In this document: one piece after another, positions 1-64,000 of the stretch | Numbering within the stretch: position 1 is the first letter of the stretch | Layout of the letters: each line of letters starts with the position of its first letter | Origin: Escherichia phage FL38 | Direction: 5' to 3' (one strand) | Length of the DNA stretch: 64,000 nucleotides | Sequence record: PP400784 | Notes under the pieces: model-generated | The model's database searches: none | Seen by the model: only the letters and a program-made list of their open reading frames with translations | What the model was told of the DNA's origin: nothing | Made by a program: the position numbers and the translations under genes

Positions 1-561
1 CTGGTGTATGCTGTTAAGGTTCCAGAAAACAGATTGAATTATGAAATGGACCGTAACCACAATGCGCCAAACATTCGAATTACCGGACGTGATTTTGATC
101 CGCTTGTGTTGAGCTTTAGAATGGACTCTAGCGCATCAAACTATAGAGCAATGCAGGATTGGGTTAACTCAGTAGAAGACCCCGTTACAGGGCTTCGTGC
201 GCTTCCTGTTGACGTTGAAGCAGATATTCAGGTCAACTTACATAACCGAATGGGAGTCCCTCACACGATCATGATGTTTAATGGTTGTGTTCCTGTTGGT
301 GTGAGTGCACCGGAATTAACCTATGAAAACAACAACGAAATTACAACATTCGATGTTACTTTTGCGTATAGGACTATGCAAACTGGTGCTGTAGGAGAGC
401 AAGCCGCGCGAGAATGGATTGAGGATAAGGCAATAAACGCAATAACAAACACTTTCGGCAATAATTTACTTGATAGTGGGTTATCTGCTGCTGGTAATGC
501 TTTATCTCGTCTAAATGGCGTTGGTGGGCGTGTGGTGAATACTGTCACTAACTGGTTCTGA
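1..561 (+). CDS. 54: Late structural protein, probably baseplate/tail-tube gp54-like, C-terminal part; gene starts upstream of window
   Basis: Open frame runs from window edge to stop at 559-561; position upstream of alt matches T4 order 48-54-alt. No direct motif recognised. Confidence 0.45.
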   Translation: MVYAVKVPENRLNYEMDRNHNAPNIRITGRDFDPLVLSFRMDSSASNYRAMQDWVNSVEDPVTGLRALPVDVEADIQVNLHNRMGVPHTIMMFNGCVPVGVSAPELTYENNNEITTFDVTFAYRTMQTGAVGEQAAREWIEDKAINAITNTFGNNLLDSGLSAAGNALSRLNGVGGRVVNTVTNWF

Positions 562-568
562 TAATCGA

Positions 569-599
569 AAGGCGGGGATAATCCCCGCCTTTTTATTTT
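569..599. terminator. Bidirectional rho-independent terminator between convergent genes
   Basis: GC hairpin GGCGGGG-ataat-CCCCGCC followed by T-run on plus strand; sits between gp54 stop and minus-strand lipoprotein stop. Confidence 0.7.
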
Positions 600-1078
600 G
601 CTAAATCATTGCAATATTTTAGTGCCTTAGTTTGAAATTCTGCGCTGTTAAGTTCTTCATAACGGTCATAATCACCGTTTAATGCTGCCTTTCTTGCTTC
701 TTGCTCTATCTGCATGTCAGACATGATAATACAGCGATCCCGCGCTTTCATCTTCTCAAGTTGTATAGACTCTTCTTTCTGCTTGCGCAATTCTTCTTGA
801 CGCTTCTTTTCTTCTTGTGCTTTCTCTTCCCGCGCTTCTTTGATTGCATCCTTGAACATCTGCGTTTGTGGTGCTAAGCCAACTTTAACGCGATCCACGT
901 CTCGACGTTCCATTTTAGAAATAAAGCATGATTCAATCTGATCATCACTTGCATATGCTGCTTTACATTCACGAAGCAAGAAAACCGGATCTGATTTAGC
1001 ATTCATCATAGCTTCCATGTTGGCACAACCAGTAAGCATGAATGCAGCCGCAAGACCAATCAGTTTAATCATTTTCAT
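593..1078 (-). CDS. Predicted lipoprotein with charged coiled-coil region
   Basis: N-terminal signal peptide with lipobox LTGC (MKMIKLIGLAAAFMLTGC); K/E-rich helical segment. Confidence 0.6.
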   Translation of the reverse strand: MKMIKLIGLAAAFMLTGCANMEAMMNAKSDPVFLLRECKAAYASDDQIESCFISKMERRDVDRVKVGLAPQTQMFKDAIKEAREEKAQEEKKRQEELRKQKEESIQLEKMKARDRCIIMSDMQIEQEARKAALNGDYDRYEELNSAEFQTKALKYCNDLAK

Positions 1079-1899
1079 TTAGTCACCTCACCGAAAATTG
1101 TAAATTGTCTACGATTCTCATCGCCGAAAGATTCTACTACGTCGTTTACCTTGACGCAAGTCCCGCGCGGTAAAATTACTTCACATTCGCAAGGATTCCA
1201 TGCAATGGACCCAACAACAAAACCTTTATGATCTTTTACGTCAATTACCCATGATACATTACAAGAATGTTGCATCTTTCCGGTCATTGATTCATATCGA
1301 TTCTCACAATAAAGGCTAGTGCTGTTTGATAGCCATCCTCCAAAGATGATCGGTGTCATGCTGGTAGATACAAAGTTTTTAAAGGTAAACTCCTTATCTT
1401 CAATGATACGCTCTATTGTCTGAATGTCAAGATGTTGACCGCGATAAAGAGTACCGTTTAACTTTTCGGTTTTATCCATGACACAATCCATCAAATCAAC
1501 AATCTCTGATATCTCATCGGTCATGTCTTCTTCCCCTAAGAGAGCACCATTTACCCATTCGTATTGCTCAGACACATAATCACAGATTGCATTATATTCT
1601 GCTGGTGTTATGTTGTTATGTTTGTAATGTTTGAATACATTATCTCCAAAGTCTTCGGAGTGTACTTCATACATCACATTAATGATTTTCTTGACAAATC
1701 CATAATCTTGTGTCTCACGCTCAAGGAAGCGGATAACCTTCACATAATCATCAAAGTTAATCTGATCGCTGATCATCTCAGTGATCATGTAGCCATTAAT
1801 CCCCTCAATGTCATATGTTTCGATGTAATTATCCATACGTTCCATCATTGATTCGCGTGATTCTTCCGAAAGACGAAAATCCTGTAATTTCTTGAACAT
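1075..1899 (-). CDS. Alt-like ADP-ribosyltransferase paralog
   Basis: R-S-E ART motifs (LYRGQ, FVSTSM, CECEVILPRG) closely parallel the C-terminal domain of the adjacent Alt ORF. Confidence 0.7.
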   Translation of the reverse strand: MFKKLQDFRLSEESRESMMERMDNYIETYDIEGINGYMITEMISDQINFDDYVKVIRFLERETQDYGFVKKIINVMYEVHSEDFGDNVFKHYKHNNITPAEYNAICDYVSEQYEWVNGALLGEEDMTDEISEIVDLMDCVMDKTEKLNGTLYRGQHLDIQTIERIIEDKEFTFKNFVSTSMTPIIFGGWLSNSTSLYCENRYESMTGKMQHSCNVSWVIDVKDHKGFVVGSIAWNPCECEVILPRGTCVKVNDVVESFGDENRRQFTIFGEVTK

Positions 1900-1924
1900 T
1901 TTAAACCTCCCATATAACAGAAAA

Positions 1925-1951
1925 CGGGGCTAGTATAAAACTAGTCCCCGT
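1925..1951 (-). terminator. Hairpin/terminator downstream of alt
   Basis: Stem GGGGCTAGT/ACTAGTCCCC with U-rich tract on minus strand. Confidence 0.5.
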
Positions 1952-1977
1952 TTGAGTCAACCATTATTTCTTAAAAA

Positions 1978-4029
1978 TTACATTTTAAATTTATCTGGCA
2001 TTGCGTCTACAGATACCAGATCAGCGATAAGCTGACGTAGAGTTGCCTTATCTGCTTTCTTACGTTCGGTTTTAGCTTCGCTAATGAAGCTGGAGAAAGA
2101 CAGGTCAGAAGCAGGTTTAACAACACCTTCACGGATGAATGCATCACCGTCCGCGATCATCTCGCCAGATTCTTGCAATGCTGCCAGTTCATTTTTGTTC
2201 ATAATATGTGCCTCAATGTAATAAGTTTCTTGTGAATCCGTCGATGCCGTAGCACGAGTTACCGTATCAAAGGATAACACAACACCGCGAGGAAGTAAAA
2301 TCTCGCATTCTTTGTAAGCAAATGCTTTGTTACCTACTGGCAAGACAGGGATGTTTTCCGCGCCAGCAATGGAGAAAGCAACATTAGCGCCACCTTCACC
2401 GCGAGAGCCAGCCATAGAATCAACACCAGCAACGGCACTAGCCACGTTTGCATTCCAGCCGCCAAAAATGTTAGGTGCAAGGGAAGTGCTCACATAGTTT
2501 TTAAAGTAAAACGCTTTTTGCTTACGTGCAGTTTCCCACATTTGCGACCGGAAGTCCATACCACGATACAGAATAGTACCCGGATCAAGTTTAACGCCAT
2601 AGTTGGAGAAGGCATTATCCAGTGCATCGCACATCTTGACCAATTCTTCTGGATCTGAGATGCCTTCAAACTCTTCCAGCTTACGGTCGGTTAGGAAGTT
2701 GTTCATATTGATGTATGCTGCATCGGCATATTCGCTCAACACAAAACCTTCCGCGCCTGGCAGATCAAGATCAATATCTGCCATCATTTCACCCATGTTG
2801 CTAGCAATTGCTTCAAACATACCGGAAGCAACATTACGTAGGGCATCGGTTTTGATCTGGGTGATATGACTACGCAGCATTTCAGCTTTTACATCTGCTG
2901 GCATAGACTGGTCTACTCGATCCATTGCCAGGGCGGTGATCTTGTTTTCGAATACTTCCTCGCTCATGATTTCTTTTAAGCGTTTGATTGATGCTGCGAT
3001 AACTTCCGCAGACAACGGATCATATTGATCCTGAACTTTTACCAGTTCGCTTACTGCGTATTTTGCATCGGCTTCGCTTTCAAAAATAGTACGCATGAAA
3101 CCATAGCGAGTGATAATATCACTTGTCCATTCATTCAGAGAACGGGCGGTTGAACGTTCTAAGGCTTGACGATCAATCAGAGTATTAAACTGTTTCTTAG
3201 GTTCGGCTTCGGTGATATCTTCTTCCGGTTTAAGATTAATTTTTTCTGGATGATTCACATAGTCGCTGTTATAGGTCGCTTGAGTTTTCAGCATTTCTTC
3301 TTTAGTCAAACGAGATTTAGCCGCTACGCGTTGTTCTGCTTCCGCGTTTCGTTCTTCTTCTGACACAAGACTGGCCGCATATGCCTCATCTTTAGTCAGA
3401 GATTCACCAGTAGCCTTAGATACCCAGCGATCACCTAAATCACTTTCTACTTTAGTGAACAAGGATTCATCAAGTTTAATCCCTTTAATCTTATCAATCG
3501 CCATCCCGCGACGCTTGACAACAACTAAAGCGATCTTTTTGCTGGTCATTACTTCCTGCTGGAATACTTCAAACTTCGGTGTACGACGCACCAAACGCTC
3601 TATAACGCGCTTAACCAGTTCGGTCTTACCTTTCATGCGGGATACGTTAAAACGGAACATAACAGCGTCTAATTGCGCTTTACGGGCTGTTTCCATAACC
3701 ACATCAAAAGCACTTGACATAACTGCAATCGGGTTATCGCCTAGACCATTTTTAAGCTGTACAATACGACCGCTTTTGTTCATTTCGCACAGTACAACAT
3801 GTGCGGTCTTGTCACCCATACGAATGATTTTAGGTGTTTTGTTGGTGAAGTTACAAAGACGGACAATCACATCTTTATCGCGTGTCTGTACTGCAAAAAG
3901 CTGTTTAGGATTCTGCTTAGGCTTTAAGCACTGTACCGGAGCAATACTGCCAAAGTTTTCTTCCTCTTCCGTCAACAGCCATTTCTCGAAAGATTCAATC
4001 ATTAGATCGTCGATTTCTAAGTTAAACAT
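1978..4029 (-). CDS. alt: Alt, packaged ADP-ribosyltransferase acting on host RNA polymerase
   Basis: 683 aa (T4 Alt 682 aa); ART motifs YRGMDF / YVSTSL / ECEILLPRG; position between gp54 and DNA ligase region. Confidence 0.85.
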   Translation of the reverse strand: MFNLEIDDLMIESFEKWLLTEEEENFGSIAPVQCLKPKQNPKQLFAVQTRDKDVIVRLCNFTNKTPKIIRMGDKTAHVVLCEMNKSGRIVQLKNGLGDNPIAVMSSAFDVVMETARKAQLDAVMFRFNVSRMKGKTELVKRVIERLVRRTPKFEVFQQEVMTSKKIALVVVKRRGMAIDKIKGIKLDESLFTKVESDLGDRWVSKATGESLTKDEAYAASLVSEEERNAEAEQRVAAKSRLTKEEMLKTQATYNSDYVNHPEKINLKPEEDITEAEPKKQFNTLIDRQALERSTARSLNEWTSDIITRYGFMRTIFESEADAKYAVSELVKVQDQYDPLSAEVIAASIKRLKEIMSEEVFENKITALAMDRVDQSMPADVKAEMLRSHITQIKTDALRNVASGMFEAIASNMGEMMADIDLDLPGAEGFVLSEYADAAYINMNNFLTDRKLEEFEGISDPEELVKMCDALDNAFSNYGVKLDPGTILYRGMDFRSQMWETARKQKAFYFKNYVSTSLAPNIFGGWNANVASAVAGVDSMAGSRGEGGANVAFSIAGAENIPVLPVGNKAFAYKECEILLPRGVVLSFDTVTRATASTDSQETYYIEAHIMNKNELAALQESGEMIADGDAFIREGVVKPASDLSFSSFISEAKTERKKADKATLRQLIADLVSVDAMPDKFKM

Positions 4030-4062
4030 TTTATATCCTCTAGTTGATAACCTATAAACCTA

Positions 4063-4070
4063 TATTTATG
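4063..4070 (-). promoter_or_regulatory. Possible T4-type late promoter for alt (CATAAATA, 7/8 match to TATAAATA)
   Basis: Minus-strand CATAAATA about 35 nt upstream of alt ATG, just downstream of a terminator hairpin. Confidence 0.3.
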
Positions 4071-4073
4071 AAA

Positions 4074-4097
4074 ACGGGGCTTAACGCCCCCTTTTTA
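4074..4097. terminator. Hairpin terminator upstream of alt
   Basis: GGGGC-ttaac-GCCCC stem-loop flanked by T/A-rich tracts on both strands. Confidence 0.55.
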
Positions 4098-4310
4098 TTA
4101 TAATGCACCATCGAGCAATTGCTCTAAGGTGTATCCTGAATAGTCTTTTTCAATCAGGATATATTTTCCTACTCGTTTAATACAACCGCGCATTTCAACG
4201 TATTCTGCGTAGTTGATGGTACGAGTTGTTCCATCTTCCAGTAATGCAGTACCGATTTCGTTAATGCGGTCATAAGTTACGTCGGTAATGATGATTTCGA
4301 TGTTAGCCAT
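4098..4310 (-). CDS. Hypothetical early protein (70 aa)
   Basis: ORF with SD AGGAG and upstream promoter cassette. Confidence 0.6.
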   Translation of the reverse strand: MANIEIIITDVTYDRINEIGTALLEDGTTRTINYAEYVEMRGCIKRVGKYILIEKDYSGYTLEQLLDGAL

Positions 4311-4346
4311 TTGATACTCCTTAGTAGTTCGTTTCGGTATGGGTGT

Positions 4347-4375
4347 ATTATGCTATACACCCTCTGTTATGTCAA
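4347..4375 (-). promoter_or_regulatory. Early sigma70-type promoter cassette (PeSL-like)
   Basis: Minus strand TTGACA-17 bp-CATAAT, A-tract upstream, conserved leader CCATACCGAAACGA then SD. Confidence 0.7.
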
Positions 4376-4381
4376 CAACTT

Positions 4382-4561
4382 TTAGAACATTTTTGAAATT
4401 AATTTTGCTTTGATTTCGCAGAGAACACCTAAAGATTTCTCGTCACCCGCTTTTGCTGCTTCTGATTGCATTTTTGAAATTGCTTCAATGTCAGTGCAAT
4501 TATAAGCCGCTTGAACTTTAGCGATTGCGATGATTGCCGATTCGATGGTTAAGTGTTTCAT
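4382..4561 (-). CDS. Hypothetical small protein (59 aa), not in ORF track
   Basis: ATG with SD AGGAGAA, flanked by promoter cassettes on both sides; translation MKHLTIESAIIAIAKVQAAYNCTD... Confidence 0.5.
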   Translation of the reverse strand: MKHLTIESAIIAIAKVQAAYNCTDIEAISKMQSEAAKAGDEKSLGVLCEIKAKLISKMF

Positions 4562-4593
4562 GTTTGATTCTCCTTTCGTTTCGGTATGTGTGC

Positions 4594-4622
4594 ATTATAG
4601 GGGATCACTGATCCCCTGTCAA
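4594..4622 (-). promoter_or_regulatory. Early promoter cassette with palindromic spacer
   Basis: TTGACA-GGGGATCAGTGATCCCC-TATAAT on minus strand; spacer is a perfect 17-bp palindrome. Confidence 0.7.
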
Positions 4623-4633
4623 CAACTTTTTAG

Positions 4634-5149
4634 TTATTTTTTTAATTGCTCATCTTGCAATAGGGCAATCACATGCTGGCGATGTTCTTCCGATTGAGGA
4701 ACACCGAAAAAGTTTGTTTTGTAGAAATACTCTAATCGGTCTTCTCGTGTGCTCTCTTCCATCATGATCGCGGGTAGTCCGAGATTTCGGAAACGTCGCT
4801 TTTCTGCTGGCGTAAAATCACTGTAATACAACATAGAATCATCATTACCAGCAATGCTAAACTCATCTTTCATGAAGGAGAATATTGCGTTTAAACGCTG
4901 TTTACCGTCCACGATTTCGATCTCATAGCGAGAGCCATCATCAATCTTAGCCATTGCGATAGCACCAACAGGAAAATCATTAATCATGTTTTCGATAAAC
5001 ATACGTTTGTTTTCGGTGTCCCATACCAAAGGACGCTGATAATCTGGGTTCATGTTGATAAAGCCATCTTCTAACCACGCCTCATAAACAGAGATGACAA
5101 AGTTTTTAGTATTGGTATAGTAACGGCGTTTAGGCGTTAAACGGTTCAT
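4634..5149 (-). CDS. DUF262 / ParB-like nuclease-domain protein (171 aa)
   Basis: Motifs DYQRPLVWD and IVDGKQRLNAI typical of DUF262 (GmrSD N-terminal, ParB/Srx fold); start trimmed to ATG with SD AGGAGA abutting upstream stop. Confidence 0.55.
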   Translation of the reverse strand: MNRLTPKRRYYTNTKNFVISVYEAWLEDGFINMNPDYQRPLVWDTENKRMFIENMINDFPVGAIAMAKIDDGSRYEIEIVDGKQRLNAIFSFMKDEFSIAGNDDSMLYYSDFTPAEKRRFRNLGLPAIMMEESTREDRLEYFYKTNFFGVPQSEEHRQHVIALLQDEQLKK

Positions 5150-5150
5150 G

Positions 5151-5480
5151 TTATAGTCTCCTGAATGGATCATCACGTAAATCAATATCTTTTAAGAACT
5201 CATCCCATGAATGGCGGATATTGTTCTCAATTCTCCAGATAAGCGCAGGGATTGAACGTTCTCCCATCTGGAAGTAAGGATCATATGATCCATATGCCCA
5301 ATATGCTACGACAATTCCACAATCAGCGCAATAATATTCTATTTCACTTGCTGGCGACCAAAGTCCATCAATATGATCAGTGATCTTGCTTTCGATGTTA
5401 TGGCTATGGCAATCAGGGCAACGGATGCAATGACCTTGTTTATCGTAATTTGACGTTAGAGAATACTTAAACAATCTCAT
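5151..5480 (-). CDS. Zinc-ribbon protein (109 aa)
   Basis: Cys clusters C-IRC-PDC and YCADCG; TAATG stop/start overlap with upstream gene. Confidence 0.5.
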   Translation of the reverse strand: MRLFKYSLTSNYDKQGHCIRCPDCHSHNIESKITDHIDGLWSPASEIEYYCADCGIVVAYWAYGSYDPYFQMGERSIPALIWRIENNIRHSWDEFLKDIDLRDDPFRRL

Positions 5481-6196
5481 TATAGATCCTTATTGGCTTC
5501 AAATACTGCCTTTGCGAATCCTCGCGGCGTAAGTGACCTGATAGTCTTTGTTTTCGTTCCTTTCCCGCCTAGCTTAGAATGCTGTTTACTGTACCCTTTA
5601 TTAATCTGCAAAGGTTTCTTTTCTGGCATTATAAAGCCTTGTCCGGTCCATAAGCAAGTCTTTTTCGGGTACATATCACGGGCGGCAATATACTCAGGAA
5701 ACGTAGGATGTTTGTCATCTTCCGGCAAATAACCGCCATATTCCCACGGATGGAACATGTAATCAGGCTTACGCCACATACTAGAGATAACGCTTACAGG
5801 ATTCTCTATCATGTAGGGAACTCCTAGCCATTCACCCAAATAAGCGGTTATTTTAGCTGCCCGTACATCATGAACTTGAATCAATGGTCCTTGTTCTCGT
5901 TTCTTTCGTTCAAAGTGCGCAGCGCCACTAACAGCTAAATTGGTGCACGGTGGGAATGCAAAGATAATATCCGGTTTCCCCCATTCAAGGTCCATTGCTC
6001 TTTCCAGCCAGTTCAAATCAATCCAGGTGTTTACATAGGTAATGTTTGGATGTTCAAATCTGGTATTATACTTTTTGTATGTACCGTGGTCGGCGTCATC
6101 CGCATTAAAGCAGACTACATTATGACCTGCTTTAGCCCATTCTAGCCCCATTATCCCCGATCCGTCAAAGTTGCAGAATATTAATTTTTGTTTCAT
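5480..6196 (-). CDS. SAM-dependent methyltransferase-like protein with C5-cytosine MTase-type motifs (238 aa)
   Basis: FCNFDGSG (motif I-like), FAFPPCTNLAVSGA (PC catalytic motif IV-like), VPYMIENP (ENV motif VI-like); no obvious target-recognition domain. Confidence 0.4.
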   Translation of the reverse strand: MKQKLIFCNFDGSGIMGLEWAKAGHNVVCFNADDADHGTYKKYNTRFEHPNITYVNTWIDLNWLERAMDLEWGKPDIIFAFPPCTNLAVSGAAHFERKKREQGPLIQVHDVRAAKITAYLGEWLGVPYMIENPVSVISSMWRKPDYMFHPWEYGGYLPEDDKHPTFPEYIAARDMYPKKTCLWTGQGFIMPEKKPLQINKGYSKQHSKLGGKGTKTKTIRSLTPRGFAKAVFEANKDL

Positions 6197-6438
6197 ATAC
6201 GACCCTTTAACCCAGTACAGATTTTAGTCGGTTCTTTACCGTGCCACATTAAGTAAAGTCCGTTAATGCGACCTTGTTTTGTGTGTGATTCTTTTCTGAT
6301 CTTCTTATAGTGTCGTGCTTCCTCAACCGATTGTTTAGAATACCAATCATAAAGGAATAGGCACAAAGGCCAACCATTAGCGGCCTTAATGCAGTTATTA
6401 AGAAATTCCTTATTGCGTTTAATTAATTTTCTTTTCAC
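6193..6438 (-). CDS. Hypothetical protein (81 aa), apparent GTG start
   Basis: ORF overlaps neighbours by 4 nt at both ends (GTGA / ATGA), suggesting translational coupling. Confidence 0.4.
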   Translation of the reverse strand: MKRKLIKRNKEFLNNCIKAANGWPLCLFLYDWYSKQSVEEARHYKKIRKESHTKQGRINGLYLMWHGKEPTKICTGLKGRI

Positions 6439-6686
6439 GCTGCCCCCATTGGTTTGATAGTAACAGAATCTAAAAGACCTTTGTTAGCCAGTTCGCGGCA
6501 AGTTTTCAGATCCGCAACTTCCCAGCCAGCCGCAATCAGGTTATCAATGAGGCTGTTAGCAACTTCTTCGCTCATGAAAGAGCACTGTTTGCCTATGGTG
6601 TAGCGTACACGCTGTAATTTCAGTTTACGGAAGCCTTTAACGTTCAGGTCTTTAGCGATTTTCTTTGCGGTTTCGATGTTAGCCAT
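6435..6686 (-). CDS. Hypothetical protein (83 aa), first gene of coupled cassette
   Basis: ATG with SD AGGAGAATCA directly downstream of promoter cassette. Confidence 0.6.
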   Translation of the reverse strand: MANIETAKKIAKDLNVKGFRKLKLQRVRYTIGKQCSFMSEEVANSLIDNLIAAGWEVADLKTCRELANKGLLDSVTIKPMGAA

Positions 6687-6726
6687 TGTTTGATTCTCCT
6701 AAGTGGTATCTCGTCTTGATGGTTGT

Positions 6727-6756
6727 ATTGTAGGGGATCTCCCGATCCCCTGTCAA
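6727..6756 (-). promoter_or_regulatory. Early promoter cassette
   Basis: TTGACA-18 bp (GGGGATCGGGAGATCCCC)-TACAAT on minus strand. Confidence 0.65.
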
Positions 6757-6770
6757 CACTTTTTATAAAA

Positions 6771-6938
6771 TTATTTGTTAATTTCTGGTGCGTTGCTAGG
6801 ATAGTAACCTTCTTTAACACCCAGGTATTTCGCAACCATCCCTACAATCTTCTGTGCTACTACAATGTCAAATTTCAGATAATCTTCGCCGTGGGTTTCA
6901 ATGATATATGCTTCACATGCTGCTTTAGTCTCGAACAT
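6771..6938 (-). CDS. Small protein (55 aa), copy A of duplicated gene
   Basis: MFETKAACEAYIIETHGEDYLKFDIVVAQKIVGMVAKYLGVKEGYYPSNAPEINK; near-identical second copy at 10581..10748. Confidence 0.65.
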   Translation of the reverse strand: MFETKAACEAYIIETHGEDYLKFDIVVAQKIVGMVAKYLGVKEGYYPSNAPEINK

Positions 6939-6971
6939 TTTGATTCTCCTATTTCGTTTCGTTATGTGTGT

Positions 6972-7000
6972 ATTATAGGGGATCTCCCGATCCCCGTCAA
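6972..7000 (-). promoter_or_regulatory. Early promoter cassette
   Basis: TTGACG-17 bp-TATAAT with GGGGATC...GATCCCC arms in spacer. Confidence 0.7.
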
Positions 7001-7013
7001 CAACTTTTTAAAA

Positions 7014-7487
7014 TTAGTTGCACCAAATTCGAATGATTTCGTCTCGTTCAAATTTTTGCCAGATTACTCGGTCGCCCGCTGCCATAATACTGACAAATCC
7101 AGTTATATTTCCGGTGTACTTGCTTTTAGTTTCTGCATCATATTCAAAGAATGGAGCTTTAAGATCGCTAAACTCATCTTTTCCCACAAACTTCATAACA
7201 TGACGGTGTGCGTAATATTCGCTTCTTAGTGTTGTTGTGATAGTTCCGTCATCATTTGATTTCAGATGCAATTCGGCATCTTCATAAAGACTTGCATCTC
7301 GTTGTTTACTTTCGATACCATCATTATATGTTGATTTGGTTGCACTCCAACATTGATATGTCTTATCTACATTTTCGATCTTTTCCTGTGTCATGTCAAA
7401 AAGCGGCGCAACCTTTTTCTTAGCCGCGTGCGCAACGTTGGTCATAGACAGTGCCGCAACAACCACAATCGCAATAATTTTCTTCAT
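7014..7487 (-). CDS. Predicted secreted/periplasmic protein (157 aa)
   Basis: N-terminal signal peptide MKKIIAIVVVAALSMTNVAHA with AHA-A cleavage site. Confidence 0.6.
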   Translation of the reverse strand: MKKIIAIVVVAALSMTNVAHAAKKKVAPLFDMTQEKIENVDKTYQCWSATKSTYNDGIESKQRDASLYEDAELHLKSNDDGTITTTLRSEYYAHRHVMKFVGKDEFSDLKAPFFEYDAETKSKYTGNITGFVSIMAAGDRVIWQKFERDEIIRIWCN

Positions 7488-7548
7488 AATATCATCTCCT
7501 TTGGTTTATATGGCGGGAGTATCTTAGCAATACTCCCTTAATACTATA

Positions 7549-7830
7549 TTATTCGTGATTAGTTTCGATGTTGTGCATTTTGCACCAGTTCAGCCAATCG
7601 CCCAGATCTTGATAGTTGATGCTTTTATCTGCTGCCATCGTTTTTGTCTTGATACCCATATGTGCGTTATGAGTAAGCATTTTTACAGTGAACTCAATTT
7701 TATCGCCTTTAGCTTTAACATCAACCAGTTTGGTCCACTGGCTACCAGCGCCGCGAATGTTCATGCCAACGATGTTTCCGATGTATGCTTCTTTGTTTTT
7801 CAGGATTTCGGTTGCTTTGATGAATTTCAT
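7549..7830 (-). CDS. Hypothetical protein (93 aa)
   Basis: ORF with SD and upstream promoter cassette. Confidence 0.55.
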   Translation of the reverse strand: MKFIKATEILKNKEAYIGNIVGMNIRGAGSQWTKLVDVKAKGDKIEFTVKMLTHNAHMGIKTKTMAADKSINYQDLGDWLNWCKMHNIETNHE

Positions 7831-7863
7831 TTTTGATTCTCCAGTTCGTTTCGGTATGGGTGT

Positions 7864-7892
7864 ATTATGCTATGTTCTTACTTTGGTGTCAA
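7864..7892 (-). promoter_or_regulatory. Early promoter cassette
   Basis: TTGACA-17 bp-CATAAT on minus strand with conserved leader. Confidence 0.7.
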
Positions 7893-7902
7893 CAACTTTT
7901 TT

Positions 7903-8172
7903 TTAGATATTTTCAGAAATAAATTTTAAAACTTGACGTAAATGTTTCTCATCTTTGATGGTCGCCGGAAGTTCTTCTTTTACTTCCTGTGCAAGATAGA
8001 TATTTCCGTTCCAAGTGAAAGATCCGTCTTCGTTTACGCGATAGCTGAACATCCACTCGCAATCATTTTCGATTTCATATACACACAGAAGGGTGTAATC
8101 GTTAAAGCTATTGATTTCAATGTCGAAGCCGTGACGTTTTGCAAAGTTGGTAGTGGTTTTAGTCAGTGCCAT
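7903..8172 (-). CDS. Hypothetical protein (89 aa)
   Basis: ORF with SD AGGAGAATCA and promoter cassette. Confidence 0.55.
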   Translation of the reverse strand: MALTKTTTNFAKRHGFDIEINSFNDYTLLCVYEIENDCEWMFSYRVNEDGSFTWNGNIYLAQEVKEELPATIKDEKHLRQVLKFISENI

Positions 8173-8212
8173 TGTTTGATTCTCCTAAGTGGTATCTCGT
8201 TTCGATGGGTGT

Positions 8213-8241
8213 ATTATGCTATAGGCGTGGTCTGGTGTCAA
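8213..8241 (-). promoter_or_regulatory. Early promoter cassette
   Basis: TTGACA-17 bp-CATAAT on minus strand. Confidence 0.7.
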
Positions 8242-8261
8242 TTCTTTTTTTAATTTTATGC

Positions 8262-8292
8262 AATAAAAAAAGCCGACGCTAAGGTCGGCTAA
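8262..8292 (-). terminator. Rho-independent terminator
   Basis: GCCGAC-gctaag-GTCGGC hairpin followed by U7 on minus strand, downstream of 8298..8606. Confidence 0.7.
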
Positions 8293-8297
8293 TAAAA

Positions 8298-8606
8298 TCA
8301 TTTAGACAAATAATCATTCAGTGCAATCCGGTCGGCGTATGCTGGTGTTACGTCAATCACAATCACTTTAACGCGTGCTTTCTTGCGACCTGGGTTTTCA
8401 CGTAACCAGTGCTCATGACCGTGAACATTTTTATACTGCGATGCTTCTTCGAAGGTACGGATCGGACCTGGGTAATCAGCGTAAAGGATCTCTAGATCTT
8501 CGGTGATGTAAAAATATACATCATAATTACTGTTCTCTAGTTTAAGCAGAGACTTTCGGAACATTGGGAGATTTTCGCGGGTAAATTCAAAGATATTATC
8601 TTTCAT
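8298..8606 (-). CDS. H-x-H-W family small protein, member 1 (102 aa)
   Basis: Shares Y-I-x-D ... H-x-H-W ... V-x-V-x-V pattern (VHGHEHW) with five paralogs nearby. Confidence 0.55.
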   Translation of the reverse strand: MKDNIFEFTRENLPMFRKSLLKLENSNYDVYFYITEDLEILYADYPGPIRTFEEASQYKNVHGHEHWLRENPGRKKARVKVIVIDVTPAYADRIALNDYLSK

Positions 8607-8656
8607 AGTATTATCCTCAATAGTTGGATGAAAAGGGGCGTTAACGCCCCCATATA

Positions 8657-8944
8657 TTAAAACAGTCCTTCCTGTACACCGTAGTAGAGTTCGTCGCTGA
8701 TAATTTCATTAATGCGACGGTGTGCATATTCCTGATTTGCGAAGTTGTCAGCAAGTTCTACTTTAGTTTCGCCGTCATGTGTCCATTTAGTGATAACTTT
8801 ACCATCTGCAAATTTGAAGTTGAACTCTTTAGCTACTGCATCGCGTACCAGACGTGCAAACTTATTGTTGCGGATTGCATTGTCGGTTTCGTGTGCAGCG
8901 TGAGCAAATTTGTTAACTTTCAGAGTGATAGTGATGTATGCCAT
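8657..8944 (-). CDS. Hypothetical protein (95 aa), paralog of 11984..12295
   Basis: Shared segment R..VR.A.AKEFN.K with 11984..12295 product. Confidence 0.55.
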   Translation of the reverse strand: MAYITITLKVNKFAHAAHETDNAIRNNKFARLVRDAVAKEFNFKFADGKVITKWTHDGETKVELADNFANQEYAHRRINEIISDELYYGVQEGLF

Positions 8945-8990
8945 AATTTGATTCTCCTAGTTAGAAAGTGTATCTCGTTTCGATGGGGAT

Positions 8991-9019
8991 ATTATGCTAT
9001 ATCCCCGATCCGGTGTCAA
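8991..9019 (-). promoter_or_regulatory. Early promoter cassette
   Basis: TTGACA-17 bp-CATAAT on minus strand. Confidence 0.7.
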
Positions 9020-9025
9020 CACTTT

Positions 9026-9304
9026 TTATAAAATAATTTTTTGATATTTTTCTATGATGTTCGTGTAAGTCACCTCAACCGCTAGCACCGTTGCTTCGAA
9101 TCCACCGTTTAGCCAATGGCTATGATCATGATCGTGAAAGAAACCAAGACCAGTACGAAGACCTTCTTTATATTCGGCGCGTACATTTAGATCATCATCG
9201 ATAAACAGATAAAACCATGAATTTTTACTAGGATTGATGATACAACCTTTCAGATTAGGGAGAATATCACGACTAAGAATAAACTTATCACCTACTTTGA
9301 ACAT
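9026..9304 (-). CDS. H-x-H-W family small protein, member 2 (92 aa)
   Basis: FHDHDHSHW motif; start trimmed to ATG (MFKVGDKF) preceded by SD GTGAGGA. Confidence 0.55.
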   Translation of the reverse strand: MFKVGDKFILSRDILPNLKGCIINPSKNSWFYLFIDDDLNVRAEYKEGLRTGLGFFHDHDHSHWLNGGFEATVLAVEVTYTNIIEKYQKIIL

Positions 9305-9308
9305 AATA

Positions 9309-9629
9309 TTAGTCCTCACTTATAAGGTCAAACCAATTGTTTTTCGCATAATGCTTAATGCGTGCTTGATCTGCTTCCGCTGGTGATAGATTCCATGCAA
9401 CCACTACAACTTCTGACGCATCGTCATCCGTTTCTGATACCCAGTGATTGTGATTCATACAGTTATTTGCTATCGAGTGAGCAAATGATTTCATCACTGG
9501 AGACGTATAATCATAGTAACGGATTTTCAGATTTTCATCAACATACAAATAGATCGTATAAGGTTTATATTCAGTAACCAGTAACAGACAGTTACGCAAT
9601 TCTGGGAAAATCTTTTTAGTTAATTTCAT
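9309..9629 (-). CDS. H-x-H-W family small protein, member 3 (106 aa)
   Basis: MNHNHW motif and family pattern. Confidence 0.55.
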   Translation of the reverse strand: MKLTKKIFPELRNCLLLVTEYKPYTIYLYVDENLKIRYYDYTSPVMKSFAHSIANNCMNHNHWVSETDDDASEVVVVAWNLSPAEADQARIKHYAKNNWFDLISED

Positions 9630-9843
9630 ATTCTAGTTCTCCGTAATACACGGTAATCCATTTTTCTTCATATTTTGTATCTTTCCAGCACACAATACCG
9701 TTTACTGTGCAATCTTTGGAATTGACGAATGATTCATATTGTTCCGCATCTTCCATCATTTCATGAGCGGTCTTTTCATCGAATATATCGCAGATCGCTT
9801 TATATGCTCGATAATCTTTAAATTTGCTCATAATTAACACCAC
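9616..9843 (-). CDS. Hypothetical protein (75 aa), tandem paralog of 9834..10043
   Basis: Both begin MSKFKDY(R/K)AY and share W(K/E)(D/E)T.Y motif. Confidence 0.5.
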   Translation of the reverse strand: MVLIMSKFKDYRAYKAICDIFDEKTAHEMMEDAEQYESFVNSKDCTVNGIVCWKDTKYEEKWITVYYGELEYEIN

Positions 9844-10043
9844 TCAAGAGTTTTTGAAAACACATCTATCCATTGTTGAGTATATGCGGTTTCTTTCCAT
9901 GATACAATACCAGTCGAATAATGGTTTTTGTTTCCAGAAAAGGACGGGCATTTTGATGCATCTTCCATCATCTTTTCGGCGAACTCTGGTGCGTATACTC
10001 GCAAAATCTGTTGATATGCTTTATAATCTTTAAACTTACTCAT
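9834..10043 (-). CDS. Hypothetical protein (69 aa), tandem paralog of 9616..9843
   Basis: N-terminal MSKFKDYKAY shared with neighbour. Confidence 0.5.
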   Translation of the reverse strand: MSKFKDYKAYQQILRVYAPEFAEKMMEDASKCPSFSGNKNHYSTGIVSWKETAYTQQWIDVFSKTLEWC

Positions 10044-10324
10044 AACAACACCACCGATACATCGTAATCATTCGCGGCCTTATCGGCTTCTTCAACCGAC
10101 ATAATACCTTCTGCGACAATTGGCATAGGGTGATCGTGATTCCACCAATGGTCATGTATATCAATTTCAGTTTTGCCGGAAAATGAATCATGTTTGACGT
10201 TTTTCACTTTATACCCGATGTGACCGTCGTGGTCAATAAAGATATAGTTTCCGAAAATCGGTGTCTGTAAAATCATACCGAAAAATTTTTCTTTGTTGTT
10301 CGGGTCGAGTGTAATCATTTTCAT
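10040..10324 (-). CDS. H-x-H-W family small protein, member 4 (94 aa)
   Basis: IFIDHDG ... IHDHWWNHDH motif. Confidence 0.55.
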   Translation of the reverse strand: MKMITLDPNNKEKFFGMILQTPIFGNYIFIDHDGHIGYKVKNVKHDSFSGKTEIDIHDHWWNHDHPMPIVAEGIMSVEEADKAANDYDVSVVLL

Positions 10325-10336
10325 AATATATTCCTC

Positions 10337-10516
10337 TTAGAAAGGGATGGTCATTTCTTGAGCTTGTACATTCTCATTAGGATTAAACTTAATCCAACCG
10401 ATATTGTCTACCAGCATATGCACATTTTTATCATATCCTACGTGAGTAGTCAACACTAAATGTGCTTTACCTTCAACGATGATTTCCATGTACTTCTGAA
10501 CTTCGATAGCTTTCAT
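10337..10516 (-). CDS. Hypothetical small protein (59 aa), not in ORF track
   Basis: ATG with SD GGAGAATCA directly downstream of promoter cassette; MKAIEVQKYMEIIVEGKAHLVL... Confidence 0.45.
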   Translation of the reverse strand: MKAIEVQKYMEIIVEGKAHLVLTTHVGYDKNVHMLVDNIGWIKFNPNENVQAQEMTIPF

Positions 10517-10548
10517 TTTGATTCTCCGTTTGTTGTCTTGATGGGAGT

Positions 10549-10577
10549 ATCTTACTACTCCCTTTAATCATTGTCAA
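10549..10577 (-). promoter_or_regulatory. Early promoter cassette
   Basis: TTGACA-17 bp-TAAGAT within GGGAGTAGTAAGATACTCCC inverted repeat. Confidence 0.6.
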
Positions 10578-10580
10578 CTA

Positions 10581-10748
10581 TTATTTGTTAATTTCCGGTG
10601 CGTTGCTTGGATAGTAACCTTCTTTAACACCCAGATATTTTGCAACCATTCCGGTGATCTTCTGTGCTACTACGATATCGAATTTCAGGTAGTCTTCACC
10701 GTGGTTTGCTACAATGTATGCTTCGCATTCTGCTTTAGTCTGGAACAT
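10581..10748 (-). CDS. Small protein (55 aa), copy B of duplicated gene
   Basis: MFQTKAECEAYIVANHGEDYLKFDIVVAQKITGMVAKYLGVKEGYYPSNAPEINK; ORF-track start 10814 is an extension through the promoter. Confidence 0.65.
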   Translation of the reverse strand: MFQTKAECEAYIVANHGEDYLKFDIVVAQKITGMVAKYLGVKEGYYPSNAPEINK

Positions 10749-10782
10749 TTTTGATTCTCCTATATCTCGTTGGTATGTGTGT

Positions 10783-10811
10783 AGTATAGGGGATCTCCCG
10801 ATCCCCGTCAA
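10783..10811 (-). promoter_or_regulatory. Early promoter cassette
   Basis: TTGACG-17 bp-TATACT; near-copy of cassette at 6972..7000. Confidence 0.6.
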
Positions 10812-10819
10812 CAACTTTT

Positions 10820-11128
10820 TTATTCTTCATCTTCATTTTTATCTTTATATGCGTACTTCATAAATTTGTCTGCTACTTTGTCCGCGTTTTCAGGTTCTAC
10901 GTCTGACGCTAGGACAACAGCTAGTTCGGTTTTGTCGTTTCCATCATACCAATGATTATGAGTGTCGTTTTCTTCGATATAAAACGAATCATTTGGAGTT
11001 GTGCGACAATATACGTCTAAATTCCCATCGATATAAAAGATCCAATCCGAATACAAAATGATTGCTTTAGCCAGATTTTTATTGTCTCTTACAAAAGGTT
11101 CCGCGACAAATAGCTTAGTTTGTTCCAT
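10820..11128 (-). CDS. H-x-H-W family small protein, member 5 (about 102 aa)
   Basis: WIFYIDGNLDVY ... THNHW motif; start trimmed to MEQTKLF with SD GAGGAAA. Confidence 0.5.
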   Translation of the reverse strand: MEQTKLFVAEPFVRDNKNLAKAIILYSDWIFYIDGNLDVYCRTTPNDSFYIEENDTHNHWYDGNDKTELAVVLASDVEPENADKVADKFMKYAYKDKNEDEE

Positions 11129-11144
11129 AATATTTTCCTCAAAA

Positions 11145-11336
11145 TTATACAGCTTCGTAAACTTCCCAATGTCCAACACCAGCACGCTTAACGAAAAGGT
11201 TTTCTTTGATGTTATTCATAAACGTCTGGATAGATTTAATGCGGTTTGAAGGTTTCCATTCTTCGTTGGCATTGCGTCGATACATCATAACATTACCAGT
11301 TCGCTTATATTCAGCAACCATTTTAAGACCACACAT
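11145..11336 (-). CDS. Hypothetical protein (63 aa)
   Basis: ORF with SD GAGGA upstream of ATG. Confidence 0.45.
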   Translation of the reverse strand: MCGLKMVAEYKRTGNVMMYRRNANEEWKPSNRIKSIQTFMNNIKENLFVKRAGVGHWEVYEAV

Positions 11337-11393
11337 AATATTATCCTCAATTTGTGGGAGAGTATTACCCCTCCCAATGATTGTTATGTTATA

Positions 11394-11714
11394 TCACACA
11401 AAATGGCGTGTCAATGCTTCTTTTGCGGTTCCGCTAAGACTTTCGATCTCGCCTGGCATAACATCAACCGCCAGAACTTCTACAACATCCTCGGACCCTA
11501 ACCAGTGAGTATGGCCTTTGTAGAACTTGATAACCAGACTACCTTCCTCATCCCATTTAACGCTATCGCTAGCCCACCACACATCACCGTCGATAAAGTT
11601 GATGTAAAGCACACTACGCCACATTGAATTAATTACTTTCAATACTGCGCCTTTCATCTCTTCCACGGTATGGTCTTCCATTTTGAAGACCTCACCTACC
11701 TGAACTTTTGCCAT
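11394..11714 (-). CDS. H-x-H-W family small protein, member 6 (106 aa)
   Basis: LYINFIDGDVWW ... KGHTHW ... VVEVLAVDV pattern. Confidence 0.55.
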   Translation of the reverse strand: MAKVQVGEVFKMEDHTVEEMKGAVLKVINSMWRSVLYINFIDGDVWWASDSVKWDEEGSLVIKFYKGHTHWLGSEDVVEVLAVDVMPGEIESLSGTAKEALTRHFV

Positions 11715-11731
11715 TTAGTCACCTCTCTTTA

Positions 11732-11911
11732 TTACATAACAATCACGCCAGCCGTTGAAAGTTGATGTTTCAACTGAGCATTTTCTGCTACCGTCAAATC
11801 AATGATTTCTTGTGACGCTGCAATCATATATCCATTGGTGATATTGTTTTGCATCAGTTCAATGGTTTCTTCGTTGTAGCGGATTTTAGCGATGATTTCG
11901 TTGAAGTTCAT
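11732..11911 (-). CDS. Hypothetical small protein (about 59 aa), not in ORF track
   Basis: ATG with SD AGGAGAATCA downstream of promoter cassette; boundaries approximate. Confidence 0.35.
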   Translation of the reverse strand: MNFNEIIAKIRYNEETIELMQNNITNGYMIAASQEIIDLTVAENAQLKHQLSTAGVIVM

Positions 11912-11945
11912 AATTGATTCTCCTAGTTCGTTTCGGTATGTGTGT

Positions 11946-11975
11946 ATTATAGGGGAGTTTAACCTCCCTTGTCAA
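11946..11975 (-). promoter_or_regulatory. Early promoter cassette
   Basis: TTGACA-18 bp-TATAAT on minus strand. Confidence 0.65.
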
Positions 11976-11983
11976 CAACTTTT

Positions 11984-12295
11984 TTAAAGTTTTTCCATGA
12001 TAACGGTCATAATTACATCTTCTGCGCGAGCGGTCAGATTATCAGCGTCAGCATGTGGGCGGTTGGTTGTTACAGAGATAACACCGTTGCGCACTGGTTT
12101 GATATTGATATCAAGATGATCCGCGAAACGTTCGCCAGTTACAGAATGAATTTTGGTGTTAAATTCTTTTGCCAGTGCCTTGCGAACTTCACGAATCAGG
12201 GTAGCGTTTTTCAGTTGGTTCTCCGCGCTCATGGTCTTCTGGGTGTTCATGGTTCCGTCGAAGTCAATCATTGGCAGCGTTACGATGTATTTCAT
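11984..12295 (-). CDS. Hypothetical protein (103 aa), paralog of 8657..8944
   Basis: Shared REVRKALAKEFNTK segment; SD and promoter cassette upstream. Confidence 0.55.
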   Translation of the reverse strand: MKYIVTLPMIDFDGTMNTQKTMSAENQLKNATLIREVRKALAKEFNTKIHSVTGERFADHLDINIKPVRNGVISVTTNRPHADADNLTARAEDVIMTVIMEKL

Positions 12296-12340
12296 TTTTG
12301 ATTCTCCGTTTAAGAAAGTGTGTTTCGTTTTGATGTGTGT

Positions 12341-12369
12341 AGTATAGGGGATACGTGATCCCCTGTCAA
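12341..12369 (-). promoter_or_regulatory. Early promoter cassette
   Basis: TTGACA-GGGGATCACGTATCCCC-TATACT on minus strand. Confidence 0.65.
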
Positions 12370-12382
12370 CAACTTTTTTGAA

Positions 12383-12859
12383 TTATTTTTCTTGATGCTC
12401 GCGCTCGTACTTTTCGAAATAAAATTCTACTGGCTGGTCATGAATTGACAGCAAGCCAAAGCGTTTAGCCGCTCGCAATCCCATATTGCGCTGAATGTAC
12501 TTCTGGAAGTTCTCGCGTATACACTTACGCCAGTATTCTAAGCCCATACAGCTTTTATAAAGGTTGCATTGCACACACGCCGGATTCATGTTATCAAGTA
12601 TATCATGTTCCGGTTTATGCATTCCTACAACCTTATACTTCCACGATCCATCATCATTACGGGCAATTCGTCCATTTTCATCATAGACTACCTTTGATCG
12701 TCGCAATACTGGTTTGATATGGTCTGCGTGCCAGCGATCCCCTAGTTCCTCGCCACAATAGGCACAACGTCCACCGTATTTCATTTTCAGGATCTGGCGT
12801 TGCTCTTTCTTTGACAATTTTTTAGGTTTAGGGGCTTTCGCCCCTTCATTATCACACAT
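12383..12859 (-). CDS. HNH endonuclease (158 aa)
   Basis: CAYCGEEL ... WHADHIKP ... NPACVQCN: HNH/zinc-finger signature; overlaps ligase stop by 8 nt. Confidence 0.7.
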   Translation of the reverse strand: MCDNEGAKAPKPKKLSKKEQRQILKMKYGGRCAYCGEELGDRWHADHIKPVLRRSKVVYDENGRIARNDDGSWKYKVVGMHKPEHDILDNMNPACVQCNLYKSCMGLEYWRKCIRENFQKYIQRNMGLRAAKRFGLLSIHDQPVEFYFEKYEREHQEK

Positions 12860-14354
12860 CGAATACCTCTTTTACTGTATTTGCAGTGGTCTTGTCGTAG
12901 CGAATACGTTTGATGATTGGGAGAAATAAAGAGAACTCCGGTTCATCTTCTTTACGTGATTTGCTGCGGATATACCCGTTGCATGTCATCTCAATAACTT
13001 TTCCAATCAGGTTATGACGGTCAGCCCATAACATTTCTCGGTCGAGTTCATTTCGACGATCGAACGGAATTACACGTTCAGTACCATCATCACCTTTTTC
13101 GGTTGTAGTGTCGGTTAATCCCGATCCGGTGTTAGTCATCATTCGTCCGCACGCACTACGGACAGTAAAACCGCCTACCTTATTGGGGTCTTTACTATGC
13201 GGATATACATCAACAATTTCCGCGTCGAAGTCAATCACTTCTTTAAATTTAACCTGATCTTTACTACGGCGATCTTCAAATACACCATGTAAATTTTTAA
13301 GGATAATACCTTCTAAGCCCATGTTGACATAACGATGATATACTTCGCGAGCTTCATCGATATTGTTAACTACAGTGTTTTCGATGATCTGAACACGAGG
13401 ATCGTTAAGTTCTTCAACAATCTGTTTTAGTTCTTCGAATCGATCTTTATATTGCTTCGTTGCTTTCTCGTTTCCGTAATACACATCACGGTCGATAACA
13501 TCCCAGACAGTGTAAACAATACATTGGGCTTCTTCTTTTGGAATAGTTCCTTTAAGTGATTTGTTGAGGATACCATTTCCGGTCTGACGATCTGCAACAA
13601 CGGATTCTTTCACTGCTTCCGCTACTGGCGTTAATGGCATTTCCTCTTCTTCAAATATCCATGACAGAGTACCATCATAAACGCTTTCAACGAAGTTCTG
13701 CGCTGGTGTTTGCGAAAGGGTAGGCATATATACCAATTCGCCATCTAGAACAATTCCACGGCCTCGTAGACGCTCTAAAACCGCAAACAAATCATCAAGC
13801 CCTTGATAGGTATTACCTGAGCGGGTATAGATTGCTAATGTTTCCCCGTCAATATCAGCCATACCACGAGCGCCATCGCTTTTAAGTTGTGCATACGCCG
13901 GATACTTGATATTAGCAATAGTCTTATCAGAACATGACGATGCAAGGTGGCACGGCTGCTGGGGGATCAGTTTCTTCCATACCTTGTTTGCAGTGGTAGC
14001 GGAACAACCACATTCCAGGTCACGATTCAGGACCATCATTGCAACTTTAGCATCATCCTCTGACAAGCAAGTCAGAGTATCGGTAACTAGCTGTAATGCT
14101 GCATTACCAGTTACTTGACGAGTGGCAAGTTTATTTTTAAAGACCTGTAATGCACCGGATAAAGACAATACAGACGAATAACGCGATGGTTTATCGTATT
14201 TCTTTACGCCAAACGTAACCTGTTTGCAATATGCCAGATAAAAGCATTCTTTCAGCGTTTCATTGCTCGCGGATTCTTTCAGAATCTTTTCTTTCAGCGA
14301 TGTTTTGTCTGTTGCTGCAAGCTGATTAATGATATTAAGAATTGACATTTTCAC
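12852..14354 (-). CDS. 30: ATP-dependent DNA ligase
   Basis: 500 aa; adenylation motif YAQLKSDGARG (KxDG), EGIILKN, GIANKSLKGTI closely parallel T4 gp30. Confidence 0.92.
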   Translation of the reverse strand: MKMSILNIINQLAATDKTSLKEKILKESASNETLKECFYLAYCKQVTFGVKKYDKPSRYSSVLSLSGALQVFKNKLATRQVTGNAALQLVTDTLTCLSEDDAKVAMMVLNRDLECGCSATTANKVWKKLIPQQPCHLASSCSDKTIANIKYPAYAQLKSDGARGMADIDGETLAIYTRSGNTYQGLDDLFAVLERLRGRGIVLDGELVYMPTLSQTPAQNFVESVYDGTLSWIFEEEEMPLTPVAEAVKESVVADRQTGNGILNKSLKGTIPKEEAQCIVYTVWDVIDRDVYYGNEKATKQYKDRFEELKQIVEELNDPRVQIIENTVVNNIDEAREVYHRYVNMGLEGIILKNLHGVFEDRRSKDQVKFKEVIDFDAEIVDVYPHSKDPNKVGGFTVRSACGRMMTNTGSGLTDTTTEKGDDGTERVIPFDRRNELDREMLWADRHNLIGKVIEMTCNGYIRSKSRKEDEPEFSLFLPIIKRIRYDKTTANTVKEVFDV

Positions 14355-14814
14355 CTCGTTTTGTTAAACGTTCACGAATATCATTGAGGATACTACAAAA
14401 TTCCGATTCAGTCAATATAGTCTTTAACGGATCAGTTCCACCTATGCTATGACGTAATTTCTTATTTCCGGTAGAGAGTAATGCTTTACAAAATTCTGGG
14501 TTATTCCGTGCCATCGTAACAAATGCCAGATGTACCAGTCTGTAATAATGCTCACTCATTCGATGAATCGGGCGACCCTGAAAATATAACATGTGATTCT
14601 CAATCTTTTCAGTTCTTCCGGTTCTTTTTGCTTTGCCACCGTGCATCAAAAAGATTTCTCTTTGTCTCTGAGGGTTCTTAAATCTTAGCCCCTGTAAAAA
14701 TCCTTCTGTGCTGTTAATATCGCAACCAAATAGACGGAATGGTCTTTTATTGAAATTACTCAATTCACCCGATGGATAAGGTCCACCCGCATAGATATCA
14801 ATTTCAGAAGTCAT
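14335..14814 (-). CDS. NADAR-like (YbiA/DUF1768) protein, putative ADP-ribose-processing enzyme
   Basis: IDIYAGGPY..GELSNF, EGFLQGLRF, AKRTGR, ALLSTGNKKLRHSIGGTDP resemble NADAR conserved blocks. Confidence 0.55.
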   Translation of the reverse strand: MTSEIDIYAGGPYPSGELSNFNKRPFRLFGCDINSTEGFLQGLRFKNPQRQREIFLMHGGKAKRTGRTEKIENHMLYFQGRPIHRMSEHYYRLVHLAFVTMARNNPEFCKALLSTGNKKLRHSIGGTDPLKTILTESEFCSILNDIRERLTKRGENVNS

Positions 14815-15019
14815 TGAAACTAATCTCGCTAATCAGAGAGAACGGATCATAATCGTCATTAGGAATATCGATAGTAATCGAATGAGGGTTTACCCATACA
14901 CCAAACTGGTCTTCTTCGGTGAATACTTCGGTATGGATTTCGTGGATGTTTACATTCATAGTTTTCATAATAAAATTTCCTTAATAATCAATAACTTACA
15001 AAATCATATAGCCAAAATA

Positions 15020-15042
15020 TAGGCGGGATTATTTCCCGCCGT
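15020..15042 (-). terminator. Rho-independent terminator downstream of gene 31
   Basis: GGCGGGA-ttatt-TCCCGCC hairpin followed by U-rich tract on minus strand. Confidence 0.65.
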
Positions 15043-15051
15043 TTAAAATCA

Positions 15052-15375
15052 TTAACCGTAAACTACCACAATATTCTGTTTGTGCGTTACAGTCCATTTC
15101 AGGTCGATCTCTTCTTCCTTCTTAACGCCGTTAATAACGTCTGGATGAGGAACTTTATTCATCTTGCCATGTGGCAGTAAAACAGTTTTACCCAGCAATT
15201 CTTTATCTACCGTTTCACCGATATCAATAATCTTACCTACCAGCGGAATCTCGCCCATAGTGCGCTTTTGCTCAATAATGATCCCCATAGAGCTTTTTAC
15301 TTCTGTCCCTGCGCTTTCTGCTTTAGCTTCAATAATCACATAGTCACCAAGTGCTTTAGGAGTTTTAACGGTCAT
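15052..15375 (-). CDS. 31: Co-chaperonin gp31 (GroES analogue)
   Basis: 107 aa; GDYVII, mobile-loop-like region, LPHGK, VPHP parallel T4 gp31; T4 position. Confidence 0.75.
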   Translation of the reverse strand: MTVKTPKALGDYVIIEAKAESAGTEVKSSMGIIIEQKRTMGEIPLVGKIIDIGETVDKELLGKTVLLPHGKMNKVPHPDVINGVKKEEEIDLKWTVTHKQNIVVVYG

Positions 15376-15416
15376 AATTTTATTACCTCTTCAAATCAAT
15401 ACAGTTTAATGATGAA

Positions 15417-15737
15417 TTATTTATAAATTTCGACGATCTGCGCTGGAGTCAGCCCGTCTACATTAATCAGACTATCAAGCCCAAAACTACGGAAACCTTC
15501 AACTGCAATTTCATATACTGGCAAAGATGTTTCTGATTCTTTACGCGGTTTTTCAACATTAGGAACTAACCACTTTTCGTATGTTTCGAAAGGCATCAGT
15601 GCCGGATCTCGCGTGGCGATCATCTCACGGACAGTACCATCTTTCTTAGTAAACTGCAAAGAGTGAGTACCGACCGAAAACATTTTCTTTAGTGCTTCAC
15701 GAAGTGCGATATTATCAACTTGTTCAGTCATTATCAA
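15417..15737 (-). CDS. Hypothetical protein (106 aa)
   Basis: ORF between gene 31 and cd (T4 31.x position). Confidence 0.5.
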   Translation of the reverse strand: MIMTEQVDNIALREALKKMFSVGTHSLQFTKKDGTVREMIATRDPALMPFETYEKWLVPNVEKPRKESETSLPVYEIAVEGFRSFGLDSLINVDGLTPAQIVEIYK

Positions 15738-16230
15738 TACCCTTCAAATCAGTCAATAATGCTTTTGGAATACGCGTGATTGTAATATCTGCATTATTCA
15801 GAATATCAGCCCAATCACGCCCACCATTTCGATCATATGTGTCGCAATAGTATAGATGTTTAATACCACTGTTTGCAATTGCTTTAGCGCAATCTGGACA
15901 CGGTGAAGCAGTACACCACATACTAGCGCCTTCAATCGATACACCGCTACGGGCAGCAAACAAAATAGCATTTAATTCAGCATGGATCTCGTTTTTCTGT
16001 GACCATGCACTATGCTCTGGTCGTTTTTCTGGGATCATTTTGCCGTCATCATCCAGCCAACCGTTTTTATGTGCATGACAGCTACAATTTACTTGCCCTG
16101 CTGGAGTTCCGTTAAATCCAGTAGAAATGATTCGCCCGTCTTTTTCGATCAGTGCGCCTACCTTCCACGAAACGCATTTAGAGTTCTTTGCGATTAGATA
16201 GGCGATCTGCATGTAAGTTTGTGACAACAT
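15724..16230 (-). CDS. cd: dCMP deaminase
   Basis: Zinc-binding cytidine/dCMP deaminase motifs HAELNAI and PCPDCAKAI; N-terminus parallels T4 Cd. Confidence 0.9.
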   Translation of the reverse strand: MLSQTYMQIAYLIAKNSKCVSWKVGALIEKDGRIISTGFNGTPAGQVNCSCHAHKNGWLDDDGKMIPEKRPEHSAWSQKNEIHAELNAILFAARSGVSIEGASMWCTASPCPDCAKAIANSGIKHLYYCDTYDRNGGRDWADILNNADITITRIPKALLTDLKGIDND

Positions 16231-16251
16231 AATATAATCCTCACATAGTAA

Positions 16252-16455
16252 TTAACCGTATACGCGAAAGTATTCTACTGATCCGTCGCTATACTGTTTT
16301 ACATTGAATGTATTCACACCATGATTATTTCTCATGATGACATATACACTGCGACGTTCATCGCTAAACGGCATAACTGGCGCTGGTTCAATATCAACAC
16401 TAAAACCACGTTTAGCAAGTGCTTCGCCTAATTGCTTGAGTTTATCGGTAAACAT
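16252..16455 (-). CDS. Hypothetical protein (67 aa)
   Basis: ORF between cd and pseT. Confidence 0.45.
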   Translation of the reverse strand: MFTDKLKQLGEALAKRGFSVDIEPAPVMPFSDERRSVYVIMRNNHGVNTFNVKQYSDGSVEYFRVYG

Positions 16456-17333
16456 TAAAAGTCTCCGTAGTTAACCTGAAAACATTCTACACCAATTGAG
16501 CGGTACATGTCAACCACTTGATCACGGTCATCTACCGCCAACACAACATGATAACGCGGTGCAATTTCAGAGAAGAAGATCTCTTTCTTCACTTCATGAT
16601 CAGGACGACGATCATTAGTTTCACGTTGAAAGTGATCACTAGGTTCAATACCCTGTTCACGCAGCCATTGCAGAGTATCTTCTTCGCAAACATCCTCACG
16701 CCCTGAGCATGTAATGATACGATAACCATTATCACGATACAGTTTAAGCATTTCGATCACTTGCGGACGCGGTTTATCTTCTTTGACCTTTGTCCAGTCA
16801 AACGGATGACGACCGCCCTTATCCGCTAATGTTCCATCAATATCAAAGATCACTGCCTTCGGCAGCATGGTATTCGGTTTGTATACTTCTTGACCCATAT
16901 ATTCCTGCATCAGATAAAATTGGTTGCGCAAATTAGAAAGTGGAATTGCTTTCTCTCCGCGATAGAAATTACGTTTCTTTAGTGTCTCAAATGATTCATT
17001 GAACACTTGTTCAGTATACACCGCGTTAAATTCTTTTGCAAGTTCTTTGTAGAATACACGATGTTTTTCTTTCAGGTTGGTATCGGAGATAATGATACTC
17101 AATCCGCGTGATAGAGTCTCACGAGCAATCATTCTCTGAATAGACTCTACCAGCTTTTCTTTTTCCTTAGTATACTTGTATTTCAAATGTGAGTCAACAC
17201 CAAACAACATAAGACGAAGATCATCACGATTCACATTACGATAATTACTAAACCGTTTACATGTTTCCATCGCCCATGTAGTTTTACCGGACCCAGAACA
17301 ACCAACGGTTAAAATCACTTCACATTTCGGCAT
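16455..17333 (-). CDS. pseT: Polynucleotide 5'-kinase/3'-phosphatase
   Basis: P-loop GCSGSGKTTWA and HAD phosphatase motif VIFDIDGTL; start trimmed to MPKCEVILTVG aligning with T4 Pnk N-terminus. Confidence 0.9.
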   Translation of the reverse strand: MPKCEVILTVGCSGSGKTTWAMETCKRFSNYRNVNRDDLRLMLFGVDSHLKYKYTKEKEKLVESIQRMIARETLSRGLSIIISDTNLKEKHRVFYKELAKEFNAVYTEQVFNESFETLKKRNFYRGEKAIPLSNLRNQFYLMQEYMGQEVYKPNTMLPKAVIFDIDGTLADKGGRHPFDWTKVKEDKPRPQVIEMLKLYRDNGYRIITCSGREDVCEEDTLQWLREQGIEPSDHFQRETNDRRPDHEVKKEIFFSEIAPRYHVVLAVDDRDQVVDMYRSIGVECFQVNYGDF

Positions 17334-17785
17334 TATTTCTCCTTCGGTTTGCACCGTTCCTCATTAAGTTCTTTTCGATAATAACACATGATCAACTTAC
17401 TTTCAAGTGTATATCTCTTAATATCCGCAAGCCAGACTCTGAATTTTTGGGAGTCCTCCCACGACATAGAAACTCTAGGTTTACCGTCTATTGTATCCAC
17501 TTTCAGGTCAATGTCAACTTTTTCTATTGGTGCTGGTAGTGGAGGATGTAATTTCGGTTCCTGTGAATAATGGTCCATTGTACACGAAGAAAGCGCAAAT
17601 ACAATAGGCAAAGCGAAGACATGGATTATGGAGGTCTGAAAATTCTTATGTGCTTTCTTAAACATCCAGTGTATCACGAAAATTGAAAACACCATCAGGA
17701 TAATAATGCTTGCACCTATCCACAGATAATCAACCAGATTAAAATTGCTTATCTGCTCTTGTGTAGGCAATATTTCTATGCTCAT
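17333..17785 (-). CDS. Predicted membrane protein (150 aa)
   Basis: Hydrophobic segments WIGASIIILMVFSIFVIHWMF and IIHVFALPIVFAL. Confidence 0.5.
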   Translation of the reverse strand: MSIEILPTQEQISNFNLVDYLWIGASIIILMVFSIFVIHWMFKKAHKNFQTSIIHVFALPIVFALSSCTMDHYSQEPKLHPPLPAPIEKVDIDLKVDTIDGKPRVSMSWEDSQKFRVWLADIKRYTLESKLIMCYYRKELNEERCKPKEK

Positions 17786-18108
17786 TTAGTAGCCTCCTTT
17801 AATTCTTCGGTAAACTCCTTAAATGAGTCATTAAGCTGTTTCTCTACCAACTTGGGTTTTTGTGCTACTACATAGCCTCGTGTAGCGTCTTTCATTGCTT
17901 TGTTTTGTTCTTCCGCAAACTTAGTTCTTATTCCATACATCTCCTTTTGTAGTGAGTCTACGACCTTCATCTTTTCATCGGTCTTTTTCTTATACTCTGT
18001 AAATTCCTGATTCAGTCGATCTACCTCCTTTTTATTTTCCCACCACATATTGCCACCTACCCCCAGCAACACAGATATGATAACAATGTATATCAGCTTT
18101 GACATATT
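17782..18108 (-). CDS. Predicted single-pass membrane protein with coiled coil (about 108 aa)
   Basis: TM segment LIYIVIISVLLGVGG; ORF-track start trimmed because the terminator hairpin lies in the extension. Confidence 0.5.
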   Translation of the reverse strand, partial: NMSKLIYIVIISVLLGVGGNMWWENKKEVDRLNQEFTEYKKKTDEKMKVVDSLQKEMYGIRTKFAEEQNKAMKDATRGYVVAQKPKLVEKQLNDSFKEFTEELKEATK

Positions 18109-18123
18109 ACCCCCAACGACAAA

Positions 18124-18145
18124 AGGCGGGGAACTAGCCCCGCTT
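18124..18145 (-). terminator. Rho-independent terminator after rnlA
   Basis: GCGGGG-aactag-CCCCGC hairpin with U-tract on minus strand. Confidence 0.65.
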
Positions 18146-18149
18146 ATTA

Positions 18150-19319
18150 TTACCAATCAATCTTATCAGCCGGAATAAGTTTCTTATAATTCCGTAGATA
18201 GTAAGTTTTCATTGAATCCAGAATACGGTCATAATCAAGACCATCAAATGCAATCATCAGACACATGAAAATATATGCTTGTGCATCACCATGTTTACGT
18301 GATTCGATAGTCGCATTGGATGCATATGTCTTTCTGTCTTCTCCTGCGTGTGCGTTATAAAATTCTGTTGCTGTCGTGAAGGCATTGCGAAGAATAGACC
18401 TGAATGCTTCCTCGAATAGCTCGATTCGTTCCAGTGCTTCCGGTTCGCCTTCATATGCAGCACGCAAATCATCGGTTTCGCTTTCTACGACATAGTAGAT
18501 CAGGTTATTAGGAAACATCGATGTGTTTTTAATGTTATGCACACCAATATACCATTCACTCTTCACTTTGAACATTTGACCGTCTTTAGTGCGTGCAACA
18601 ATTCCTTCGATACCTTCTGCGGTCCGAACTTCATCAAGAATATTGCTAAAACGCGCTGAATCAACCTGTAACGCATTTACCAGATGAGGACGTAGGATTG
18701 CGTCAGCAAATAGCATTTGATGCGGTACGTACTCTCCTGTGACGTTATGGCGTACATTCAGAAGTGTTAGCGACGGTTCAGAATATTCTACAACAATTCG
18801 GTTGCTGGGCGCTGTATATTCAAAGTTGAAAGTATAATCAGACCCAATATCAGCAATCTTAGCGCGTAGATCCGCATACTTCTCTGAATACAGAAGACCG
18901 TTTGCTCTCTCTGCCTGGCTTGAGTACAAGGCCGCTTTAGACTTCAACTGAACATAGCCGTTATCAATGTATGTGCTTACTAGACTACCGTCCATTTTGT
19001 CCATGACCATTTCCACATCTTCCGGCTTAAAGCGAGCGCGATCATTCTCACCCAAATTAAAAAACTTCTCCATAGGACGAGATGCGATGCGGACCGGACG
19101 ACCTTTATCGTCAATTTCAAACATGATCCCGCGACACTCTAACGCATCTGGTTTATTCCACATTTCCGGTTTGCTCAAGTACAGATAGCTAAAAATGCGC
19201 ATACGGGTTTGCATCGCCGTAATTTCATCTTTGTAATAGAACGTATCAGATCCGTCACATAGTGCCATCAGATTTTTGAACAATGCTAAAACTTTTTTGT
19301 TGTTTTCTTTTGTTAACAT
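18150..19319 (-). CDS. rnlA: RNA ligase 1
   Basis: RIFSYLYLS, PDALECRGIMFE, PVRIASRPMEKFFNL, ligase motif I KMDGSLV parallel T4 Rnl1; true start may be the ATG at about 19268, which removes the overlap with denA. Confidence 0.9.
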   Translation of the reverse strand: MLTKENNKKVLALFKNLMALCDGSDTFYYKDEITAMQTRMRIFSYLYLSKPEMWNKPDALECRGIMFEIDDKGRPVRIASRPMEKFFNLGENDRARFKPEDVEMVMDKMDGSLVSTYIDNGYVQLKSKAALYSSQAERANGLLYSEKYADLRAKIADIGSDYTFNFEYTAPSNRIVVEYSEPSLTLLNVRHNVTGEYVPHQMLFADAILRPHLVNALQVDSARFSNILDEVRTAEGIEGIVARTKDGQMFKVKSEWYIGVHNIKNTSMFPNNLIYYVVESETDDLRAAYEGEPEALERIELFEEAFRSILRNAFTTATEFYNAHAGEDRKTYASNATIESRKHGDAQAYIFMCLMIAFDGLDYDRILDSMKTYYLRNYKKLIPADKIDW

Positions 19320-19716
19320 AATTTGTGTTCCATTCTGGTTTAAATTTGGTGATCAAAACAGGTTCTTCGATATCGGCAGTGCTTATAATATCCTTACCCG
19401 TTGGATTCTCAATATATAACTCAAAGCACTGACGGTAATAGAATGTTACTGTCTTACCTTCCTCTAGCGCCTTATGAATATTCTTACTCTTGCGAGTATC
19501 CGCTGTTGGTGTTTGTCTGTTAATGCTAGTCCGGTAATAATTGATCCGCTTTCTGAGATTGACAGTCTGTCCAATATATACCAGTTCATCATCAACAACA
19601 ATAGCGTAAAGAACATTTAAACGGTTCTTCTGAGGCGGTAGAATCACATCACCATCTTTACACTCTAAACATGAATATTTAACGAATCCATAGTTTTCTA
19701 TTAGCTCATTAATCAT
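19255..19716 (-). CDS. denA: Endonuclease II (GIY-YIG family)
   Basis: NVLYAIVVDDELVYIGQTVNLRKRINYYRTSINR parallels T4 DenA GIY-YIG core. Confidence 0.85.
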   Translation of the reverse strand: MINELIENYGFVKYSCLECKDGDVILPPQKNRLNVLYAIVVDDELVYIGQTVNLRKRINYYRTSINRQTPTADTRKSKNIHKALEEGKTVTFYYRQCFELYIENPTGKDIISTADIEEPVLITKFKPEWNTNYVNKRKQQKSFSIVQKSDGTM

Positions 19717-19739
19717 TATCCTTTCCTCACGTCACAACA

Positions 19740-19762
19740 AAGGCGGGATTTCTCCCGCCCAC
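19740..19762 (-). terminator. Rho-independent terminator
   Basis: GGCGGGA-tttc-TCCCGCC hairpin downstream of 19767..20165. Confidence 0.6.
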
Positions 19763-19766
19763 CTTA

Positions 19767-20165
19767 TTAACTTTCCAGAATATCGCGAGCTTCGTTACGC
19801 TCCTTGATGATTTTCAGGACAAATTCCAGTTTTTCTTTGTTCAGCGTTCCATTTTCCATTGCTTCTTTGACGGTAAACACTCCGCCACCTTGCCCGTATA
19901 CAGTGACAGTGATTTCACCTAACATCGTGGTGTGAAAACCGCCAATTTTCGGTGATTCGAAAGAAACAATTACCTCGCGAACAGTATTACCGTCGTTGAT
20001 TTCTGAGAGGGTAATGTCGTTTTTGTAGGCGGTTGCTTTAACCATACGGATCAGCATAGTCTGATCTGGGGAGATGGTCATTTTGTCCATTGCATGTTGC
20101 AATGCAGCGTAACCGAAAACTTTAACGAAGTCCAGAACGTCTTTGCGAGTTTGAAATTTAATCAT
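19767..20165 (-). CDS. Hypothetical protein (132 aa)
   Basis: ORF with SD AGGAGTATCA and promoter cassette upstream. Confidence 0.55.
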   Translation of the reverse strand: MIKFQTRKDVLDFVKVFGYAALQHAMDKMTISPDQTMLIRMVKATAYKNDITLSEINDGNTVREVIVSFESPKIGGFHTTMLGEITVTVYGQGGGVFTVKEAMENGTLNKEKLEFVLKIIKERNEARDILES

Positions 20166-20198
20166 CTTGATACTCCTTAGTTGTTTTGGTATGGGAGT

Positions 20199-20228
20199 AT
20201 CTTACTACTCCCGTGATATGCTGTCAAC
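20199..20228 (-). promoter_or_regulatory. Early promoter cassette
   Basis: TTGACA-18 bp-TAAGAT within GGGAGTAGTAAGATACTCCC inverted repeat. Confidence 0.6.
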
Positions 20229-20235
20229 TGCTTTT

Positions 20236-20385
20236 TTATGCAACCGCAAACATCAACATTTGAACATTCTTGGCTGTCTGGCTTTCAAAGTTCTGACATT
20301 CTTTGATAATGTCCTCTACTTTCTCGCCGGAGATCTCCGCGTAAGTTTCGATTGCCATTTTCAGTACCGCGTCAAAGTTGTTCAT
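20236..20385 (-). CDS. Hypothetical small protein (49 aa), not in ORF track
   Basis: MNNFDAVLKMAIETYAEISGEKVEDIIKECQNFESQ...; SD AAGGAGAATCA; promoter cassettes both sides. Confidence 0.45.
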   Translation of the reverse strand: MNNFDAVLKMAIETYAEISGEKVEDIIKECQNFESQTAKNVQMLMFAVA

Positions 20386-20423
20386 TTGATTCTCCTTAAA
20401 GTTTATTTCGTTTCGATGGGGGT

Positions 20424-20452
20424 ATATTAATACCCCCGTTATTCAGTGTCAA
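20424..20452 (-). promoter_or_regulatory. Early promoter cassette
   Basis: TTGACA-17 bp-TAATAT inside GGGGGTATTAATATACCCCC palindrome. Confidence 0.65.
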
Positions 20453-20671
20453 CTACTTTTTAATGACAATTTCGAATTTTGCTACCTTGCGTCCTCGTTT
20501 ATTGAAAGCAACCCACGGACGGTTTTCAATATAGAACAATTCTTCGCCAATAATGAATACTGGCTGATTGTAAAGGCGACCCATCAGGTCACGCTGGCGA
20601 ATGGTAGTAGATTCGTATACTTCGCCTACTACAAAGTGTTTGCTGATAGAGTCGGTGCAAGTAAATTTCAT
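20453..20671 (-). CDS. Hypothetical protein (72 aa)
   Basis: ORF with SD AGGAGAATCA after promoter cassette. Confidence 0.55.
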   Translation of the reverse strand: MKFTCTDSISKHFVVGEVYESTTIRQRDLMGRLYNQPVFIIGEELFYIENRPWVAFNKRGRKVAKFEIVIKK

Positions 20672-20704
20672 TTTGATTCTCCTTTGTTTCGTTTCGATGG
20701 GAGT

Positions 20705-20733
20705 ATCTTACTACCCCCGTTATTCAGTGTCAA
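20705..20733 (-). promoter_or_regulatory. Early promoter cassette
   Basis: TTGACA-17 bp-TAAGAT. Confidence 0.6.
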
Positions 20734-20740
20734 CTACTTT

Positions 20741-20959
20741 TTACTTGTTGTATTCATTCCACCATTGGGTGAGCTTATCAATTATTTTTGTGTTTCTATC
20801 CAACTTATCCCACCGTTTTCTAGGGTTTATCAACCGGAATAGGTAAGGTGTACTTGTTAAGTGAACTCGGTCAATGTAGTGATTGATGTACTGCTTTTCG
20901 ATTCTAAGTTTCATCTTTTTACGATGAAAATATGCAATGACTTGTTCTTCTGTTTCCAT
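20741..20959 (-). CDS. Hypothetical protein (72 aa)
   Basis: ORF with SD GGAGGAACAT after promoter cassette. Confidence 0.55.
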   Translation of the reverse strand: METEEQVIAYFHRKKMKLRIEKQYINHYIDRVHLTSTPYLFRLINPRKRWDKLDRNTKIIDKLTQWWNEYNK

Positions 20960-20983
20960 ATGTTCCTCCGTTTCGATGGGTGC

Positions 20984-21012
20984 ATTATGTTATACCCCGA
21001 TCCGATTGTCAA
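20984..21012 (-). promoter_or_regulatory. Early promoter cassette
   Basis: TTGACA-17 bp-CATAAT. Confidence 0.65.
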
Positions 21013-21059
21013 CACCCAATAACAAAAAAGTCGCCACTATGGGCGACTTTGAACAAACA

Positions 21060-21536
21060 TTAATCATGACCGTGATTTGCAATATCCGCTCGCGTCTTAT
21101 CTTTGTGATTTCCTACGTCAAAGACACGATAACCATTTTCACGCAAAACTTTAATCACTTCTGGGTTATCCTCAAAGACTCCGACAACTTCATCTTTATC
21201 AAAGGATTTAATTACCTCTAATTTTATGTGATAGTCTTTACGGGAATCGGTACGGCCTCTCATAAAGATTTTATCAAAACACACCCCGTTAGAAATTAAC
21301 CAATCAATTGTTTCCATGTAAGCATGTGAACTTCGTCCGGTGAGGATGTAAATCAAATGCCCGTTGTCGGAAAGAGCATTAATAACACGAATTACATCGT
21401 AAATGGGGGAATCACCCCCACATGCCTTGTTATATTCGATCCATGACTCGACTTTATCAAGATTTTCAGTTGGCATCTTTGCTAGTCGATGCGTTGGATC
21501 TGTGATCGTAAAATCTAAATCGACAAAATATATCAT
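21060..21536 (-). CDS. HAD-superfamily phosphatase, probable nucleotidase (158 aa)
   Basis: HAD motif I FVDLDFTIT (DxDxT), motif II ILTGR, motif IV FEDNPE. Confidence 0.6.
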   Translation of the reverse strand: MIYFVDLDFTITDPTHRLAKMPTENLDKVESWIEYNKACGGDSPIYDVIRVINALSDNGHLIYILTGRSSHAYMETIDWLISNGVCFDKIFMRGRTDSRKDYHIKLEVIKSFDKDEVVGVFEDNPEVIKVLRENGYRVFDVGNHKDKTRADIANHGHD

Positions 21537-22693
21537 AGATATTTCCCGAATCGGTTGTAGTCATCGTCTGTTAAATCGGTATTAACCTGAGATACCAGAT
21601 ACATAATCTCTACTTCTTGCGCCGCGTTTTGAACTTCGTCAGAGTTCAACCATTTACGCATCCACGGTAACGGATGACGACGAACACTAAACGGGCTTTT
21701 CAGTCCGGCAGCGCGCATACGGGAATCTGCCAGGTATTCTACATAGGTTTTCAGAATTTCCGGTGACAGGTTAGGAATTGCCCCCATTGCGAATAGGTGG
21801 TCTACCCATTCTTTTTCTTGCTCGACAACATCCAGAAAGATTTTCGTTGCTTCGCCTTCAAGTTCTTCCGCAATCTGTTTCCACTCATCACCATCAACCC
21901 CCGTTTGCCATTGACGAATAATGTATTGTGTTCCTTTTAAGTGAAGTTGTTCATCACGCGCAATAAATTTCATGATCTTCGCGTTACCTTCCAGTAAACC
22001 ACGTTCGGCAAAGCTGAAAGTACATGCAAAGGACACATAAAAACGGATTGCTTCCAGTGCATTTACGCAGTGTGCACACAGATAAATCGAAGCCATCAGA
22101 TCTCGTTTTGTATCTTCAAAAAATCTTCTTGCATCATCTAATGCTGTCTGGTCGTCTCGTTCTTCCCAATAGCGGAGATCTTCTTTTGCATTCTCATACT
22201 TACGAATCCAATAAAGAACATCATCATAATATTTCCCGATAGATTCCGCTCGCTTCATGATAGCAGGGTTATCGATGATCTGGTCGAACTCACTAGCCGG
22301 ATCAATGAAACAGTTACGCATAATGTGTGTATAGCTTCGGCTATGAATCGTTTCGCTGAATGTCCATGTTTGCAACCATGTATCGAGAGTTGGATCAGAT
22401 ACAATTGGACCAAATGCTGCGGACGGTGCGCGACCTTGAATAGAATCAAGTAATGTCTGATACTTCAAGTTTTCAGTAAAGAAACGCTTTTCAACGTCAC
22501 CCATATTAAGATATTGAATGCGGTCGGTTGCAAGTGAAATTTCTTCTGGACGCCAGAAAAATGACAATTGCTTTTCGATCAGTTCTTCAAATACTTGATG
22601 ACGCTGAATATCATAGCGAGCGATACCCAACCCACTACCCAGAAACATTGGTTCGTTCATAATATCAACATGTTCGCGGTTAAATACGCTCAT
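21533..22693 (-). CDS. nrdB: Ribonucleotide reductase small subunit (class Ia, beta)
   Basis: 386 aa, uninterrupted; ferritin-like R2 features (FFWRPEEI ... ) and T4 position next to nrdA. Confidence 0.9.
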   Translation of the reverse strand: MSVFNREHVDIMNEPMFLGSGLGIARYDIQRHQVFEELIEKQLSFFWRPEEISLATDRIQYLNMGDVEKRFFTENLKYQTLLDSIQGRAPSAAFGPIVSDPTLDTWLQTWTFSETIHSRSYTHIMRNCFIDPASEFDQIIDNPAIMKRAESIGKYYDDVLYWIRKYENAKEDLRYWEERDDQTALDDARRFFEDTKRDLMASIYLCAHCVNALEAIRFYVSFACTFSFAERGLLEGNAKIMKFIARDEQLHLKGTQYIIRQWQTGVDGDEWKQIAEELEGEATKIFLDVVEQEKEWVDHLFAMGAIPNLSPEILKTYVEYLADSRMRAAGLKSPFSVRRHPLPWMRKWLNSDEVQNAAQEVEIMYLVSQVNTDLTDDDYNRFGKYL

Positions 22694-22708
22694 TAATTCA
22701 CCTCACTA

Positions 22709-22876
22709 TCACTTTTTAACACAAAAGAACTTAGTATTTCTGTTTATTTCGTTATCCTGTTGCAATTCCTGCACGGCTTCAAAACAGCTTTGATGTGATG
22801 AAAACTCCACGCTGGTAACAGTTCCTTTATTATATGAGCCTACGCTAACGGAAAGCAATAACCATAATGTAGCCAT
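22709..22876 (-). CDS. Small protein (55 aa), tandem paralog 1, hydrophobic N-terminus
   Basis: MATLWLLLSVSVGSYNKGTVTSVEFSSHQSCFEAVQELQQDNEINRNTKFFCVKK; SD AAGGTG; not in ORF track. Confidence 0.55.
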   Translation of the reverse strand: MATLWLLLSVSVGSYNKGTVTSVEFSSHQSCFEAVQELQQDNEINRNTKFFCVKK

Positions 22877-23049
22877 TAGTTCACCTTTTGTTTTTCAACG
22901 CAATATAGATTCATAAAGCGTTTATTGTCTTCGCGGATAATCTCGCGAGCTTTAACGCAATCCTGCTTTGTTGCAAATTCAATGCTTGACATATTTCCGT
23001 AATTATACATTGAATTGCTGATTGCAATCAATAACCATACAGTAGCCAT
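22876..23049 (-). CDS. Small protein (57 aa), tandem paralog 2
   Basis: MATVWLLIAISNSMYNYGNMSSIEFATKQDCVKAREIIREDNKRFMNLYCVEKQKVN; TAATG overlap with paralog 1; SD GAGGTTG. Confidence 0.55.
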   Translation of the reverse strand: MATVWLLIAISNSMYNYGNMSSIEFATKQDCVKAREIIREDNKRFMNLYCVEKQKVN

Positions 23050-23217
23050 TATCCGACAACCTCAAAACATTTATCATCAGGAAGAATCGCCCATTCTACA
23101 CCATATTCATCCTCGACGTAGTAGCAAGTCCCATCATGTCGAGCATCATATTCATCACCAACAACAAAGCTATCAGCTAGTTCAAAAATCTACAGCAACA
23201 CATTTTAATTTGGTCAT
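23049..23217 (-). pseudogene. Small ORF interrupted by a frameshift in an A5/T5 homopolymer (about 56 aa if one T removed)
   Basis: ATG with SD GTGAGGA after promoter gives MTKLKCVAVDF then stop; the +1 frame continues 45 codons and ends in a TAATG overlap with the next gene. Confidence 0.4.
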
Positions 23218-23248
23218 AATAAAATCCTCACTTGTTTTTGATGGTTGT

Positions 23249-23277
23249 ATTATAGCGGGGATTTCTCCCCGCGTCAA
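23249..23277 (-). promoter_or_regulatory. Early promoter cassette
   Basis: TTGACG-17 bp (CGGGGAGAAATCCCCGC)-TATAAT. Confidence 0.65.
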
Positions 23278-23285
23278 CACTTATT

Positions 23286-25529
23286 TTACAGCTTGCAAGA
23301 TGAGCACTCGCTAGCGTCTTCCGTACCATCTGCACCGTCGCGAACGTTCGCATAATACAGGGTTTTCAGACCGTAATATTGAGCAAACAGCATATCATCT
23401 AACACATCAGCAATATCGACTTTACCAGTCTTATAAGTGCTTGGATCGTATGATGTATTGGAACTAATCGCCTGATCCACAAACTTCTGCATGATCGCTG
23501 CCAGTGTCAGATAAGGCTTGTTACCTTTCTTGATCAGTGTCCAAAGCAGGTCAATAACATCAGCATTATTCTCTACGTTCGGAATAACCTGATTAAATTG
23601 CCCTTCTTTCGATCCTTTAACCGATACAATCCCGCGAGGCGGTTCAATACCATTTGTGCTGTTAGACACCTGAGAAGATGACTCACAAGGCATCAGCGCC
23701 GAAAGCGTACTGTTACGAATGCCATATTTTTTCAGGTCTTCGCGCAGTTCTTCCCAATCCATCTCATACACCGGATCAACCAGTTCATCTACTGTCTTTT
23801 TGTACCAGTCGATAGGCAGTTCACCGCGACCATAACGTGTTTCATGCATCAGTTCGCAAGCACCCTTCTCTTTAGCCAGTTGCACACTAGCCTTAATCAG
23901 AGCATATTGCAAGCGTTCAAACGTTTTATGCGTAAACTCGTTAGCATCTTCATATGTGAAGAAATTATCTGCTAGATATGATGCAAAGTTAGTAACACCA
24001 ACACCCAGAGAGCGACGTTTTTTGGCTGTCAGTGCTTGTTCTACAGGATAATCCTGATAATCTAACAGGTTGTCAAGTGCACGCACCATAACCATAGCAA
24101 TGCGTTCTACTTCTTCCATATTTTCGATATCGAAATTACCTAAAACATATGCTGCCAAAGTACATAGGCTAATTTCTGAATCATCACGACCCATCGGTTT
24201 TGTTGGCAGAGCAATTTCACAACACAGGTTAGATTGTTTAATCGGTGCTACATTACGAATAAACGCCCCGTGATTGTTCATGTTGTCTGTGAACGTTGGG
24301 TAGATTCGACCAGTGTTAAAACGTTCAATTGCCACCGCTAAAAACAGGTCTTCGGCTTTAACACGAGTTTTACGAACACTCGGATCTTTTTCCAGTTTTT
24401 CGTAAAGTTGGCGGAAACCTTCCTCGTCTCGGAAGTACAGATCCCACAACAAGCCACCCGCAACATCTGGACTAAACAGAGTAATGTAATCCCGTTTAAG
24501 GAATCGCTCTACCATCAGGTTATTAATCTGTACGCCGTAGTCAAGATGGCGAATGCGGTTATCTTCCACGCCCTTATTGTTCTTTAACACAATCAGACTT
24601 TCAAACTCTAAATGCCACATTGGGTAATAGAGTGTCGCTGCCCCGCCACGAATACCGCCTTGTGAGCATGACTTAACGGCAGTCTGAAAATGTTTCCAGA
24701 ATGGGATAACTCCAGTATGACGAACTTCACCATGCCCGATCTTAGATCCTTCCGCGCGAATCATGCCAGCGTTGATACCGATACCAGCACGCTTGCTAAT
24801 ATACTTGATGATTGCATTTGCGGTTTCATTAATACCCTGCAATGAGTCATCACTTTCAATCACCACACACGAACTAAATTGGCGTGTTGGGGTACGCACA
24901 CCTGCCATAATCGGAGTAGGCAGAGAGATTTGCTTATTCGCAACCGCATTATAAAAATCAATCACATGTTCAAGTCGATTTTCTGTCTCTTCTTGATGCA
25001 AGCACATACCGATCAGCATATACGCAAATTGCGGTGTTTCGATGATTTTCTTAGTGCTGCGATCTTGAACAAGATATTTCTCTTTTAACTGCATCGCACC
25101 AGCATAGGTCATTTTAAAATCAAGTTTATGGTCGATGAATTTCTCCAGATATTCCACTTCTTCACGGGAATACTTTTGCAGAATTTCGCGATCATATTTT
25201 CCGGTTGCAATATTACGCTCAATATGGCTGTAAAAATCAATTGGTTGGAATTGACCGTATACTGATTTGCGAAGCGCGAACATTGCAAGGTTACTTGCTA
25301 CATATTGATAATCGGGTGTTTCTACAGTAATGTTATCTGCTGCGACCTTAATCAATACTTTCTGGATATCGTTGGTAGACATACCTTCTGTCAGAAGTGG
25401 TTCAACCATATCAAACAATTCATATGGATCAACGTTATGACCTTCGGCTGCCGCTTCCAGAATTTTCATTACTTTTTCTTTTTCAAAAGGAACAGTCAGA
25501 CCGGAAGACTTAACAACATTTTTAATCAT
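23286..25529 (-). CDS. nrdA: Ribonucleotide reductase large subunit (class Ia, alpha)
   Basis: 747 aa; C-terminal redox tail ECSSCKL; size and position as in T4. Confidence 0.9.
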   Translation of the reverse strand: MIKNVVKSSGLTVPFEKEKVMKILEAAAEGHNVDPYELFDMVEPLLTEGMSTNDIQKVLIKVAADNITVETPDYQYVASNLAMFALRKSVYGQFQPIDFYSHIERNIATGKYDREILQKYSREEVEYLEKFIDHKLDFKMTYAGAMQLKEKYLVQDRSTKKIIETPQFAYMLIGMCLHQEETENRLEHVIDFYNAVANKQISLPTPIMAGVRTPTRQFSSCVVIESDDSLQGINETANAIIKYISKRAGIGINAGMIRAEGSKIGHGEVRHTGVIPFWKHFQTAVKSCSQGGIRGGAATLYYPMWHLEFESLIVLKNNKGVEDNRIRHLDYGVQINNLMVERFLKRDYITLFSPDVAGGLLWDLYFRDEEGFRQLYEKLEKDPSVRKTRVKAEDLFLAVAIERFNTGRIYPTFTDNMNNHGAFIRNVAPIKQSNLCCEIALPTKPMGRDDSEISLCTLAAYVLGNFDIENMEEVERIAMVMVRALDNLLDYQDYPVEQALTAKKRRSLGVGVTNFASYLADNFFTYEDANEFTHKTFERLQYALIKASVQLAKEKGACELMHETRYGRGELPIDWYKKTVDELVDPVYEMDWEELREDLKKYGIRNSTLSALMPCESSSQVSNSTNGIEPPRGIVSVKGSKEGQFNQVIPNVENNADVIDLLWTLIKKGNKPYLTLAAIMQKFVDQAISSNTSYDPSTYKTGKVDIADVLDDMLFAQYYGLKTLYYANVRDGADGTEDASECSSCKL

Positions 25530-25597
25530 ATTACCTCACTTCATATTTTAGCAGGAACAAGTTTATCCTCCATATTGGGGGCTTTCGCCCCCTTTGT

Positions 25598-26830
25598 TTA
25601 TACTGCCATTTGAGCGGTGATTGCTGGATGGCTTTGATAGTTGTGAATTTTAAAGTCTTTCGGAGTCTTTGTCAATACCTCATCTAAAGATTTAAATTCC
25701 GGCAACTCAATCGTTGGTTTATCAAACGGAACACGGCTTAACTGTTCCATAACTTGATCAAAATGGTTTTTGTAAATGTGAGTATCTCCACCAGAGAAAA
25801 TCAGTTCTCCTACCTCAAGATCACACATTTTCGCTATGATGTGAGTTAACAGCGCATAGCTGGCGACGTTAAAGGGCAAGCCTAAAAAGCTGTCTACGCT
25901 TCTCTGAAACCACATACAAGACAGTTTACCTTCATTGACGTAGAATTGCACGAAAGGATGACATACACCCAATACAGCATTATGTGTTCCTTGTACGTTC
26001 CATGAGTCAATAATGATCCGGCGATCCGTTGGATTGTTTTTAATTTGTTCAATCACGTTTTGTAACTGGTCTTCCCAAATCTTCGGGCGATAGACATATT
26101 CTTCATCGTCTTTAGTGCTCGATGTGTCTACGTCCATACTAGCAAAGATCGTGGTATCTGGTGCTAAAATATCCCCACCCAGATAATCACTATCAAGCAG
26201 ATAACCGAAATAACCATCATCTACCCATTCCTGGAATCCCCACAAGCAATATGCATCATTAACAAAATTAGATTGAGTCTTCCAGTGGTCTGCTACTAAG
26301 AATAGATTATACTCAGAATCAAACTCTTCATAACGCATACCACGCCAGATAGCACATAAACGGTCTTCTGTTTCATTGGTTGGCGTAAAGTCTTCTACCC
26401 ACGGGTGCTTAAATGTATGTGCATATTTGCTCTTAACGCGCTTAATTTTGATTTCACCGTGTGGATGGATCGGTTTGCGTCGCCATGCCATACCATACAT
26501 ATTGCCGACATTATAACCATTGAATCGCAAAGGATTCTTTTCTTTCATATCAAGGCAGTTGCCGCGCCAAATGTCGAAGGCTTCTTCGTCAAACTTACCG
26601 CGTGTAATTTCCTGTAAGCGACGGCGGTCAAGTGATCCCTCCATAAACCATAGCAACTCGCCAATTACAGAGGCTGTAGCCATCTTTTTAGTGGTCAGTA
26701 ATGGGAAACCCTTGCTTAAATCAATTCGCATCTCTGCGCCGAATTTAGATAGCGTACCTACCCCCGTGCGGTCTTCACGAGGCCAACCATTATCAAGAAC
26801 ATCACGCAACAGTTTCAAATATTCTTTCAT
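25598..26830 (-). CDS. td: Thymidylate synthase with about 125-aa internal insertion
   Basis: Conserved TS blocks DRTGVGT, RRIIIDSWN, CHPFVQFYV, FQRSVDSFLGLPFNVASYALL, SGGDTHIYKNH, C-terminal QMAV; 410 aa vs about 286 in T4. Confidence 0.85.
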   Translation of the reverse strand: MKEYLKLLRDVLDNGWPREDRTGVGTLSKFGAEMRIDLSKGFPLLTTKKMATASVIGELLWFMEGSLDRRRLQEITRGKFDEEAFDIWRGNCLDMKEKNPLRFNGYNVGNMYGMAWRRKPIHPHGEIKIKRVKSKYAHTFKHPWVEDFTPTNETEDRLCAIWRGMRYEEFDSEYNLFLVADHWKTQSNFVNDAYCLWGFQEWVDDGYFGYLLDSDYLGGDILAPDTTIFASMDVDTSSTKDDEEYVYRPKIWEDQLQNVIEQIKNNPTDRRIIIDSWNVQGTHNAVLGVCHPFVQFYVNEGKLSCMWFQRSVDSFLGLPFNVASYALLTHIIAKMCDLEVGELIFSGGDTHIYKNHFDQVMEQLSRVPFDKPTIELPEFKSLDEVLTKTPKDFKIHNYQSHPAITAQMAV

Positions 26831-27071
26831 CCCACATCACCTTTTTCTTGTTGATTGCTTTCTTACGCAGTTTTGCTACTGTCTCGTCAATATCGATAAA
26901 GACAACGCCACGGTCGAATATAGTAGCAGGTCTTGAGATATCGCTATTTTCTTGCACAGGAAGCCATGATGCGCTCGCTTCATCATAGAGATATTGTAAA
27001 CCGTAATAATCTACGGCTACTGCGTAGTTTTCACTGGTAGCCGTCCATAATTGAATAATACCGACTTTCAT
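26802..27071 (-). CDS. Hypothetical protein (about 89 aa)
   Basis: ORF overlapping td start; start trimmed to MKVGIIQLW. Confidence 0.4.
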   Translation of the reverse strand: MKVGIIQLWTATSENYAVAVDYYGLQYLYDEASASWLPVQENSDISRPATIFDRGVVFIDIDETVAKLRKKAINKKKVMWDERIFETVA

Positions 27072-27164
27072 TATTGTTCCCGTCCGCAATGTAAGCACCG
27101 ACTACCAGCAAACATCAAAGATTCACCACAATGTTTGCACTCATAATCTGTCAGAATTTTCATG

Positions 27165-27734
27165 TTACGCCTTCTTACGTTCTAAAATTTGTTCGCTGAT
27201 CAGGTAATCATCAAGGAAGTAATTATGTTCTTCTTTTGTTGCAAAGTCAAAATATAATTCCTGAATCATTTCCTTAGAGATACCAACATCATATTCGAAC
27301 GGATCATTAATTCCTGCTCGTTGAACATATGTTAACACAATACGATCCGCAAAGTCAACCGCTTTTTCAATCAGGGAAGGTCCACCGATAACACTTACCA
27401 AACCTTGCGTTTTCTCCAGGACTTTTAACAGATCCTTTAATTCAATTCCAGTATACACATTAGGCTGGTCGCCGTTTTTGGCTTTCGGTGTCGGCTTGCT
27501 GGCATCGGTACTAATAACCACATTAAGACGACCTTCCAGTGCTTTAGGCAGACTTTCAAAGGTATTACGTCCCATTACAACCGCCGCAAGTTCAACATCT
27601 CCCATAGTGCGCATTTTAAAGTTTTCCATGTCCTTTTTGATTGGACGACCCCACGGTAAACCGCCTTTAAAACCAAAAGCCCAATTTTCATCTGACATTT
27701 TAGTGTCACCAATCGCAAATACACATTGAATCAT
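27165..27734 (-). CDS. frd: Dihydrofolate reductase
   Basis: 189 aa; DHFR motifs GGLPWG, VVMGRNTFESLP; T4 position after td. Confidence 0.85.
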   Translation of the reverse strand: MIQCVFAIGDTKMSDENWAFGFKGGLPWGRPIKKDMENFKMRTMGDVELAAVVMGRNTFESLPKALEGRLNVVISTDASKPTPKAKNGDQPNVYTGIELKDLLKVLEKTQGLVSVIGGPSLIEKAVDFADRIVLTYVQRAGINDPFEYDVGISKEMIQELYFDFATKEEHNYFLDDYLISEQILERKKA

Positions 27735-27749
27735 AATATAAATCTCCCA

Positions 27750-28079
27750 TCAAATCAGTTTGAAATAGTTTTCGTTTACATTTTCTTCTGTGATTGCTGT
27801 CTTAAATTCAGTCCCATCATCAGGCGAAACATAATAGTGTTCGGAATAATCACGCCACTTTTTCAGTAAGCTGACACCAATATTAACACCATTTTCCCAG
27901 AAACGGAAGACAATTTTATCGGCAGTGTAACGATAATCACTTTGAATCAAGCTACTGTCACCGCGTCGTGTTTCGTAAATTGTAATACAATCGCGATTGG
28001 CTACTTTTAGGCATGTTTCAATAGTCCCACATGCGATAATTTCGAACGAATCGTTAACTTCTTTTTCTACGGTCCACAT
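27750..28079 (-). CDS. Hypothetical protein (about 109 aa)
   Basis: Start trimmed to MWTVEKEV with SD GAGAGGA; ORF-track start lies in the promoter -10. Confidence 0.5.
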   Translation of the reverse strand: MWTVEKEVNDSFEIIACGTIETCLKVANRDCITIYETRRGDSSLIQSDYRYTADKIVFRFWENGVNIGVSLLKKWRDYSEHYYVSPDDGTEFKTAITEENVNENYFKLI

Positions 28080-28112
28080 AATATAATCCTCTCTTTGTTT
28101 CGATGTATGTGT

Positions 28113-28140
28113 ATTATACACTACTGCGTTACACTGTCAA
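28113..28140 (-). promoter_or_regulatory. Early promoter cassette
   Basis: TTGACA-16 bp-TATAAT overlapping the 3' end of upstream gene. Confidence 0.6.
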
Positions 28141-29511
28141 CTCTTTTTCAAAAGATTTTACGATATACATGATAGTGCTCAATTCTGACGGCGCTACTGT
28201 CTCTGTGTAGCCATCCGGCATATCTTCTTTTGAGATATAGGAAGTTTTACCTTTCATCGCTTCCTTGATCGTGTTCTCTAATTCTAAGATCTTTTGACCG
28301 TCTTGTAAAGTCAATTCATAAAAGATCTCGTGGTCGAACTTAGAAACACGAGATTGGTTTTTCATTCGTTCTTGTGTTGTTAAATTGGTTATTCCAAACT
28401 TAACTGCCGTTAACGATTTATGTTTGTTTAGTTTCTGTACATAAAATGTTCCCGGTTTTATAGGTTGATAGCCCATTTTAGAACATTTTCTGCATCTTGT
28501 CCCAGATTGTACAAATTTACTATATGTTGGTGTATACTCATGACCCATTTCACATGTAATTTTTAATCTTGTTTCGACCCCAGAATAGCTACCTCCACAA
28601 AATCCGTGAAATTTATTATTACCCAACACGGAAATTATATTTTTTATTGCATCGTCTTCGTTCCTGCGACCACTACATACTCCACATCTATATCCACCAT
28701 GAAAAAAATCACTAAACGCAATATTGTACTCATGTCCATTATTACACGTCATATTAAGTCTCGTCCTTATATTTTCGTATTTTCCACCAACAAATCCATT
28801 GAAAATATGGTCTCCTTTGACCGAATTAATTCTATCTAACGCGGTAGTTTCTGTTAAACGCTTTGTCCCGCAGCATTCCGGGCATCTAGTTCCTTGAATA
28901 AAATGACCATACGTTGGTTGATATATGTGTCCATTATTACACTCTATTATTAACTTTGTTTTATGTGCACCAATGTAAGCACCACCAACAAATCCATGAA
29001 ATTTTTCATCGACCAGTGCGTTGATGATATTTTGTATAGCTTCATCATTCGATTTTTTGTGTTTATTATTGCAAATTGGACATGTATTGACACCACCAAT
29101 TATGCTGGAATAACATCTATGGTATTCGTGACCGTGTTCTTTACATTTTAATATAATTTTAGATGTCGATACATTTTTAAACTCTTCTGTCGTGAAACCC
29201 ATAAACTCGCTATCTGTTAATGAAGATTTTATATCATCAATAACTTGTTCGGTTGATTTCTTTGCATTGGGTGCGCATAAACCACATTTGGTTTTTCTTC
29301 CAACTAGTGTTTTAATAGTTTTTGTGTGTGTTGTGTGTCCTTTATCGCACATTATACATACCCTTGTATCACATCCTTTCCAATCATCAACAAACCCGAG
29401 AAATTTGTAATTTATAGAGTGACAATATTCGCGTACTGTATTCTCGTGAATTGTCGGTTGTTTTTGTCTCTTACCAACGCAAATGTCCTTAGCAAAGTAT
29501 GTTTTCAACAT
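28129..29511 (-). CDS. Multi-zinc-ribbon repeat protein with C-terminal GIY-YIG-like (T5orf172-type) domain
   Basis: Five repeats of about 65 aa (GF.GG.Y ... C..GHEY ... C..C); C-terminus GTFYVQKL ... KFGIT ... DGYTETV; start trimmed to MLKTYF with SD GGAGGA. Confidence 0.55.
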   Translation of the reverse strand: MLKTYFAKDICVGKRQKQPTIHENTVREYCHSINYKFLGFVDDWKGCDTRVCIMCDKGHTTHTKTIKTLVGRKTKCGLCAPNAKKSTEQVIDDIKSSLTDSEFMGFTTEEFKNVSTSKIILKCKEHGHEYHRCYSSIIGGVNTCPICNNKHKKSNDEAIQNIINALVDEKFHGFVGGAYIGAHKTKLIIECNNGHIYQPTYGHFIQGTRCPECCGTKRLTETTALDRINSVKGDHIFNGFVGGKYENIRTRLNMTCNNGHEYNIAFSDFFHGGYRCGVCSGRRNEDDAIKNIISVLGNNKFHGFCGGSYSGVETRLKITCEMGHEYTPTYSKFVQSGTRCRKCSKMGYQPIKPGTFYVQKLNKHKSLTAVKFGITNLTTQERMKNQSRVSKFDHEIFYELTLQDGQKILELENTIKEAMKGKTSYISKEDMPDGYTETVAPSELSTIMYIVKSFEKELTV

Positions 29512-29539
29512 TTTTATCCTCCGTTGTTTCGATGTGTGC

Positions 29540-29567
29540 ATTATACATTACCACATAAGCATGTCAA
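29540..29567 (-). promoter_or_regulatory. Early promoter cassette
   Basis: TTGACA-16 bp-TATAAT followed by conserved leader ACACATCGAAACAA. Confidence 0.65.
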
Positions 29568-29592
29568 CACCTTTTTTCATAAAATTTTAGAC

Positions 29593-29620
29593 AATAAAAA
29601 AGCCTCCCCGAAGGGAGGCT
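29593..29620 (-). terminator. Rho-independent terminator after gene 32
   Basis: GCCTCCC-cgaa-GGGAGGC hairpin followed by U6 on minus strand. Confidence 0.75.
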
Positions 29621-29630
29621 GTAAAATTCA

Positions 29631-30599
29631 TTACATCGCTAACAGAGAGTCCAGGTCATCCAGATCAGAAGCTGAGGAAGTACCGCCACCCAGATCCAGA
29701 GATGCCATCAGGTCATCAGCGGAAGAATCTAACGCCGTGCTAGCTGCGTTAATACCAACTACAGTGCTAGCTGTGGTAGTACCAGCGTCGAATGCATTCA
29801 TCTGTGCGTCAAAATCATCAAGCTGGCTGTTAATCGCTGCCGCAGCACTGGAAGCCGCAGCACCAGCTACCATAGAAACGCCCATAGTTTTCTTAAATTT
29901 GGTTTCCAGTTCATCGAACGGTTTAAACTGACTAGGCGCTACAATCTCACTCAGATCAACCATGTTTTCCATCAGATATTTCTGATATGCTTCGTCTTCA
30001 ATTTTCGGAAGCTGTGATTGCTGCATGAAACGAGAATCATCATAGTTCTGGTGTTTATCAACCTTCTTAGCTTTCAGGAGGAAGTTAGCACCGGAGAACA
30101 CACAAGTTACATCTACCGGAACTTCGCCCATGTCGGTATTCACGTTCACCATTGCAACGATCTTATCATAAATTTTCTGACCGAAGCGGAATTTGAATAC
30201 CTTACCTTCATTTTCTGGTGCTTGAGGATCTTTCAGTACCAGAATATTTGCGTAGTAAGACGCTTTACGCTTAATCAGTTGCCATTCGGTTTTATCGGTA
30301 TTGTATAGGTCTTTTTCGTTAATATATTTGCACACAGGGCAAGAATCAAAATCACCGTGGGTGCTTGAGCAGTTTTCCCAATACCATTTACCATTAACTT
30401 TGAAGGAATGGTTTACCAGTTTCACAATCGGCAGACCGTCTTCTGTCTTAGACGGCAGGAAGCGAATCAGGGCTTCACCGTTACCTGCTGCATCAGTCTT
30501 AATCTTCCACTCTTTCGGATCTTCTTTGGAGAAACCGTTGCCACCTTTCAGTGCGGCCAGTTGAGCTTGCAGTTTGGAAGAATCTTGGCGTTTAAACAT
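29631..30599 (-). CDS. 32: Single-stranded DNA-binding protein gp32
   Basis: [27 protein letters not shown], zinc-site [12 protein letters not shown], acidic C-terminal tail parallel T4 gp32; start set at ATG matching T4 N-terminus. Confidence 0.93.
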
Positions 30600-30635
30600 A
30601 TTCACTATTCCTTCTTTTGATTAATTTACTAGACT

Positions 30636-30663
30636 ATTATACAGATTTAAATTTACTTGTCAA
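30636..30663 (-). promoter_or_regulatory. Promoter for gene 32 with A/U-rich leader
   Basis: TTGACA-16 bp-TATAAT on minus strand overlapping gp59 stop; unstructured A/U-rich 5' UTR. Confidence 0.55.
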
Positions 30664-31340
30664 CTATTTGTTTCGGCTTTTAATTGAGATATTTCTTTAC
30701 ACTCTTTAACTACTTTAACAAATAATGCTCTTGCTTTTGCGGCGTCAATAACAAGTAGTTTCTTGTACGCCTTCATTTTAACACTATAAGTTTGCCAAAT
30801 CAAGTCTTTGGCTACCTTGTCGTGTTCGTCGATTATATTTAGAAAGCTATCTAACAACATAAACGACTCAAACGATATAATCCGATTTTGCAGTAGTTTA
30901 AATATACCGCTAGTTTCGGTTGCGGGATTGTATGTAATTAGCTCTTTAAGAGTAACCCCGCGTTTCTCGGAGAAGTATACCAGACTTTTAATGTCATCGT
31001 CAAATCGTGTTGCTGCATCGGTTATCTTTCCTATGTATTCCATATAAAAGCCGTATGCGTCAACATCAGTGATTTCACCTACCCATGCATCGGTATTAGC
31101 TACCAGATTGCTTAGGAATAGGAAGTATAATTCTCTTAGATTGTACTTTTCCGCTAATTTTGCGAAATAATACTTATCTCTGCGTTTATTGAATGCGGCA
31201 TCAGATAACCGCATCCTCCAATTGTATTTTACGCAATCATAACGCCCGTTCATGTGAGCTTTCATCATGCAATATAACATATACACAGATTTAGCATTAA
31301 TTCGCATATCTGGATCTGGAGGAAGACGGTTTCTGATCAT
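30660..31340 (-). CDS. 59: Helicase loader gp59
   Basis: 226 aa; GKSVYMLY, HMNGRYD..KYNW, LVANTDAW, NIIDEHD parallel T4 gp59. Confidence 0.9.
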   Translation of the reverse strand: MIRNRLPPDPDMRINAKSVYMLYCMMKAHMNGRYDCVKYNWRMRLSDAAFNKRRDKYYFAKLAEKYNLRELYFLFLSNLVANTDAWVGEITDVDAYGFYMEYIGKITDAATRFDDDIKSLVYFSEKRGVTLKELITYNPATETSGIFKLLQNRIISFESFMLLDSFLNIIDEHDKVAKDLIWQTYSVKMKAYKKLLVIDAAKARALFVKVVKECKEISQLKAETNS

Positions 31341-31349
31341 ACATACCCC

Positions 31350-31619
31350 TTAAATATCGAGAGTGTTGGTCGGTTCGTCGATCACTCCCTTCCTGAGCGT
31401 TCTATTTACTATACATTCTTGTGTGATCTTGTCAATAATGGACACCGGAATATACTTCTGATAGTGACCATATTCTATAGAGTTTTCCTCTACAAACTGA
31501 GTTGTCGCTTCAAGATAAGTCAATCCCTCTTCAACAACCAGTTTTTCGATTGCAAGACCGTTTGCTGTTTTATTCGCGGCTTTTACCGCATGTTCATTAA
31601 GCATTGAACACCCGATCAT
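31350..31619 (-). CDS. 33: Late transcription co-activator gp33
   Basis: EKLVVEEGLTYLEATTQFVEENSI parallels T4 gp33 core; true start uncertain. Confidence 0.75.
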   Translation of the reverse strand: MIGCSMLNEHAVKAANKTANGLAIEKLVVEEGLTYLEATTQFVEENSIEYGHYQKYIPVSIIDKITQECIVNRTLRKGVIDEPTNTLDI

Positions 31620-31872
31620 AGAGTTCTACCGCTTCATCGCGTTCTGCTTCGAAGGTTTCGCGCTGTTGCTGGTGATACAGTTTAAACAGAATGCCCCACA
31701 TTTTACCATCTACGCCTAATTCTTCTTTAGCACGCTGTTTGATCTCTTTGATCTTATCGCCATATGCTTCTTGAATGGTTTTCTGATCGCTGGCTTCTTT
31801 AATCAGTTGTGCCAGGGTATTTCCGTGCACTGCTTCGTCAAATACTACTTTTTCTTTTTTCTGTTCAGTCAT
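31597..31872 (-). CDS. dsbA: dsDNA-binding protein DsbA
   Basis: 91 aa; N-terminal MTEQKK and FEAERDEAVELYD pattern and T4 position. Confidence 0.65.
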   Translation of the reverse strand: MTEQKKEKVVFDEAVHGNTLAQLIKEASDQKTIQEAYGDKIKEIKQRAKEELGVDGKMWGILFKLYHQQQRETFEAERDEAVELYDRVFNA

Positions 31873-31876
31873 AATA

Positions 31877-32476
31877 TTAACCCTCTTTAGTCATTAATTG
31901 AAAACCACGTTCAGATTTTGAGATTTCGCTAGGACGTAAATCGTCACCAACATATTCTAGCATCATTTCTCGGATAATGTCAAGTGCTTTTTCATCACCT
32001 GATTTTAACTCGAACTCAAGTTCATAATGAGCAGTGTCGCCCAATCCTTCTCCTACTTTGCCATAATAGAAAGTGTCTTTGCACATTTCCACTATACCGC
32101 AACCCATATCTAGAGTCAATGACTTGCGATATGTCATTACTTGCATTATTGTAGTGATATAGTCGGAGTTTACCCCTAGACTATCAATAAAATGGACGAA
32201 CTCATCCCAATTTGAAAATGTCATTTCCTCGCGGTTGAATAGTCCAGATTCATTATCACCCATTTTGACCATGATCTCTGATTTTCTACAGTCAAGTCGT
32301 GCATAAATTCCTTTTTGACGTAGCGCATGATCTTCGGTATCATAATAAAATTCGTGTTTTAATATGTTATCTCGATCGACGATATTATAACCGTCATACA
32401 TTGCCACCCACAAATCACAGATGGTTTCGACGCCAATTTGTGAGTGTGCATAGTATTTTAACTCAAGTTCTTTCAT
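31877..32476 (-). CDS. CYTH-domain protein (triphosphate tunnel metalloenzyme family)
   Basis: N-terminal ELELKYY (ExExK), EFYYDTEDHALRQKGIYARL, YRKSLTLDMGCGIVEM, C-terminal HYELEFELK: CYTH signature blocks. Confidence 0.6.
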   Translation of the reverse strand: MKELELKYYAHSQIGVETICDLWVAMYDGYNIVDRDNILKHEFYYDTEDHALRQKGIYARLDCRKSEIMVKMGDNESGLFNREEMTFSNWDEFVHFIDSLGVNSDYITTIMQVMTYRKSLTLDMGCGIVEMCKDTFYYGKVGEGLGDTAHYELEFELKSGDEKALDIIREMMLEYVGDDLRPSEISKSERGFQLMTKEG

Positions 32477-32486
32477 GTGTCAACCC

Positions 32487-33434
32487 TTAGAACTCACCAA
32501 TTTTCTGCAACATTTTAACTAACGCATTTGTTACAAAATAGTTATAAATTTTACCGCGTGGTGCTGGTTTAGATTTCTCCCATGCTAACAAAATTTCATA
32601 TTCGATGTTATCAGGAATAAATTCAAAATCAATAAGTTCGCGGTTTTCGTCAAAGCGTCGTGCTTCTTCCTCTGTCATCAAAGACTTTGGATCTTCGGCA
32701 TCGAAAATTTGCTCTAACCATTTGGTTGCAATTGGTTTAGCTCGTTCTCCTTCCAGTCGTGAGATAATGAAATCACTACGGCACTTGATAGAAGCTACAC
32801 CGTCTTTTGCGTCACCCTTAACACATTTTACCATAAGGTCTTTGTAAGGGCTACCATATTTGCATTTCTTCCACGCTTTCTGTACTGGCGACCACTGTTT
32901 CACGTTTTTGTATTTGTGCAACTGTGTGTAGTCACCATCGCCTGAGTTGATCAGCACCTGGCGACCTTCGACAGAAAACTTTTTAGTTAACACAGCGATT
33001 ATATCATCCGCTTCAACTTTGTCAACCTTAATAACGTGATAAGGCATGTTCTCTTTAAACTCTTCGGTGATCTTATTGATCGCAGCAAAGATCATCTCCC
33101 AATCACGCGGATCTGCGTCTCGTTTTTCCTTACGGTTGCGTTTATAGTAAGGGGCGATATCACGTCGCCAGTAACCTTTACTTGAATCAAAGGCAAGTAC
33201 CGTAATTGGGTATTGCTCTTTGAATTTTGTCATATTATAACGCATGGTGTCAAGAATAAGATGACGAATCATGCCTTCATTAATAGGATCTTCCGGTTTA
33301 AAGGTATGCGAGATAGTAGCAATCATAAGCTGCGACATATCAATCAAATGCACACCTTCCGGCAGTTTATCTTCTGGATCATCGAAGAAATCATTAAGTG
33401 TAGCGGTAGTTTTTGTAAACGGGTTATACGTCAT
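32487..33434 (-). CDS. rnh: RNase H / FEN-family 5'-3' exonuclease
   Basis: 315 aa; N-terminal LIDMSQLMIATI block parallels T4 RNase H; position before gene 34. Confidence 0.8.
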   Translation of the reverse strand: MTYNPFTKTTATLNDFFDDPEDKLPEGVHLIDMSQLMIATISHTFKPEDPINEGMIRHLILDTMRYNMTKFKEQYPITVLAFDSSKGYWRRDIAPYYKRNRKEKRDADPRDWEMIFAAINKITEEFKENMPYHVIKVDKVEADDIIAVLTKKFSVEGRQVLINSGDGDYTQLHKYKNVKQWSPVQKAWKKCKYGSPYKDLMVKCVKGDAKDGVASIKCRSDFIISRLEGERAKPIATKWLEQIFDAEDPKSLMTEEEARRFDENRELIDFEFIPDNIEYEILLAWEKSKPAPRGKIYNYFVTNALVKMLQKIGEF

Positions 33435-33436
33435 AA

Positions 33437-33622
33437 TTAAGTTCTCTCCACTCTCACAACAACATATTCGCCAAACGAGTTAGATACTTCACGATCATAC
33501 CCGTACTTCTCCATAACTCGCAGAATTGCATTGTTTAATTCAGCACGGAAATAATTATAATCCTTATCAGGGATTCTGTCAACTACCCATTTTGCACCTT
33601 CTGACAAATCAACTTTAACCAT
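33437..33622 (-). CDS. Hypothetical protein (61 aa)
   Basis: ORF between rnh and gene 34 late promoter. Confidence 0.4.
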   Translation of the reverse strand: MVKVDLSEGAKWVVDRIPDKDYNYFRAELNNAILRVMEKYGYDREVSNSFGEYVVVRVERT

Positions 33623-33660
33623 AATATATCATCCTCTTTTGTTTCTATCAAGCCTCATTT

Positions 33661-33668
33661 TATAAATA
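33661..33668 (+). promoter_or_regulatory. T4-type late promoter (TATAAATA) for gene 34
   Basis: Exact TATAAATA about 30 nt upstream of gp34 ATG, followed by SD AAGGAG. Confidence 0.8.
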
Positions 33669-33696
33669 TGAACATACTATAAAAGGAGACCCAATA

Positions 33697-36600
33697 ATGG
33701 CAGATTTTTCTCAACATTTCAAGGCCACATTTGGCTTTGACGCTGGTAATGAAAAGGTCGTCAATGTAGCATTGGCTGATAAGAATGTCAACACCGATGC
33801 GATCAACGTTGAATTTTTCAATTACCATAATGGTATTACTCAGTATGACACAACTCGCGGTTATGATCAATACGGAACTACAATCTATCAAAACCGTCCG
33901 TATTATGCAAAAGAAGATATCACAAAACCAGCAGGTGATTTTGACCCGACTAAATGGCAAGCACTGCGCACGGACCCACGTTGGGATTATATTGCAGCAA
34001 CTTCCGGTGATACTCCTTTACAGTCTGGTGATTATATCGCAGCAGATGGTCAATTTGCAAACTTGACTTTCTCTATGCCAACTAAGCCAGCAGAGGGAGA
34101 CACTATAACAGTAAAAGATATCGGTGGCAAGTGTGGTGTTAACGAATTATCGTTCTTGAGTACAGGACATGAGTTTTACCATAACGGTAATGTGTATAAC
34201 CGAAAATGGTATTGCACTACCCCGTATGCAATGAACTATTTCATCTTTGTTCGTAATCGTTGGCATGTTTATCAGACAGGAACAGAGCCACGCGGTGTGT
34301 ACGCACAGCCAGCGATTGATGCTATTCAAATGCAGAATGGTGATCAGGTATTTCGTCGTAGTTCGTTGGGTAATATTACCTTAGTGCTTCCTAAGTTTGC
34401 CAACAATGGCGACATGATCCAGACTACAGACCTTGACGGATTAACCGCAACCAACCACGTTACGGTTAAAGTTCATGAGCACGCAGAAGAACAATCAATT
34501 GGCACGTCCGGTCTAAAAGAGATTATCGGTAAGCGTAGCGGTCATGGTGTATTCATCTTTGACAAGACGGAAAACTTATGGCGTTTGTGGGATGGTGATC
34601 AGTCTGTTCGTCTTAAACCGATCATCGATGACACTCGCTTGCAACCTAATAGCTATGTTGCTGTATTTGGTGATCGTGATGTTACTCTGACGCTGCCGAC
34701 CAATATCGAGCCGGGTGATCGTATTCAAGTTTCTATGCAGTATATGAACGGAAACCAGAATTGCCGTATTATCACCGCCACAGAGGATACAAAAATCCTT
34801 ATGCAGAAAAACATGGTTCAGTTTCCTAAGCGTAGCGAGTACCCATTCAATGGGACCGATACATGGACGGGAGTATCTGAATTGTCTTTCAACGCTGCAA
34901 ATGATTATGTACCTTATCTGGAGTTCTCTTATTCAGAAGGTGATGATGGTAAGAAATACTGGTTGGTGGCACATCCTCACCCGATTGTAGAACGAGTAGA
35001 TCCGACTCGTAAAGATCGTGTTGGTGTAATTGCACTGGCTACCCAAACTGAAACGAATAAAAACCATGAAGAGAATCCTAGCGACGAAGTTGCAGTAACA
35101 CCAAAAATGCTGGCTAATAAAACCGCCAACGAAACTCGACGCGGTATTGCTCGCATTGCGACTCAAGCGGAAACGCATCAAGATACTGGTTCCAACTTCC
35201 TGGATGATGTTATCGTTACGCCTAAAAAGTTAAATGACTGTGTTGCTACCGAAGCCCGTCGTGGTGTGATGGAAATTGCAACCCAGCACGAAACCAATGA
35301 AGGTTTAGACGATACCCGCGCTATTACTCCTAAGAAATTAGAAGAACGTCGCGCTTCCGAAGATCTCGCTGGTATTGCTGAAATTGTTCAGGCTGGCGGC
35401 AGTGCTGCCGCTCGACGTGGCGAAGCTGGTACAGGGATCTATAACATCAATGACCATGCTAAAATTGTTACGCCAAAAAACATCAACGAAGTCAAGGCGA
35501 CCGAAACTTCCCGTGGTGTTGGCTATCTGGCAACTGACGCGGAAGTGCAAGGGGCTACAGAATCAACCCCGCAAGATGCTTTACTCATCACGACTCGCAC
35601 GCTAACGAAACGTACTGCTACCGAATCGCGCACTGGTATCGCTGAAATTGCAACTCAGGAAGAAACAAACTTAGGTCAAAGTGATAACCATATCATCACG
35701 CCTAAAAAGTTGCATACTCGCCGCGCAACGGAAACTTTACACGGTTTAGCAGAAATTGCAACTCAGCCGGAGTTTGACGCAGGTCGTGACGATTCTCGCA
35801 TTTCTACCCCATTGAAGATTAAAACCTTCTTTGAGAATGCACAGCGTTTGAAAGTAGATCCGACTCAGGGGCTTAACCTTACTGGTGATTTGTGGCAAGG
35901 TATCATGATCAGCGGTCTGGATGCAACCGAAGACACAAAAGGTGTCGCTAAAGTTGCTACTACTCAGCTTACTGACGCTGGTCAAGATGATACTACAATC
36001 ATCACGCCTAAAAAGCTGCAAGGCAAAAAGGCCACCGAAGGTAAAGAAGGCATTATCCGAGTTGGTACTCAAGCCGAAACCGTGGCTGGTATTATGGACA
36101 ATGTAGCAATTTCTCCGAAGAACTTCAAATATGTTGTTCAGACAGAGGATACATGGAAAGCAACCGAAGCGCGTCGTGGCTTCTTGAAAGTTGCTACTCA
36201 GGAAAACTGTTTTGTTGGTGATAATCTGCAAGGTTCTACTCAAGAACTAGGAAACTACCAGCATGACGGAATTGCTGTTACTCCGAAAGGATTAAACTAC
36301 GCACTTGCTAATTTCTTACCTAAGATGGCAACCGCTCAGAATAGTTTGAAATTGGGTAACGTAGAGGCCGCTAAATGGGCGCGTAGAGACATTGACCAGA
36401 CCATAGAGAGCAATTACACGTTTAATAAAAAAGTTAACGTGAAGGGCGATTTAGAGTGCTTAAAATCAGGTTCCTTTGAAACTCTGTCTGTGACTAAGAA
36501 CTCGACCGATGTTCCGAGTAATGGTCATCTGGTGTTGGGTGAGCGTGGAGTTGACGGTCACACCGGAATTACTCTGCATGGCACAACCGCATCGGAAGGC

Positions 36601-37437
36601 ATGAAAAACTCTTGGTCTATTATCGTTGGTGGTACTGGAACAGCGCAAGTTGTTGATAGTGATGCTATCGCTTTCGGTAAAATCAATGATGGTGGAGTCG
36701 TTGAGCATTACGCCTTTGCTATGAAACACAATGGCGACGCGACAGCATATCGAGACTTTATTGCAGGTCGTAACCTGTATGCGAAACAAGGCGGTTTATA
36801 CATTGTTGACCAGTCTAATCCGGCAATGACTCGTTCCCCAGATGGTATGCTGAATATCGGTCACGGTGGAAGTGTTAACATCAAGGCAGGGCATCAAACG
36901 TTAACTACAGAGATCGCCGGACAGAAGTATCAGATCGTACATGCAGGAAACGCTGACGAAGTTCTTAACCGTCAGTTTGTTAAGAATGCTGGCGATACAA
37001 TGGTCGGTAAGCTGACTATGGATAATGCGCCTATTGTTTCTGTTAAGCATGAAGCTAGCGCGGCAACCGCTCCGGCAATCGGTAACATCGGTTTCTGGAA
37101 TATGCGAGTTACTACCCAGAACATCAAAGAAACTTATCCAGAGAAGAAAAACGGTACTCTGATGCAATGGGGTACTGACGCGGACGGGCTTACCCAGCTT
37201 TGGTCCCCTGATGGTACTCATAAACATTATATCCGTTCCGGTACTGGTGGTCAATGGACCGCATGGGGTGAAATTTACACCAAACAGAACAAGCCTACCG
37301 CTCAGGAAATTGGGGCAGTGGTTGCCGAAGGTGGTTTGATGAACTCTATGACGGTTCGTGATTGGATCAAAGTTGGTAATGTTAAAATCATCGCCAATAA
37401 TCTGACTCGTACCGTAGACTTTATCTGGGAAGACTAA
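33697..37437 (+). CDS. 34: Long tail fibre proximal subunit gp34
   Basis: 1246 aa; TETRRGIARIATQ, ISTPLKIKT, RISTPLK and repeat architecture parallel T4 gp34. Confidence 0.93.
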   Translation: MADFSQHFKATFGFDAGNEKVVNVALADKNVNTDAINVEFFNYHNGITQYDTTRGYDQYGTTIYQNRPYYAKEDITKPAGDFDPTKWQALRTDPRWDYIAATSGDTPLQSGDYIAADGQFANLTFSMPTKPAEGDTITVKDIGGKCGVNELSFLSTGHEFYHNGNVYNRKWYCTTPYAMNYFIFVRNRWHVYQTGTEPRGVYAQPAIDAIQMQNGDQVFRRSSLGNITLVLPKFANNGDMIQTTDLDGLTATNHVTVKVHEHAEEQSIGTSGLKEIIGKRSGHGVFIFDKTENLWRLWDGDQSVRLKPIIDDTRLQPNSYVAVFGDRDVTLTLPTNIEPGDRIQVSMQYMNGNQNCRIITATEDTKILMQKNMVQFPKRSEYPFNGTDTWTGVSELSFNAANDYVPYLEFSYSEGDDGKKYWLVAHPHPIVERVDPTRKDRVGVIALATQTETNKNHEENPSDEVAVTPKMLANKTANETRRGIARIATQAETHQDTGSNFLDDVIVTPKKLNDCVATEARRGVMEIATQHETNEGLDDTRAITPKKLEERRASEDLAGIAEIVQAGGSAAARRGEAGTGIYNINDHAKIVTPKNINEVKATETSRGVGYLATDAEVQGATESTPQDALLITTRTLTKRTATESRTGIAEIATQEETNLGQSDNHIITPKKLHTRRATETLHGLAEIATQPEFDAGRDDSRISTPLKIKTFFENAQRLKVDPTQGLNLTGDLWQGIMISGLDATEDTKGVAKVATTQLTDAGQDDTTIITPKKLQGKKATEGKEGIIRVGTQAETVAGIMDNVAISPKNFKYVVQTEDTWKATEARRGFLKVATQENCFVGDNLQGSTQELGNYQHDGIAVTPKGLNYALANFLPKMATAQNSLKLGNVEAAKWARRDIDQTIESNYTFNKKVNVKGDLECLKSGSFETLSVTKNSTDVPSNGHLVLGERGVDGHTGITLHGTTASEGMKNSWSIIVGGTGTAQVVDSDAIAFGKINDGGVVEHYAFAMKHNGDATAYRDFIAGRNLYAKQGGLYIVDQSNPAMTRSPDGMLNIGHGGSVNIKAGHQTLTTEIAGQKYQIVHAGNADEVLNRQFVKNAGDTMVGKLTMDNAPIVSVKHEASAATAPAIGNIGFWNMRVTTQNIKETYPEKKNGTLMQWGTDADGLTQLWSPDGTHKHYIRSGTGGQWTAWGEIYTKQNKPTAQEIGAVVAEGGLMNSMTVRDWIKVGNVKIIANNLTRTVDFIWED

Positions 37438-37442
37438 TTAAA

Positions 37443-37458
37443 GGGGGCGAAAGCCCCC
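37443..37458 (+). other. GNRA-loop GC hairpin between genes 34 and 35
   Basis: GGGGGC-GAAA-GCCCCC; the C-tract could alternatively pair with the GGGG Shine-Dalgarno of gene 35. Confidence 0.5.
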
Positions 37459-37470
37459 TATGGGGTTATT

Positions 37471-38610
37471 ATGACACAAGATATAGAATTACGCAATACT
37501 GGAATTAGGTTTGCGCATTTCGACGAAGACTCTGCGACATTTACCAGCATTTCAGAAAATAACTCTGTGATGTATAAGCTGGAAGTGCGCGGATCTAATG
37601 CGGATTCTACCAAACCAGCAAGGATTAGATTTAATGGAGTGGAGATCGTTGGCACTGGCTATGAAAATGGCCTAAATTTTAAAGTTCTTACTCCAACTGG
37701 ACAACTACACGAAGAAAAGGTATTCTATGGTCGCGGTGCTGTTTTGGCAATGCGTGATTATCTTTCTTTGCTGAAAGGTGACTATATCATTGCGATGGCA
37801 ACGCATGGAGAATTGTTTGCAGATCCGATCAGTGATGGTGTATTCTCTAAGCTGGGATCTGTATCATTCCCGAATCACATTTTGCTACAGCAAATGCCTC
37901 GTGTATCCTATGCAGCAATTTATTCTACTAAAATGGGTAAAATTGTGTGCGAAGGGATGCAAGCAACTCACGGGGAAGGACAAGATTCATCTATACAAAT
38001 TGAGAAAGTCTATGATACTATAGATGATCTTGCTATAACAGGAACACCACAACGATTTTTAGATTATCCGGTTGAGTATGTTAGCGAAGATTCCGAACAT
38101 TTCGAGCTAATACAATGGCCTCGTGATGAGACCAGCGCCCCACTTGAGGATTTTAACATAAAGGCAGGTGACAAACTATCAATATCCTTTGAATTGTTCC
38201 GTGATAGTGCCGCAGCCGCAGCCAACGTAACAGCGCGTTTCTATCACAACTACTTCACCGATGGACAATATCAAACTGGTGTTCGATACAATGCCAGCAA
38301 AAAAGACCAATGGGAAAAGTTTGAAGCCGTCTATACCGTACCGGAAGGAGTTGATAGTGTAGTAACTGGTTGTATCAGATATCCAACCAACTCCAATGAA
38401 GGTATTGTTAAAATTAGAAACATACTAATAACGCCGATCAGTGGAGTCGTCAAAACTACTGGTCCTACTTCATTTGGTGTTAATGGTGTTAGAACAACTC
38501 ATATTCAGGATAACGGTGATTTTACTAACCCTGTAATGAGTCTTCTTAAACTACCCAGAGATAATAAACACATCACATCCAACAACTTTAAAGAGTTCGA
38601 TGTTGATTAA
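37471..38610 (+). CDS. 35: Long tail fibre hinge connector gp35
   Basis: 379 aa (T4 372 aa); position between 34 and 36. Confidence 0.8.
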   Translation: MTQDIELRNTGIRFAHFDEDSATFTSISENNSVMYKLEVRGSNADSTKPARIRFNGVEIVGTGYENGLNFKVLTPTGQLHEEKVFYGRGAVLAMRDYLSLLKGDYIIAMATHGELFADPISDGVFSKLGSVSFPNHILLQQMPRVSYAAIYSTKMGKIVCEGMQATHGEGQDSSIQIEKVYDTIDDLAITGTPQRFLDYPVEYVSEDSEHFELIQWPRDETSAPLEDFNIKAGDKLSISFELFRDSAAAAANVTARFYHNYFTDGQYQTGVRYNASKKDQWEKFEAVYTVPEGVDSVVTGCIRYPTNSNEGIVKIRNILITPISGVVKTTGPTSFGVNGVRTTHIQDNGDFTNPVMSLLKLPRDNKHITSNNFKEFDVD

Positions 38611-38622
38611 CATTTTTTAACA

Positions 38623-38652
38623 AGCCGATCCATGTGGTCGGCTTTATTTTTA
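38623..38652 (+). terminator. Rho-independent terminator after gene 35
   Basis: AGCCGATCC-atg-GGTCGGCT hairpin followed by TTATTTTTAT. Confidence 0.7.
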
Positions 38653-38773
38653 TACAGTTGGTTAAAATGTAACCAAAACGAAGAAAGATCTTTAGAATAA
38701 TAGAAAATTTGTTTCGGTTAAAAATTAGTCAGTGCCTACGGCACGTCGCGAAGCGATATTTTTGTTAACATTC

Positions 38774-38781
38774 TATAAATA
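38774..38781 (+). promoter_or_regulatory. T4-type late promoter (TATAAATA) for gene 36
   Basis: Exact TATAAATA about 35 nt upstream of gp36 ATG. Confidence 0.8.
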
Positions 38782-38815
38782 CTCGGAACTATAACTAATT
38801 TTTTGAGGTTACTTT

Positions 38816-40306
38816 ATGGCAGATTTGAAATATGGATCTACTGTAGGTGGATCTCCCATTTGGACGCAAGGAAACTTGACGATCCAGCCAGCGGGGGATC
38901 AGCTTTTCTACAAAGGTCATAAAATCTATACCGCTTTTGATAGACCTTCGGCTACCGATTTTGATGCTGTTAGTGCATCCGAAGGTGGCACATTTCAAAA
39001 GCAAGTTCATTTCGAGGAAGGTTTAAGCGTAGGTAGCGCATCGGCTGGAGAAACCAAAAAGAATGGTATCTTTAAAGGTCAGAGCGACGCTGCTAATTTT
39101 GACGGCGTAAGCTGGGGTTTGCATTCATGGAAGTCAATCGGCTTTGTTAATGCCCGTGATGGCGTTATTATGGCGTATATTGACACCACAACGGGCGAAT
39201 TTAAGTCTAAAGGGACTATCGAAGGGACAACCATTAAAGACACAGGTCAACGCGTCTATAGCCCTGTTAATAAACCAACGAATAATGATTTAGATTTGGT
39301 GTCTCGTCGCGGTGATACCCTCACAGGAACATATAATTTAAACACTGTCACTGTTAAACTATCGGTTGATTCGAAATTAATTGCAAGGGAACGTGATTTA
39401 ATTAATTTTGATGCGACTAAGATCTATTATGGTAACGTTCTTGACACGTTGGTCTTCCGAAGTAAAGATGAGCCTACCATTTTTGTTAATGACAGAGAAG
39501 GTCGTTTTTATCACACCAACAATAAACCAACTAAAGCCGATGTTGGACTAGGCAATGTCACCAATGATGCACAGGTTAAACGTGCTGGTGATATTATGGA
39601 AGGTAACTTGCAAGCGCCTAGAATGTTGGCGACAAACGATCCTGCTGGTCCTAATGAATTGGTTCGTTTGAGCTACTTTGAGAGAAAATCAATGGTAGCA
39701 AATCCAACCATCATTGGAAACGTTGATTGGAACACTCTTATTAATCGCGGTATCTATCGTGTGGAAAATGCTGGATCAGGTACTAATAAACCGTCTGATA
39801 GCTATTATAACGGCGTTTTGATGGTATATCGCCCAGAAGATGCTGTTGGTACTCGTCGAATTGTTCAGGTGTATTATCCTGAATCTATTGACCATCCGAT
39901 GTGCTGGCGTTCGTGTTCTAATGAATCATGGACTGCATGGAACTATGTAGATCACCGTAAATTGGCTGATATTCTCTATGTTAACGTCACTGGCGATACC
40001 ATGACAGGACCGTTAACTGTTCCGGCTGCAAACGGTGTTAGAACAGCTAAAACTAACTATAACGGGGATAACTGTTATGCGGCGTTAAGCGGTGCTGATG
40101 GTACTGCTATGATTCACCGCATTAGTGATATTAAAGGGACCGAAAAGCTGGGGATCACCCACGACTCAAAGGTCGTGTTTTTCCGTTCTCGAAACAATAC
40201 TCAAACCGTGGACCGCTATCAGCTTTATCATGAAGGTAATAAACCTACTCCGGCTGATGTTGGAGCGGTTCCACTTAATGCGGTGATTGATTTTGGTACT
40301 TTCTAA
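38816..40306 (+). CDS. 36: Long tail fibre distal connector gp36 (extended, 496 aa)
   Basis: N-terminus MADLKYGSTVGGSPIWTQGN parallels T4 gp36 MADLKVGSTTGGSVIWHQGN. Confidence 0.8.
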   Translation: MADLKYGSTVGGSPIWTQGNLTIQPAGDQLFYKGHKIYTAFDRPSATDFDAVSASEGGTFQKQVHFEEGLSVGSASAGETKKNGIFKGQSDAANFDGVSWGLHSWKSIGFVNARDGVIMAYIDTTTGEFKSKGTIEGTTIKDTGQRVYSPVNKPTNNDLDLVSRRGDTLTGTYNLNTVTVKLSVDSKLIARERDLINFDATKIYYGNVLDTLVFRSKDEPTIFVNDREGRFYHTNNKPTKADVGLGNVTNDAQVKRAGDIMEGNLQAPRMLATNDPAGPNELVRLSYFERKSMVANPTIIGNVDWNTLINRGIYRVENAGSGTNKPSDSYYNGVLMVYRPEDAVGTRRIVQVYYPESIDHPMCWRSCSNESWTAWNYVDHRKLADILYVNVTGDTMTGPLTVPAANGVRTAKTNYNGDNCYAALSGADGTAMIHRISDIKGTEKLGITHDSKVVFFRSRNNTQTVDRYQLYHEGNKPTPADVGAVPLNAVIDFGTF

Positions 40307-40310
40307 TTTT

Positions 40311-40336
40311 AGCGGGGATTATCTCCCCGCTTTTCT
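40311..40336 (+). terminator. Hairpin/terminator after gene 36
   Basis: GCGGGGA-ttatc-TCCCCGC followed by TTTTCT. Confidence 0.6.
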
Positions 40337-40376
40337 AAATAATATTATTCTAATAACCGTTTAAGGATTTTATAAA

Positions 40377-43166
40377 ATGGCAGATTTAAGCAGAATCCAA
40401 TTTAAACGCACTAGCACTAAAGGTCGTAAACCTGATGCTAGTACGATGAATCCGGGGGAATTGGCAATCAACCTTGCGGATCAATATCTTCTTACTAAAA
40501 ATGATTCCGGTGCTATTATCAATTTAAGTTGTCCTCCTGTTTATGACCGCGATGTTACAATGGCGGGTAAGGTTAAAGGTAATAATTATATCTTAAGTAA
40601 AACCGCTAACTATCTGGAAGATCAGACCGCACGAGATCTTAATTACTTTGGTGCTTTCCGAACTAATGGACAAGATGGTCTTTTAGATCTAACTCTTAAT
40701 GTTCCTCATTCTGCTGGCATTAATCATGGTCGAGGATTTACTTTCCGTTATGCGACTGGCGGATCTCGTGTTGAAACCTATGGGTATAATGCACAGGGAC
40801 AAAAAGCATTTAGCTATAAAATGTATCACGAAGGTGATAAACCAACTCCAGGAGAATTGAACGTCTATAGCAAACAAGAAATTGACCGGATGTTTGTTAA
40901 GAACGTTAAAATGGTTGTTCCTTCTGGTGGTACAAACCGTGGTTATTTTAAAATTGCATCCGCAATGATCCCGCAGAGTGGTCGGATGGCGTTTCTGCGA
41001 ATCTATGGTGGTAATGGATATAATGTAAACTCATATGACCAAGTTGATTTTCTTGAAATTGTTATTCGTAGTGGTAATAATAACCCTAAAGGCGTTAGTA
41101 TTGCTGCATATCGTCGAAATTCTTTGAACGTCCATGAAGTATTTGCAATTAATACTTCCGGTGATAGCTATGACATTTATGTTAACTATGGTCGTTACAC
41201 TGATAACGTTATTGTAGAGTTTGGAAAAACTGTTGACGTCGCATTGACTGTTCATGATGTTCCTGAATTTTCGGCGACTAAACCAGAAACCGGAACTAAA
41301 TTTGATGCTCGTGTTATTACGATGTTCAACACCGAAAACAAAGCCGGAACATTGATGTTTGATAATAACAATCAGTTAACCTATGATATTGTTAGCCTTA
41401 GCAATGGTCCTGATGATGTTAGAAATTATCTGCGTAAATTCCGAAGTAAAGCGGGTGAAATGATTTGGCATGAAACCGTTCAGGGTGCTGTATATCGTCT
41501 TGCTACTGGAACTACTGATTCTACGGAAGTTCTTAGAGTTGATTCTAACAGTGCTCTCCCGGGTAGCTATAAAGGATATGTAATTACTGGTAAAATGGAA
41601 TTGCACGGTAGCGGTAGTGCGATGAATTTACACCGCCAGACTGGTCAAGCTGCATATATGGCGTGGTGGGATCGTCGTGATGGTAAAAACCAACGTAGTG
41701 GTTATATCGGCCATGCGGATGGTACTACTGATGGTTTTGTGTGGCGTAATGATGTTGGTGCGAACTCATTTGATTTGGAAAGTAGTGGACAAGTAAATTT
41801 GACTACAGGAAAAACAAAAATTGTATATACCAACGGACAATATTATTCCGCTAACTCTGATGCATTCCGTATGATTTACGGCAATTATGGCGCATTCTGG
41901 CGTAATGACGGCACTAAAGTTTATCTTCTTTCTACTGCCGAAAATGATCGTTTTGGTGGATGGAACGGCAACCGACCATTCATTTACGATTTGACTTCCG
42001 GTAACGTTCAATTAGGCGGTGACGGTAACGAAGCTGCATTAACGTTAGAACGTGCAAGCAAAGCCGCTCGTTTTACGGGTGATGTTTATGTAGAAAAAGG
42101 TTTCCTTCATTTCTCTAGTGGACGATTAGGATCTCGTGATTTCTTTAAAATCAACCATTGGGGTGATAGCAATAACGGTCGTGATAACATTTTGCAGTTT
42201 GAAGACAATAGCGGTGCACACTTCACAACTGAACGTAAAATGGCAACCGGTGAAATTACTGCGCGATTTAAAGGATTTGTGCGTGTAGAATCTGGCGAAA
42301 TTACATTCCATGCTAACCGTGGTTCTTCTTCGCAATTTAGTCTCAATACATGGGGTAATGAATCACGAAAACAAGTTTTTGAATGTAAGGATGCAACAAG
42401 TTATCATTGGTATACCGAACGTACTGCGGGTGGAACTGGTCCGGTTAAGTTCTCTGTTGCAGGTTCTTTCTATAGCGGAAGCGATGCTAACGTAGGCGGT
42501 AGTCTGAATTTTGGTAATGCTATTCAACGCGGCGCTAGCGTCATTACTATAGATTCTGGTTCTGCGGGTGCTGGTTCTTTTGCATCTCAACATGATGATA
42601 ACGTCAAAGCACCTATTTTCCAACGTTTAGACCGTGGTGATGCGTCTACATATGTTCCTTTGATCAAGCAACGTTATGTTCAAGGTGCAGTAACATTCTC
42701 GTTGGGTATGCTTCTTAATGAAGGTTCATGGCGAGTTCATGTTAAAGGTTCTGGTGTTGAATCTAATACTACCTTCTATAAAAACGGCGATTTCCAAGCT
42801 GGACGCAATGGTAACTTTAACGACGTTTACATTCGCTCTGATGCTCGCCTTAAAATCAACAAGGAAGAGTATAAGGAGAATGCCACTGATAAAGTTAATC
42901 GCTTGACGGTATACACCTATGACAAGGTTAAATCTTTAACCGACCGTACTGTCATTGCTCATGAAGTTGGTATTATTGCTCAGGATCTTGAAAAAGAATT
43001 ACCGGAAGCAGTAACAACTTCTAACATCGGCGATCCCGATAAGCCAGAAGAGATCTTAACAATTTCTAACTCTGCTGTCAACGCTCTTTTAATTAAGGCG
43101 TTTCAGGAAATGAGCGAAGAATTGAATGCCGTTAAAGCTGAACTAGCGGAACTTAAAAAGAATTAA
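40377..43166 (+). CDS. 37: Long tail fibre distal subunit gp37 with C-terminal intramolecular chaperone-like domain
   Basis: N-terminus MADLSRIQFKRTSTKGRKPDAS, AGAGSFASQ, YVPLIKQRYVQGA parallel T4 gp37; C-terminus SDARLKINKEEY ... AHEVGIIAQDLEKELPEAV resembles S74-type autocleaving chaperone. Confidence 0.88.
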   Translation: MADLSRIQFKRTSTKGRKPDASTMNPGELAINLADQYLLTKNDSGAIINLSCPPVYDRDVTMAGKVKGNNYILSKTANYLEDQTARDLNYFGAFRTNGQDGLLDLTLNVPHSAGINHGRGFTFRYATGGSRVETYGYNAQGQKAFSYKMYHEGDKPTPGELNVYSKQEIDRMFVKNVKMVVPSGGTNRGYFKIASAMIPQSGRMAFLRIYGGNGYNVNSYDQVDFLEIVIRSGNNNPKGVSIAAYRRNSLNVHEVFAINTSGDSYDIYVNYGRYTDNVIVEFGKTVDVALTVHDVPEFSATKPETGTKFDARVITMFNTENKAGTLMFDNNNQLTYDIVSLSNGPDDVRNYLRKFRSKAGEMIWHETVQGAVYRLATGTTDSTEVLRVDSNSALPGSYKGYVITGKMELHGSGSAMNLHRQTGQAAYMAWWDRRDGKNQRSGYIGHADGTTDGFVWRNDVGANSFDLESSGQVNLTTGKTKIVYTNGQYYSANSDAFRMIYGNYGAFWRNDGTKVYLLSTAENDRFGGWNGNRPFIYDLTSGNVQLGGDGNEAALTLERASKAARFTGDVYVEKGFLHFSSGRLGSRDFFKINHWGDSNNGRDNILQFEDNSGAHFTTERKMATGEITARFKGFVRVESGEITFHANRGSSSQFSLNTWGNESRKQVFECKDATSYHWYTERTAGGTGPVKFSVAGSFYSGSDANVGGSLNFGNAIQRGASVITIDSGSAGAGSFASQHDDNVKAPIFQRLDRGDASTYVPLIKQRYVQGAVTFSLGMLLNEGSWRVHVKGSGVESNTTFYKNGDFQAGRNGNFNDVYIRSDARLKINKEEYKENATDKVNRLTVYTYDKVKSLTDRTVIAHEVGIIAQDLEKELPEAVTTSNIGDPDKPEEILTISNSAVNALLIKAFQEMSEELNAVKAELAELKKN

Positions 43167-43206
43167 GGAAACTCCCAGGGAAGGGAACTACTAAGGAGAA
43201 ACGGCT

Positions 43207-43446
43207 ATGGTCTATAATATCGTCATTGGTGCTTTGTCTAATTTCGGAATGAAATTATTGTCAAAGTTAATTAGTGAAAAGATGCTCACTAAAATTTTCT
43301 TCTATTGCGCTCGTCGTCTTGCGGATTATACCAATACGCCAATTGATGATCGTTTTGTGGAAGAACTTTATAAGGAGTTTAATAAAGATCAGTCAGAAGA
43401 TAGTAACGAGCAAGATAAACCTAGTGATAGTCAACTACCTAAATAA
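43207..43446 (+). CDS. Small protein with N-terminal hydrophobic segment and acidic tail (79 aa)
   Basis: Occupies the gene-38 position but is not gp38-like; SD AAGGAG. Confidence 0.5.
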   Translation: MVYNIVIGALSNFGMKLLSKLISEKMLTKIFFYCARRLADYTNTPIDDRFVEELYKEFNKDQSEDSNEQDKPSDSQLPK

Positions 43447-43479
43447 GAGTACACTGTCATAGTTATCTTAGGGCATTAT

Positions 43480-44136
43480 ATGCAAGTTTCTGAAAAAGGG
43501 AAAGACTTTGCTATCTCAAATGTCCTGCGCGCTATTTTCACAACTAAAAGCACGGAGTTGCTCGTACTTCGTGTTTTTGCTGCCGTCGTGTTGTCCATAT
43601 TAGCATTTGTCGTTTATAGTAAAAACGAGTTATTTGCGCTTTATAAAGAGACTCGTTATGAGACTTATGCTCACATTCTCCAGGTAGAGAAAGACCGCAA
43701 TTTTGATAATGCAGCACAGGAGCAGTTACAGATAGTTCATGTGTCGGCTGATGCCGATTTTTCTGCTGTTTTTAGTTTTCGTCCGAAAAACCTAAACTAT
43801 TTTGTTGATTTGGTGGCATATGAAGGAAAGCTACCGCATACAATCGATGAAAAAAATTTAGGTGGATTCCCTATCAATAAAACGAGTGAAGAATATCGTA
43901 GGCATCTTTTAGGTAAATCCTATTTTACCGATAAAGATTTCCAGTATATTCCATCAAGAGAAAAGAAATTAGAGAATATCGATATAGGTTTCATGTATTC
44001 TTGTCCTATATTCAATCTCGATAATGTCTATTCTGGTAGTATCGCCATTTCATGGAAGAATAAACCGGATATTGACATTGAGAATTTAGATACTCTTTGC
44101 AATCAATCTGCCAGAATCCTCGGAAGGATTAGATAA
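43480..44136 (+). CDS. t: Holin T
   Basis: 218 aa; QLQIVHVSADADFSAVFSFRPKNLNYFVDLVAYEGKLP and YSCPIFNLDNVYSG closely parallel T4 holin. Confidence 0.93.
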   Translation: MQVSEKGKDFAISNVLRAIFTTKSTELLVLRVFAAVVLSILAFVVYSKNELFALYKETRYETYAHILQVEKDRNFDNAAQEQLQIVHVSADADFSAVFSFRPKNLNYFVDLVAYEGKLPHTIDEKNLGGFPINKTSEEYRRHLLGKSYFTDKDFQYIPSREKKLENIDIGFMYSCPIFNLDNVYSGSIAISWKNKPDIDIENLDTLCNQSARILGRIR

Positions 44137-44140
44137 CTTA

Positions 44141-44172
44141 AAGGGGAAGCCTTTCGGCCTCCCCTTCTTTTT
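44141..44172. terminator. Bidirectional terminator between t and convergent minus-strand genes
   Basis: GGGGAAGCC-tttc-GGCCTCCCC hairpin followed by TTCTTTTTATT. Confidence 0.7.
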
Positions 44173-44419
44173 ATTGGCGCATAGACGCGCCTGAATCGCA
44201 TTTTGACGCTGTATGATGAAAACAGGTAGCGTACCAGTCATCGGCTTGTTTGTCTTCGTCAGAAAACGCGTAATTGCGTTGTATGCCGTTTTCTACTTTG
44301 ACCAGTGCAATAGCTGTTTCTGGAAGATCAATCAATCGGACAAAATCGCCATCTTCCCATTCTACACGAGCAATATCATAACCCATCTCAAAATAAACAA
44401 TCACTTGCTCTAATCTCAT
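44171..44419 (-). CDS. Hypothetical protein (82 aa)
   Basis: ORF in the region where T4 carries asiA/arn/motA; no similarity recognised. Confidence 0.45.
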   Translation of the reverse strand: MRLEQVIVYFEMGYDIARVEWEDGDFVRLIDLPETAIALVKVENGIQRNYAFSDEDKQADDWYATCFHHTASKCDSGASMRQ

Positions 44420-44763
44420 TCTGGAAACTTCCCGTAAACATTCTCTGCCAACTTACGTGCATCGCTAATAATATCTTTCATGTGATGGTCGTATTGCTTT
44501 GCCATAATAAGAATACAATCAATGAAGAATGAATAACGTCTAGAATTTACTAAAAAGTTTTTACCTAGTGAATCAAACGGATCTGGATCATCAAGTTCGA
44601 TAGATTCTCTAACTTTAGACAATTCTTTCATTACAAGGTTTACATCGTTTATAATATCTTTTGATTTATATGCGCCTTTCTTTAACAATATGGCGGTCAA
44701 TTCTGACGCAGTTTCTTGAAATTCTTTCTGATAAGCTGAGTTTACATCATCGATATTAAACAT
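44416..44763 (-). CDS. Hypothetical protein (115 aa), tandem paralog
   Basis: N-terminus MFNIDDVNSAYQKEF resembles neighbour MFNFDQYESWKATEL. Confidence 0.5.
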   Translation of the reverse strand: MFNIDDVNSAYQKEFQETASELTAILLKKGAYKSKDIINDVNLVMKELSKVRESIELDDPDPFDSLGKNFLVNSRRYSFFIDCILIMAKQYDHHMKDIISDARKLAENVYGKFPE

Positions 44764-44772
44764 AATCGCCTC

Positions 44773-45105
44773 TCAAATATTGCCGTAAATGTTTTCAGTC
44801 ATGGTTCTTGCTTCTTCCAGCATTTTGGTCATGCTCATGGTGTAGTTGTTATCTCGTACAGACTTAATAACGACAAGCAAGGAATCTAGGAAAACTTTAT
44901 ATACTCTCCATTTTACGCTATTGTTGAATAGTTTTATATCTTCTACTTTATCGATCAGATAACCTAAAACAGATAGCGCCTCGTTCACTTCTTCCGTTAC
45001 TTTACTGCCACTAAACCAGATGGGGTAAAGCTGGATTGACAGCGACCGTGCTGCCTCTTTCAGTTCGGTCGCCTTCCATGATTCATATTGATCAAAGTTA
45101 AACAT
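44773..45105 (-). CDS. Hypothetical protein (110 aa), tandem paralog
   Basis: Paralogous to 44416..44763. Confidence 0.5.
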   Translation of the reverse strand: MFNFDQYESWKATELKEAARSLSIQLYPIWFSGSKVTEEVNEALSVLGYLIDKVEDIKLFNNSVKWRVYKVFLDSLLVVIKSVRDNNYTMSMTKMLEEARTMTENIYGNI

Positions 45106-45117
45106 TATAGAATACCA

Positions 45118-45450
45118 TTACAGATGAAAACCTGTTACGATCACCGCATCGATCATACCGCTAGGAATAAACGGTTCGCCCTCTTTTATTTCAACTTTGA
45201 ATTGATGCCATTTCGCTAATACTTCTTCCGGTACACCCAGCGATTTGGCGTCTGCTTTAGTTTCATCCATAATCCAACTAGGCTGCATGAGAGCATAGTT
45301 TACATAGTCCATTTCTGGGGTCATGTCATCAATGTTAATATATTTGCAGTTGACGCGTTTCAGAATTTCAAATTCTTTATTGTCAACCTGTACCATGTAT
45401 AATTCAGTAGTTTCTGGAATCAGTTCCCACACAACCAGTACATTTTTCAT
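45118..45450 (-). CDS. Hypothetical protein (110 aa)
   Basis: ORF in early small-gene block. Confidence 0.45.
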   Translation of the reverse strand: MKNVLVVWELIPETTELYMVQVDNKEFEILKRVNCKYINIDDMTPEMDYVNYALMQPSWIMDETKADAKSLGVPEEVLAKWHQFKVEIKEGEPFIPSGMIDAVIVTGFHL

Positions 45451-45458
45451 AGTTCACC

Positions 45459-45827
45459 TCACTTAACAAAGATTTTCTTTAATGCTTTCAGGATCGTTGC
45501 TTCCGGTGCTTCTTCCGGTGGAGGAAGCAATTCTACCACTTCCTCTTCCAACTCGATATAGTCTACCAGATATTCTACATAGAATGCAAGTGCTTCCATG
45601 AAATTAGATGCTACATCCGATTCACCACAAGCGCCTACATGCATTGTATAAACATCACTGCGATCAAGTTTGTGGATGCTTCCCAGATAGTTTCGGTTAT
45701 ACCAGACTTCCCACACTTTCAGCTTTCCGGTTTTGGTTGCTGTTTTATAATCGGTTTCGTAATGATGCAATTGACGTTGCAGATCATTGATAATAACACA
45801 TTTTTCGTAATTGTTTTGAATTTCCAT
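45459..45827 (-). CDS. Hypothetical protein (122 aa)
   Basis: ORF in early small-gene block. Confidence 0.45.
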   Translation of the reverse strand: MEIQNNYEKCVIINDLQRQLHHYETDYKTATKTGKLKVWEVWYNRNYLGSIHKLDRSDVYTMHVGACGESDVASNFMEALAFYVEYLVDYIELEEEVVELLPPPEEAPEATILKALKKIFVK

Positions 45828-45837
45828 GATGTAATCC

Positions 45838-46029
45838 TCACTTATCGTTAAGAAGTTCTAAAACTTTCTGTCGTACTTTGTCAATATTAGTTGATTCAAA
45901 AACTGTACGGTATCCCCAGCTTTGACCGTATGAGCGCGAGCAATCCCCATATCCCCATTGTTCAACCTGATAGTATTCAAGGAATGGGTGCTGCCGAACT
46001 ATGATACCATCGCGATTAAAAATTACCAT
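45838..46029 (-). CDS. Hypothetical protein (63 aa)
   Basis: ORF in early small-gene block. Confidence 0.4.
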   Translation of the reverse strand: MVIFNRDGIIVRQHPFLEYYQVEQWGYGDCSRSYGQSWGYRTVFESTNIDKVRQKVLELLNDK

Positions 46030-46052
46030 AATATAATCCTCACGTCAAAAAC

Positions 46053-46340
46053 TTATTTTCGGTTGTGGTCACGATATGTTTTAAAATATCCCTCGTACCA
46101 CGGTAAAATATCTGGATTTTTACCACTATACAGACATTTAACCATCATGTCAATAAGGCCATCTGGTGTTTGATAGTTTCCAGCTTTTATAAGCTCTTTG
46201 ATTAAAATCTCTCTGTATATGTCTTTCGGATCTTCGTAATCAACTTGTATTGTGGTTGTGGTCTCATTCAATTTGGTTTCTGGAGTATCTCGCATTGCAT
46301 CCCACCAATCTTTTGTGACCTTCATGTTATTGAATTGCAT
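46053..46340 (-). CDS. Hypothetical protein (95 aa)
   Basis: ORF in early small-gene block. Confidence 0.45.
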   Translation of the reverse strand: MQFNNMKVTKDWWDAMRDTPETKLNETTTTIQVDYEDPKDIYREILIKELIKAGNYQTPDGLIDMMVKCLYSGKNPDILPWYEGYFKTYRDHNRK

Positions 46341-46351
46341 AATTTAACCTC

Positions 46352-47110
46352 TTACTTGCAAACGTATTGATCTACATCAATTGCGCCACCGAATGTAGGG
46401 TGACGTTTTTCAAATCGAATAGTTCCGTCGTTTGGTTCGAAAACGGAGTATTCATATAGATCTTTCTTGCCAACATTCTTATAAAACCCGCCTTTAGTCA
46501 TAACGGTTTCTTGTACGTTTGCTTTGTGTACGTTGTATTCGTCAATGTATACAAAATCAACCATCTTCCCATTTTTAATGGTTACTTTAAGATCTCCTGG
46601 CTGGTTTCCATATTTTGCATACAGTGGAGCTTCTTTAATTTTGGTGGAAATTCCATCTTTAATACTCCACTCATAACGAACGGTGCATTGATAGGTAAAA
46701 GTTTCGACCTTCGGTTCTTCCACCATTTTTTCTTCCTGTTTCGGTTGTTCTTCTTCAACCTTCGCAGAAGTCTCTGAATCGCTTTCTGACGCGGTTTCTT
46801 CTTTAGGTAATACATTCATCAAGTTTTGGATTTGAGCGTTGTATACAGCCTCCAGTGGCTGAATCTGCCCGATATTGATCATTGTATCACGAACAGTTTT
46901 ATTCCAGTTGAGTTGCTCTTGTTTAAGAGACGGATCAATCTTAACAGCCTTAACATATACTTCATGAAGTTTCGAATCCAGTGCGGAGATTGACTCATTA
47001 GCACAAATAAACTTCTCTGATTTGGTAGTGGCTTTAGCGCAATCAAAGGACGCAGCATTAGCACCGAAAGCAGTAGCGGAAAGAACGATAGCAGCGATAA
47101 TGTTTTTCAT
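46352..47110 (-). CDS. Secreted protein with LprI-like (DUF1311-type) N-terminal domain (252 aa)
   Basis: Signal peptide MKNIIAAIVLSATAFGANA; then C...E.IC...L..LD..L..Y pattern; acidic linker; C-terminal beta-rich domain. Confidence 0.5.
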   Translation of the reverse strand: MKNIIAAIVLSATAFGANAASFDCAKATTKSEKFICANESISALDSKLHEVYVKAVKIDPSLKQEQLNWNKTVRDTMINIGQIQPLEAVYNAQIQNLMNVLPKEETASESDSETSAKVEEEQPKQEEKMVEEPKVETFTYQCTVRYEWSIKDGISTKIKEAPLYAKYGNQPGDLKVTIKNGKMVDFVYIDEYNVHKANVQETVMTKGGFYKNVGKKDLYEYSVFEPNDGTIRFEKRHPTFGGAIDVDQYVCK

Positions 47111-47144
47111 AATATATTCCTCAATGTTTTGTCTTGATGGGAGT

Positions 47145-47173
47145 ATCTTACTACTCCCTTAATCCGGTGTCAA
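47145..47173 (-). promoter_or_regulatory. Early promoter cassette
   Basis: TTGACA-17 bp-TAAGAT. Confidence 0.6.
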
Positions 47174-47179
47174 CTATTT

Positions 47180-47335
47180 TTAAATTTCTTCTACAGTAAA
47201 GTCTTCAATGTTATTGTGCTCGGAGAACGTTGCCAGACCAGCATTCCATGCATCATCCTCAGAGAAGAATACACCGTAACGTTCATATCCTTTAGCGCCT
47301 TCAAATTTAACCATTAATTTGTGAGTATGTTTCAT
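47180..47335 (-). CDS. Hypothetical small protein (about 51 aa)
   Basis: Start trimmed to MKHTHKLMVKF with SD AGGAGAATCA; ORF-track start lies in the promoter -35. Confidence 0.45.
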   Translation of the reverse strand: MKHTHKLMVKFEGAKGYERYGVFFSEDDAWNAGLATFSEHNNIEDFTVEEI

Positions 47336-47366
47336 TTTGATTCTCCTTCGTTGTCTTGATGAGTTC

Positions 47367-47395
47367 ATTGTAGGGGATCGGCGATCCCCTGTCAA
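47367..47395 (-). promoter_or_regulatory. Early promoter cassette with palindromic spacer
   Basis: TTGACA-GGGGATCGCCGATCCCC-TACAAT. Confidence 0.65.
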
Positions 47396-47405
47396 CAACT
47401 ATTTT

Positions 47406-47618
47406 TTAATTTTTACCCGCTCGTGCATTAATACGCATTTTCTGAATAGCCATGATCTGGCTTACTGCTTCTTCTTTACGTTCTTGCGTGATAACGTGAC
47501 CAGATTCCGCAAACTCTCCCGCAACTTCTTCTACGATCTCGCGAACTTGAGAACGTCCAAAGATGCGGTTTCCTTCGTAGCTCATAAACTCGGTTACTAC
47601 TTGCTCGATAGATTTCAT
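47406..47618 (-). CDS. Hypothetical protein (70 aa)
   Basis: ORF with SD AGGAGAATCA after promoter cassette. Confidence 0.5.
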   Translation of the reverse strand: MKSIEQVVTEFMSYEGNRIFGRSQVREIVEEVAGEFAESGHVITQERKEEAVSQIMAIQKMRINARAGKN

Positions 47619-47648
47619 GTGATTCTCCTTTCGTTTCGGTGTGGGAGT

Positions 47649-47677
47649 ATGTTAATACTCCCATTTCTTTACGTCAA
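47649..47677 (-). promoter_or_regulatory. Early promoter cassette
   Basis: TTGACG-17 bp-TAACAT within GGGAGTATTAACATACTCCC inverted repeat. Confidence 0.55.
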
Positions 47678-47684
47678 CCAGTTT

Positions 47685-47927
47685 TTAGAAATTTTTCGCT
47701 TCTTCTTCGGTCATCATCACCGCGCATTCGTGCATAACTTTGAAAACCGGATCAATCATATCGAATGCTTCGCGGGACAGTTTACGAGAAGCGATTTTGA
47801 TTGCTTCTACGTCTTCTACTACAGGAACAAAAACAGTTTTCAGTTCATCGAGAACGGCAGCTTCTTTTTCATTCAGGAAGATACCAGCGTCATACAGTGC
47901 AACTTCGATAACATTAACTTTAACCAT
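47685..47927 (-). CDS. Hypothetical protein (80 aa)
   Basis: ORF with SD GGAGGAAT after promoter cassette. Confidence 0.5.
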   Translation of the reverse strand: MVKVNVIEVALYDAGIFLNEKEAAVLDELKTVFVPVVEDVEAIKIASRKLSREAFDMIDPVFKVMHECAVMMTEEEAKNF

Positions 47928-47960
47928 TTTAATTCCTCCAGTTCGTTTAGGTATGGGAGT

Positions 47961-47989
47961 ATAATACTACCGATGACCTTTGGCGTCAA
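47961..47989 (-). promoter_or_regulatory. Early promoter cassette
   Basis: TTGACG-17 bp-TATTAT; overlaps the 3' end of upstream ORF 47967..48191. Confidence 0.55.
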
Positions 47990-48191
47990 CTGCTTTTTTA
48001 TTATTTTCGTGAAAATTTTTCGTCGCCTCATGTGCTTTTCGCTGGGCTTCTTGTTGTGCTTGCTGGCGTGCTGCCTCTTGTGAAGCCATAACGGAAGCAT
48101 TTGCAGCAGTTACAGCCGCTACCATCGCTGCGGTATTAGCATTTACAGTACATGCACTAGCCAGCAAAGCAATTGCAATCATTTTCTTCAT
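47967..48191 (-). CDS. Small secreted protein (74 aa)
   Basis: Signal peptide MKKMIAIALLASACTVNA; Q/A-rich helical region; C-terminus encoded across downstream promoter. Confidence 0.5.
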   Translation of the reverse strand: MKKMIAIALLASACTVNANTAAMVAAVTAANASVMASQEAARQQAQQEAQRKAHEATKNFHENNKKAVDAKGHR

Positions 48192-48358
48192 AGTTTCCCC
48201 TTTAGGTTATCTTCGACCTTCACCCATTCCGCGTATTCTTGCGCGGCTACTTTCGGATTTAGTCCGTCTTCGTACATTGCTTCAAGTAATGCTTCGTCGG
48301 TGGGCTTATACCCTAGATAAGCCTCCACCTGATTTTTCCAAATTTTATACCAGTTCAT
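48188..48358 (-). CDS. Hypothetical small protein (about 56 aa)
   Basis: Start trimmed to MNWYKIW, 4 nt after upstream stop. Confidence 0.4.
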   Translation of the reverse strand: MNWYKIWKNQVEAYLGYKPTDEALLEAMYEDGLNPKVAAQEYAEWVKVEDNLKGKL

Positions 48359-48362
48359 ATTA

Positions 48363-48635
48363 TCACCAGTCAAGAGCGCGTGTCTCTGCGTCTTCCCATG
48401 CTTGATCCATAACAGCCTTGAAAACATATTCTAAAGTATCATCTTTAGAGAATCCGAAGACCTTAGACGGAATATCTTCAATTGCTACTCCCGCGACTTC
48501 TGCATTACGCGCTTGGCAATAATGCAACTCTAAGTTATCGAGATAGCGACCGCCTAATTTCTCCATATCATCCCAGCATTTCCAGTAACCTACTTTATTT
48601 GCAATCGCTAACACCTTGCTGTTTTCGTTGTTCAT
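48363..48635 (-). CDS. Hypothetical protein (about 90 aa)
   Basis: Start trimmed to MNNENSKVL with SD AAGGAGAATCA; ORF-track start lies in the promoter -35. Confidence 0.5.
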   Translation of the reverse strand: MNNENSKVLAIANKVGYWKCWDDMEKLGGRYLDNLELHYCQARNAEVAGVAIEDIPSKVFGFSKDDTLEYVFKAVMDQAWEDAETRALDW

Positions 48636-48666
48636 CTTTGATTCTCCTTTTGTTTGGTATGTGTGT

Positions 48667-48695
48667 ATTATGCAATGATGGATTTGTGAAGTCAA
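48667..48695 (-). promoter_or_regulatory. Early promoter cassette
   Basis: TTGACT-17 bp-CATAAT. Confidence 0.6.
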
Positions 48696-48707
48696 CAACT
48701 TTTTAAA

Positions 48708-48737
48708 ATAAAAAAGCCGACCACACGGATCGGCTTA
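48708..48737 (-). terminator. Rho-independent terminator
   Basis: GCCGA-ccacacgga-TCGGC hairpin followed by U6AU4 on minus strand. Confidence 0.7.
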
Positions 48738-48745
48738 ATAATCAG

Positions 48746-49141
48746 TTACTTACTAAATTTCTTTTTGGCTTCGTCTACCGCATGAGATGCCAGTACCGCA
48801 GCCGCATGTGCACTTTTATCTGTGTTGCAGAGAACGCCCAGATAAACATCACGCCAAAGTTTAATCATCTCGTAGATCATATCAATATCATTTTCTTGTT
48901 TGTTGGCGATGCTATTCGTCGTTATCTGGTAAGATAACGGCTTGATCTGTACTGGTTCCGCCATCGGGCTAATCGGTTTCGGATCAGTCATAATAGGTGC
49001 TGTTGTGGGTGGTGTTTTCCATACGTCATTATTCCACGGTTTAATCGTTGTATCGTAAAGTTTATAAGGATTTTTGTCTGGATTAACCATCCAGGCATGA
49101 TGAGTACCCAAACCATTTGAAGTGATGCGTCGTTCAGTCAT
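48746..49141 (-). CDS. Hypothetical protein (131 aa)
   Basis: ORF upstream of terminator; no similarity recognised. Confidence 0.45.
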   Translation of the reverse strand: MTERRITSNGLGTHHAWMVNPDKNPYKLYDTTIKPWNNDVWKTPPTTAPIMTDPKPISPMAEPVQIKPLSYQITTNSIANKQENDIDMIYEMIKLWRDVYLGVLCNTDKSAHAAAVLASHAVDEAKKKFSK

Positions 49142-49343
49142 ACTTTCCCTCCAAAAATTCTTTCATCAAATAGTCTATCGTTGCTCTGTGTTCTGGTGTG
49201 TTTGTTATCTCTGCTAACTTATTCAGAGATTCAATAGTGATCCGGTTGGATTCTTCCAGTGTTTCAACGACAATTGGAACAATCTTTTTATTGTTGTACA
49301 CAAATGCAATATAACCGCCTTCTGGATATTCTTTCATAATCAA
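49134..49343 (-). CDS. Hypothetical protein (69 aa)
   Basis: ORF immediately downstream of gene 52, overlapping both neighbours by a few nt. Confidence 0.45.
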   Translation of the reverse strand: MIMKEYPEGGYIAFVYNNKKIVPIVVETLEESNRITIESLNKLAEITNTPEHRATIDYLMKEFLEGKYD

Positions 49344-50701
49344 CCCTTCTTAAGTTCTTTAAGATCTTTCTTATATTCCTTCATTGCGGTCGTCTTTGTC
49401 CAATACTCATATTCACTATGATGTTTATCGGCATCTTTGACCAGTCGATCATACTCTTCTTGAGTAACGCTATACAATGGCATAGAAACTAGCTTATCGG
49501 CGTATGGACGCAGTTTTTCATGTCCATTGATGGATTGCATTACCTCGGCCTTTTTCTTGCCCTGTAGCTCGATTTCGCCCTTAATTACGCGGTCGATAAA
49601 TTCAGCTTTAGCCATTGCATAATTGTATGCTTCCAGTGTTTCCGCTTGCATCAATTCAATGCGTTTATCGACATACCCTAATCGGATTTCGACGAATCGA
49701 CGGATCAGATCGCTCGCTTTCTCGAATACTTCTACTAAACCACGTTCATTAACCACTACGATATTCTGGGCTACTAACTGTGTTAGTTTAAAATCCTTCA
49801 TGATTTGCTCATGTCGAGCGGATTCATCTTCGCTTTTGAAATAATCGCGTTTCAGTGTTACTTCAAATCTGAATCCATCCTTAGAGCAACGGTCATTATA
49901 TGAGACAATCAGATCTTTTTCTTCCAGTGCATCCAGTACCGCTACATATTCTTCACGGTCGAACTTATAAGGAACTTCTGATATTGTCAGTTTAGTCTTG
50001 CCGTTTAGTTCATATGTACCCTCAAGAATCACACCATCGCGATCATCTCGCGGGATAACTTTACCCGTGAATTTCGGGAATTGAACATTAGGTTCTTTAT
50101 CCAGTTTTCCGGCAAGTGCTAGCTCTGTGCATTCAATGAGGCTTTCCAGTGAATGCGGTAAAATGTCAGTTTTATACCCTGAAGCAATACCACTAATACC
50201 ATTAGCCAATACCATTGGCACAACTGGCAAGTAGAACGCTGGCGGGATGTGTTCCAGATCTTCGTGCTTAGGTGCGCAATTCATATCTTTATAGATTTTA
50301 AAGAAGTTTTCATGCACACGAGCAAAGATATAACGTGCCGCTCCTGCTTTCTGGACTAAACGCGATCCGAAGTTACCTTGACCGTCAAGCAGTGGAGTAT
50401 TATTGCTCCATGTATTCGCCATGAGTGATCCGGCTTCTACGGCATTAGTTTCGCCGTGGTGATACCCCAACTCAGCGACACCAGATCCAATATCTGCCAT
50501 CTTACGGAATTTCTTACGGTCGCCTTTACTCTTTTGCAAAGCACATTCCATAACAAAGCGTTGCACTGGTTTAAGCCCATCCACTAATTGAGGAATCCCG
50601 CGTTCCTCGGCAGAATAGATCGCATATTCCTTAGCTTCATTATGTACAATGCTTTCAAGGCTGCGGTAAGTAACTGATTTATTCATCTTCACCTCATACA
50701 C
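49340..50701 (-). CDS. 52: DNA topoisomerase II medium subunit gp52
   Basis: 453 aa; LKPVQRFVM, LGYHHGE, LMANTWSNNTPLLDGQGNFGSR, HIPPAFYLP parallel T4 gp52. Confidence 0.93.
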   Translation of the reverse strand: MYEVKMNKSVTYRSLESIVHNEAKEYAIYSAEERGIPQLVDGLKPVQRFVMECALQKSKGDRKKFRKMADIGSGVAELGYHHGETNAVEAGSLMANTWSNNTPLLDGQGNFGSRLVQKAGAARYIFARVHENFFKIYKDMNCAPKHEDLEHIPPAFYLPVVPMVLANGISGIASGYKTDILPHSLESLIECTELALAGKLDKEPNVQFPKFTGKVIPRDDRDGVILEGTYELNGKTKLTISEVPYKFDREEYVAVLDALEEKDLIVSYNDRCSKDGFRFEVTLKRDYFKSEDESARHEQIMKDFKLTQLVAQNIVVVNERGLVEVFEKASDLIRRFVEIRLGYVDKRIELMQAETLEAYNYAMAKAEFIDRVIKGEIELQGKKKAEVMQSINGHEKLRPYADKLVSMPLYSVTQEEYDRLVKDADKHHSEYEYWTKTTAMKEYKKDLKELKKG

Positions 50702-51056
50702 GCTTACAAATCACATTCTTTACTTTATCAGATTTATCAGCCCAATCCAATAGCCATTTTAACGGAAGGATTGACACAATAAACGGGGCAGCAATCAAAG
50801 CAAACATGATACACCTGATAATCAGGAAAACGCAAGTGACAAAACTAGCGATAGTGATCCCGACAAAACAAAATACCATAGAAAACAGAGTAATGATATA
50901 TAAAGGCCAGAATACCCACTCCCGCATCTTAACGCCTTTGTATTCTCTGAATTGCTTAAAATCTACAAACAACTCTCGGATAGACGCGTACAGGACCGAA
51001 AAATCATCTTTCATTGCTCTGAATGAGCAATCTTCTATTTTAGAATGACCTAGCAT
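50694..51056 (-). CDS. Predicted multi-pass membrane protein (120 aa)
   Basis: Hydrophobic stretches WVFWPLYIITLFSMVFCFVGITIASFVTCVFLII and ALIAAPFIVSILPL. Confidence 0.5.
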   Translation of the reverse strand: MLGHSKIEDCSFRAMKDDFSVLYASIRELFVDFKQFREYKGVKMREWVFWPLYIITLFSMVFCFVGITIASFVTCVFLIIRCIMFALIAAPFIVSILPLKWLLDWADKSDKVKNVICKRV

Positions 51057-51058
51057 TA

Positions 51059-51352
51059 TTAACCGCCTTTAACCATTGATACAGGAATTGTTTTCTGATT
51101 TGTGTATAAGTGGCCTACTTCAATTTTTTCTTGAATCACCACGACGTTACAATATCCACTGTCTTTAAGTTTTCTGATAATGACTCGCTTTTGTTCGTCG
51201 GTGATAGGATTGACTGTTCTCACCAATTCACCGCAAATAATAGCACCATCTTTACAATTACCAGTAACTTTCATGCTACGACCGTGAACAACAACCACGT
51301 CACCGTAAATCACATTTTCGTCGTCGTATTTGGTAATAACCGTGACCGTCAT
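51059..51352 (-). CDS. Hypothetical protein (97 aa)
   Basis: ORF between rIIB and gene 52. Confidence 0.45.
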   Translation of the reverse strand: MTVTVITKYDDENVIYGDVVVVHGRSMKVTGNCKDGAIICGELVRTVNPITDEQKRVIIRKLKDSGYCNVVVIQEKIEVGHLYTNQKTIPVSMVKGG

Positions 51353-51397
51353 AATGTATTCCCTCTAAGAAAGGCCGCGCAAAGCGGCCTATGTTGA

Positions 51398-51724
51398 TTA
51401 TTGTTCTACAGTATAACCGTTGTTTTCAAGCCATGCAATAACAATCTTTTCGCCAATTTCATCGAGCATTTCATCAGCGCCATATTCTTTAATGAAAGTC
51501 GATGGATCATTATTGCTTACTACGTGCTGGATCACAACATGTTCAGGAATTGCGTCTAGTAGTTCGCTATGATCATACTCATTAACGATATCTTCAACAC
51601 TAACATTATTAACCAAATCAACATCATCCATAGTCACAGTAACGCGACCGGACGGACGCAATGAATATTGGCTACTTTCAACTTCAACATGTGCACTTTC
51701 GCAAGTAACTTTCATATCAACCAT
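51398..51724 (-). CDS. Highly acidic small protein (108 aa)
   Basis: D/E-rich throughout (EVESSQYS ... DDVDLVNN ... EDIVNEYDHSELLD ... DEMLDEIGE). Confidence 0.5.
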   Translation of the reverse strand: MVDMKVTCESAHVEVESSQYSLRPSGRVTVTMDDVDLVNNVSVEDIVNEYDHSELLDAIPEHVVIQHVVSNNDPSTFIKEYGADEMLDEIGEKIVIAWLENNGYTVEQ

Positions 51725-51738
51725 AATTAATTCCTCTG

Positions 51739-52740
51739 TTAGTAATGGCTAAAACCTTCGGTTACATCTTCAACCACATAGTAACGATGACAGCGCATTT
51801 TGGCATTCGCATAATCTTTCGGGATACTTACAACGTGACGCGGATCAACTTTACATTTAATGATTCGGCCTCGTCCACCGCCATAGTGCGGAATATAGTG
51901 TTTAGCTGCAACGTGGAGGCCATTAGAGCAAGTGCGATCATCATCTGGGTCCACGTCTTTACGCTTCATTTTAACCGTGCGACCTGGGCTATTATCAAAC
52001 GTATGCGTAAAGAAATCTTTATAATCAACATCAACACGTTTCCATGCATAGAAACAACCATCTTCCACGATCTCAATGTCGTTGTGCTCTAAGAAGTCAA
52101 ATAGACGATCTACGGCCTTACGGCTAGGGTTTTTCTTGCACTTCTCAAAGAAGTTCAGATAGTGCGTATATGGCTTATTCTCTTTAATCGACTCCACAAC
52201 TCGACGAGTCAGATTATTATCAAGAACAATATTATGATAATACACAATACCATTTTCGATACGGAAAGCGCCGTGATAATATACTTCAACCGCTTTCTTA
52301 ATGTCAATCAGCGTAATAGCTTTGATGAAATCATTATGTTTAATCGCTTCCAGTGCTTCATTAAAGTTAACATGCGATGGATCAGCAGTATAAACAATGT
52401 CACCACATGTAATAGTAATAAACTTAGTTGAGGCTATTGCTACGATTTTTGAGGAAGTAGTCACGGGCTTTTTTGCGCGTTCACCGCCTTTTCCTTTACT
52501 GGTTTTACGGCGTGCTTTACGTTTTTCTAGTGCCTTGCGACCTTCCGCTACTGCGTCTTTCTGAATCAGTAATACACGGGAGGCAGTACGACGAGATACC
52601 CCAAATGCTGACGCAAGTGCTTCGCGGGTAGTAAACTTACCTTCGCCCCACTGTTTAGCCAGTTTGATTTGTTTCGCAGAATCCAGGCATTGAACGTTAC
52701 GGTCAGAGCCGGTGATTTTTGCTTTAGTCATAGTATTCAT
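51739..52740 (-). CDS. rIIB: rIIB protein
   Basis: 333 aa; N-terminal HTH-like REALASAFGVSRRTASRVL; conserved C-terminal region; T4 position next to rIIA. Confidence 0.7.
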   Translation of the reverse strand: MNTMTKAKITGSDRNVQCLDSAKQIKLAKQWGEGKFTTREALASAFGVSRRTASRVLLIQKDAVAEGRKALEKRKARRKTSKGKGGERAKKPVTTSSKIVAIASTKFITITCGDIVYTADPSHVNFNEALEAIKHNDFIKAITLIDIKKAVEVYYHGAFRIENGIVYYHNIVLDNNLTRRVVESIKENKPYTHYLNFFEKCKKNPSRKAVDRLFDFLEHNDIEIVEDGCFYAWKRVDVDYKDFFTHTFDNSPGRTVKMKRKDVDPDDDRTCSNGLHVAAKHYIPHYGGGRGRIIKCKVDPRHVVSIPKDYANAKMRCHRYYVVEDVTEGFSHY

Positions 52741-52793
52741 TCCTCTATTAGTTGGGCGACTCTCGCCGCCCGATTCACATCATTATACCAGAA

Positions 52794-52925
52794 TTATTTT
52801 GCTTCTACAACCTTGCGGATTGTGCGGTCTGATACATTATAGATTCGTGCCAGTTCGCCTTTAGTCAAGCCGCGAGCGTATTGTTTACGGATTGTTTCTT
52901 TCTGGATAGCGGTCAGTTTAGTCAT
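52794..52925 (-). CDS. Small HTH protein (43 aa) resembling the rIIB N-terminal domain
   Basis: MTKLTAIQKETIRKQYARGLTKGELARIYNVSDRTIRKVVEAK; SD GAGGTGA; not in ORF track. Confidence 0.4.
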   Translation of the reverse strand: MTKLTAIQKETIRKQYARGLTKGELARIYNVSDRTIRKVVEAK

Positions 52926-52936
52926 AATATCACCTC

Positions 52937-55045
52937 TTAAAATTTAACATTCTTAACCAGTTTCATAAAGTCTTGTGCGCGTTTGTCATTATGCAGAATA
53001 CGATACCAGTTATCTACAATATCATACAGTAACGGGCTATTCTCTTTAAACTTCGCACAAACTGCTTTAATTCGTTCGTTTGCTACCGTGAATTTTTCAT
53101 CACAAATCTTTTTAGTTTCTTCGTCCATAATCCAACGAGTACGAAGGAGTAACTTGGAAACCTCTTTATTATAATGACGACCGTACAGTCTGTCAATAAA
53201 TTCTGGAACACAGCGTTCTAGTTCATCGTCATGAAACAACATAGTGATCACACCCAGATATTCGCCATACCCCAGATGATTGGTCTTAACCTTCTTAGCC
53301 AGACCAGCCAGCTTACCGCGAACAAATTCTAGCGCACATTCCAATTGTTCGTCAACGAGATATTTTTGTGTCTCGTTTCGAGTAATAATATACTTTGTTA
53401 CCCCGAAGTAGTCAAGCGCCGTGTGTAATGTATTTTCACTATGGATCGATTTACGACTACGGCTTTCGAATGAATCACCTACGCGGAACATGTGCAAGCC
53501 TGATAACTCGCGAATCTCTGCCGCTTTCATGTGATGGCTGGTTTTATTCCAACTGTCACCAATCTTTTCCATGATATACACGTTAGGCAGCTTAGGAGTC
53601 GCTTCACGTTGTGTACGCTCGGTCTTCTCCGGTTTAACTGCTTTAGCACGCAGATCATCGGCCTCAGAAACTTTAATCACGGTCATTTCAGAATCATCAT
53701 AATACTGTTTGATGTACTCGAAAGTTTCCATATGTTTTTCGTTGCGCTGACGGAACACCAATACCTTTTTATTGATTCCGTATTCCTGGACCATGCCGTT
53801 AAGAGTCAGTGCACGCAGTTTCGGTTTATCGGTATCATCAATAAGACACGTAATATCTTCTTTATGCATCCATACAAAATGCGTAATGTTGTATTGACTG
53901 CTAACGAAAGCAGGGCGCAATTTACTGATTGTGTTACGAGTACGATATAGAGTATACACCTGACCTTCTACGTCATTTGGCGAATCTTTACCCGCATTCA
54001 CAAACTTATTATAGATTGCTACCGGATCATCCCACTGCCCGATCTTACCCATCTTGCTAATAATATTGCGTTGAGTCGATGAATACTCGCTCATAAATTG
54101 CGCAAGTTTACGCTCTGTTTTAATGTTGGCGATCTTCTCTTTAACCTTTTCCAACATCATTTCATTGATTTCTGCAATACGTTTTTCGATGTTCGCTTTA
54201 GTCTCAATTGACAAGTGAACTTCTTCACGCGATGGCATCAGGTCCAGATCACCCAACTCAAAATTAATGTAAATGGTCTGGTGCTGGCGGTTTACAGCTT
54301 CTAACCATGTTCCGCGAACATATTCATACGGGATCGGATACTGGATCTTACCCATGATTGCATATACTACATAGGAATCGTTATCACGCCCATTACAAAC
54401 ATAATAATTATCAAAGCTAGGGAAATAATTAATTTCGATTGCATTGATATTAGGTTTGTGTTCCCCAAAATGACGCAGTACAAATTGCGCTTCTCGATGC
54501 CATGTCTGAATGTCTTTTTCTTTCACTGGAATAGTGATTTTCAGACCATTGTCTTCATAGGTCGGTTCGTCGAAAATCTGCACCATTTTCGGCATAGAGT
54601 TTTGCACAAATGCCGTAAAGCCATAAGCGCGACCATTGTAATAGTTTACGATTGTAAAGGTGTCAGTGTAGCTATAAGCAGATTTCGCACCTAAACCAAA
54701 AGACCCGATATAGTCATTAGTCTGGTCTTTTGTTGATTCAAAGTAAACCGTAAACAGTTGTTCTAATTCTTTCTTAGACGGAATACCAGTACCATAATCA
54801 CGCACAGAAAAATACGGTTCGATTGCAGTCGGTAAATGAATATCAAACGGACGATCTAAGGTTCCGGCTTCTTTGTGAGTGTCGGTAGCATTGCACGAAT
54901 ACTCACGGACGCAAGCACGCTCACAATATTGATAAGTGTTCTTAGAAAGCACCATAAAAGCCTTGCTACTTGCTTTCAGTGAAAAATCAACCGCACCGCT
55001 CAGGTCACTGCCAAATACTTCTTCATTATCAATATGCATTTTCAT
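52937..55045 (-). CDS. rIIA: rIIA protein (GHKL-type ATPase domain)
   Basis: 702 aa (T4 725 aa); GHKL boxes RDYGTGIP and GSFGLGAKSA; T4 position. Confidence 0.8.
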   Translation of the reverse strand: MKMHIDNEEVFGSDLSGAVDFSLKASSKAFMVLSKNTYQYCERACVREYSCNATDTHKEAGTLDRPFDIHLPTAIEPYFSVRDYGTGIPSKKELEQLFTVYFESTKDQTNDYIGSFGLGAKSAYSYTDTFTIVNYYNGRAYGFTAFVQNSMPKMVQIFDEPTYEDNGLKITIPVKEKDIQTWHREAQFVLRHFGEHKPNINAIEINYFPSFDNYYVCNGRDNDSYVVYAIMGKIQYPIPYEYVRGTWLEAVNRQHQTIYINFELGDLDLMPSREEVHLSIETKANIEKRIAEINEMMLEKVKEKIANIKTERKLAQFMSEYSSTQRNIISKMGKIGQWDDPVAIYNKFVNAGKDSPNDVEGQVYTLYRTRNTISKLRPAFVSSQYNITHFVWMHKEDITCLIDDTDKPKLRALTLNGMVQEYGINKKVLVFRQRNEKHMETFEYIKQYYDDSEMTVIKVSEADDLRAKAVKPEKTERTQREATPKLPNVYIMEKIGDSWNKTSHHMKAAEIRELSGLHMFRVGDSFESRSRKSIHSENTLHTALDYFGVTKYIITRNETQKYLVDEQLECALEFVRGKLAGLAKKVKTNHLGYGEYLGVITMLFHDDELERCVPEFIDRLYGRHYNKEVSKLLLRTRWIMDEETKKICDEKFTVANERIKAVCAKFKENSPLLYDIVDNWYRILHNDKRAQDFMKLVKNVKF

Positions 55046-55059
55046 AATATAATCCTCAC

Positions 55060-55317
55060 TTAATTAAAATCTTCTTTGTCCATCTCTGCGTAGATTACAT
55101 CCCACGCCCATAAATCAATAAACGCATTATATGTCACGGTGCAATCGTTGTCAATCACTTCTTTCGCATATTTCTTGATGTTTTCGTAGGAAACTTGCGG
55201 GTCAATTTTGTGTTTACGAAGGTGCGCATATTCATATCTCAGACATTTCATAAACAGGTCCATCGATTTCTTTTCTCGATGACACTTGGCGATCATAAAA
55301 TCAAAACTTCGACTCAT
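55060..55317 (-). CDS. Hypothetical protein (85 aa)
   Basis: ORF between rIIA and gene 39. Confidence 0.45.
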   Translation of the reverse strand: MSRSFDFMIAKCHREKKSMDLFMKCLRYEYAHLRKHKIDPQVSYENIKKYAKEVIDNDCTVTYNAFIDLWAWDVIYAEMDKEDFN

Positions 55318-55328
55318 TTTTCTACTCC

Positions 55329-55523
55329 TTATACATTTTCAATTACCCATTGCAGATGGGCTTCTGCGTCAACCAGTTCAGCGCGGCTTTTCTCTAAGCA
55401 CTTGCTGTATTCTTTACGTTCCCACTCGGCAATTTCGTTTTTCAGGACTTCTTCATAGTAAGCAATTACGCCTTTCAGGTCTGAAACTTTACGGCTTGCC
55501 AATTCGATGTAATGGTTACGCAT
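55329..55523 (-). CDS. Hypothetical protein (64 aa)
   Basis: Helical/charged small ORF. Confidence 0.4.
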   Translation of the reverse strand: MRNHYIELASRKVSDLKGVIAYYEEVLKNEIAEWERKEYSKCLEKSRAELVDAEAHLQWVIENV

Positions 55524-55710
55524 TTTGATTCTCCTTTGTTACTAGATAACGAATTTGGTCTTGCATTGCGATCAGTTCCCAGCGTGCTACTTTCATCATG
55601 GAAACTGACTCTTTGAACATAATATTAGCTTTTTCCTTCTCCCCTGTCAAGTAGATTTCTGCAATTTTTTCACAAAATTTTTGAGTTTCTTCATTCTTAA
55701 ACGGTTTCAT
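55516..55710 (-). CDS. Hypothetical protein (about 64 aa)
   Basis: Start trimmed to MKPFKNEETQKF; ORF-track start is a TTG in the leader. Confidence 0.4.
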   Translation of the reverse strand: MKPFKNEETQKFCEKIAEIYLTGEKEKANIMFKESVSMMKVARWELIAMQDQIRYLVTKENQNA

Positions 55711-55740
55711 ATAAGTCAACCTTTTGTTTTCGATGGGGAC

Positions 55741-55769
55741 ATTATGATATATCCCCGATCCAGTGTCAA
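55741..55769 (-). promoter_or_regulatory. Early promoter cassette
   Basis: TTGACA-17 bp-CATAAT followed by leader GTCCCCATCGAAAAC. Confidence 0.65.
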
Positions 55770-55776
55770 CAGATTT

Positions 55777-56079
55777 TTAATCTTTTTTCAATGCATCCAT
55801 TACTCGCTCTGCGATCAGTTCTCGTAAGCACTGATAACCATGATATTTGATGGCAATGTCACGCAGATCATTAACCAGTTCCCGTACTTCATGGTCTTTC
55901 AGATCGTCTCTGTATTTCGATTTAACCGTGTCTTTAGGTGGATTGTGGATAACCTGAAAACCTTGTTCTGCAATCACTGCGGCTTCTCGCTGGCGTTCAT
56001 GTTGTACTGTATTTTTGATCAGGTCTACTTCCATGAACTTTGTCATGCTCATCATCATGTTATTCTTTTTGCTCATTAT
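55777..56079 (-). CDS. Hypothetical protein (about 100 aa)
   Basis: Start trimmed to MSKKNNMMMS downstream of promoter at 56111..56138. Confidence 0.45.
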   Translation of the reverse strand: MMSKKNNMMMSMTKFMEVDLIKNTVQHERQREAAVIAEQGFQVIHNPPKDTVKSKYRDDLKDHEVRELVNDLRDIAIKYHGYQCLRELIAERVMDALKKD

Positions 56080-56110
56080 TAAATCCTCATAAACGAAAAG
56101 GGAGACTCCC

Positions 56111-56138
56111 ATTATAGAGAATCTCCCTTGTATGTCAA
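56111..56138 (-). promoter_or_regulatory. Early promoter immediately downstream of gene 39
   Basis: TTGACA-16 bp-TATAAT followed by GGGAGTCTCCC hairpin. Confidence 0.6.
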
Positions 56139-56141
56139 GTG

Positions 56142-57965
56142 TTATGATTGCATCCAAATTTTGCGGCGGTCTGAATCTTCGCTATAGAGCAAATCGAATA
56201 GCTCTTTATAGTTTTCCGGTAACGTGATGATTTCCATTACAGGATCGTTGATCACGCGATGATAATCTGATTCTGTAAGAGATGCTAACCCTTTGATATA
56301 TCGAATGCTATAACCTTTGATATTATCTCGGTCGTTCTCGAAATCTTCTAGGTCATAATACCATCGAACATCATCACCTTTCTTTGGTTCCGCAATGATA
56401 ATAGGTGTTTTGATAAACCGGATTCGTCCATCTTCGAACAATTCAGGCCAACGTGCAAAGAAAGAGATCAGACTAGGTTTAATAGACCCGATCCCGTCAG
56501 TATCAGCGTCTGTCATAATCGCAATATTTTTGTATTGCATAACTTCCAATGCATCAACACCAAATTGCAAACCAGTGATCGCCATGATGTTAAAAATTTC
56601 GGCGTTCTTAACGATCTTTGCCTCCGGTTGTTCCCACGTTGTAAGAGTTTTGCCTCGCAACGGGAAACCTCCATGTAAATCTGGATCACGTACAGAGACC
56701 AGATAGTTGATCGCGGAATCACCTTCCGTCAAAAACAGGGTAGTTTCTGCGTCAGTTCCAATAAGGTTAGCTTTAACGTGTTTTGCTACCTTAGCCCGTT
56801 TCGCTGCTTTGGCTGCCTTAGTCGCTGCCGCTTTATCTGCTGCCTCTTTGCGTGCCAGGACTACAGCAATAATAGGCATGATAATGTTTTCTTTCTTCGC
56901 AATGACTTTAGCCAGCTTTTTAAAATCAAGATCAATATGACGCTTGATATCACCAGTTGGATTAGTCAATCGTTCTTTTGTCTGTGAATCAAAACGAAGG
57001 TTAGGCAATTCACGAACAATAAGAATACAGGTCAATCCAGACTTAACCGCAGCTTTAGTAACATCAACCTTATGTTCTTTCTTGATTCGTTTTACAATCT
57101 CTTCACAAAGATCATCTGTCACGTAGTCTACGTGTGTTCCCCCGTTTTTGGTAAACAGACCATTAGCAAAGGATACTGATTTAAAACCTTCTCCCTCGAC
57201 CGCAGGAACTAGGGCAAGTGAAAAGTTTTTATCTTCAATGACAAACGGATCATCATTGTATAGTTTAGCATAATCCTTGAACTTACTAACAATACGTTTA
57301 CCATTAAACTTAAACGTGATCTTAGGAAAGATTACGCTCAATGATTGCAGACGATCATGAACAATATCTAAAACAGAGTTGTCCATCATATAACCTTCGA
57401 AGTGGTCGAAGTCTGGACAAAATGTAACCTTCGTTCCCTTCAATTTTGATGGTTTTGATGACCATGTGATATTTTCAGCCCCGTTTGTGCATTGAACGGT
57501 CATTTCTGTTTCACCATCACAGGTCACACCAGTAAACCAATCGCTAAAGAAATTTGACAACGACGACCCCACACCGTTCATCCCTTGCGTTAATCGATTG
57601 GTATCATCAAAGTTAGACCCTGCTTTTGTTCGTGTCCATGCGGCTACAGGTTGCGGAATCTGCGTACCCTCTGGGGTAGTAACCATATGTTGAGGAATAC
57701 CGCGACCATTGTCTGTTACCGTAACAATATTGTTTTGGATATCGACGCTAATCACATTGGCAAATTCAAAGTTAGTGCGGATCGCCTCGTCTACAGAGTT
57801 GTCGATGATCTCATCAATGATTTTAACCAGTCCAGGAACATATGAAATTTTTGTCCACTTACCGAACAGGAAACGTTGATGTTCTTCGTAAGTTGTTGAT
57901 CCTATATACATTCCTGCACGCTTAAGGACATGTTCACGATCAGATAAAATGCGAAACTCACTCAT
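56142..57965 (-). CDS. 39: DNA topoisomerase II large subunit (GyrB-like ATPase plus TOPRIM), single uninterrupted gene
   Basis: 607 aa; GHKL/ATPase N-terminus, TOPRIM TLFLTEGDSA, and C-terminal region equivalent to T4 gp60 in one frame. Confidence 0.92.
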   Translation of the reverse strand: MSEFRILSDREHVLKRAGMYIGSTTYEEHQRFLFGKWTKISYVPGLVKIIDEIIDNSVDEAIRTNFEFANVISVDIQNNIVTVTDNGRGIPQHMVTTPEGTQIPQPVAAWTRTKAGSNFDDTNRLTQGMNGVGSSLSNFFSDWFTGVTCDGETEMTVQCTNGAENITWSSKPSKLKGTKVTFCPDFDHFEGYMMDNSVLDIVHDRLQSLSVIFPKITFKFNGKRIVSKFKDYAKLYNDDPFVIEDKNFSLALVPAVEGEGFKSVSFANGLFTKNGGTHVDYVTDDLCEEIVKRIKKEHKVDVTKAAVKSGLTCILIVRELPNLRFDSQTKERLTNPTGDIKRHIDLDFKKLAKVIAKKENIIMPIIAVVLARKEAADKAAATKAAKAAKRAKVAKHVKANLIGTDAETTLFLTEGDSAINYLVSVRDPDLHGGFPLRGKTLTTWEQPEAKIVKNAEIFNIMAITGLQFGVDALEVMQYKNIAIMTDADTDGIGSIKPSLISFFARWPELFEDGRIRFIKTPIIIAEPKKGDDVRWYYDLEDFENDRDNIKGYSIRYIKGLASLTESDYHRVINDPVMEIITLPENYKELFDLLYSEDSDRRKIWMQS

Positions 57966-58064
57966 TATTAAACCTCTTCATAACATAACCATAACTTACT
58001 GCAACCGCCACAAAGACGGCTGCAACAATCATATTAAAAATTGAGTGATTGTCAAGTATATGAC

Positions 58065-58238
58065 TCATGACACGCGCACATTTTTATCATAGTACCCGCC
58101 ATTAATCCCGCGCGGGGCAGTTAATCCCTGTTTGCATTCTTTACCACATTCAGGGCATTCTGCCTTTTCACGTTCGGAAATTTTGCGGATTTTCTGAAAT
58201 TGACCGTGTTCTTCACAAGAATAATCATATAATGGCAT
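58065..58238 (-). CDS. Zinc-ribbon protein (FmdB-like CxxC ... CxxC), about 57 aa
   Basis: MPLYDYSCEEHGQF ... CPECG; start trimmed to MPLYDY. Confidence 0.45.
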   Translation of the reverse strand: MPLYDYSCEEHGQFQKIRKISEREKAECPECGKECKQGLTAPRGINGGYYDKNVRVS

Positions 58239-58239
58239 A

Positions 58240-58908
58240 TTATCCCCTTTGTTTCTTAACTGAATTTGGATCTGGATTTTCTGGTAGGTCTTCCAGACCC
58301 ATAGCATAACGTTGTGCATAGATTAGCATAAGAATATCGCGAGCGCAATCATGAATTGCATCATGTGCGATAAAACCATCTAGCGTACCCATTGGTAACG
58401 GACACTCACACATCCCGCGATGCATCAATGTACGCTCAATGGCGGTGCGAACATCTCGGATATTCCAGAATCGCACAGGTTCAAGGCTGAACGTCTCTCG
58501 TGTATTGTGTGCACGTCGAATCATATCAACTAGTAATGGAATATCAAACGCATTACCGCGTGACCACATTACGGATTTAACCGGATCTACCCCTACGGAT
58601 TCACAGAATGCGTTAAAACGCGCTAAACCTTCTTTAGTTGATACTTCCGTACCATTTGTGATTAATTGCTTTCTCATGCCTTCTGAGGCGGTATTCTTCC
58701 ACCATTCAACCACACCATGATCAAACACCCTTACACCTTTCTGGGAAGGAATATCAAATTTTACCAGAAAGGAATTGTCAACCAGTTCTTTAAATGTAGG
58801 TGGATTGTGCGGATCTTCTTTAAATCCGATTGCCGCCATATTGATAACCGCCCCATCAGGCGGATAACCTAAACTTTCAAAGTCAATCATTAAATCCACT
58901 GGAAGCAT
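58240..58908 (-). CDS. dexA: Exonuclease A (DEDD-family 3'-5' exonuclease)
   Basis: Exo motif I MLPVDLMIDFESLG; size about 222 aa as T4 DexA; start trimmed to MLPVDLM. Confidence 0.75.
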   Translation of the reverse strand: MLPVDLMIDFESLGYPPDGAVINMAAIGFKEDPHNPPTFKELVDNSFLVKFDIPSQKGVRVFDHGVVEWWKNTASEGMRKQLITNGTEVSTKEGLARFNAFCESVGVDPVKSVMWSRGNAFDIPLLVDMIRRAHNTRETFSLEPVRFWNIRDVRTAIERTLMHRGMCECPLPMGTLDGFIAHDAIHDCARDILMLIYAQRYAMGLEDLPENPDPNSVKKQRG

Positions 58909-58909
58909 G

Positions 58910-59152
58910 TTAAATATCCTCCGCGATGTGCCGGAACAACTCCAGATCGTTTTTATCCAGAATGAAACCGCTACAATCAATAATCCCGTTACCGTAATTA
59001 TCGGTTAACAGTCGTTCCGTTGCCATGTATGCGCGTACTTTGTTGTTAAAATTCATTACATGTTGTGCATAGTCACAATGAATCTTTTGACGGTTCCACG
59101 CGACAATTGATTGTAGATGTATTACATTAGCCACATTATTAATAACAACCAT
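58910..59152 (-). CDS. Hypothetical protein (80 aa)
   Basis: Start trimmed to ATG (MVVINNVANV) 1 nt after upstream stop; ORF-track start is GTG. Confidence 0.45.
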   Translation of the reverse strand: MVVINNVANVIHLQSIVAWNRQKIHCDYAQHVMNFNNKVRAYMATERLLTDNYGNGIIDCSGFILDKNDLELFRHIAEDI

Positions 59153-59153
59153 A

Positions 59154-59330
59154 TCAAAACCCTCGCTTAGTGGAATGTTCTGGCATTTTATTGATACATT
59201 CAGCTTGGTAGTCACGAGATTTTTTTGACGAATTAAGAGCTACAGCCAAAAAATCCTGTAACTGTTCGTTTGTCATTTTTGGCTTACACCGCGTATCTAA
59301 ACCCTTCGTTCTTCTAGCTTCATTAGCCAT
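59154..59330 (-). CDS. Small protein (58 aa), tandem paralog
   Basis: Ends YQAECINKMPEHSTKRGF, matching C-terminus of 59332..59499 product; not in ORF track. Confidence 0.45.
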   Translation of the reverse strand: MANEARRTKGLDTRCKPKMTNEQLQDFLAVALNSSKKSRDYQAECINKMPEHSTKRGF

Positions 59331-59331
59331 A

Positions 59332-59499
59332 TCAAAAACCTCGCTTAGTGAAATGCTCGATCATTTTATTGATACATGCAGCTTCACTATCGCCGGACAC
59401 GTTCCAGCCGTATAGACCCCATCTAAAGCACATGGTAACAGTTCCATTGTGACGGCTTACCGTCACATCATTAAATTCTGGGATACTTCGCATAATCAT
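59332..59499 (-). CDS. Small protein (55 aa), tandem paralog
   Basis: Ends EAACINKMIEHFTKRGF; SD GAGGAA; directly downstream of dda. Confidence 0.45.
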   Translation of the reverse strand: MIMRSIPEFNDVTVSRHNGTVTMCFRWGLYGWNVSGDSEAACINKMIEHFTKRGF

Positions 59500-59509
59500 A
59501 ATAATTTCC

Positions 59510-60901
59510 TCAAATATAGTCTACTCGATACCTCGCACGGGTAACACCCACATATAATAACTGCATTGCCAATTCAAAGTCAACATTGTCTGTACACATG
59601 CAAGGAGTATACAGGAACACGCGGTCTACGCTGATCCCTTGTGACTTATGAATGGTGCAAGCTGGTAATGCTTTTACATTCAAGAACATACGCTTCATCG
59701 TCCAGAAGGAATCCCAATCTGGTTTAAATTTTGGATTCTCTTTCTTCATTTCGCGATATTGTCCGGCGACCGTATTCAGATAGATAGAGAAAATGTTCTT
59801 CTGACGTTGTTCTGTCAGAATGTTGATTTCTACTAAATCTGGTTTATCTGTAGTGATTCCGACTGCATCTAAACCGACTTTCTGATTTAGGATTTCTTTG
59901 TCTTCGTCATCATCGACGCTTTCCACTTTCAGAGTATATCCTAAAACTGGTTGCGGATCTACCCCCGTGCAACGTAATGTAAATTCACGCGGGATGACCT
60001 CTTTAACTCGGATCATCTCACCATTGTTAAAAATAACATTGGGAATCTTCTTCCCGCGTTCATCTCGCAGATATTCGATCAATGGTTCCTGAGTAACCAG
60101 AATTTCATCTACAATCACTGGTTCATCGGTGTTATAAACGCGCTTACGTACAATTTCATTGAGTTTTTCGACGCTCTTGTTAGTGTAGGCCAGAATACGG
60201 TTTTCTAGAAGGTCTTCCGGCGTTTTAACGGTTTCGAAATAATGCTTCATAAACTCCGGCAGAGTTGAGCTATGGAATACACCCTCGTTACCGCACTGCT
60301 TTTCGAATACCCATTTACCATTACGGACAGCGGTCGCCACATCAATTATTGGAGCATTAGATCGTTTAATCTCTGTAAGTTCTACATTCTGAAACCTTTC
60401 ATCGGTGAAGAAAGGAGAGATCGACGTTGCACCGCTCGGATCAACTGGTCGTAACTGGTTCAGATCACCCACGGCAATAATAACAATTCGACCGTTGATA
60501 CTCTTCATGAGAATATCAAATAGTTTCTTATCGACCATACTCGCTTCATCAACAATGATGATCTGAACATCATCTAGCTTAGGAGTATCTTTTTGCTCAA
60601 ATACTTGAGTATCTTCATAGTTGGTCGGGTTTAGTCGCAGTAGTGCATGTAAAGTAAATGCTTGACGACCTACCGCTTTACTCAAAACTTTTTTAGCCTG
60701 GTGGGTAGGCGTTGCCAAAACCACACCAGTTACCCCACGACGGACCATTTCCTGAACAATGAATTTCATCATTGCGGTTTTACCAGTACCCGCCGCACCA
60801 CGGACAGTTGTATGCTTCTTTTGTTCAATACGTTTCATTAGAACATCAAAAGCATGTTTTTGCCCGTCTGTTAACATATCGAAAGTTAATACTCTGCTCA
60901 T
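59510..60901 (-). CDS. dda: Dda DNA helicase (SF1B)
   Basis: 463 aa; Walker A GAAGTGKT, LATPTHQAKK, IIVDEASM, HKSQGISVDRVF, YVGVTRAR parallel T4 Dda. Confidence 0.93.
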   Translation of the reverse strand: MSRVLTFDMLTDGQKHAFDVLMKRIEQKKHTTVRGAAGTGKTAMMKFIVQEMVRRGVTGVVLATPTHQAKKVLSKAVGRQAFTLHALLRLNPTNYEDTQVFEQKDTPKLDDVQIIIVDEASMVDKKLFDILMKSINGRIVIIAVGDLNQLRPVDPSGATSISPFFTDERFQNVELTEIKRSNAPIIDVATAVRNGKWVFEKQCGNEGVFHSSTLPEFMKHYFETVKTPEDLLENRILAYTNKSVEKLNEIVRKRVYNTDEPVIVDEILVTQEPLIEYLRDERGKKIPNVIFNNGEMIRVKEVIPREFTLRCTGVDPQPVLGYTLKVESVDDDEDKEILNQKVGLDAVGITTDKPDLVEINILTEQRQKNIFSIYLNTVAGQYREMKKENPKFKPDWDSFWTMKRMFLNVKALPACTIHKSQGISVDRVFLYTPCMCTDNVDFELAMQLLYVGVTRARYRVDYI

Positions 60902-61215
60902 TATCCTAAAATCCTCACCTTGCGAACACAGATAGTATTGAGTTCTCGCCGTACCCGTTCTTTTTCATATTCAGGAATTTTATATTCGATACCATCCCGA
61001 ACAATTTCAGAAGACCGGATTATGCCAAATTTTCGTTTAGGTACAACCTTGTATTTCGGTTCACCCGCCAATAGACTCTCACAATAATCTATCTGATCAC
61101 ACATTGACGCTAACGCAGCATCATGTGTTTCGCAAGTTAGGACGCGACCCTTCGCGTCCACTGAGTATTGAAAGAATCCGTCTTTATCACGATAACATAC
61201 AGCAAATACATGCAT
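60901..61215 (-). CDS. Hypothetical protein (104 aa)
   Basis: ORF with ATGA overlap to dda start. Confidence 0.45.
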   Translation of the reverse strand: MHVFAVCYRDKDGFFQYSVDAKGRVLTCETHDAALASMCDQIDYCESLLAGEPKYKVVPKRKFGIIRSSEIVRDGIEYKIPEYEKERVRRELNTICVRKVRILG

Positions 61216-61970
61216 TATAAACCTACCTTCGCTTTCATCAATTCAATCCACGACGCATCAATCGGAAGCCCGTATTTCACGCGTTCTTTTTGTGCTGGCG
61301 TTAAGTTCTCATACTTAGAAAGAGATTCAATCAAAACGCTGGTATATTTTAGCACGATTTCGGTATTGTTTGCAATAGCCTTAAGTTTTTCTTCTTTCTT
61401 GTTGATTTCGCTAAGTGCTTGCTTGAGATCTGCAATTTTCTGATAACGTTCTTCCATACGGAAGAGAGTATTTTTAATCGCTCGCTCGGCTGCCTCTGCT
61501 TTCTCCGGTTCGTTGTGCTTTTTATGGCGCTCGATTGCTAATTTCTTTTCTTCGATTGCCATTTCCTGATTTTTGATGCGATTCTCGTTAAGTTCGATCC
61601 ACTCGATGTACTTCGCACGTAGGGCAATTTCATCATCAGAAAGTTTACCGTTAGTTCCTAGTTCCTGGATCTCTTTAAGAGATTCGATAGTGTGATTGCC
61701 ACGGAAAGAATTGTATTTCAGTTTAACCGGAATTACATTGCCATCAACATATCCCAGATTGCAATCAATGCGCTCTAAGGAGAGTCCGTCATCACCTTCA
61801 CCGAAAGCCTCACCTGAATAGGCACAATGAGTCTGACGGTAAATGTTACGAACAGTGACTAAGCTCATAGAGAAGTCTTTGTTGCGACGTGAAGCACCAG
61901 CCATGATAGAGTTCAGCCGGAAAACAACCAGCGCCAATTCTTCGTTAGATTTAAAAGCAAACAGTTTCAT
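61215..61970 (-). CDS. Hypothetical protein with possible degenerate HNH-like N-terminus and coiled-coil C-terminus (251 aa)
   Basis: CAYSGEAF ... RIDCNLGYVDGNVIPV then K/E-rich heptad-like region. Confidence 0.4.
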   Translation of the reverse strand: MKLFAFKSNEELALVVFRLNSIMAGASRRNKDFSMSLVTVRNIYRQTHCAYSGEAFGEGDDGLSLERIDCNLGYVDGNVIPVKLKYNSFRGNHTIESLKEIQELGTNGKLSDDEIALRAKYIEWIELNENRIKNQEMAIEEKKLAIERHKKHNEPEKAEAAERAIKNTLFRMEERYQKIADLKQALSEINKKEEKLKAIANNTEIVLKYTSVLIESLSKYENLTPAQKERVKYGLPIDASWIELMKAKVGL

Positions 61971-61999
61971 AATTGATTCTCCTTAGTTGGTATGTGTGT

Positions 62000-62028
62000 A
62001 TTATTGTCTATCTGGTTTGTGCTGTCAA
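62000..62028 (-). promoter_or_regulatory. Early promoter cassette
   Basis: TTGACA-17 bp-AATAAT. Confidence 0.5.
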
Positions 62029-62031
62029 CAC

Positions 62032-62535
62032 TTAAATTAAAGAAAATTTGTAAATCTCTATCCGATCGCCATTACACGCGTAAACTTCCTCGATCTCATC
62101 AAGGATCATGGTCGTCCCTGTCTTGTATATGCACTCGCGCTCATCTGCCAACATAGCATACAAAGACAGTCGAGTAGTCGGATTGTCATACTCTTTAGAC
62201 ACCACTCGGTCAATAGCATGTTCGTAATAATTCATGCAAGGCTTGGTAGGTTTTATTGCAATAATCTTTCCTGTTGCATAAACATCGGTCGCAAAGTCCT
62301 CTGCTGTTGATTGCAGTGGCGTAAAGCTCATAGGACGCTCTACAACGAAAGAATCGCCTACAATTAAGGTATCCAGCTTACGACCTTCTCTTTTGCTCAC
62401 ACCGCGATACAAGGCTTCATGATGCACTAACCGCTCAGTCTTTTCGATCAATCCATTAAGGATCGACATATCGATATTTTCTTTAGAGTTCATCACTTCA
62501 TCAATGATGTTAAGTTCTTCTGGTGTAAATTGCAT
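62032..62535 (-). CDS. Possible Mod-like ADP-ribosyltransferase (167 aa)
   Basis: Candidate R-S-E triad: EALYRGV, MSFTP, ADERECI; T4 position of modA/modB. Confidence 0.35.
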   Translation of the reverse strand: MQFTPEELNIIDEVMNSKENIDMSILNGLIEKTERLVHHEALYRGVSKREGRKLDTLIVGDSFVVERPMSFTPLQSTAEDFATDVYATGKIIAIKPTKPCMNYYEHAIDRVVSKEYDNPTTRLSLYAMLADERECIYKTGTTMILDEIEEVYACNGDRIEIYKFSLI

Positions 62536-62568
62536 AATAAAAAAGCCTCCAATCTTTCGACGGGAGGC

Positions 62569-62597
62569 ATAATAAAACCATTATAGAGTAGTGTCAA
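62569..62597 (-). promoter_or_regulatory. Early promoter cassette with leader hairpin
   Basis: TTGACA-17 bp-TATTAT followed by GCCTCC...GGAGGC hairpin and U-run before ATG. Confidence 0.55.
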
Positions 62598-62604
62598 CTA
62601 ATTT

Positions 62605-63129
62605 TTAGTAGCCGCGTTCTTGACGGGCGAAGTTTTCAGCATTTTTCAGATAGTACAGAATAAAGAGTTCTTGAGCGTCAATACCCAGCGGGATCATCTT
62701 TGACAGAATGAAGTGGATCGCGTCCACAAATTCAAATTTCACTTCAAGCTGATCTTCCGGTGACAGTTCAGAGAATTTACGCGCTCGCGCTTCTCCGTGG
62801 TTCTTTTTCCACATTTTCCAGATTGCACTTGCATCTTTACCATTGGACATTCCACCCAGCGATGTGTAAAGCTCTCGTGTTTCGTCTGCGATAGCGTCAT
62901 CCATCCGTTGCATCCAATCCAGCATTTCACCGCAAGTCTCTAGCTTAGTTGGATTTGGGACCCAATCAAATTTTTCGGATAATGCAACCTGCAAACCAGT
63001 TTGCATTTCGAGCATCACCTGAAACGGATCTTTACCTTCTGCAATAGCGTGATGATATGCGGCGATAGCCGCGTTAATATCTTTTTCGTTAACCAGACCA
63101 GCACAAGAATTAAATTCTGACATATTCAC
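62605..63129 (-). CDS. 56: dCTPase/dUTPase gp56 (MazG-like all-alpha NTP pyrophosphatase)
   Basis: 174 aa; DPFQVMLEMQ, SPEDQLEVKFEFVDAIHFIL, LYYLKNAENFARQERGY parallel T4 gp56. Confidence 0.8.
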   Translation of the reverse strand: MNMSEFNSCAGLVNEKDINAAIAAYHHAIAEGKDPFQVMLEMQTGLQVALSEKFDWVPNPTKLETCGEMLDWMQRMDDAIADETRELYTSLGGMSNGKDASAIWKMWKKNHGEARARKFSELSPEDQLEVKFEFVDAIHFILSKMIPLGIDAQELFILYYLKNAENFARQERGY

Positions 63130-63137
63130 CTCATTAA

Positions 63138-64000
63138 TTAAAATTTACAATATTTCATAAACCGCATTTTAGCCATCAGACCTTGTACGGTGTTCTCTTT
63201 GATGTATTCCATGATCTGGTCGCGTGTAGCGCCCTCGTCCTGAATCATGGCGTTAACGTCTTTAGAATGCCACGGGCAACGATCCCACAATACAATCTTT
63301 TCCCCTGCATTGATAAACTTTTCCAGTCGGTGCATTGTATCGGCAGACCGTGGTTCCGCATCAAGTACAAACACTCGCTGGTCTGGGAAAGGGATTTCAT
63401 CTAATCCCAAAGTACCGCCAGTAATTGCACACCCGTTATCAATAAACAATGAATCGATCGGACCTTCTAAGAAATACACTGGTTTACTCGGATCGGCGCG
63501 TTCAAGACCATAGACCTTACTCGCTAACTCGTGAGTTTTAATCGTCATATATTTGGTCTTTCCGTAATCCTTTCTCAATGCTCGCCCCTGAATGGATTCT
63601 ATCTTGTTCTCGCGGTTAAAGATAGGAATCACTAAACGCGGTTCAGGTTGTGGATTCTTGAAAGTATCAGCCTTAATGTGATTTGCTACCTTTTGCCATT
63701 CTCTCGTGAAATACAGAAGATCCCATTTATCGTGAGGAATACAGCGATCACTGACATACTTTATTATAGGATGATTAGCCGGAAGAGTATCTAATCTCTC
63801 GCAGAAAGGCAATGTTTGCACTTTCTTAATCTCCGGCTTTTCTACCTTTTTCAGTGGCTTGAACGTGGTGTTCTTGTGGTCGCCTTGTTCCTTCCGTCGT
63901 TCCATAAGCCATTCCCTGAATAGGTCCGGCTTATACTGTTTGAGAAATTCACCTAACGGCTGATTGTAGTTACAGTTGAAACAGCCGCAACGCAAACTAT
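63138..64000 (-). CDS. 61: DNA primase gp61, C-terminal about 285 aa; gene start lies beyond window end
   Basis: CFNCNYN zinc-site remnant, DHPIIKYV, EPRLVIPI, TOPRIM YFLEGPIDSLFIDNG and VLDAEPR parallel T4 gp61. Confidence 0.9.
   Translation of the reverse strand, partial: SLRCGCFNCNYNQPLGEFLKQYKPDLFREWLMERRKEQGDHKNTTFKPLKKVEKPEIKKVQTLPFCERLDTLPANHPIIKYVSDRCIPHDKWDLLYFTREWQKVANHIKADTFKNPQPEPRLVIPIFNRENKIESIQGRALRKDYGKTKYMTIKTHELASKVYGLERADPSKPVYFLEGPIDSLFIDNGCAITGGTLGLDEIPFPDQRVFVLDAEPRSADTMHRLEKFINAGEKIVLWDRCPWHSKDVNAMIQDEGATRDQIMEYIKENTVQGLMAKMRFMKYCKF

Follow-up and report, generated by a model that had tools for sequence, protein, structure and literature searches.

The window, a 64,000 bp stretch of Escherichia phage FL38, carries on its minus strand a genuine gene that is orthologous to and syntenic with gene 30.3 of phage T4, the product of which was renamed AdfN, for anti-DarT factor NADAR, by Johannesman et al. 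(Nat Commun 2025, PMC11825919). The encoded protein has the NADAR fold, with the Glu and the His of phage NADARs in its active site and an Arg at a third position, where most of the family has Lys. By analogy with T4 AdfN, it is likely that this Krischvirus protein is a single-domain NADAR N-glycosidase which removes the ADP-ribose that DarT1 attaches to guanine. Its enzymatic activity and its anti-DarTG1 phenotype are what we infer for it from the T4 orthologue, and this counter-defence role is already known, both in kind and in family assignment. The gene is referred to here as 30.3.

14335..14814, minus strand: 30.3 orthologue (AdfN-type phage NADAR), 159 aa, ATG start

The 30.3 gene and its neighbourhood

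The host genome is that of a Krischvirus (RB49/Phi1/JSE-type T4-like coliphage), and the 3-kb stretch at 30.3 was found to be 98–99% identical in about 59 genomes. The gene itself showed 98–100% conservation across these ~59 Krischvirus records, while homologues of it were present in 1509 phage records and fell into 967 clusters at 50% identity. When 30.3 was compared with its counterpart in L010, a metagenomic relative whose protein is 68% identical, a dN/dS of ~0.12 was obtained, with synonymous sites near saturation. It is a genuine gene under purifying selection and no chance ORF, and the NADAR-like ORF placed here by the preliminary description, which was made from the letters alone, was borne out at its full 159 aa on the minus strand. 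A 52-aa plus-strand ORF lying within 30.3 (14523..14681) was set aside as a shadow ORF.

In Phi1, the counterpart is annotated as "30.3, gp30.3 conserved hypothetical protein", and gp30 DNA ligase comes next. Most Krischvirus records still list 30.3 as "hypothetical protein", and in one of them a "tail fibers protein" label was seen within the 3-kb stretch around the gene.

The gene order on the minus strand is pseT, cd.2, cd, 31.1, 31, ORF215, 30.3, 30 (ligase) and an HNH endonuclease ORF. This part of the genome, encoded throughout on that strand, is the one for replication and nucleotide metabolism. The features adjoining 30.3 are as follows.

12852..14348, minus strand: gene 30, ATP-dependent DNA ligase (Pfam DNA_ligase_A_M, E=2.8e-22; Phi1 gp30)
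14335..14348, minus strand: 14 nt shared by the 3' end of 30.3 and the 5' end of gene 30 (from the sequence and the Phi1 gp30 annotation)
14804..14968, minus strand: 54-aa ORF upstream of 30.3 (Phi1 ORF215; phrog_15277, E=3.7e-42)
15022..15040, minus strand: terminator-like hairpin between gene 31 and the ORF215-30.3-30 string (consensus scan only)

As in T4, the locus lies between genes 31 and 30, with 31 on its upstream side. In T4, however, 30.2 and 30.1 stand between 30.3 and 30, whereas in Krischvirus 30.3 runs straight into gene 30. The overlap at the ligase start, which had also been noticed beforehand, proved to be 14 nt long, since the ATG annotated as the start of Phi1 gp30 corresponds to window position 14348 and has a GAGG Shine-Dalgarno sequence 5 nt upstream, within the 30.3 coding sequence. 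An alternative GTG start at 14354, given by the ORF finder, would make the overlap 20 nt, and this GTG sits in the Shine-Dalgarno region. At the other end, ORF215 overlaps the start of 30.3 by 11 nt, and both overlaps are kept in L010. The ligase gene is probably translationally coupled to 30.3.

The stem of the hairpin after gene 31 is 7 bp long, 6 of its pairs being GC, and is followed by a T-rich tail; the regional count of such sites was no higher than the shuffled expectation. A promoter scan from this hairpin to ORF215 revealed no convincing promoter, the total of promoter-like sites being within the shuffle expectation.

Family, fold and active site of the 30.3 protein

The 159-aa protein matched the Pfam family Phage_30_3 (PF08010) over profile positions 2–138 of 138 (E=6.5e-38, 130.1 bits vs a cut-off of 36). 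T4 gp30.3 shares this Pfam family, and the two proteins aligned end to end with 38% identity (E=8e-30). The score of the window protein against Pfam NADAR (PF08719) was 15.6 bits (E=0.02), where the cut-off is 35.1 bits. In the same test, T4 AdfN matched Phage_30_3 with E=2e-70 and gave no NADAR match even at E=0.1; thus, the sub-threshold score points to the limits of the PF08719 model, by which the phage subfamily is not covered. Membership in NCBIfam NF053876 ("NADAR family anti-phage protein") was rejected, with 14.3 bits vs a cut-off of 240.

Searching the PDB with a profile built from 65 family members retrieved E. coli YbiA (E=5e-4) and the Phytophthora NADAR (E=0.34). The AlphaFold2 model of the window protein (pLDDT 91.7) showed the YbiA/NADAR fold, with a helical core and flanking small beta-hairpins, and it matched solved NADARs only, with E. 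coli YbiA as the joint-best structural match. Of the NADAR matches proposed as a check, by profile or by structure, the one to PF08719 was narrowly missed, as it also is by T4 AdfN, and the structural one was found. At the sequence level, the conserved NADAR blocks named in the preliminary description are partly borne out, with a strong Phage_30_3 match and a PF08719 score below the cut-off. The window protein is a member of the NADAR superfamily, of which the literature recognises four families, and within it belongs to that of gp30.3, known as "phage NADAR" (PMC11125620, PMC12945103). The hallmark of phage NADARs is a His, where YbiA-type proteins have Glu and DarT-associated ones have Asp (PMC11543638, PMC11125620, PMC12945103).

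The active-site positions were read from a family alignment of 271 sequences, which contained the window protein, T4 gp30.3 and database homologues, and whose near-invariant blocks include LSNF, EGFLQ and TILTE-EF.

14704..14706, minus strand: E37 codon, distal-ribose ligand (= T4 AdfN E36, PnNADAR E43, E. coli C7 DarG1 E88)
14683..14685, minus strand: R44 codon, at the conserved phosphate-binding Lys position (T4 K43, PnNADAR K50, C7 DarG1 K95)
14449..14451, minus strand: H122 codon, the His marking phage NADARs
14338..14409, minus strand: C-terminal helix (residues ~136-157) and short tail (AlphaFold2 model)

E37, in the motif EGFLQ, is Glu in 270 of the 271 sequences and aligned with the Glu of YbiA and of 8bau in profile alignments. 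H122, in the motif LRHSIGG of the last strand, is His in all but two (269/271). In T4 AdfN, the E36A mutant was impaired and K43A was only partly active (PMC11825919). The C-terminal helix of the window protein (136-157) is intact and confidently predicted, with no truncation, and the C-terminus is 7 aa longer than that of T4 AdfN; the DNA segment encoding this helix also holds the ribosome-binding site and the start codon of the ligase. When the equivalent helix is lost, through the RB69 frameshift or through engineered truncation, AdfN activity is reduced (PMC11825919). With its minimal core-only NADAR fold, catalytic Glu, diagnostic His and intact C-terminal helix, the window protein is like T4 AdfN, from which it differs in having Arg44 in place of K43.

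At column 44, Lys was found in 257 of the 271 sequences and Arg in 9, the latter including the window protein, its 98% cluster and the 68% relative. Arg was also found at this column in several lineages that are at most 44% identical to the window protein. Judging from the alignment, Arg44 is a recurrent natural variant, and the change is a conservative one. In the structure of the Phytophthora NADAR, the corresponding Lys (K50) touches adenine and pyrophosphate. The engineered K95R change in E. coli C7 DarG1 kept G-ADPr hydrolysis in vitro and lost the rescue from DarT1 (PMC11543638), and it is mainly for this reason that our confidence in an anti-DarTG1 effect in vivo is lower than our confidence in the family membership.

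Proposed function and related NADARs

The proposed mechanism is modelled on the T4 orthologue and on NADAR structures. Infection would activate the host DarT1 toxin, which would ADP-ribosylate the N2 amino group of guanine in the phage DNA and block its replication. The phage enzyme would then hold the ADP-ribose in its conserved pocket, with E37 and H122 flanking the distal ribose and R44 replacing the usual Lys at the pyrophosphate, and would hydrolyse the bond between ribose and guanine. Unmodified DNA would be restored in this way, and the phage could replicate in E. coli carrying DarTG1. The enzyme would thus act as an orphan antitoxin homologue, with neither an attached DarT nor the N-terminal extension of DarG1.

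Much is known of the T4 protein, an orphan DarG1-like ADP-ribosylglycohydrolase. T4 gp30.3 hydrolyses G-ADPr in vitro (PMC11125620, PMC12945103), removing guanine-linked ADP-ribose from DNA and sparing the thymine-linked form (PMC11125620). T4 and T2 need AdfN to resist DarTG1, and its deletion abolishes this resistance; supplying it is enough to rescue RB69, in which a frameshift has deprived the native allele of the C-terminal helix (PMC11825919). It does not bind DarT1 and does not counter DarTG2, which modifies thymine (PMC11825919). In a T4 transposon screen, adfN was conditionally essential on DarTG1 hosts (bioRxiv 10.1101/2025.11.20.689424). The T4 protein is fully effective only during Tevenvirinae infection, where it perhaps needs some T-even factor (PMC11825919), and published phylogenies put gp30.3 proteins closest to DarG1 and not to YbiA (PMC11825919).

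The earlier suggestion that a phage eraser counters a DarTG-like host defence gains support from T4 AdfN, which does so, and, as it equals the reported function of this orthologue, the hypothesis is already published. As for the reversal of DarT-type modification in general, the guanine part (DarT1) would stand for the window protein, and the thymine part would not, given that T4 AdfN has no effect on DarTG2. Several points count against the anti-DarTG1 role, namely the identity to T4 AdfN of only 38%, the Arg in place of Lys, the sub-threshold PF08719 score and the placement of Krischvirus outside Tevenvirinae, by which it differs from T4 (taxonomy line of the Phi1 record). No publication turned up in a literature search combining DarTG with Krischvirus.

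No homologue of AdfA (T4 gp61.2) was detected by tblastn at E<1 in the window and three Phi1 segments, which together cover ~121 kb outside the Phi1 late-gene segment 62000-104781. Phi1 ORF021, which is syntenic with the AdfA gene, was considered and found to be unrelated to AdfA. We regard it as quite unlikely that the Lys-to-Arg change, fixed in Krischvirus, marks a functionally shifted AdfN, that is, one with another substrate range (RNA G-ADPr or the product of another guanine-targeting defence ART) or one that, with no AdfA homologue detected, serves as the sole anti-DarT1 factor of the phage and works without a T-even cofactor.

Among the other NADARs, DarG1 (from E. coli C7, and from G. 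lovleyi in PDB 8bat) has a DarT1 gene alongside, while the window protein is an orphan: the genes around 30.3 are ORF215, the ligase gene, gene 31 and the HNH endonuclease ORF, with no adjacent DarT. DarG1 also carries an N-terminal extension, with 219 aa in 8bat vs the 159-aa core domain here (PMC11825919, PMC12945103), and a catalytic Asp where the window protein has His. DarG1 is a self-protecting antitoxin, whereas 30.3 belongs to a lytic phage and would serve in counter-defence. YbiA (PDB 2b3w) and the Phytophthora NADAR (PDB 8bau) are ~21% identical to the window protein. The defining Glu of YbiA is a His here, and YbiA, an enzyme of riboflavin metabolism, gave no rescue from DarT1 toxicity (PMC11125620). 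AdfN-Bas32 and AdfN-Bas60, of T5-like phages and Vequintavirinae, are phage orphan NADARs countering DarTG1 (PMC11825919), as the window protein would be. They belong, however, to other NADAR clades, were independently acquired and are active without phage infection, whereas the window protein falls in the T4-type clade.

ADP-ribosyltransferases of the window and alternative roles of 30.3

Alt, an Alt-like paralogue and a possible Mod-like enzyme had been named in the preliminary description, and profile matches confirmed all three.

1978..4029, minus strand: alt (ADP-ribosyltransferase), 683 aa (Pfam ADPrib_exo_Tox, E=1.2e-9; Phi1 alt)
1075..1899, minus strand: Alt-like ART paralogue, 274 aa (ADPrib_exo_Tox, E=4.3e-16; phrog_15144 and phrog_802, "Alt-like")
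62032..62535, minus strand: ModB-like ART, 167 aa (phrog_832, E=7e-21; Phi1 modB)

The ModB-like protein had no match in Pfam and was 33% identical to T4 ModB (BLASTP E=7e-11). The presence of three ART genes in the window, all on one strand that they share with 30.3, would fit an enzyme that erases or tunes the ADP-ribosylation made by the phage's own Alt, Alt-like and ModB proteins, as had also been suggested. This suggestion found no support, as dozens of genes separate 30.3 from alt, ~10 kb away, and from modB, at a distance of ~47 kb. The activity reported for NADARs concerns only base-linked ADP-ribose in nucleic acids, and none of the cited NADAR literature reports activity on ADP-ribosylated proteins, while the T4 record annotates ModA and ModB as modifiers of RNA polymerase and other proteins. 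Moreover, DarT1 entirely accounts for the adfN phenotype of T4 (PMC11825919). Because of the distance of the ART genes and the base-linked nature of NADAR substrates on nucleic acids, we give this role a low weight and consider it very unlikely. A housekeeping N-glycosidase of the YbiA type, with intermediates of the riboflavin pathway or other nucleotide-like metabolites as its substrates, appears just as improbable, even with E. coli YbiA as the best sequence-profile match and joint-best structural match, and with 30.3 placed among the nucleotide-metabolism genes cd, pseT, nrdAB, td and frd. The Glu that defines that subfamily is replaced by His (PMC11543638), and the nearest relatives of gp30.3 proteins in the published phylogenies are DarG1 proteins (PMC11825919).

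It also seems unlikely, though less so, that the protein is an active NADAR hydrolase whose main substrate is something other than DarT1-modified DNA, such as G-ADPr RNA, the product of some other guanine-targeting host ART or a soluble immune signal derived from ADP-ribose. According to PMC12945103, which cites earlier work, RNA is a further in-vitro substrate from which the phage NADAR of T4 strips G-ADPr, and the K-to-R change at the position numbered 44 here harmed the rescue from DarT1 by DarG1 in vivo (PMC11543638). On Bacteroidales chromosomes, a His-type domain is fused to a deoxyribonucleotidase and lies beside a gene of the uridine-kinase family, a hint that some family members may work on substrates at the nucleotide level. 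On the other hand, Arg at the Lys position still permits G-ADPr hydrolysis in vitro (PMC11543638), the sole in-vivo phenotype known for the gp30.3 family is the counter-defence against DarTG1, strong in T4 and T2 (PMC11825919), and no soluble substrate has been demonstrated for any gp30.3-type protein. Decay of 30.3 into a non-functional remnant, for which the frameshifted and inactive allele of RB69 (PMC11825919) offers a precedent and the substituted catalytic-site Lys a possible sign, is extremely improbable. The protein is full-length with its C-terminal helix intact, the dN/dS was 0.12 against the 68% relative that likewise has Arg, and the same residue is seen again in several unrelated branches of the family.

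Under the favoured reading, that of a DarT1-countering guanine ADP-ribose hydrolase orthologous to T4 AdfN, the Krischvirus gene could be renamed as an AdfN-type NADAR and predicted anti-DarTG1 factor, a change that carries little weight beyond annotation. As the engineered K-to-R change in DarG1 split in-vitro activity from in-vivo protection, this natural R-type AdfN, set against an R44K revertant, would make a handy probe of the role of the Lys position in vivo.

Arginine 44 and the surroundings of the 30.3 gene

We examined the codon for R44 in the 30.3 protein, the phage NADAR of AdfN type, which lies at window positions 14683-14685 and encodes a natural arginine where NADARs otherwise keep the active-site lysine. 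Arginine at this column was found to be fixed in Krischvirus and appears again in a few unrelated lineages of the family. In DarG1, the engineered equivalent of R44, K95R, parted in-vitro activity from in-vivo rescue (PMC11543638).

The gene itself (14335-14814) is labelled 'hypothetical protein' in most Krischvirus records, and in some records small genes of the same 3-kb stretch are named 'tail fibers protein' or 'WYL domain containing protein', labels which look like automated mis-annotations. Beside the ligase gene, whose 3′ end it overlaps by 8 nt, we identified an HNH ORF which is probably an insertion of the homing-endonuclease type:

12383-12859, minus strand, HNH endonuclease ORF, 158 aa (Pfam HNH, 5e-6)

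ADP-ribosyltransferases in the window

Two other genes of the window are relevant to ADP-ribosylation:

1075-1899, minus strand, stand-alone ADP-ribosyltransferase, 274 aa (Pfam ADPrib_exo_Tox; PHROG 15144)
62032-62535, minus strand, ModB-like protein, 167 aa

The first, located immediately downstream of alt, has a PHROG of its own (15144) and matched ADPrib_exo_Tox better than Alt did (4.3e-16 versus 1.2e-9). The ModB-like protein, on the other hand, is only 167 aa long compared with 207 aa for T4 ModB, to which just 113 residues could be aligned, and it had no match in Pfam. The window carries only one mod gene, between gene 56 and srd, whereas T4 has both modA and modB there.

The His-type NADAR domain outside phages

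Searching with the family profile revealed that the His-type 'phage' NADAR domain is also present outside phages. Most of the best 120 matches listed are proteins of about 322 aa, in which an N-terminal Phage_30_3 domain is fused to a C-terminal NT5C 5′(3′)-deoxyribonucleotidase domain, and several of the carriers among these matches are named Muribaculaceae or Prevotellaceae by NCBI:

L006:6001-6969, and also L007-L009, Phage_30_3-NT5C fusion; proteins P0009-P0122

On a 596-kb contig, one fusion gene is directly preceded by a gene of the PRK/uridine-kinase family and followed by one for a PBP transpeptidase, and the vicinity contains no phage genes. The NT5C fusion and these neighbours hint that part of the Phage_30_3 family may act at the level of nucleotides.

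DNA modification and possible other anti-DarT factors in Krischvirus

In the Krischvirus phage Phi1, the annotated order at 14639-18649 (L004) is uvsX, a small ORF and gene 43; in T4, the genes between uvsX and 43 are beta-gt, 42 and imm. The annotation of the Phi1 segments examined lists neither gene 42 (dCMP hydroxymethylase) nor a complete gene for a glucosyltransferase, and the cytosine in the DNA of RB49-type phages is unmodified. Unmodified T4 DNA is also a substrate on which AdfN-T4 works (PMC11825919).

Two further Phi1 genes concern the other anti-DarT factors:

L004:5172-5807, ORF021, 211 aa, just past the window end at the site of T4 61.2 (AdfA)
L005:33740-34195, tk.4 orthologue by the Phi1 annotation, outside the window

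No similarity to T4 61.2 was detectable in ORF021, and some 121 kb of Krischvirus genome (the window and three Phi1 segments) yielded no match to AdfA. T4 Tk.4 was recently proposed to be AdfM, a macrodomain anti-DarTG2 factor (bioRxiv 10.1101/2025.11.20.689424), and with its orthologue annotated in Phi1, Krischvirus may therefore possess erasers for both DarT types.

Follow-up and report, generated by a model that had tools for sequence, protein, structure and literature searches.

Two small PHROG 5579 genes in tandem between nrdA and nrdB of Escherichia phage FL38

The genes encoding the large and small subunits of class Ia ribonucleotide reductase in Escherichia phage FL38 (PP400784) are separated by a spacer that contains very short open reading frames. 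Are these frames genuine genes, what kind of proteins would they encode, and does their location within a ribonucleotide reductase operon tell anything about their function? We addressed these questions in a 64,000-nucleotide stretch of the phage DNA, referred to below as the window.

Gene layout and expression signals

The lengths (55 and 57 aa) and the coordinates originally reported for two ORFs between nrdA and nrdB, here named ORF-A and ORF-B, were verified. Both are located on the minus strand, which had been left unstated, and they come third and second in a row of three small ORFs, the first of which had been overlooked. The features of the region are listed below in the order of transcription.

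25598-26830, minus strand: td, encoding thymidylate synthase, first in transcription order
23286-25529, minus strand: nrdA, encoding the large subunit of class Ia ribonucleotide reductase, the upstream neighbour
23249-23277, minus strand: sigma-70-like promoter site TTGACG-17 nt-TATAAT, found by consensus scan
23053-23220, minus strand: homolog of RB49p233, a broken small ORF between nrdA and ORF-B
22876-23049, minus strand: ORF-B, encoding a PHROG 5579 protein of 57 aa that is identical to RB49p232
22874-22878, minus strand: TAATG, in which the stop of ORF-B overlaps the start of ORF-A, read from the sequence; an arrangement of the translational-coupling type
22709-22876, minus strand: ORF-A, encoding a PHROG 5579 protein of 55 aa that is orthologous to RB49p231
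21533-22693, minus strand: nrdB, encoding the small subunit of class Ia ribonucleotide reductase, downstream in the same predicted transcription unit

The 801 bases around ORF-A and ORF-B share 99.5% identity with Escherichia phage kaaroe and 97.5% with phage RB49, and all 58 records matching this region (58/58) belong to Krischvirus, i.e. RB49-type phages related to T4, from E. coli and Shigella. Both genes are already known: they are annotated as CDSs in RB49 (NC_005066; RB49p231 and RB49p232), kaaroe and other phages, everywhere among the relatives under the label hypothetical protein. ORF-A differs from RB49p231 in 4 of 55 residues, and ORF-B matches RB49p232 exactly. An ORF cutoff of 60 aa would skip both of these genuine genes, a point of small practical value.

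The proposed paralogy of the two ORFs was confirmed by BLASTP (40% identity, E 1e-16, far above chance). They share M1, A2, T3, W5, L6 and L7, the motifs Y15-N16-x-G18 and S22-x-E24-F25, and two cysteines, C31 and either C50 (ORF-B) or C52 (ORF-A). The head-to-tail TAATG overlap (read as cTAATGg) is present as described, and so is a Shine-Dalgarno sequence for each frame: GAGG located 10 nt 5′ of the ORF-B ATG and AAGGTGA located 4 nt 5′ of the ORF-A ATG. ORF-A ends with a TGA stop followed by an in-frame TAG, 15 nt ahead of the nrdB start, and the 15-nt gap contains the nrdB Shine-Dalgarno sequence GAGGTGA.

Conservation of the pair in related genomes was also observed: of 15 Krischvirus sequences examined, 13 carry both ORFs intact. 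Pooled pairwise pN/pS among the orthologs from these 15 sequences was 0.06 for ORF-B (9 DNA alleles) and 0.21 for ORF-A (13 DNA alleles). ORF-B, which is 98-100% identical across Krischvirus genomes, is the better-conserved paralog, and ORF-A is the more variable one. These data indicate that ORF-A and ORF-B are real protein-coding paralogs under purifying selection.

The first ORF of the chain corresponds to RB49p233, an acidic protein of 55 aa that is unrelated to the ORF-A/ORF-B family, and its original stop overlaps the ORF-B start, again as TAATG. One extra T in a T-run (near 23184-23188) shifts the reading frame, leading to a stop after 11 codons. The same lesion occurs in kaaroe, and in FL20, JEP8 and pEJ01 the homolog is either unannotated or found in a split or truncated form. 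The frameshift could mark a dispensable gene in decay or a homopolymer sequencing error.

The TTGACG-17 nt-TATAAT sequence begins 9 nt past the nrdA stop, agrees with the consensus at 11 of 12 positions and is identical in RB49 and kaaroe. It is likely an early promoter for the small-ORF chain and nrdB. The whole promoter spacer folds into a perfect hairpin of 7 bp closed by a GAAA loop (GCGGGGA-GAAA-TCCCCGC; predicted at -19 kcal/mol, z = -5.1), so the same bases could serve both as a stem-loop at the 3′ end of nrdA transcripts and as the promoter of the small ORFs and nrdB. No T4-type late promoter (TATAAATA) was found near the ORFs, and no terminator-like sites were seen among the small ORFs or from ORF-A to the nrdB start. 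We infer that the small ORFs are transcribed early, together with nrdB, from the sigma-70-like promoter behind nrdA. The TAATG overlaps suggest coupled translation, which would proceed from the RB49p233 homolog to ORF-B and then ORF-A, with nrdB translated from its own ribosome-binding site. No experimental report on transcription or translation of ORF-A or ORF-B was found in the literature.

Protein family and predicted fold

Both predicted proteins match the phrog_5579 profile over its whole length (positions 1-52 of 52), ORF-A with residues 2-55 (E 1.2e-24) and ORF-B with residues 2-53 (E 6.8e-24), and the annotation of kaaroe assigns pVOG VOG8694 to both genes. The RB49 representatives of PHROG 5579/VOG8694, RB49p231 and RB49p232, are the same genes as ORF-A and ORF-B, without difference between the systems. 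PHROG 5579 has no assigned function, no Pfam model and no solved structure. Scans of both ORFs and 42 relatives against Pfam, NCBIfam and PADLOC returned no significant family, none of 42 family members matched the anti-phage defence models of PADLOC-DB at E <= 1, and a profile search of PDB sequences gave no match below E 0.88. No paper was found in a literature search that covered the gene and protein, DUF1482, the locus tags of RB49 and the identifiers of the family in PHROG and VOG.

When 1.84 billion cluster representatives were searched exhaustively with an HMM, 71 family proteins were identified at E <= 1e-3, nearly all of 50-70 aa; at the 50% identity level the family has at least 71 representatives. 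A word-indexed search recovered close relatives only. Among the distant relatives tested, 39 of 42 match phrog_5579. Family members are carried by both virulent and temperate phages. When distant members were compared with isolate phages by tblastn, Krischvirus only, or nothing, was retrieved. A stringent DNA pattern had no match in IMG/VR; a relaxed one yielded 16 viral loci there, 14 of them true family loci, and 116 loci in bacterial DNA, one of them true. One family member is located in a genome contig of Enterobacter cloacae, where it is probably part of a prophage.

The family signature begins with hydrophobic W-L-L-[IL] and continues with S-x-G-x-Y-N-x-G, then E-(x)-F, a cysteine, a variable helix, and a second cysteine followed by V or I. 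It is present in both ORF-A and ORF-B, the latter having S13 in place of the consensus G13. Across 76 members the column frequencies include W5 (87%), L7 (95%), S11 (82%), G13 (76%), Y15 (74%), N16 (83%), G18 (82%), F25 (96%), C31 (99%) and C51 (97%), and most of the conservation falls within the N-terminal 25 positions.

AlphaFold2 modelling of ORF-A with a 70-sequence alignment gave a pLDDT of 95.4 and a pTM of 0.74 (five models, 94-95), with strands at residues 5-11, 20-25 and 48-54, a helix at 28-39 and a short helix at 42-47. For ORF-B, modelled with 9 sequences, the pLDDT was 81 and the beta-beta-alpha-beta topology was the same. A compact beta1-beta2-alpha-beta3 domain is thus predicted with high confidence, W-L-L-I forming beta1 and Y-N-x-G the beta1-beta2 loop. 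Of the two near-invariant cysteines, the model places one in the helix, at its N-terminal turn, and the other in beta3. Judging by residue periodicity, both should face the helix-sheet core, where the pair is most likely structural or redox-sensitive. Because both faces of strand beta1 are hydrophobic, the protein probably functions in dimeric form or in complex with a partner. According to BFVD, the fold is common to many small uncharacterised phage proteins.

Proteins of the DUF1482/YebW family (PF07358) are enterobacterial, of approximately 63 aa and without a known function, and they resemble ORF-A and ORF-B in size. They also share the order of elements: a hydrophobic N-terminus, a short loop, a strand, and [ST]-x-x-x-C at the helix start, with a second cysteine approximately 14-20 residues after the first, as in the architecture of ORF-A and ORF-B. 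A structural neighbour in BFVD (TM 0.66) bears the label “DUF1482 family protein”. YebW differs, however, in lacking W-L-L and Y-N-x-G, in having a conserved tail, FIDGFWRPA, at the C-terminus as well as two additional cysteines, and in being chromosomal rather than phage-borne. Alignment of the family with the DUF1482 profile by hhalign had a probability of 30.8% (E 5e-4) over only 20 columns, which cover the strand-helix-Cys segment, where a match was expected. PF07358 did not hit ORF-A or ORF-B at E <= 10, only one of 42 members reached E 0.11, and comparison of a single sequence with the family profile gave no match. Although the architecture is alike, homology with DUF1482/YebW is not claimed on the basis of a 31% hhalign probability over 20 columns.

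A widespread family with a confident predicted fold and an invariant cysteine pair, lacking a Pfam model and a solved structure, deserves the attention of specialists. The confident fold, with no function or Pfam model attached to it, makes the family a reasonable target for small-protein screens (toxicity, anti-defence activity, interaction partners).

Duplication history and the variable nrdA-nrdB slot

ORF-A and ORF-B are the only family copies in the window. In a sister lineage (contig L007; NrdA 84% identical) the nrdA-nrdB slot contains a single copy, P0018, approximately equidistant from ORF-A and ORF-B. The gene is single-copy in the other phage lineages sampled too, apart from weak second copies in contigs L012 and L046. 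Since the sister lineage and the other sampled lineages are mostly single-copy, the tandem pair arose in the Krischvirus lineage, to which this duplication is confined. In view of the weak second copies, which lie near the first (L046, 8984-9163 and 9423-9605; L012, 1671-1853 and 6182-6358; E 1e-4, 6e-6), this small gene has been duplicated more than once.

In FL20 (L016, 1501-1668) and G37-3 (L017, 1501-1668), the upstream flank and the first four codons of ORF-B are joined to the rest of ORF-A. The junction of the hybrid is located exactly at the 11-mer TATGGTTATTG, which is common to both genes, and one unit of 174 bp is deleted. The tandem pair can collapse by crossover within the shared TATGGTTATTG, and ORF-B is dispensable in these two phages despite its higher conservation. 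One phage genus thereby offers a case of a tandem duplicate gained and lost via 11-nt microhomology.

Two aberrant copies were also recorded. The ORF-B of JEP8 (L023, 801-974) has Cys31 replaced by Phe, at a position that is 99% Cys family-wide, and the metagenomic P0017 is a B/A hybrid of 44 aa without the helix and the first cysteine. These may be defective alleles or assembly errors.

The location of the two ORFs had been regarded as unexpected. This view does not hold, as the nrdA-nrdB spacer of T4-type phages is already known for its variable content: in T4 it is occupied by the homing endonuclease gene mobE and by nrdB.1, where translation is likewise coupled to the upstream gene through an overlap (PMC2988022). 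T4 mobE encodes a mobile HNH endonuclease, whereas ORF-A and ORF-B contain no nuclease motifs and are unrelated to it in sequence; the family HMM had no match in the T4 nrd region at E < 0.7.

Comparison of the spacer across relatives, suggested as a check in the original prediction, revealed that the small ORFs recur and that the slot is polymorphic for mobile genes in Krischvirus. At the ORF-A/nrdB junction, an HNH endonuclease gene is inserted in each of G5211, G2494 and G37-3; the insert of phiS at this place is annotated as a homing endonuclease gene. In Delraymugoa a DNA methyltransferase gene separates nrdA from the first small ORF. The inserts in the Krischvirus loci have the following coordinates.

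L018: 1852-2391
L021: 1152-1691
L017 (G37-3): 1679-2218
L024: 1211-1771
L003: 1686-2525

Possible roles of the encoded proteins

The explanation that we favour, with moderate confidence, is that ORF-A and ORF-B are translated tandem duplicates, each specifying a soluble cytoplasmic PHROG 5579 protein of approximately 55 aa that functions as a partner-binding early factor. Most likely each is a soluble early protein, probably dimeric. Such proteins would bind and modulate a host or phage protein, and would not be enzymes, membrane proteins or reductase subunits. The idea of binding to a host or phage protein is derived from size, fold and analogy, and a small early protein-binding accessory factor is our best guess. 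The analogy is with the Dmd antitoxin (T4-type), the uracil-DNA glycosylase inhibitor p56 of phi29 and some anti-CRISPR proteins, which are likewise of 50-70 aa and composed of a sheet and one helix. These inhibitors are early proteins that act by target binding, often as dimers, as is supposed for the ORF-A and ORF-B products. Weak structural matches were obtained with 5i8j, 2le2, 4l5n, AcrIC8 and AcrIIC3.

Could the two frames have no function at all, being chance frames or decaying remnants in a recombination hot spot near homing-endonuclease targets? The slot varies greatly, with HNH and methyltransferase inserts and a frameshifted p233 among its variants, ORF-B can be lost, and both the C31F replacement in one genome and the truncated hybrid P0017 would suit such an idea. 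It is nevertheless extremely improbable and already contradicted by the conservation data: purifying selection is strong, the pair is intact in all of the 15 Krischvirus sequences but FL20 and G37-3, which retain one hybrid copy, and the at least 71 diverged family representatives keep the motifs. The ribosome-binding sites are good, and the fold prediction, which depends on co-variation in the alignment, is very confident.

The hydrophobic N-terminal stretch had been taken as a sign of membrane insertion or secretion. Membrane helices typically have Kyte-Doolittle values of approximately 1.6 and extend over at least about 17-19 residues. The best 19-residue windows reach 0.81 in ORF-A and 0.61 in ORF-B, the family median is 0.96 with only 2 of 75 members attaining 1.6, and the hydrophobic stretch comprises only about 8-10 residues. 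Membrane insertion of the ORF-A and ORF-B products is rejected. Secretion is considered unlikely. A cleaved signal peptide is normally the least conserved part of a protein, whereas here the N-terminus is the best-conserved segment of the family, with W5, L7, S11, G13, Y15, N16 and G18 conserved above the rest. Residues 5-11 form a core strand of the single sheet in all five models (pLDDT approximately 90). A positive n-region is also missing: K or R precedes the hydrophobic core in 13 of 75 members and in neither ORF, and D or E is found there just as often (13/75). In a Sec-type signal peptide the h-region would span about 10-15 residues and be followed by an A-x-A-like cleavage site, against the 8-10 hydrophobic residues seen here. 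Insertion and secretion are both unsupported because the segment is conserved, too short, devoid of a positive n-region and modelled as a core strand. The case clearly illustrates that a hydrophobic N-terminus in a tiny protein can be a buried beta strand instead of a signal or membrane segment.

Export was kept as a rival on account of two features, the cysteine pair, which is invariant, and S-x-G or S-x-S as a possible cleavage motif. It would involve a short signal peptide cut at approximately residue 13 and a periplasmic peptide of about 41 aa with a Cys-Cys disulfide, which would act, for example, in superinfection exclusion or envelope modification. Two near-invariant cysteines (99% and 97%) are unusual in a small cytoplasmic protein, and a periplasmic disulfide would be a more natural fit. 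The hydrophobic N-terminus is followed by small residues (S11-x-G13 or S13), and automated annotation labels a BFVD structural neighbour “putative secreted protein” and some DUF1482 proteins of similar architecture “secreted protein”. However, only 11-15 residues precede the putative cleavage site, and removal of the first strand would leave a two-stranded parallel sheet. Together with the conservation, charge and hydropathy data given above, this makes export unlikely.

The remaining rival takes the location literally: ORF-A and ORF-B would be accessory factors of ribonucleotide reductase or dNTP synthesis, serving, for example, as a dithiol/disulfide redox relay or as an assembly or regulatory subunit on NrdA/NrdB. 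In its favour are the site between nrdA and nrdB, the predicted co-transcription with nrdB, and the cysteine at the N-terminal turn of the helix, a placement that can lower a thiol pKa. Similar neighbourhoods recur in several unrelated lytic phages. A family member is situated one gene upstream of class I reductase genes in L004 and L005 (NrdA 24-28% identical to that of the window), two genes past nrdA-HNH-nrdB in L013, directly upstream of nrdB in L029, between the ThyA and DHFR genes and near a class II-like reductase and glutaredoxin in L012, and near a dCMP deaminase gene in L015. In total, a reductase gene was found within approximately 2 kb in about 6 of about 18 family contexts sampled, a proximity that a purely generic role leaves unexplained.

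Against a reductase-specific role, no reductase gene is present in the DNA examined around the members in L006 and L010 (sugar-biosynthesis clusters) or L011 and L027 (small-ORF clusters), and no reductase, thymidylate synthase or DHFR was detected at the IMG/VR family loci outside Krischvirus (n=10, from five to six lineages). The neighbours sampled at 4 of these 10 loci were Ead/Ea22, ParB-HTH, ERF recombinase, Gp157, NusG-like protein and DNA methylase, which mark early regions of temperate, lambdoid-type phages; the temperate-type IMG/VR contigs carrying family members in the early region are approximately 44 kb long. The cysteines are 19-21 residues apart, with no CxxC, and the predicted fold is built of three strands plus a single main helix. 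Searches of Pfam, NCBIfam and PDB sequences gave no match to thioredoxin, glutaredoxin, NrdH, NrdI or ferredoxin. FL20 and G37-3 lack ORF-B and yet retain nrdA and nrdB, and the equivalent slot of T4 is occupied by unrelated genes. In lytic phages, moreover, genes for nucleotide metabolism are grouped with small early ORFs in one module, so that proximity is partly expected. We consider a role as reductase accessory distinctly unlikely; the link is better explained by the shared early DNA-metabolism module of lytic phages than by a reductase-specific function. Since contexts without a reductase were sampled, the family is best described as a general early-region accessory gene.

Reductase association was also considered as a defining property of the family, and was rejected, being missing from the sugar-gene, small-ORF and temperate-type contexts. 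A bolder variant, in our judgement highly unlikely, would make PHROG 5579 a new class of small effectors with a reactive cysteine pair, in which an A:B heterodimer tunes deoxynucleotide supply. Its target would be the phage or host ribonucleotide reductase, or a host defence enzyme that depletes dNTPs. If true, it would explain why family members are repeatedly sited by genes for class I/II reductase, thymidylate synthase, DHFR and dCMP deaminase in unrelated lytic phages.

Two further observations concern the neighbouring genes. The td gene of the window encodes a protein of 410 aa, to which ThyA of an unrelated phage aligns at residues 4-74 and 254-399 only; alignment in two blocks suggests that Td contains a central insertion of approximately 180 aa. 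In the sister-lineage contig L007, Td has 412 aa. In the same contig (L007, 2753-5940), nrdA is split into two ORFs by a gene with a faint match to I-HmuI/NUMOD-like homing endonucleases, an arrangement resembling the mobE-split nrdA of Aeromonas phage Aeh1 (PMC2988022).

What the first reader, a model, noticed from the sequence alone, without database searches (positions are those of the whole stretch)
23049..23217. Promoter-driven small ORF broken by a frameshift in a 5-nt homopolymer
A promoter cassette (23249..23277) and SD lead to an ATG at 23217, but the frame stops after 11 codons at a T5 run (minus-strand GATTTTTGA). The +1 frame continues open for 45 codons and ends in a TAATG overlap with the next gene, the usual coupling signature of real genes here. 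Removing one T restores a 56-aa ORF. This is a sequencing error, a recent pseudogene, or a programmed +1 frameshift at a T-run next to a stop codon.
Basis: seen in the sequence. Interest (0 to 1): 0.4.

Follow-up and report, generated by a model that had tools for sequence, protein, structure and literature searches.

The report
Frameshifted small accessory phage gene
A 55-residue accessory gene of an RB49-like (T4-type) coliphage carries a real, inherited one-base insertion that knocks it out; this is an ordinary null allele, notable only because the same small gene has been broken in at least nine different ways in related phages.

Summary
On the minus strand a consensus promoter with a stem-loop (23277..23249) and an SD lead to ATG 23217. 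The frame stops after 11 codons at GAU UUU UGA (T5 run 23188..23184). The +1 frame stays open for 44 codons and ends in TAATG at 23049.

The ORF is the orthologue of RB49p233 (phrog_16302, 55 aa, function unknown), which lies between nrdA and nrdB of Krischvirus phages. Of 58 public records, 50 have T4 and an intact gene, with pN/pS 0.17.

The T5 allele also occurs in phages FL04 and kaaroe, both Illumina-sequenced. In the window it comes with three linked SNPs of that haplotype. It is therefore a real, recombining allele and not a sequencing error.

It is not a conserved programmed frameshift. It occurs in one haplotype only, has no SD-like stimulator, and has A rather than C after UGA. U_UUU_UGA is intrinsically prone to +1 slippage, so a low level of full-length protein is plausible but unshown.

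At least eight other inactivating alleles exist, two of them nonsense substitutions. The adjacent gene is intact in 52 of 52 records. Loss may be adaptive, but that is speculative.

The parts
23249..23277 (-). PeSL-type early promoter cassette. It consists of -35 TTGACG (23277..23272), a 17-nt spacer containing the stem-loop GCGGGGA/GAAA/TCCCCGC (23272..23255), and -10 TATAAT (23254..23249).
   Evidence: 11 of 12 consensus positions; 13 such promoters on the minus strand against 0.2 expected. Fold energy. Element class described by Arbiol et al. 2010, PMC2839356.
23225..23229 (-). Shine-Dalgarno GAGGA, 7 nt upstream of the ATG.
   Evidence: Conserved in all relatives aligned.
23182..23217 (-). 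Frame-0 part of the disrupted gene: ATG, then 10 further codons (MTKLKCVAVDF), then TGA.
23181..23188 (-). Lesion and potential +1 shift site U_UUU_UGA_A. The T5 run is at 23188..23184, where the intact orthologues have T4.
23049..23183 (-). +1-frame remainder of the gene: 44 codons (ELADSF...CFEVVG) plus TAA 23051..23049. It contains no in-frame ATG, GTG or TTG.
   Evidence: It is 100% identical to residues 12-55 of the RB49 protein.
22876..23049 (-). Downstream translationally coupled gene (57 aa, RB49p232 orthologue, phrog_5579). Its ATG overlaps the TAA of the broken gene.
   Evidence: intact in 52 of 52 records.
22709..22876 (-). Tandem paralogue of the previous gene (55 aa, RB49p231 orthologue, phrog_5579), also joined by a one-base stop/start overlap.

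Best explanation
The feature is the Krischvirus accessory gene orthologous to RB49p233. It encodes a 55-aa acidic protein predicted to form a small SH3-like beta-barrel, and its function is unknown. It is the first gene of a three-gene early cassette driven by a PeSL promoter between nrdA and nrdB. In this genome one extra T in a T4 run (codons 10-12) creates GAU UUU UGA, so translation ends after 11 residues. This is a genuine, heritable frameshift (null or strongly hypomorphic) allele. It circulates among natural RB49-like phages and has moved between genomic backgrounds by short-patch recombination. It is not an assembly error and not an evolved recoding signal. Shown: the lesion, the orthology, the allele sharing, the recombination patch, purifying selection on intact alleles, and recurrent independent inactivation of this gene. 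Inferred: a small fraction of ribosomes (probably in the percent range or less) slip +1 on U_UUU_U while the UGA awaits RF2 and so make full-length protein; and early termination uncouples translation of the downstream 57-aa gene.
For: (1) The repaired protein matches phrog_16302 end to end (E 9e-42). It is 100% identical to the RB49 protein and sits in the same place as RB49p233. (2) Census of 58 Krischvirus records by tblastn: 50 are intact. Those read at the DNA level have T4. (3) Intact alleles give pN/pS 0.17. The AF2 model has pLDDT 89.9. The gene is therefore a real coding gene. (4) The T5 allele is shared with FL04 (MiSeq) and kaaroe (NextSeq). Both genomes differ from the window by 2-3% over 24 kb. 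(5) The window is identical to FL04 over 23389..22919. It differs from its closest local relative, OZ035808, at only four positions in 1490 nt. All four lie inside this ORF and match the FL04 haplotype. An indel that travels with linked SNPs is not a base-calling error. (6) The gene is dispensable. At least eight further distinct inactivating alleles exist: GAG>TAG at codon 12, -A at codon 4/5, -2 nt at codon 31, +T at codon 39/40, -1 at codon 30, +AT at codon 24, T4>T3 at codon 50/51, and TGC>TGA at codon 31. (7) There is no recoding apparatus. No SD-like element lies upstream of the site, the local RNA fold is not unusual (z = -1.46), and there is no Rfam match.
Against: Raw reads of the window genome could not be inspected. 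The downstream frame shows no decay at all. That is expected for a recent lesion, but it is also what selection on a frameshift product would give. U_UUU_UGA belongs to a recognised +1 shift-prone class. UUU_Ynn is called especially prone in bacteria, and UUU_U serves as the RF2 shift site in a minority of species. UUU UGA is listed among +1 slippery patterns in FSDB. The allele has persisted long enough to recombine into at least three backgrounds, so it is not strongly deleterious.
Confidence: 0.8

Rival explanations
1. Compensatory or programmed +1 ribosomal frameshift. tRNA-Phe slips from UUU to the overlapping UUU while UGA is slowly decoded, and the full-length 55-aa protein is produced at a biologically meaningful, possibly down-tuned, level. 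This would be a 'savior indel' with low-level correction.
For: The site geometry is ideal for perfect +1 re-pairing next to a stop codon. UUU_Ynn is described as especially +1-prone in bacteria, and UUU_U is used by some RF2 genes. UUU UGA is in the FSDB list of +1 patterns. The downstream frame is undamaged. The allele persists in three genomes.
Against: It is found in 3 of 53 genomes, all on one locally identical haplotype, so it represents one event rather than conservation. There is no SD-like stimulator 3 nt upstream, and the base after UGA is A, whereas C is the important conserved base. CUU_U is reported to be far more efficient than UUU_U. The same gene is also broken by nonsense codons and by indels at non-slippery positions, so complete loss is tolerated and no rescue is needed.
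Confidence: 0.12
2. Sequencing or assembly error: the window genome really has T4.
For: Homopolymer length is the commonest indel error, and the sequencing platform for the window is unknown.
Against: The identical allele is present in two Illumina-sequenced isolates from different studies. In the window the extra T is flanked by three SNPs that together reproduce the FL04/kaaroe haplotype within an otherwise OZ035808-like background.
Confidence: 0.04
3. Termination-reinitiation. Ribosomes that stop at UGA restart at the overlapping non-canonical AUU (23189..23187) and make a 46-residue N-terminally truncated protein.
For: AUU lies in the +1 frame, 5 nt upstream of the stop, directly after a TAG.
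Against: There is no canonical start and no SD in range. From general knowledge, AUU is a very weak initiator. The product would lack the first beta-strand of the predicted barrel.
Confidence: 0.02

Closest known systems
RB49p233 (NP_891804) orthologous group, phrog_16302
   Same: Same position between nrdA and the RB49p232/p231 pair. The PeSL promoter is identical, and so are the SD and start in most of the relatives aligned. The repaired protein is 100% identical.
   Different: The window allele has T5 instead of T4 and encodes only 11 residues in frame 0.
prfB (RF2) autoregulatory +1 frameshift site CUU_UGA_C
   Same: A P-site codon that can re-pair in the +1 frame is followed directly by an in-frame UGA. 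The full-length product requires a +1 shift.
   Different: The shift codon is UUU rather than CUU. The 3' base is A rather than C. There is no SD-like stimulator. The frameshift is not conserved among orthologues and there is no regulatory logic linking the product to RF2.
PeSL (promoter-early stem-loop) cassettes of RB49/phi1 (Arbiol et al. 2010; Comeau et al. 2014)
   Same: A strong sigma-70 consensus promoter carries a GGGG...CCCC stem-loop and flanks small ORFan genes. Such cassettes are known substrates for recombination and modular shuffling.
   Different: The finding concerns a point lesion inside the cassette's first gene, not cassette shuffling. The recombination patch seen here has not been mapped to PeSL ends.
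Gp54 of phage Bas11 (PDB 9AXB, Pfam PF25180), a trigger of the CapRelSJ46 defence

Membership tests
RB49p233 / phrog_16302 orthologous group | Full-length sequence match to the family profile | tested here: met
   The repaired 55-aa sequence gives E 9e-42 over positions 1-55 of 55 and 100% identity to RB49.
RB49p233 / phrog_16302 orthologous group | Conserved position downstream of nrdA, behind the same promoter, and upstream of the p232/p231 pair | tested here: met
RB49p233 / phrog_16302 orthologous group | Uninterrupted reading frame | tested here: not met
   The T5 run gives a TGA after codon 11. The window carries a disrupted allele of a family member.
RF2-type programmed +1 frameshift | P-site codon able to re-pair in the +1 frame, followed by an in-frame stop codon | tested here: met
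   U_UUU_UGA at 23188..23182.
RF2-type programmed +1 frameshift | Weak stop context with C after UGA | tested here: not met
   The base after UGA is A (23181). The importance of C is stated in PMC5009743.
RF2-type programmed +1 frameshift | Shine-Dalgarno-like stimulator about 3 nt 5' of the shift codon | tested here: not met
   The upstream sequence GUUGCUGUAGAU contains no GGAGG/AGGGG-like element.
RF2-type programmed +1 frameshift | Frameshift requirement conserved among orthologues | tested here: not met
   50 of 58 records are intact in one frame. T5 occurs on one haplotype only.
RF2-type programmed +1 frameshift | Trans-frame protein product detected | not testable with these tools
   Needs mass spectrometry or a reporter assay.
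PeSL cassette | Near-consensus sigma-70 promoter combined with a GGGG...CCCC stem-loop, located in an intergenic region next to an ORFan | tested here: met
   Definition taken from PMC2839356.
PeSL cassette | Promoter and terminator activity | not testable with these tools
   Shown experimentally for other PeSLs in PMC2839356, not for this one.
Gp54 trigger family (PF25180) | Match to the family HMM | tested here: not met
   p233 has no PF25180 hit at E <= 1. Bas11 Gp54 scores 116 bits.
Gp54 trigger family (PF25180) | Similar fold | tested here: inconclusive
DUF7244 (PF23896) | Score above the gathering threshold | tested here: not met
   15.2 bits against a cut-off of 27. Foldseek does list DUF7244 proteins among structural neighbours.

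The most novel reading that the evidence does not exclude
Loss of this gene is adaptive rather than neutral. p233 would then be a conditionally costly small protein, for example one sensed by a host defence system or harmful in certain hosts such as E. coli K-12 MG1655. The T5 allele would be one of many escape lesions, possibly retaining a trickle of product through +1 slippage at U_UUU_UGA. Supporting points: at least nine distinct inactivating alleles occur in a 168-nt gene whose intact copies are under purifying selection (pN/pS 0.17). No disrupted copy of the adjacent gene was found (8/58 against 0/52, Fisher p = 0.0065). Five of seven MG1655-isolated genomes are disrupted against 3 of 45 others (p = 4e-4), although this comparison is confounded by shared Danish origin and shared haplotype. 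The predicted fold resembles the defence trigger Gp54 of Bas11.
Probability: 0.3. Interest if true: 0.55.

Novelty: new member of a known kind. Interest (0 to 1): 0.22.

Why it matters
As it stands the finding mainly matters for annotation. The locus should be marked as a disrupted orthologue of RB49p233. It should not be left as an unannotated gap, as in the FL04 and kaaroe records, and it should not be called a recoding event. The wider pattern may deserve an experiment. A tiny early gene that is conserved in most Krischvirus genomes yet repeatedly knocked out by independent mutations is the population signature expected of a phage protein with a host-dependent cost, such as a defence trigger. 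If that were confirmed, it would give a function to an ORFan family and would identify a natural case of escape alleles spreading by short-patch recombination.

Tried and rejected
- Exact-pattern scans of IMG/VR found no T5 allele and one T4 allele, which was uninformative.
- Protein-guided scans of IMG/VR and of metagenome contigs gave only five loci, all intact.
- Rfam gave no match in 22600..23700 at E <= 1.
- The RNA fold around the shift site is not better than shuffles (z = -1.46), so there is no evidence for a structural stimulator.
- A PDB sequence search gave no hit. Pfam gave only sub-threshold DUF7244 and DUF6150 matches.
- An exhaustive HMM search of 1.84 billion representatives found only Krischvirus copies, one 58-aa distant relative (P0012) and two weak hits in long, probably repetitive proteins. 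The family is narrow and the search yields no function.
- A literature search for the locus names found nothing.
- One accession guess for phage Bas11 was wrong. The correct accession was then taken from the paper.
- Transcriptional slippage was considered and set aside, because a 5-nt run is too short for efficient RNA polymerase slippage (general knowledge).
- A -1 shift was rejected, because the -1 frame hits TAG two codons later.

Full report
**What is in the sequence**

The window is from an RB49-like T4-type coliphage (genus Krischvirus). A 1.1-kb query around the finding matches 58 phage records, all Krischvirus, at 90-99.6% identity. No record matches a 24-kb stretch better than about 98%, so this genome is not itself in the collection.

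On the minus strand nrdA ends at 23286. The following elements come next:
- a near-consensus sigma-70 promoter: TTGACG 23277..23272, a 17-nt spacer, TATAAT 23254..23249;
- the spacer forms the hairpin GCGGGGA-GAAA-TCCCCGC; the 34-nt promoter segment that contains it folds at -17.5 kcal/mol;
- SD GAGGA at 23229..23225;
- ATG at 23217.

Frame 0 reads MTKLKCVAVDF and stops at TGA 23184..23182, immediately after the T5 run 23188..23184. The +1 frame, starting at GAA 23183, reads ELADSFVVGDEYDARHDGTCYYVEDEYGVEWAILPDDKCFEVVG. It ends at TAA 23051..23049, which shares one base with the ATG of the next ORF.

That frame has no ATG, GTG or TTG, so it cannot be an independent gene. The -1 frame closes after two codons.

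Forty-four open codons have P about 0.05 from composition. Open stretches without a start codon make up 2% of positions on this strand. The comparative data below settle the matter.

**What the element is**

The repaired protein matches phrog_16302 (unknown function) over its whole length (E 9e-42). It is 100% identical to RB49p233 (NP_891804), which occupies the same slot in RB49. Two tandem paralogues follow (57 and 55 aa, both phrog_5579; RB49p232 and p231), and then nrdB.

The promoter-plus-hairpin is a PeSL ('promoter-early stem-loop'). This is the composite promoter/terminator cassette described for RB49 and phi1, which flanks ORFans and mediates modular shuffling (PMC2839356, PMC4122927). 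The window holds 13 TTGAC-N17-19-TATAAT matches, all on the minus strand, against 0.2 expected. Four of them carry G-run/C-run hairpins.

The family is narrow. A word-indexed search of 5.8 billion proteins and an exhaustive HMM search of 1.84 billion representatives found only Krischvirus copies, one 58-aa distant relative and two weak hits in long proteins.

An AlphaFold model built on an orthologue is confident (pLDDT 89.9) and shows a five-stranded small beta-barrel. Structural neighbours are SH3-like domains and many small uncharacterised phage proteins, including DUF7244 members. The Pfam DUF7244 score is below threshold.

**Is it a real gene?**

Yes. Eleven distinct intact haplotypes give pN/pS = 0.17, which indicates purifying selection. 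One relative (GEC-3S) carries an in-frame 7-residue duplication.

**Census of the lesion**

A tblastn search with the repaired protein over all 58 records (52 distinct genomes after removing GenBank/RefSeq duplicates) finds 50 intact records and 8 disrupted ones. Alignment of the fetched loci shows what each lesion is:

| Genomes | Lesion |
|---|---|
| Window, FL04, kaaroe | T4>T5 insertion |
| ELT3, G37-3 | GAG>TAG at codon 12, the same codon where the window's TGA lies; this also lengthens the T run to five |
| pEJ01 | loss of one A at codon 4/5 |
| FL20, FL37 | loss of 2 nt at codon 31 |
| AV108 | extra T at codon 39/40 |

Short protein fragments returned by the homology search led to four more alleles in metagenome and SRA assemblies:
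- -1 nt at codon 30;
- +AT at codon 24;
- T4>T3 at codon 50/51;
- TGC>TGA at codon 31, the last seen in three separate assemblies.

In all of these the downstream 57-aa gene is intact, and so is the 55-aa gene wherever the fetched stretch reaches it. That makes at least nine distinct inactivating alleles, two of which are nonsense substitutions.

As a control, the adjacent 57-aa gene is full-length and at least 98% identical in all 52 records that carry it. The comparison of 8/58 against 0/52 gives Fisher p = 0.0065.

**Sequencing error?**

This is unlikely. kaaroe was assembled from Illumina NextSeq reads (PMC7552041). The FL phages were assembled from MiSeq 2x250 reads (PMC12032242), and AV108 from MiSeq reads (PMC10844046).

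More directly, over 1490 nt the window differs from OZ035808 at only four positions. All four lie inside this ORF: the extra T at 23188, plus 23181, 23103 and 23055. All four match the FL04/kaaroe haplotype. The window is identical to FL04 from 23389 to 22919 but diverges on both sides.

The T5 allele therefore sits on a short recombination patch shared by three otherwise different genomes. An indel that travels with linked SNPs is inherited, not miscalled.

**Programmed frameshift?**

The geometry is right for +1 slippage. tRNA-Phe on UUU can re-pair perfectly on the overlapping UUU while UGA waits for RF2. The review by Atkins et al. states three relevant points (PMC5009743):
- UUU_U replaces CUU_U in the RF2 genes of a minority of species;
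- CUU_U is far more efficient, and the base after UGA, conserved as C, matters.

UUU UGA also appears in the FSDB list of +1 patterns (PMC3500957).

Against a selected signal:
- The base after UGA is A.
- No SD-like element precedes the site.
- The local RNA fold is unremarkable, and Rfam finds nothing.
- The frameshift requirement is confined to one haplotype, whereas most orthologues read straight through.
- Other genomes carry lesions that no slippage could rescue, so full loss is tolerated.

I infer some leaky +1 product, probably a small percentage or less. I do not infer an evolved recoding device.

**Most likely mechanism**

Slippage during replication at the T4 run added one T. The neighbouring G>T change in ELT3 and G37-3, which also extends the run, fits transient-misalignment mutagenesis at the same run; this is an inference from general knowledge. 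The resulting allele ends translation at codon 12.

The lesion is recent or neutral enough that the rest of the frame is undamaged. It has spread by the short-patch homologous recombination typical of T4-type phages. Early termination probably also weakens translational coupling to the downstream 57-aa gene, which still has its own GAGG 10 nt upstream of the ATG (inference).

**A lead beyond the question asked**

The combination of purifying selection on intact copies and repeated knock-outs suggests a gene with a host-dependent cost. Among database genomes, 5 of the 7 isolated on E. coli K-12 MG1655 are disrupted against 3 of 45 others (Fisher p = 4e-4). This comparison is confounded, because four of the five are Danish isolates sharing one local haplotype. 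Even so, three different lesions occur in that group.

**Verdict**

'Sequencing error' is very unlikely. 'Programmed frameshift' is unsupported, although low-level slippage is plausible. The finding itself is ordinary. The recurrent inactivation of this ORFan is the only part that may repay an experiment.

Noticed in passing
window 23182..23190, compared with L008 (ELT3) and L009 (G37-3): Two different mutations place a stop at the same codon 12, and both lengthen the T4 run to T5. The window, FL04 and kaaroe have a +T insertion that gives TGA. ELT3 and G37-3 have a G>T substitution that gives TAG. This suggests the T run is a misalignment-driven mutational hotspot.
   Followed up: partly
phage records (hosts as written in GenBank): Disrupted alleles of this gene are enriched among phages isolated on E. 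coli K-12 MG1655: 5 of 7 against 3 of 45 (Fisher p = 4e-4). The comparison is confounded by shared Danish origin and shared local haplotype.
   Followed up: partly
window 22919..23389: There is a short mosaic patch. The window equals OZ035808 across 1490 nt except for four positions, all inside the small ORF, where it instead equals FL04 and kaaroe. Identity to FL04 ends at 23390 and at 22918. This indicates short-patch recombination carrying the broken allele.
   Followed up: yes
window 22709..23049: Two tandem paralogous small genes (57 and 55 aa, both phrog_5579) have hydrophobic N-termini and two conserved Cys residues. They are joined by one-base stop/start overlaps. The 57-aa copy is intact in 52 of 52 records. 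Copy number varies: FL20 and G37-3 have one copy, and AV108 has none and carries a homing endonuclease gene there instead. phiS keeps both copies and has a homing endonuclease gene downstream of them.
   Followed up: partly
window 4594..4622, 6972..7000, 11946..11975, 23249..23277 (minus strand), plus 9 more promoter matches: Thirteen TTGAC-N17-19-TATAAT promoters are found, all on the minus strand, against 0.2 expected. Four have G-run/C-run hairpins in the spacer (PeSL type).
   Followed up: partly
L007 (phiS), about 8 nt upstream of the ATG: A second T-run length polymorphism (T4>T5) lies in the SD-ATG spacer of the same gene in phage phiS. The ORF is intact there.
   Followed up: no
P0003 (GEC-3S orthologue): An in-frame 7-residue tandem duplication (DVYDARR/DEYDARH) gives a 62-aa variant of the protein.
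   Followed up: no
window minus strand, starting at 59338, 56735, 46051, 45902, 22122, 14652, 7402, 3086: Eight other TTTTTGA heptamers occur on the minus strand. It was not checked whether any lies in frame as UUU UGA at the end of a gene, or interrupts one.
   Followed up: no
P0012 (58 aa): This is the only distant homologue of the family outside the close Krischvirus set (E 3.4e-8). It keeps the LKCV...DSF...G..Y...YY..D..G..W.I..DD..FE.V pattern. Its genomic context was not examined.
   Followed up: no
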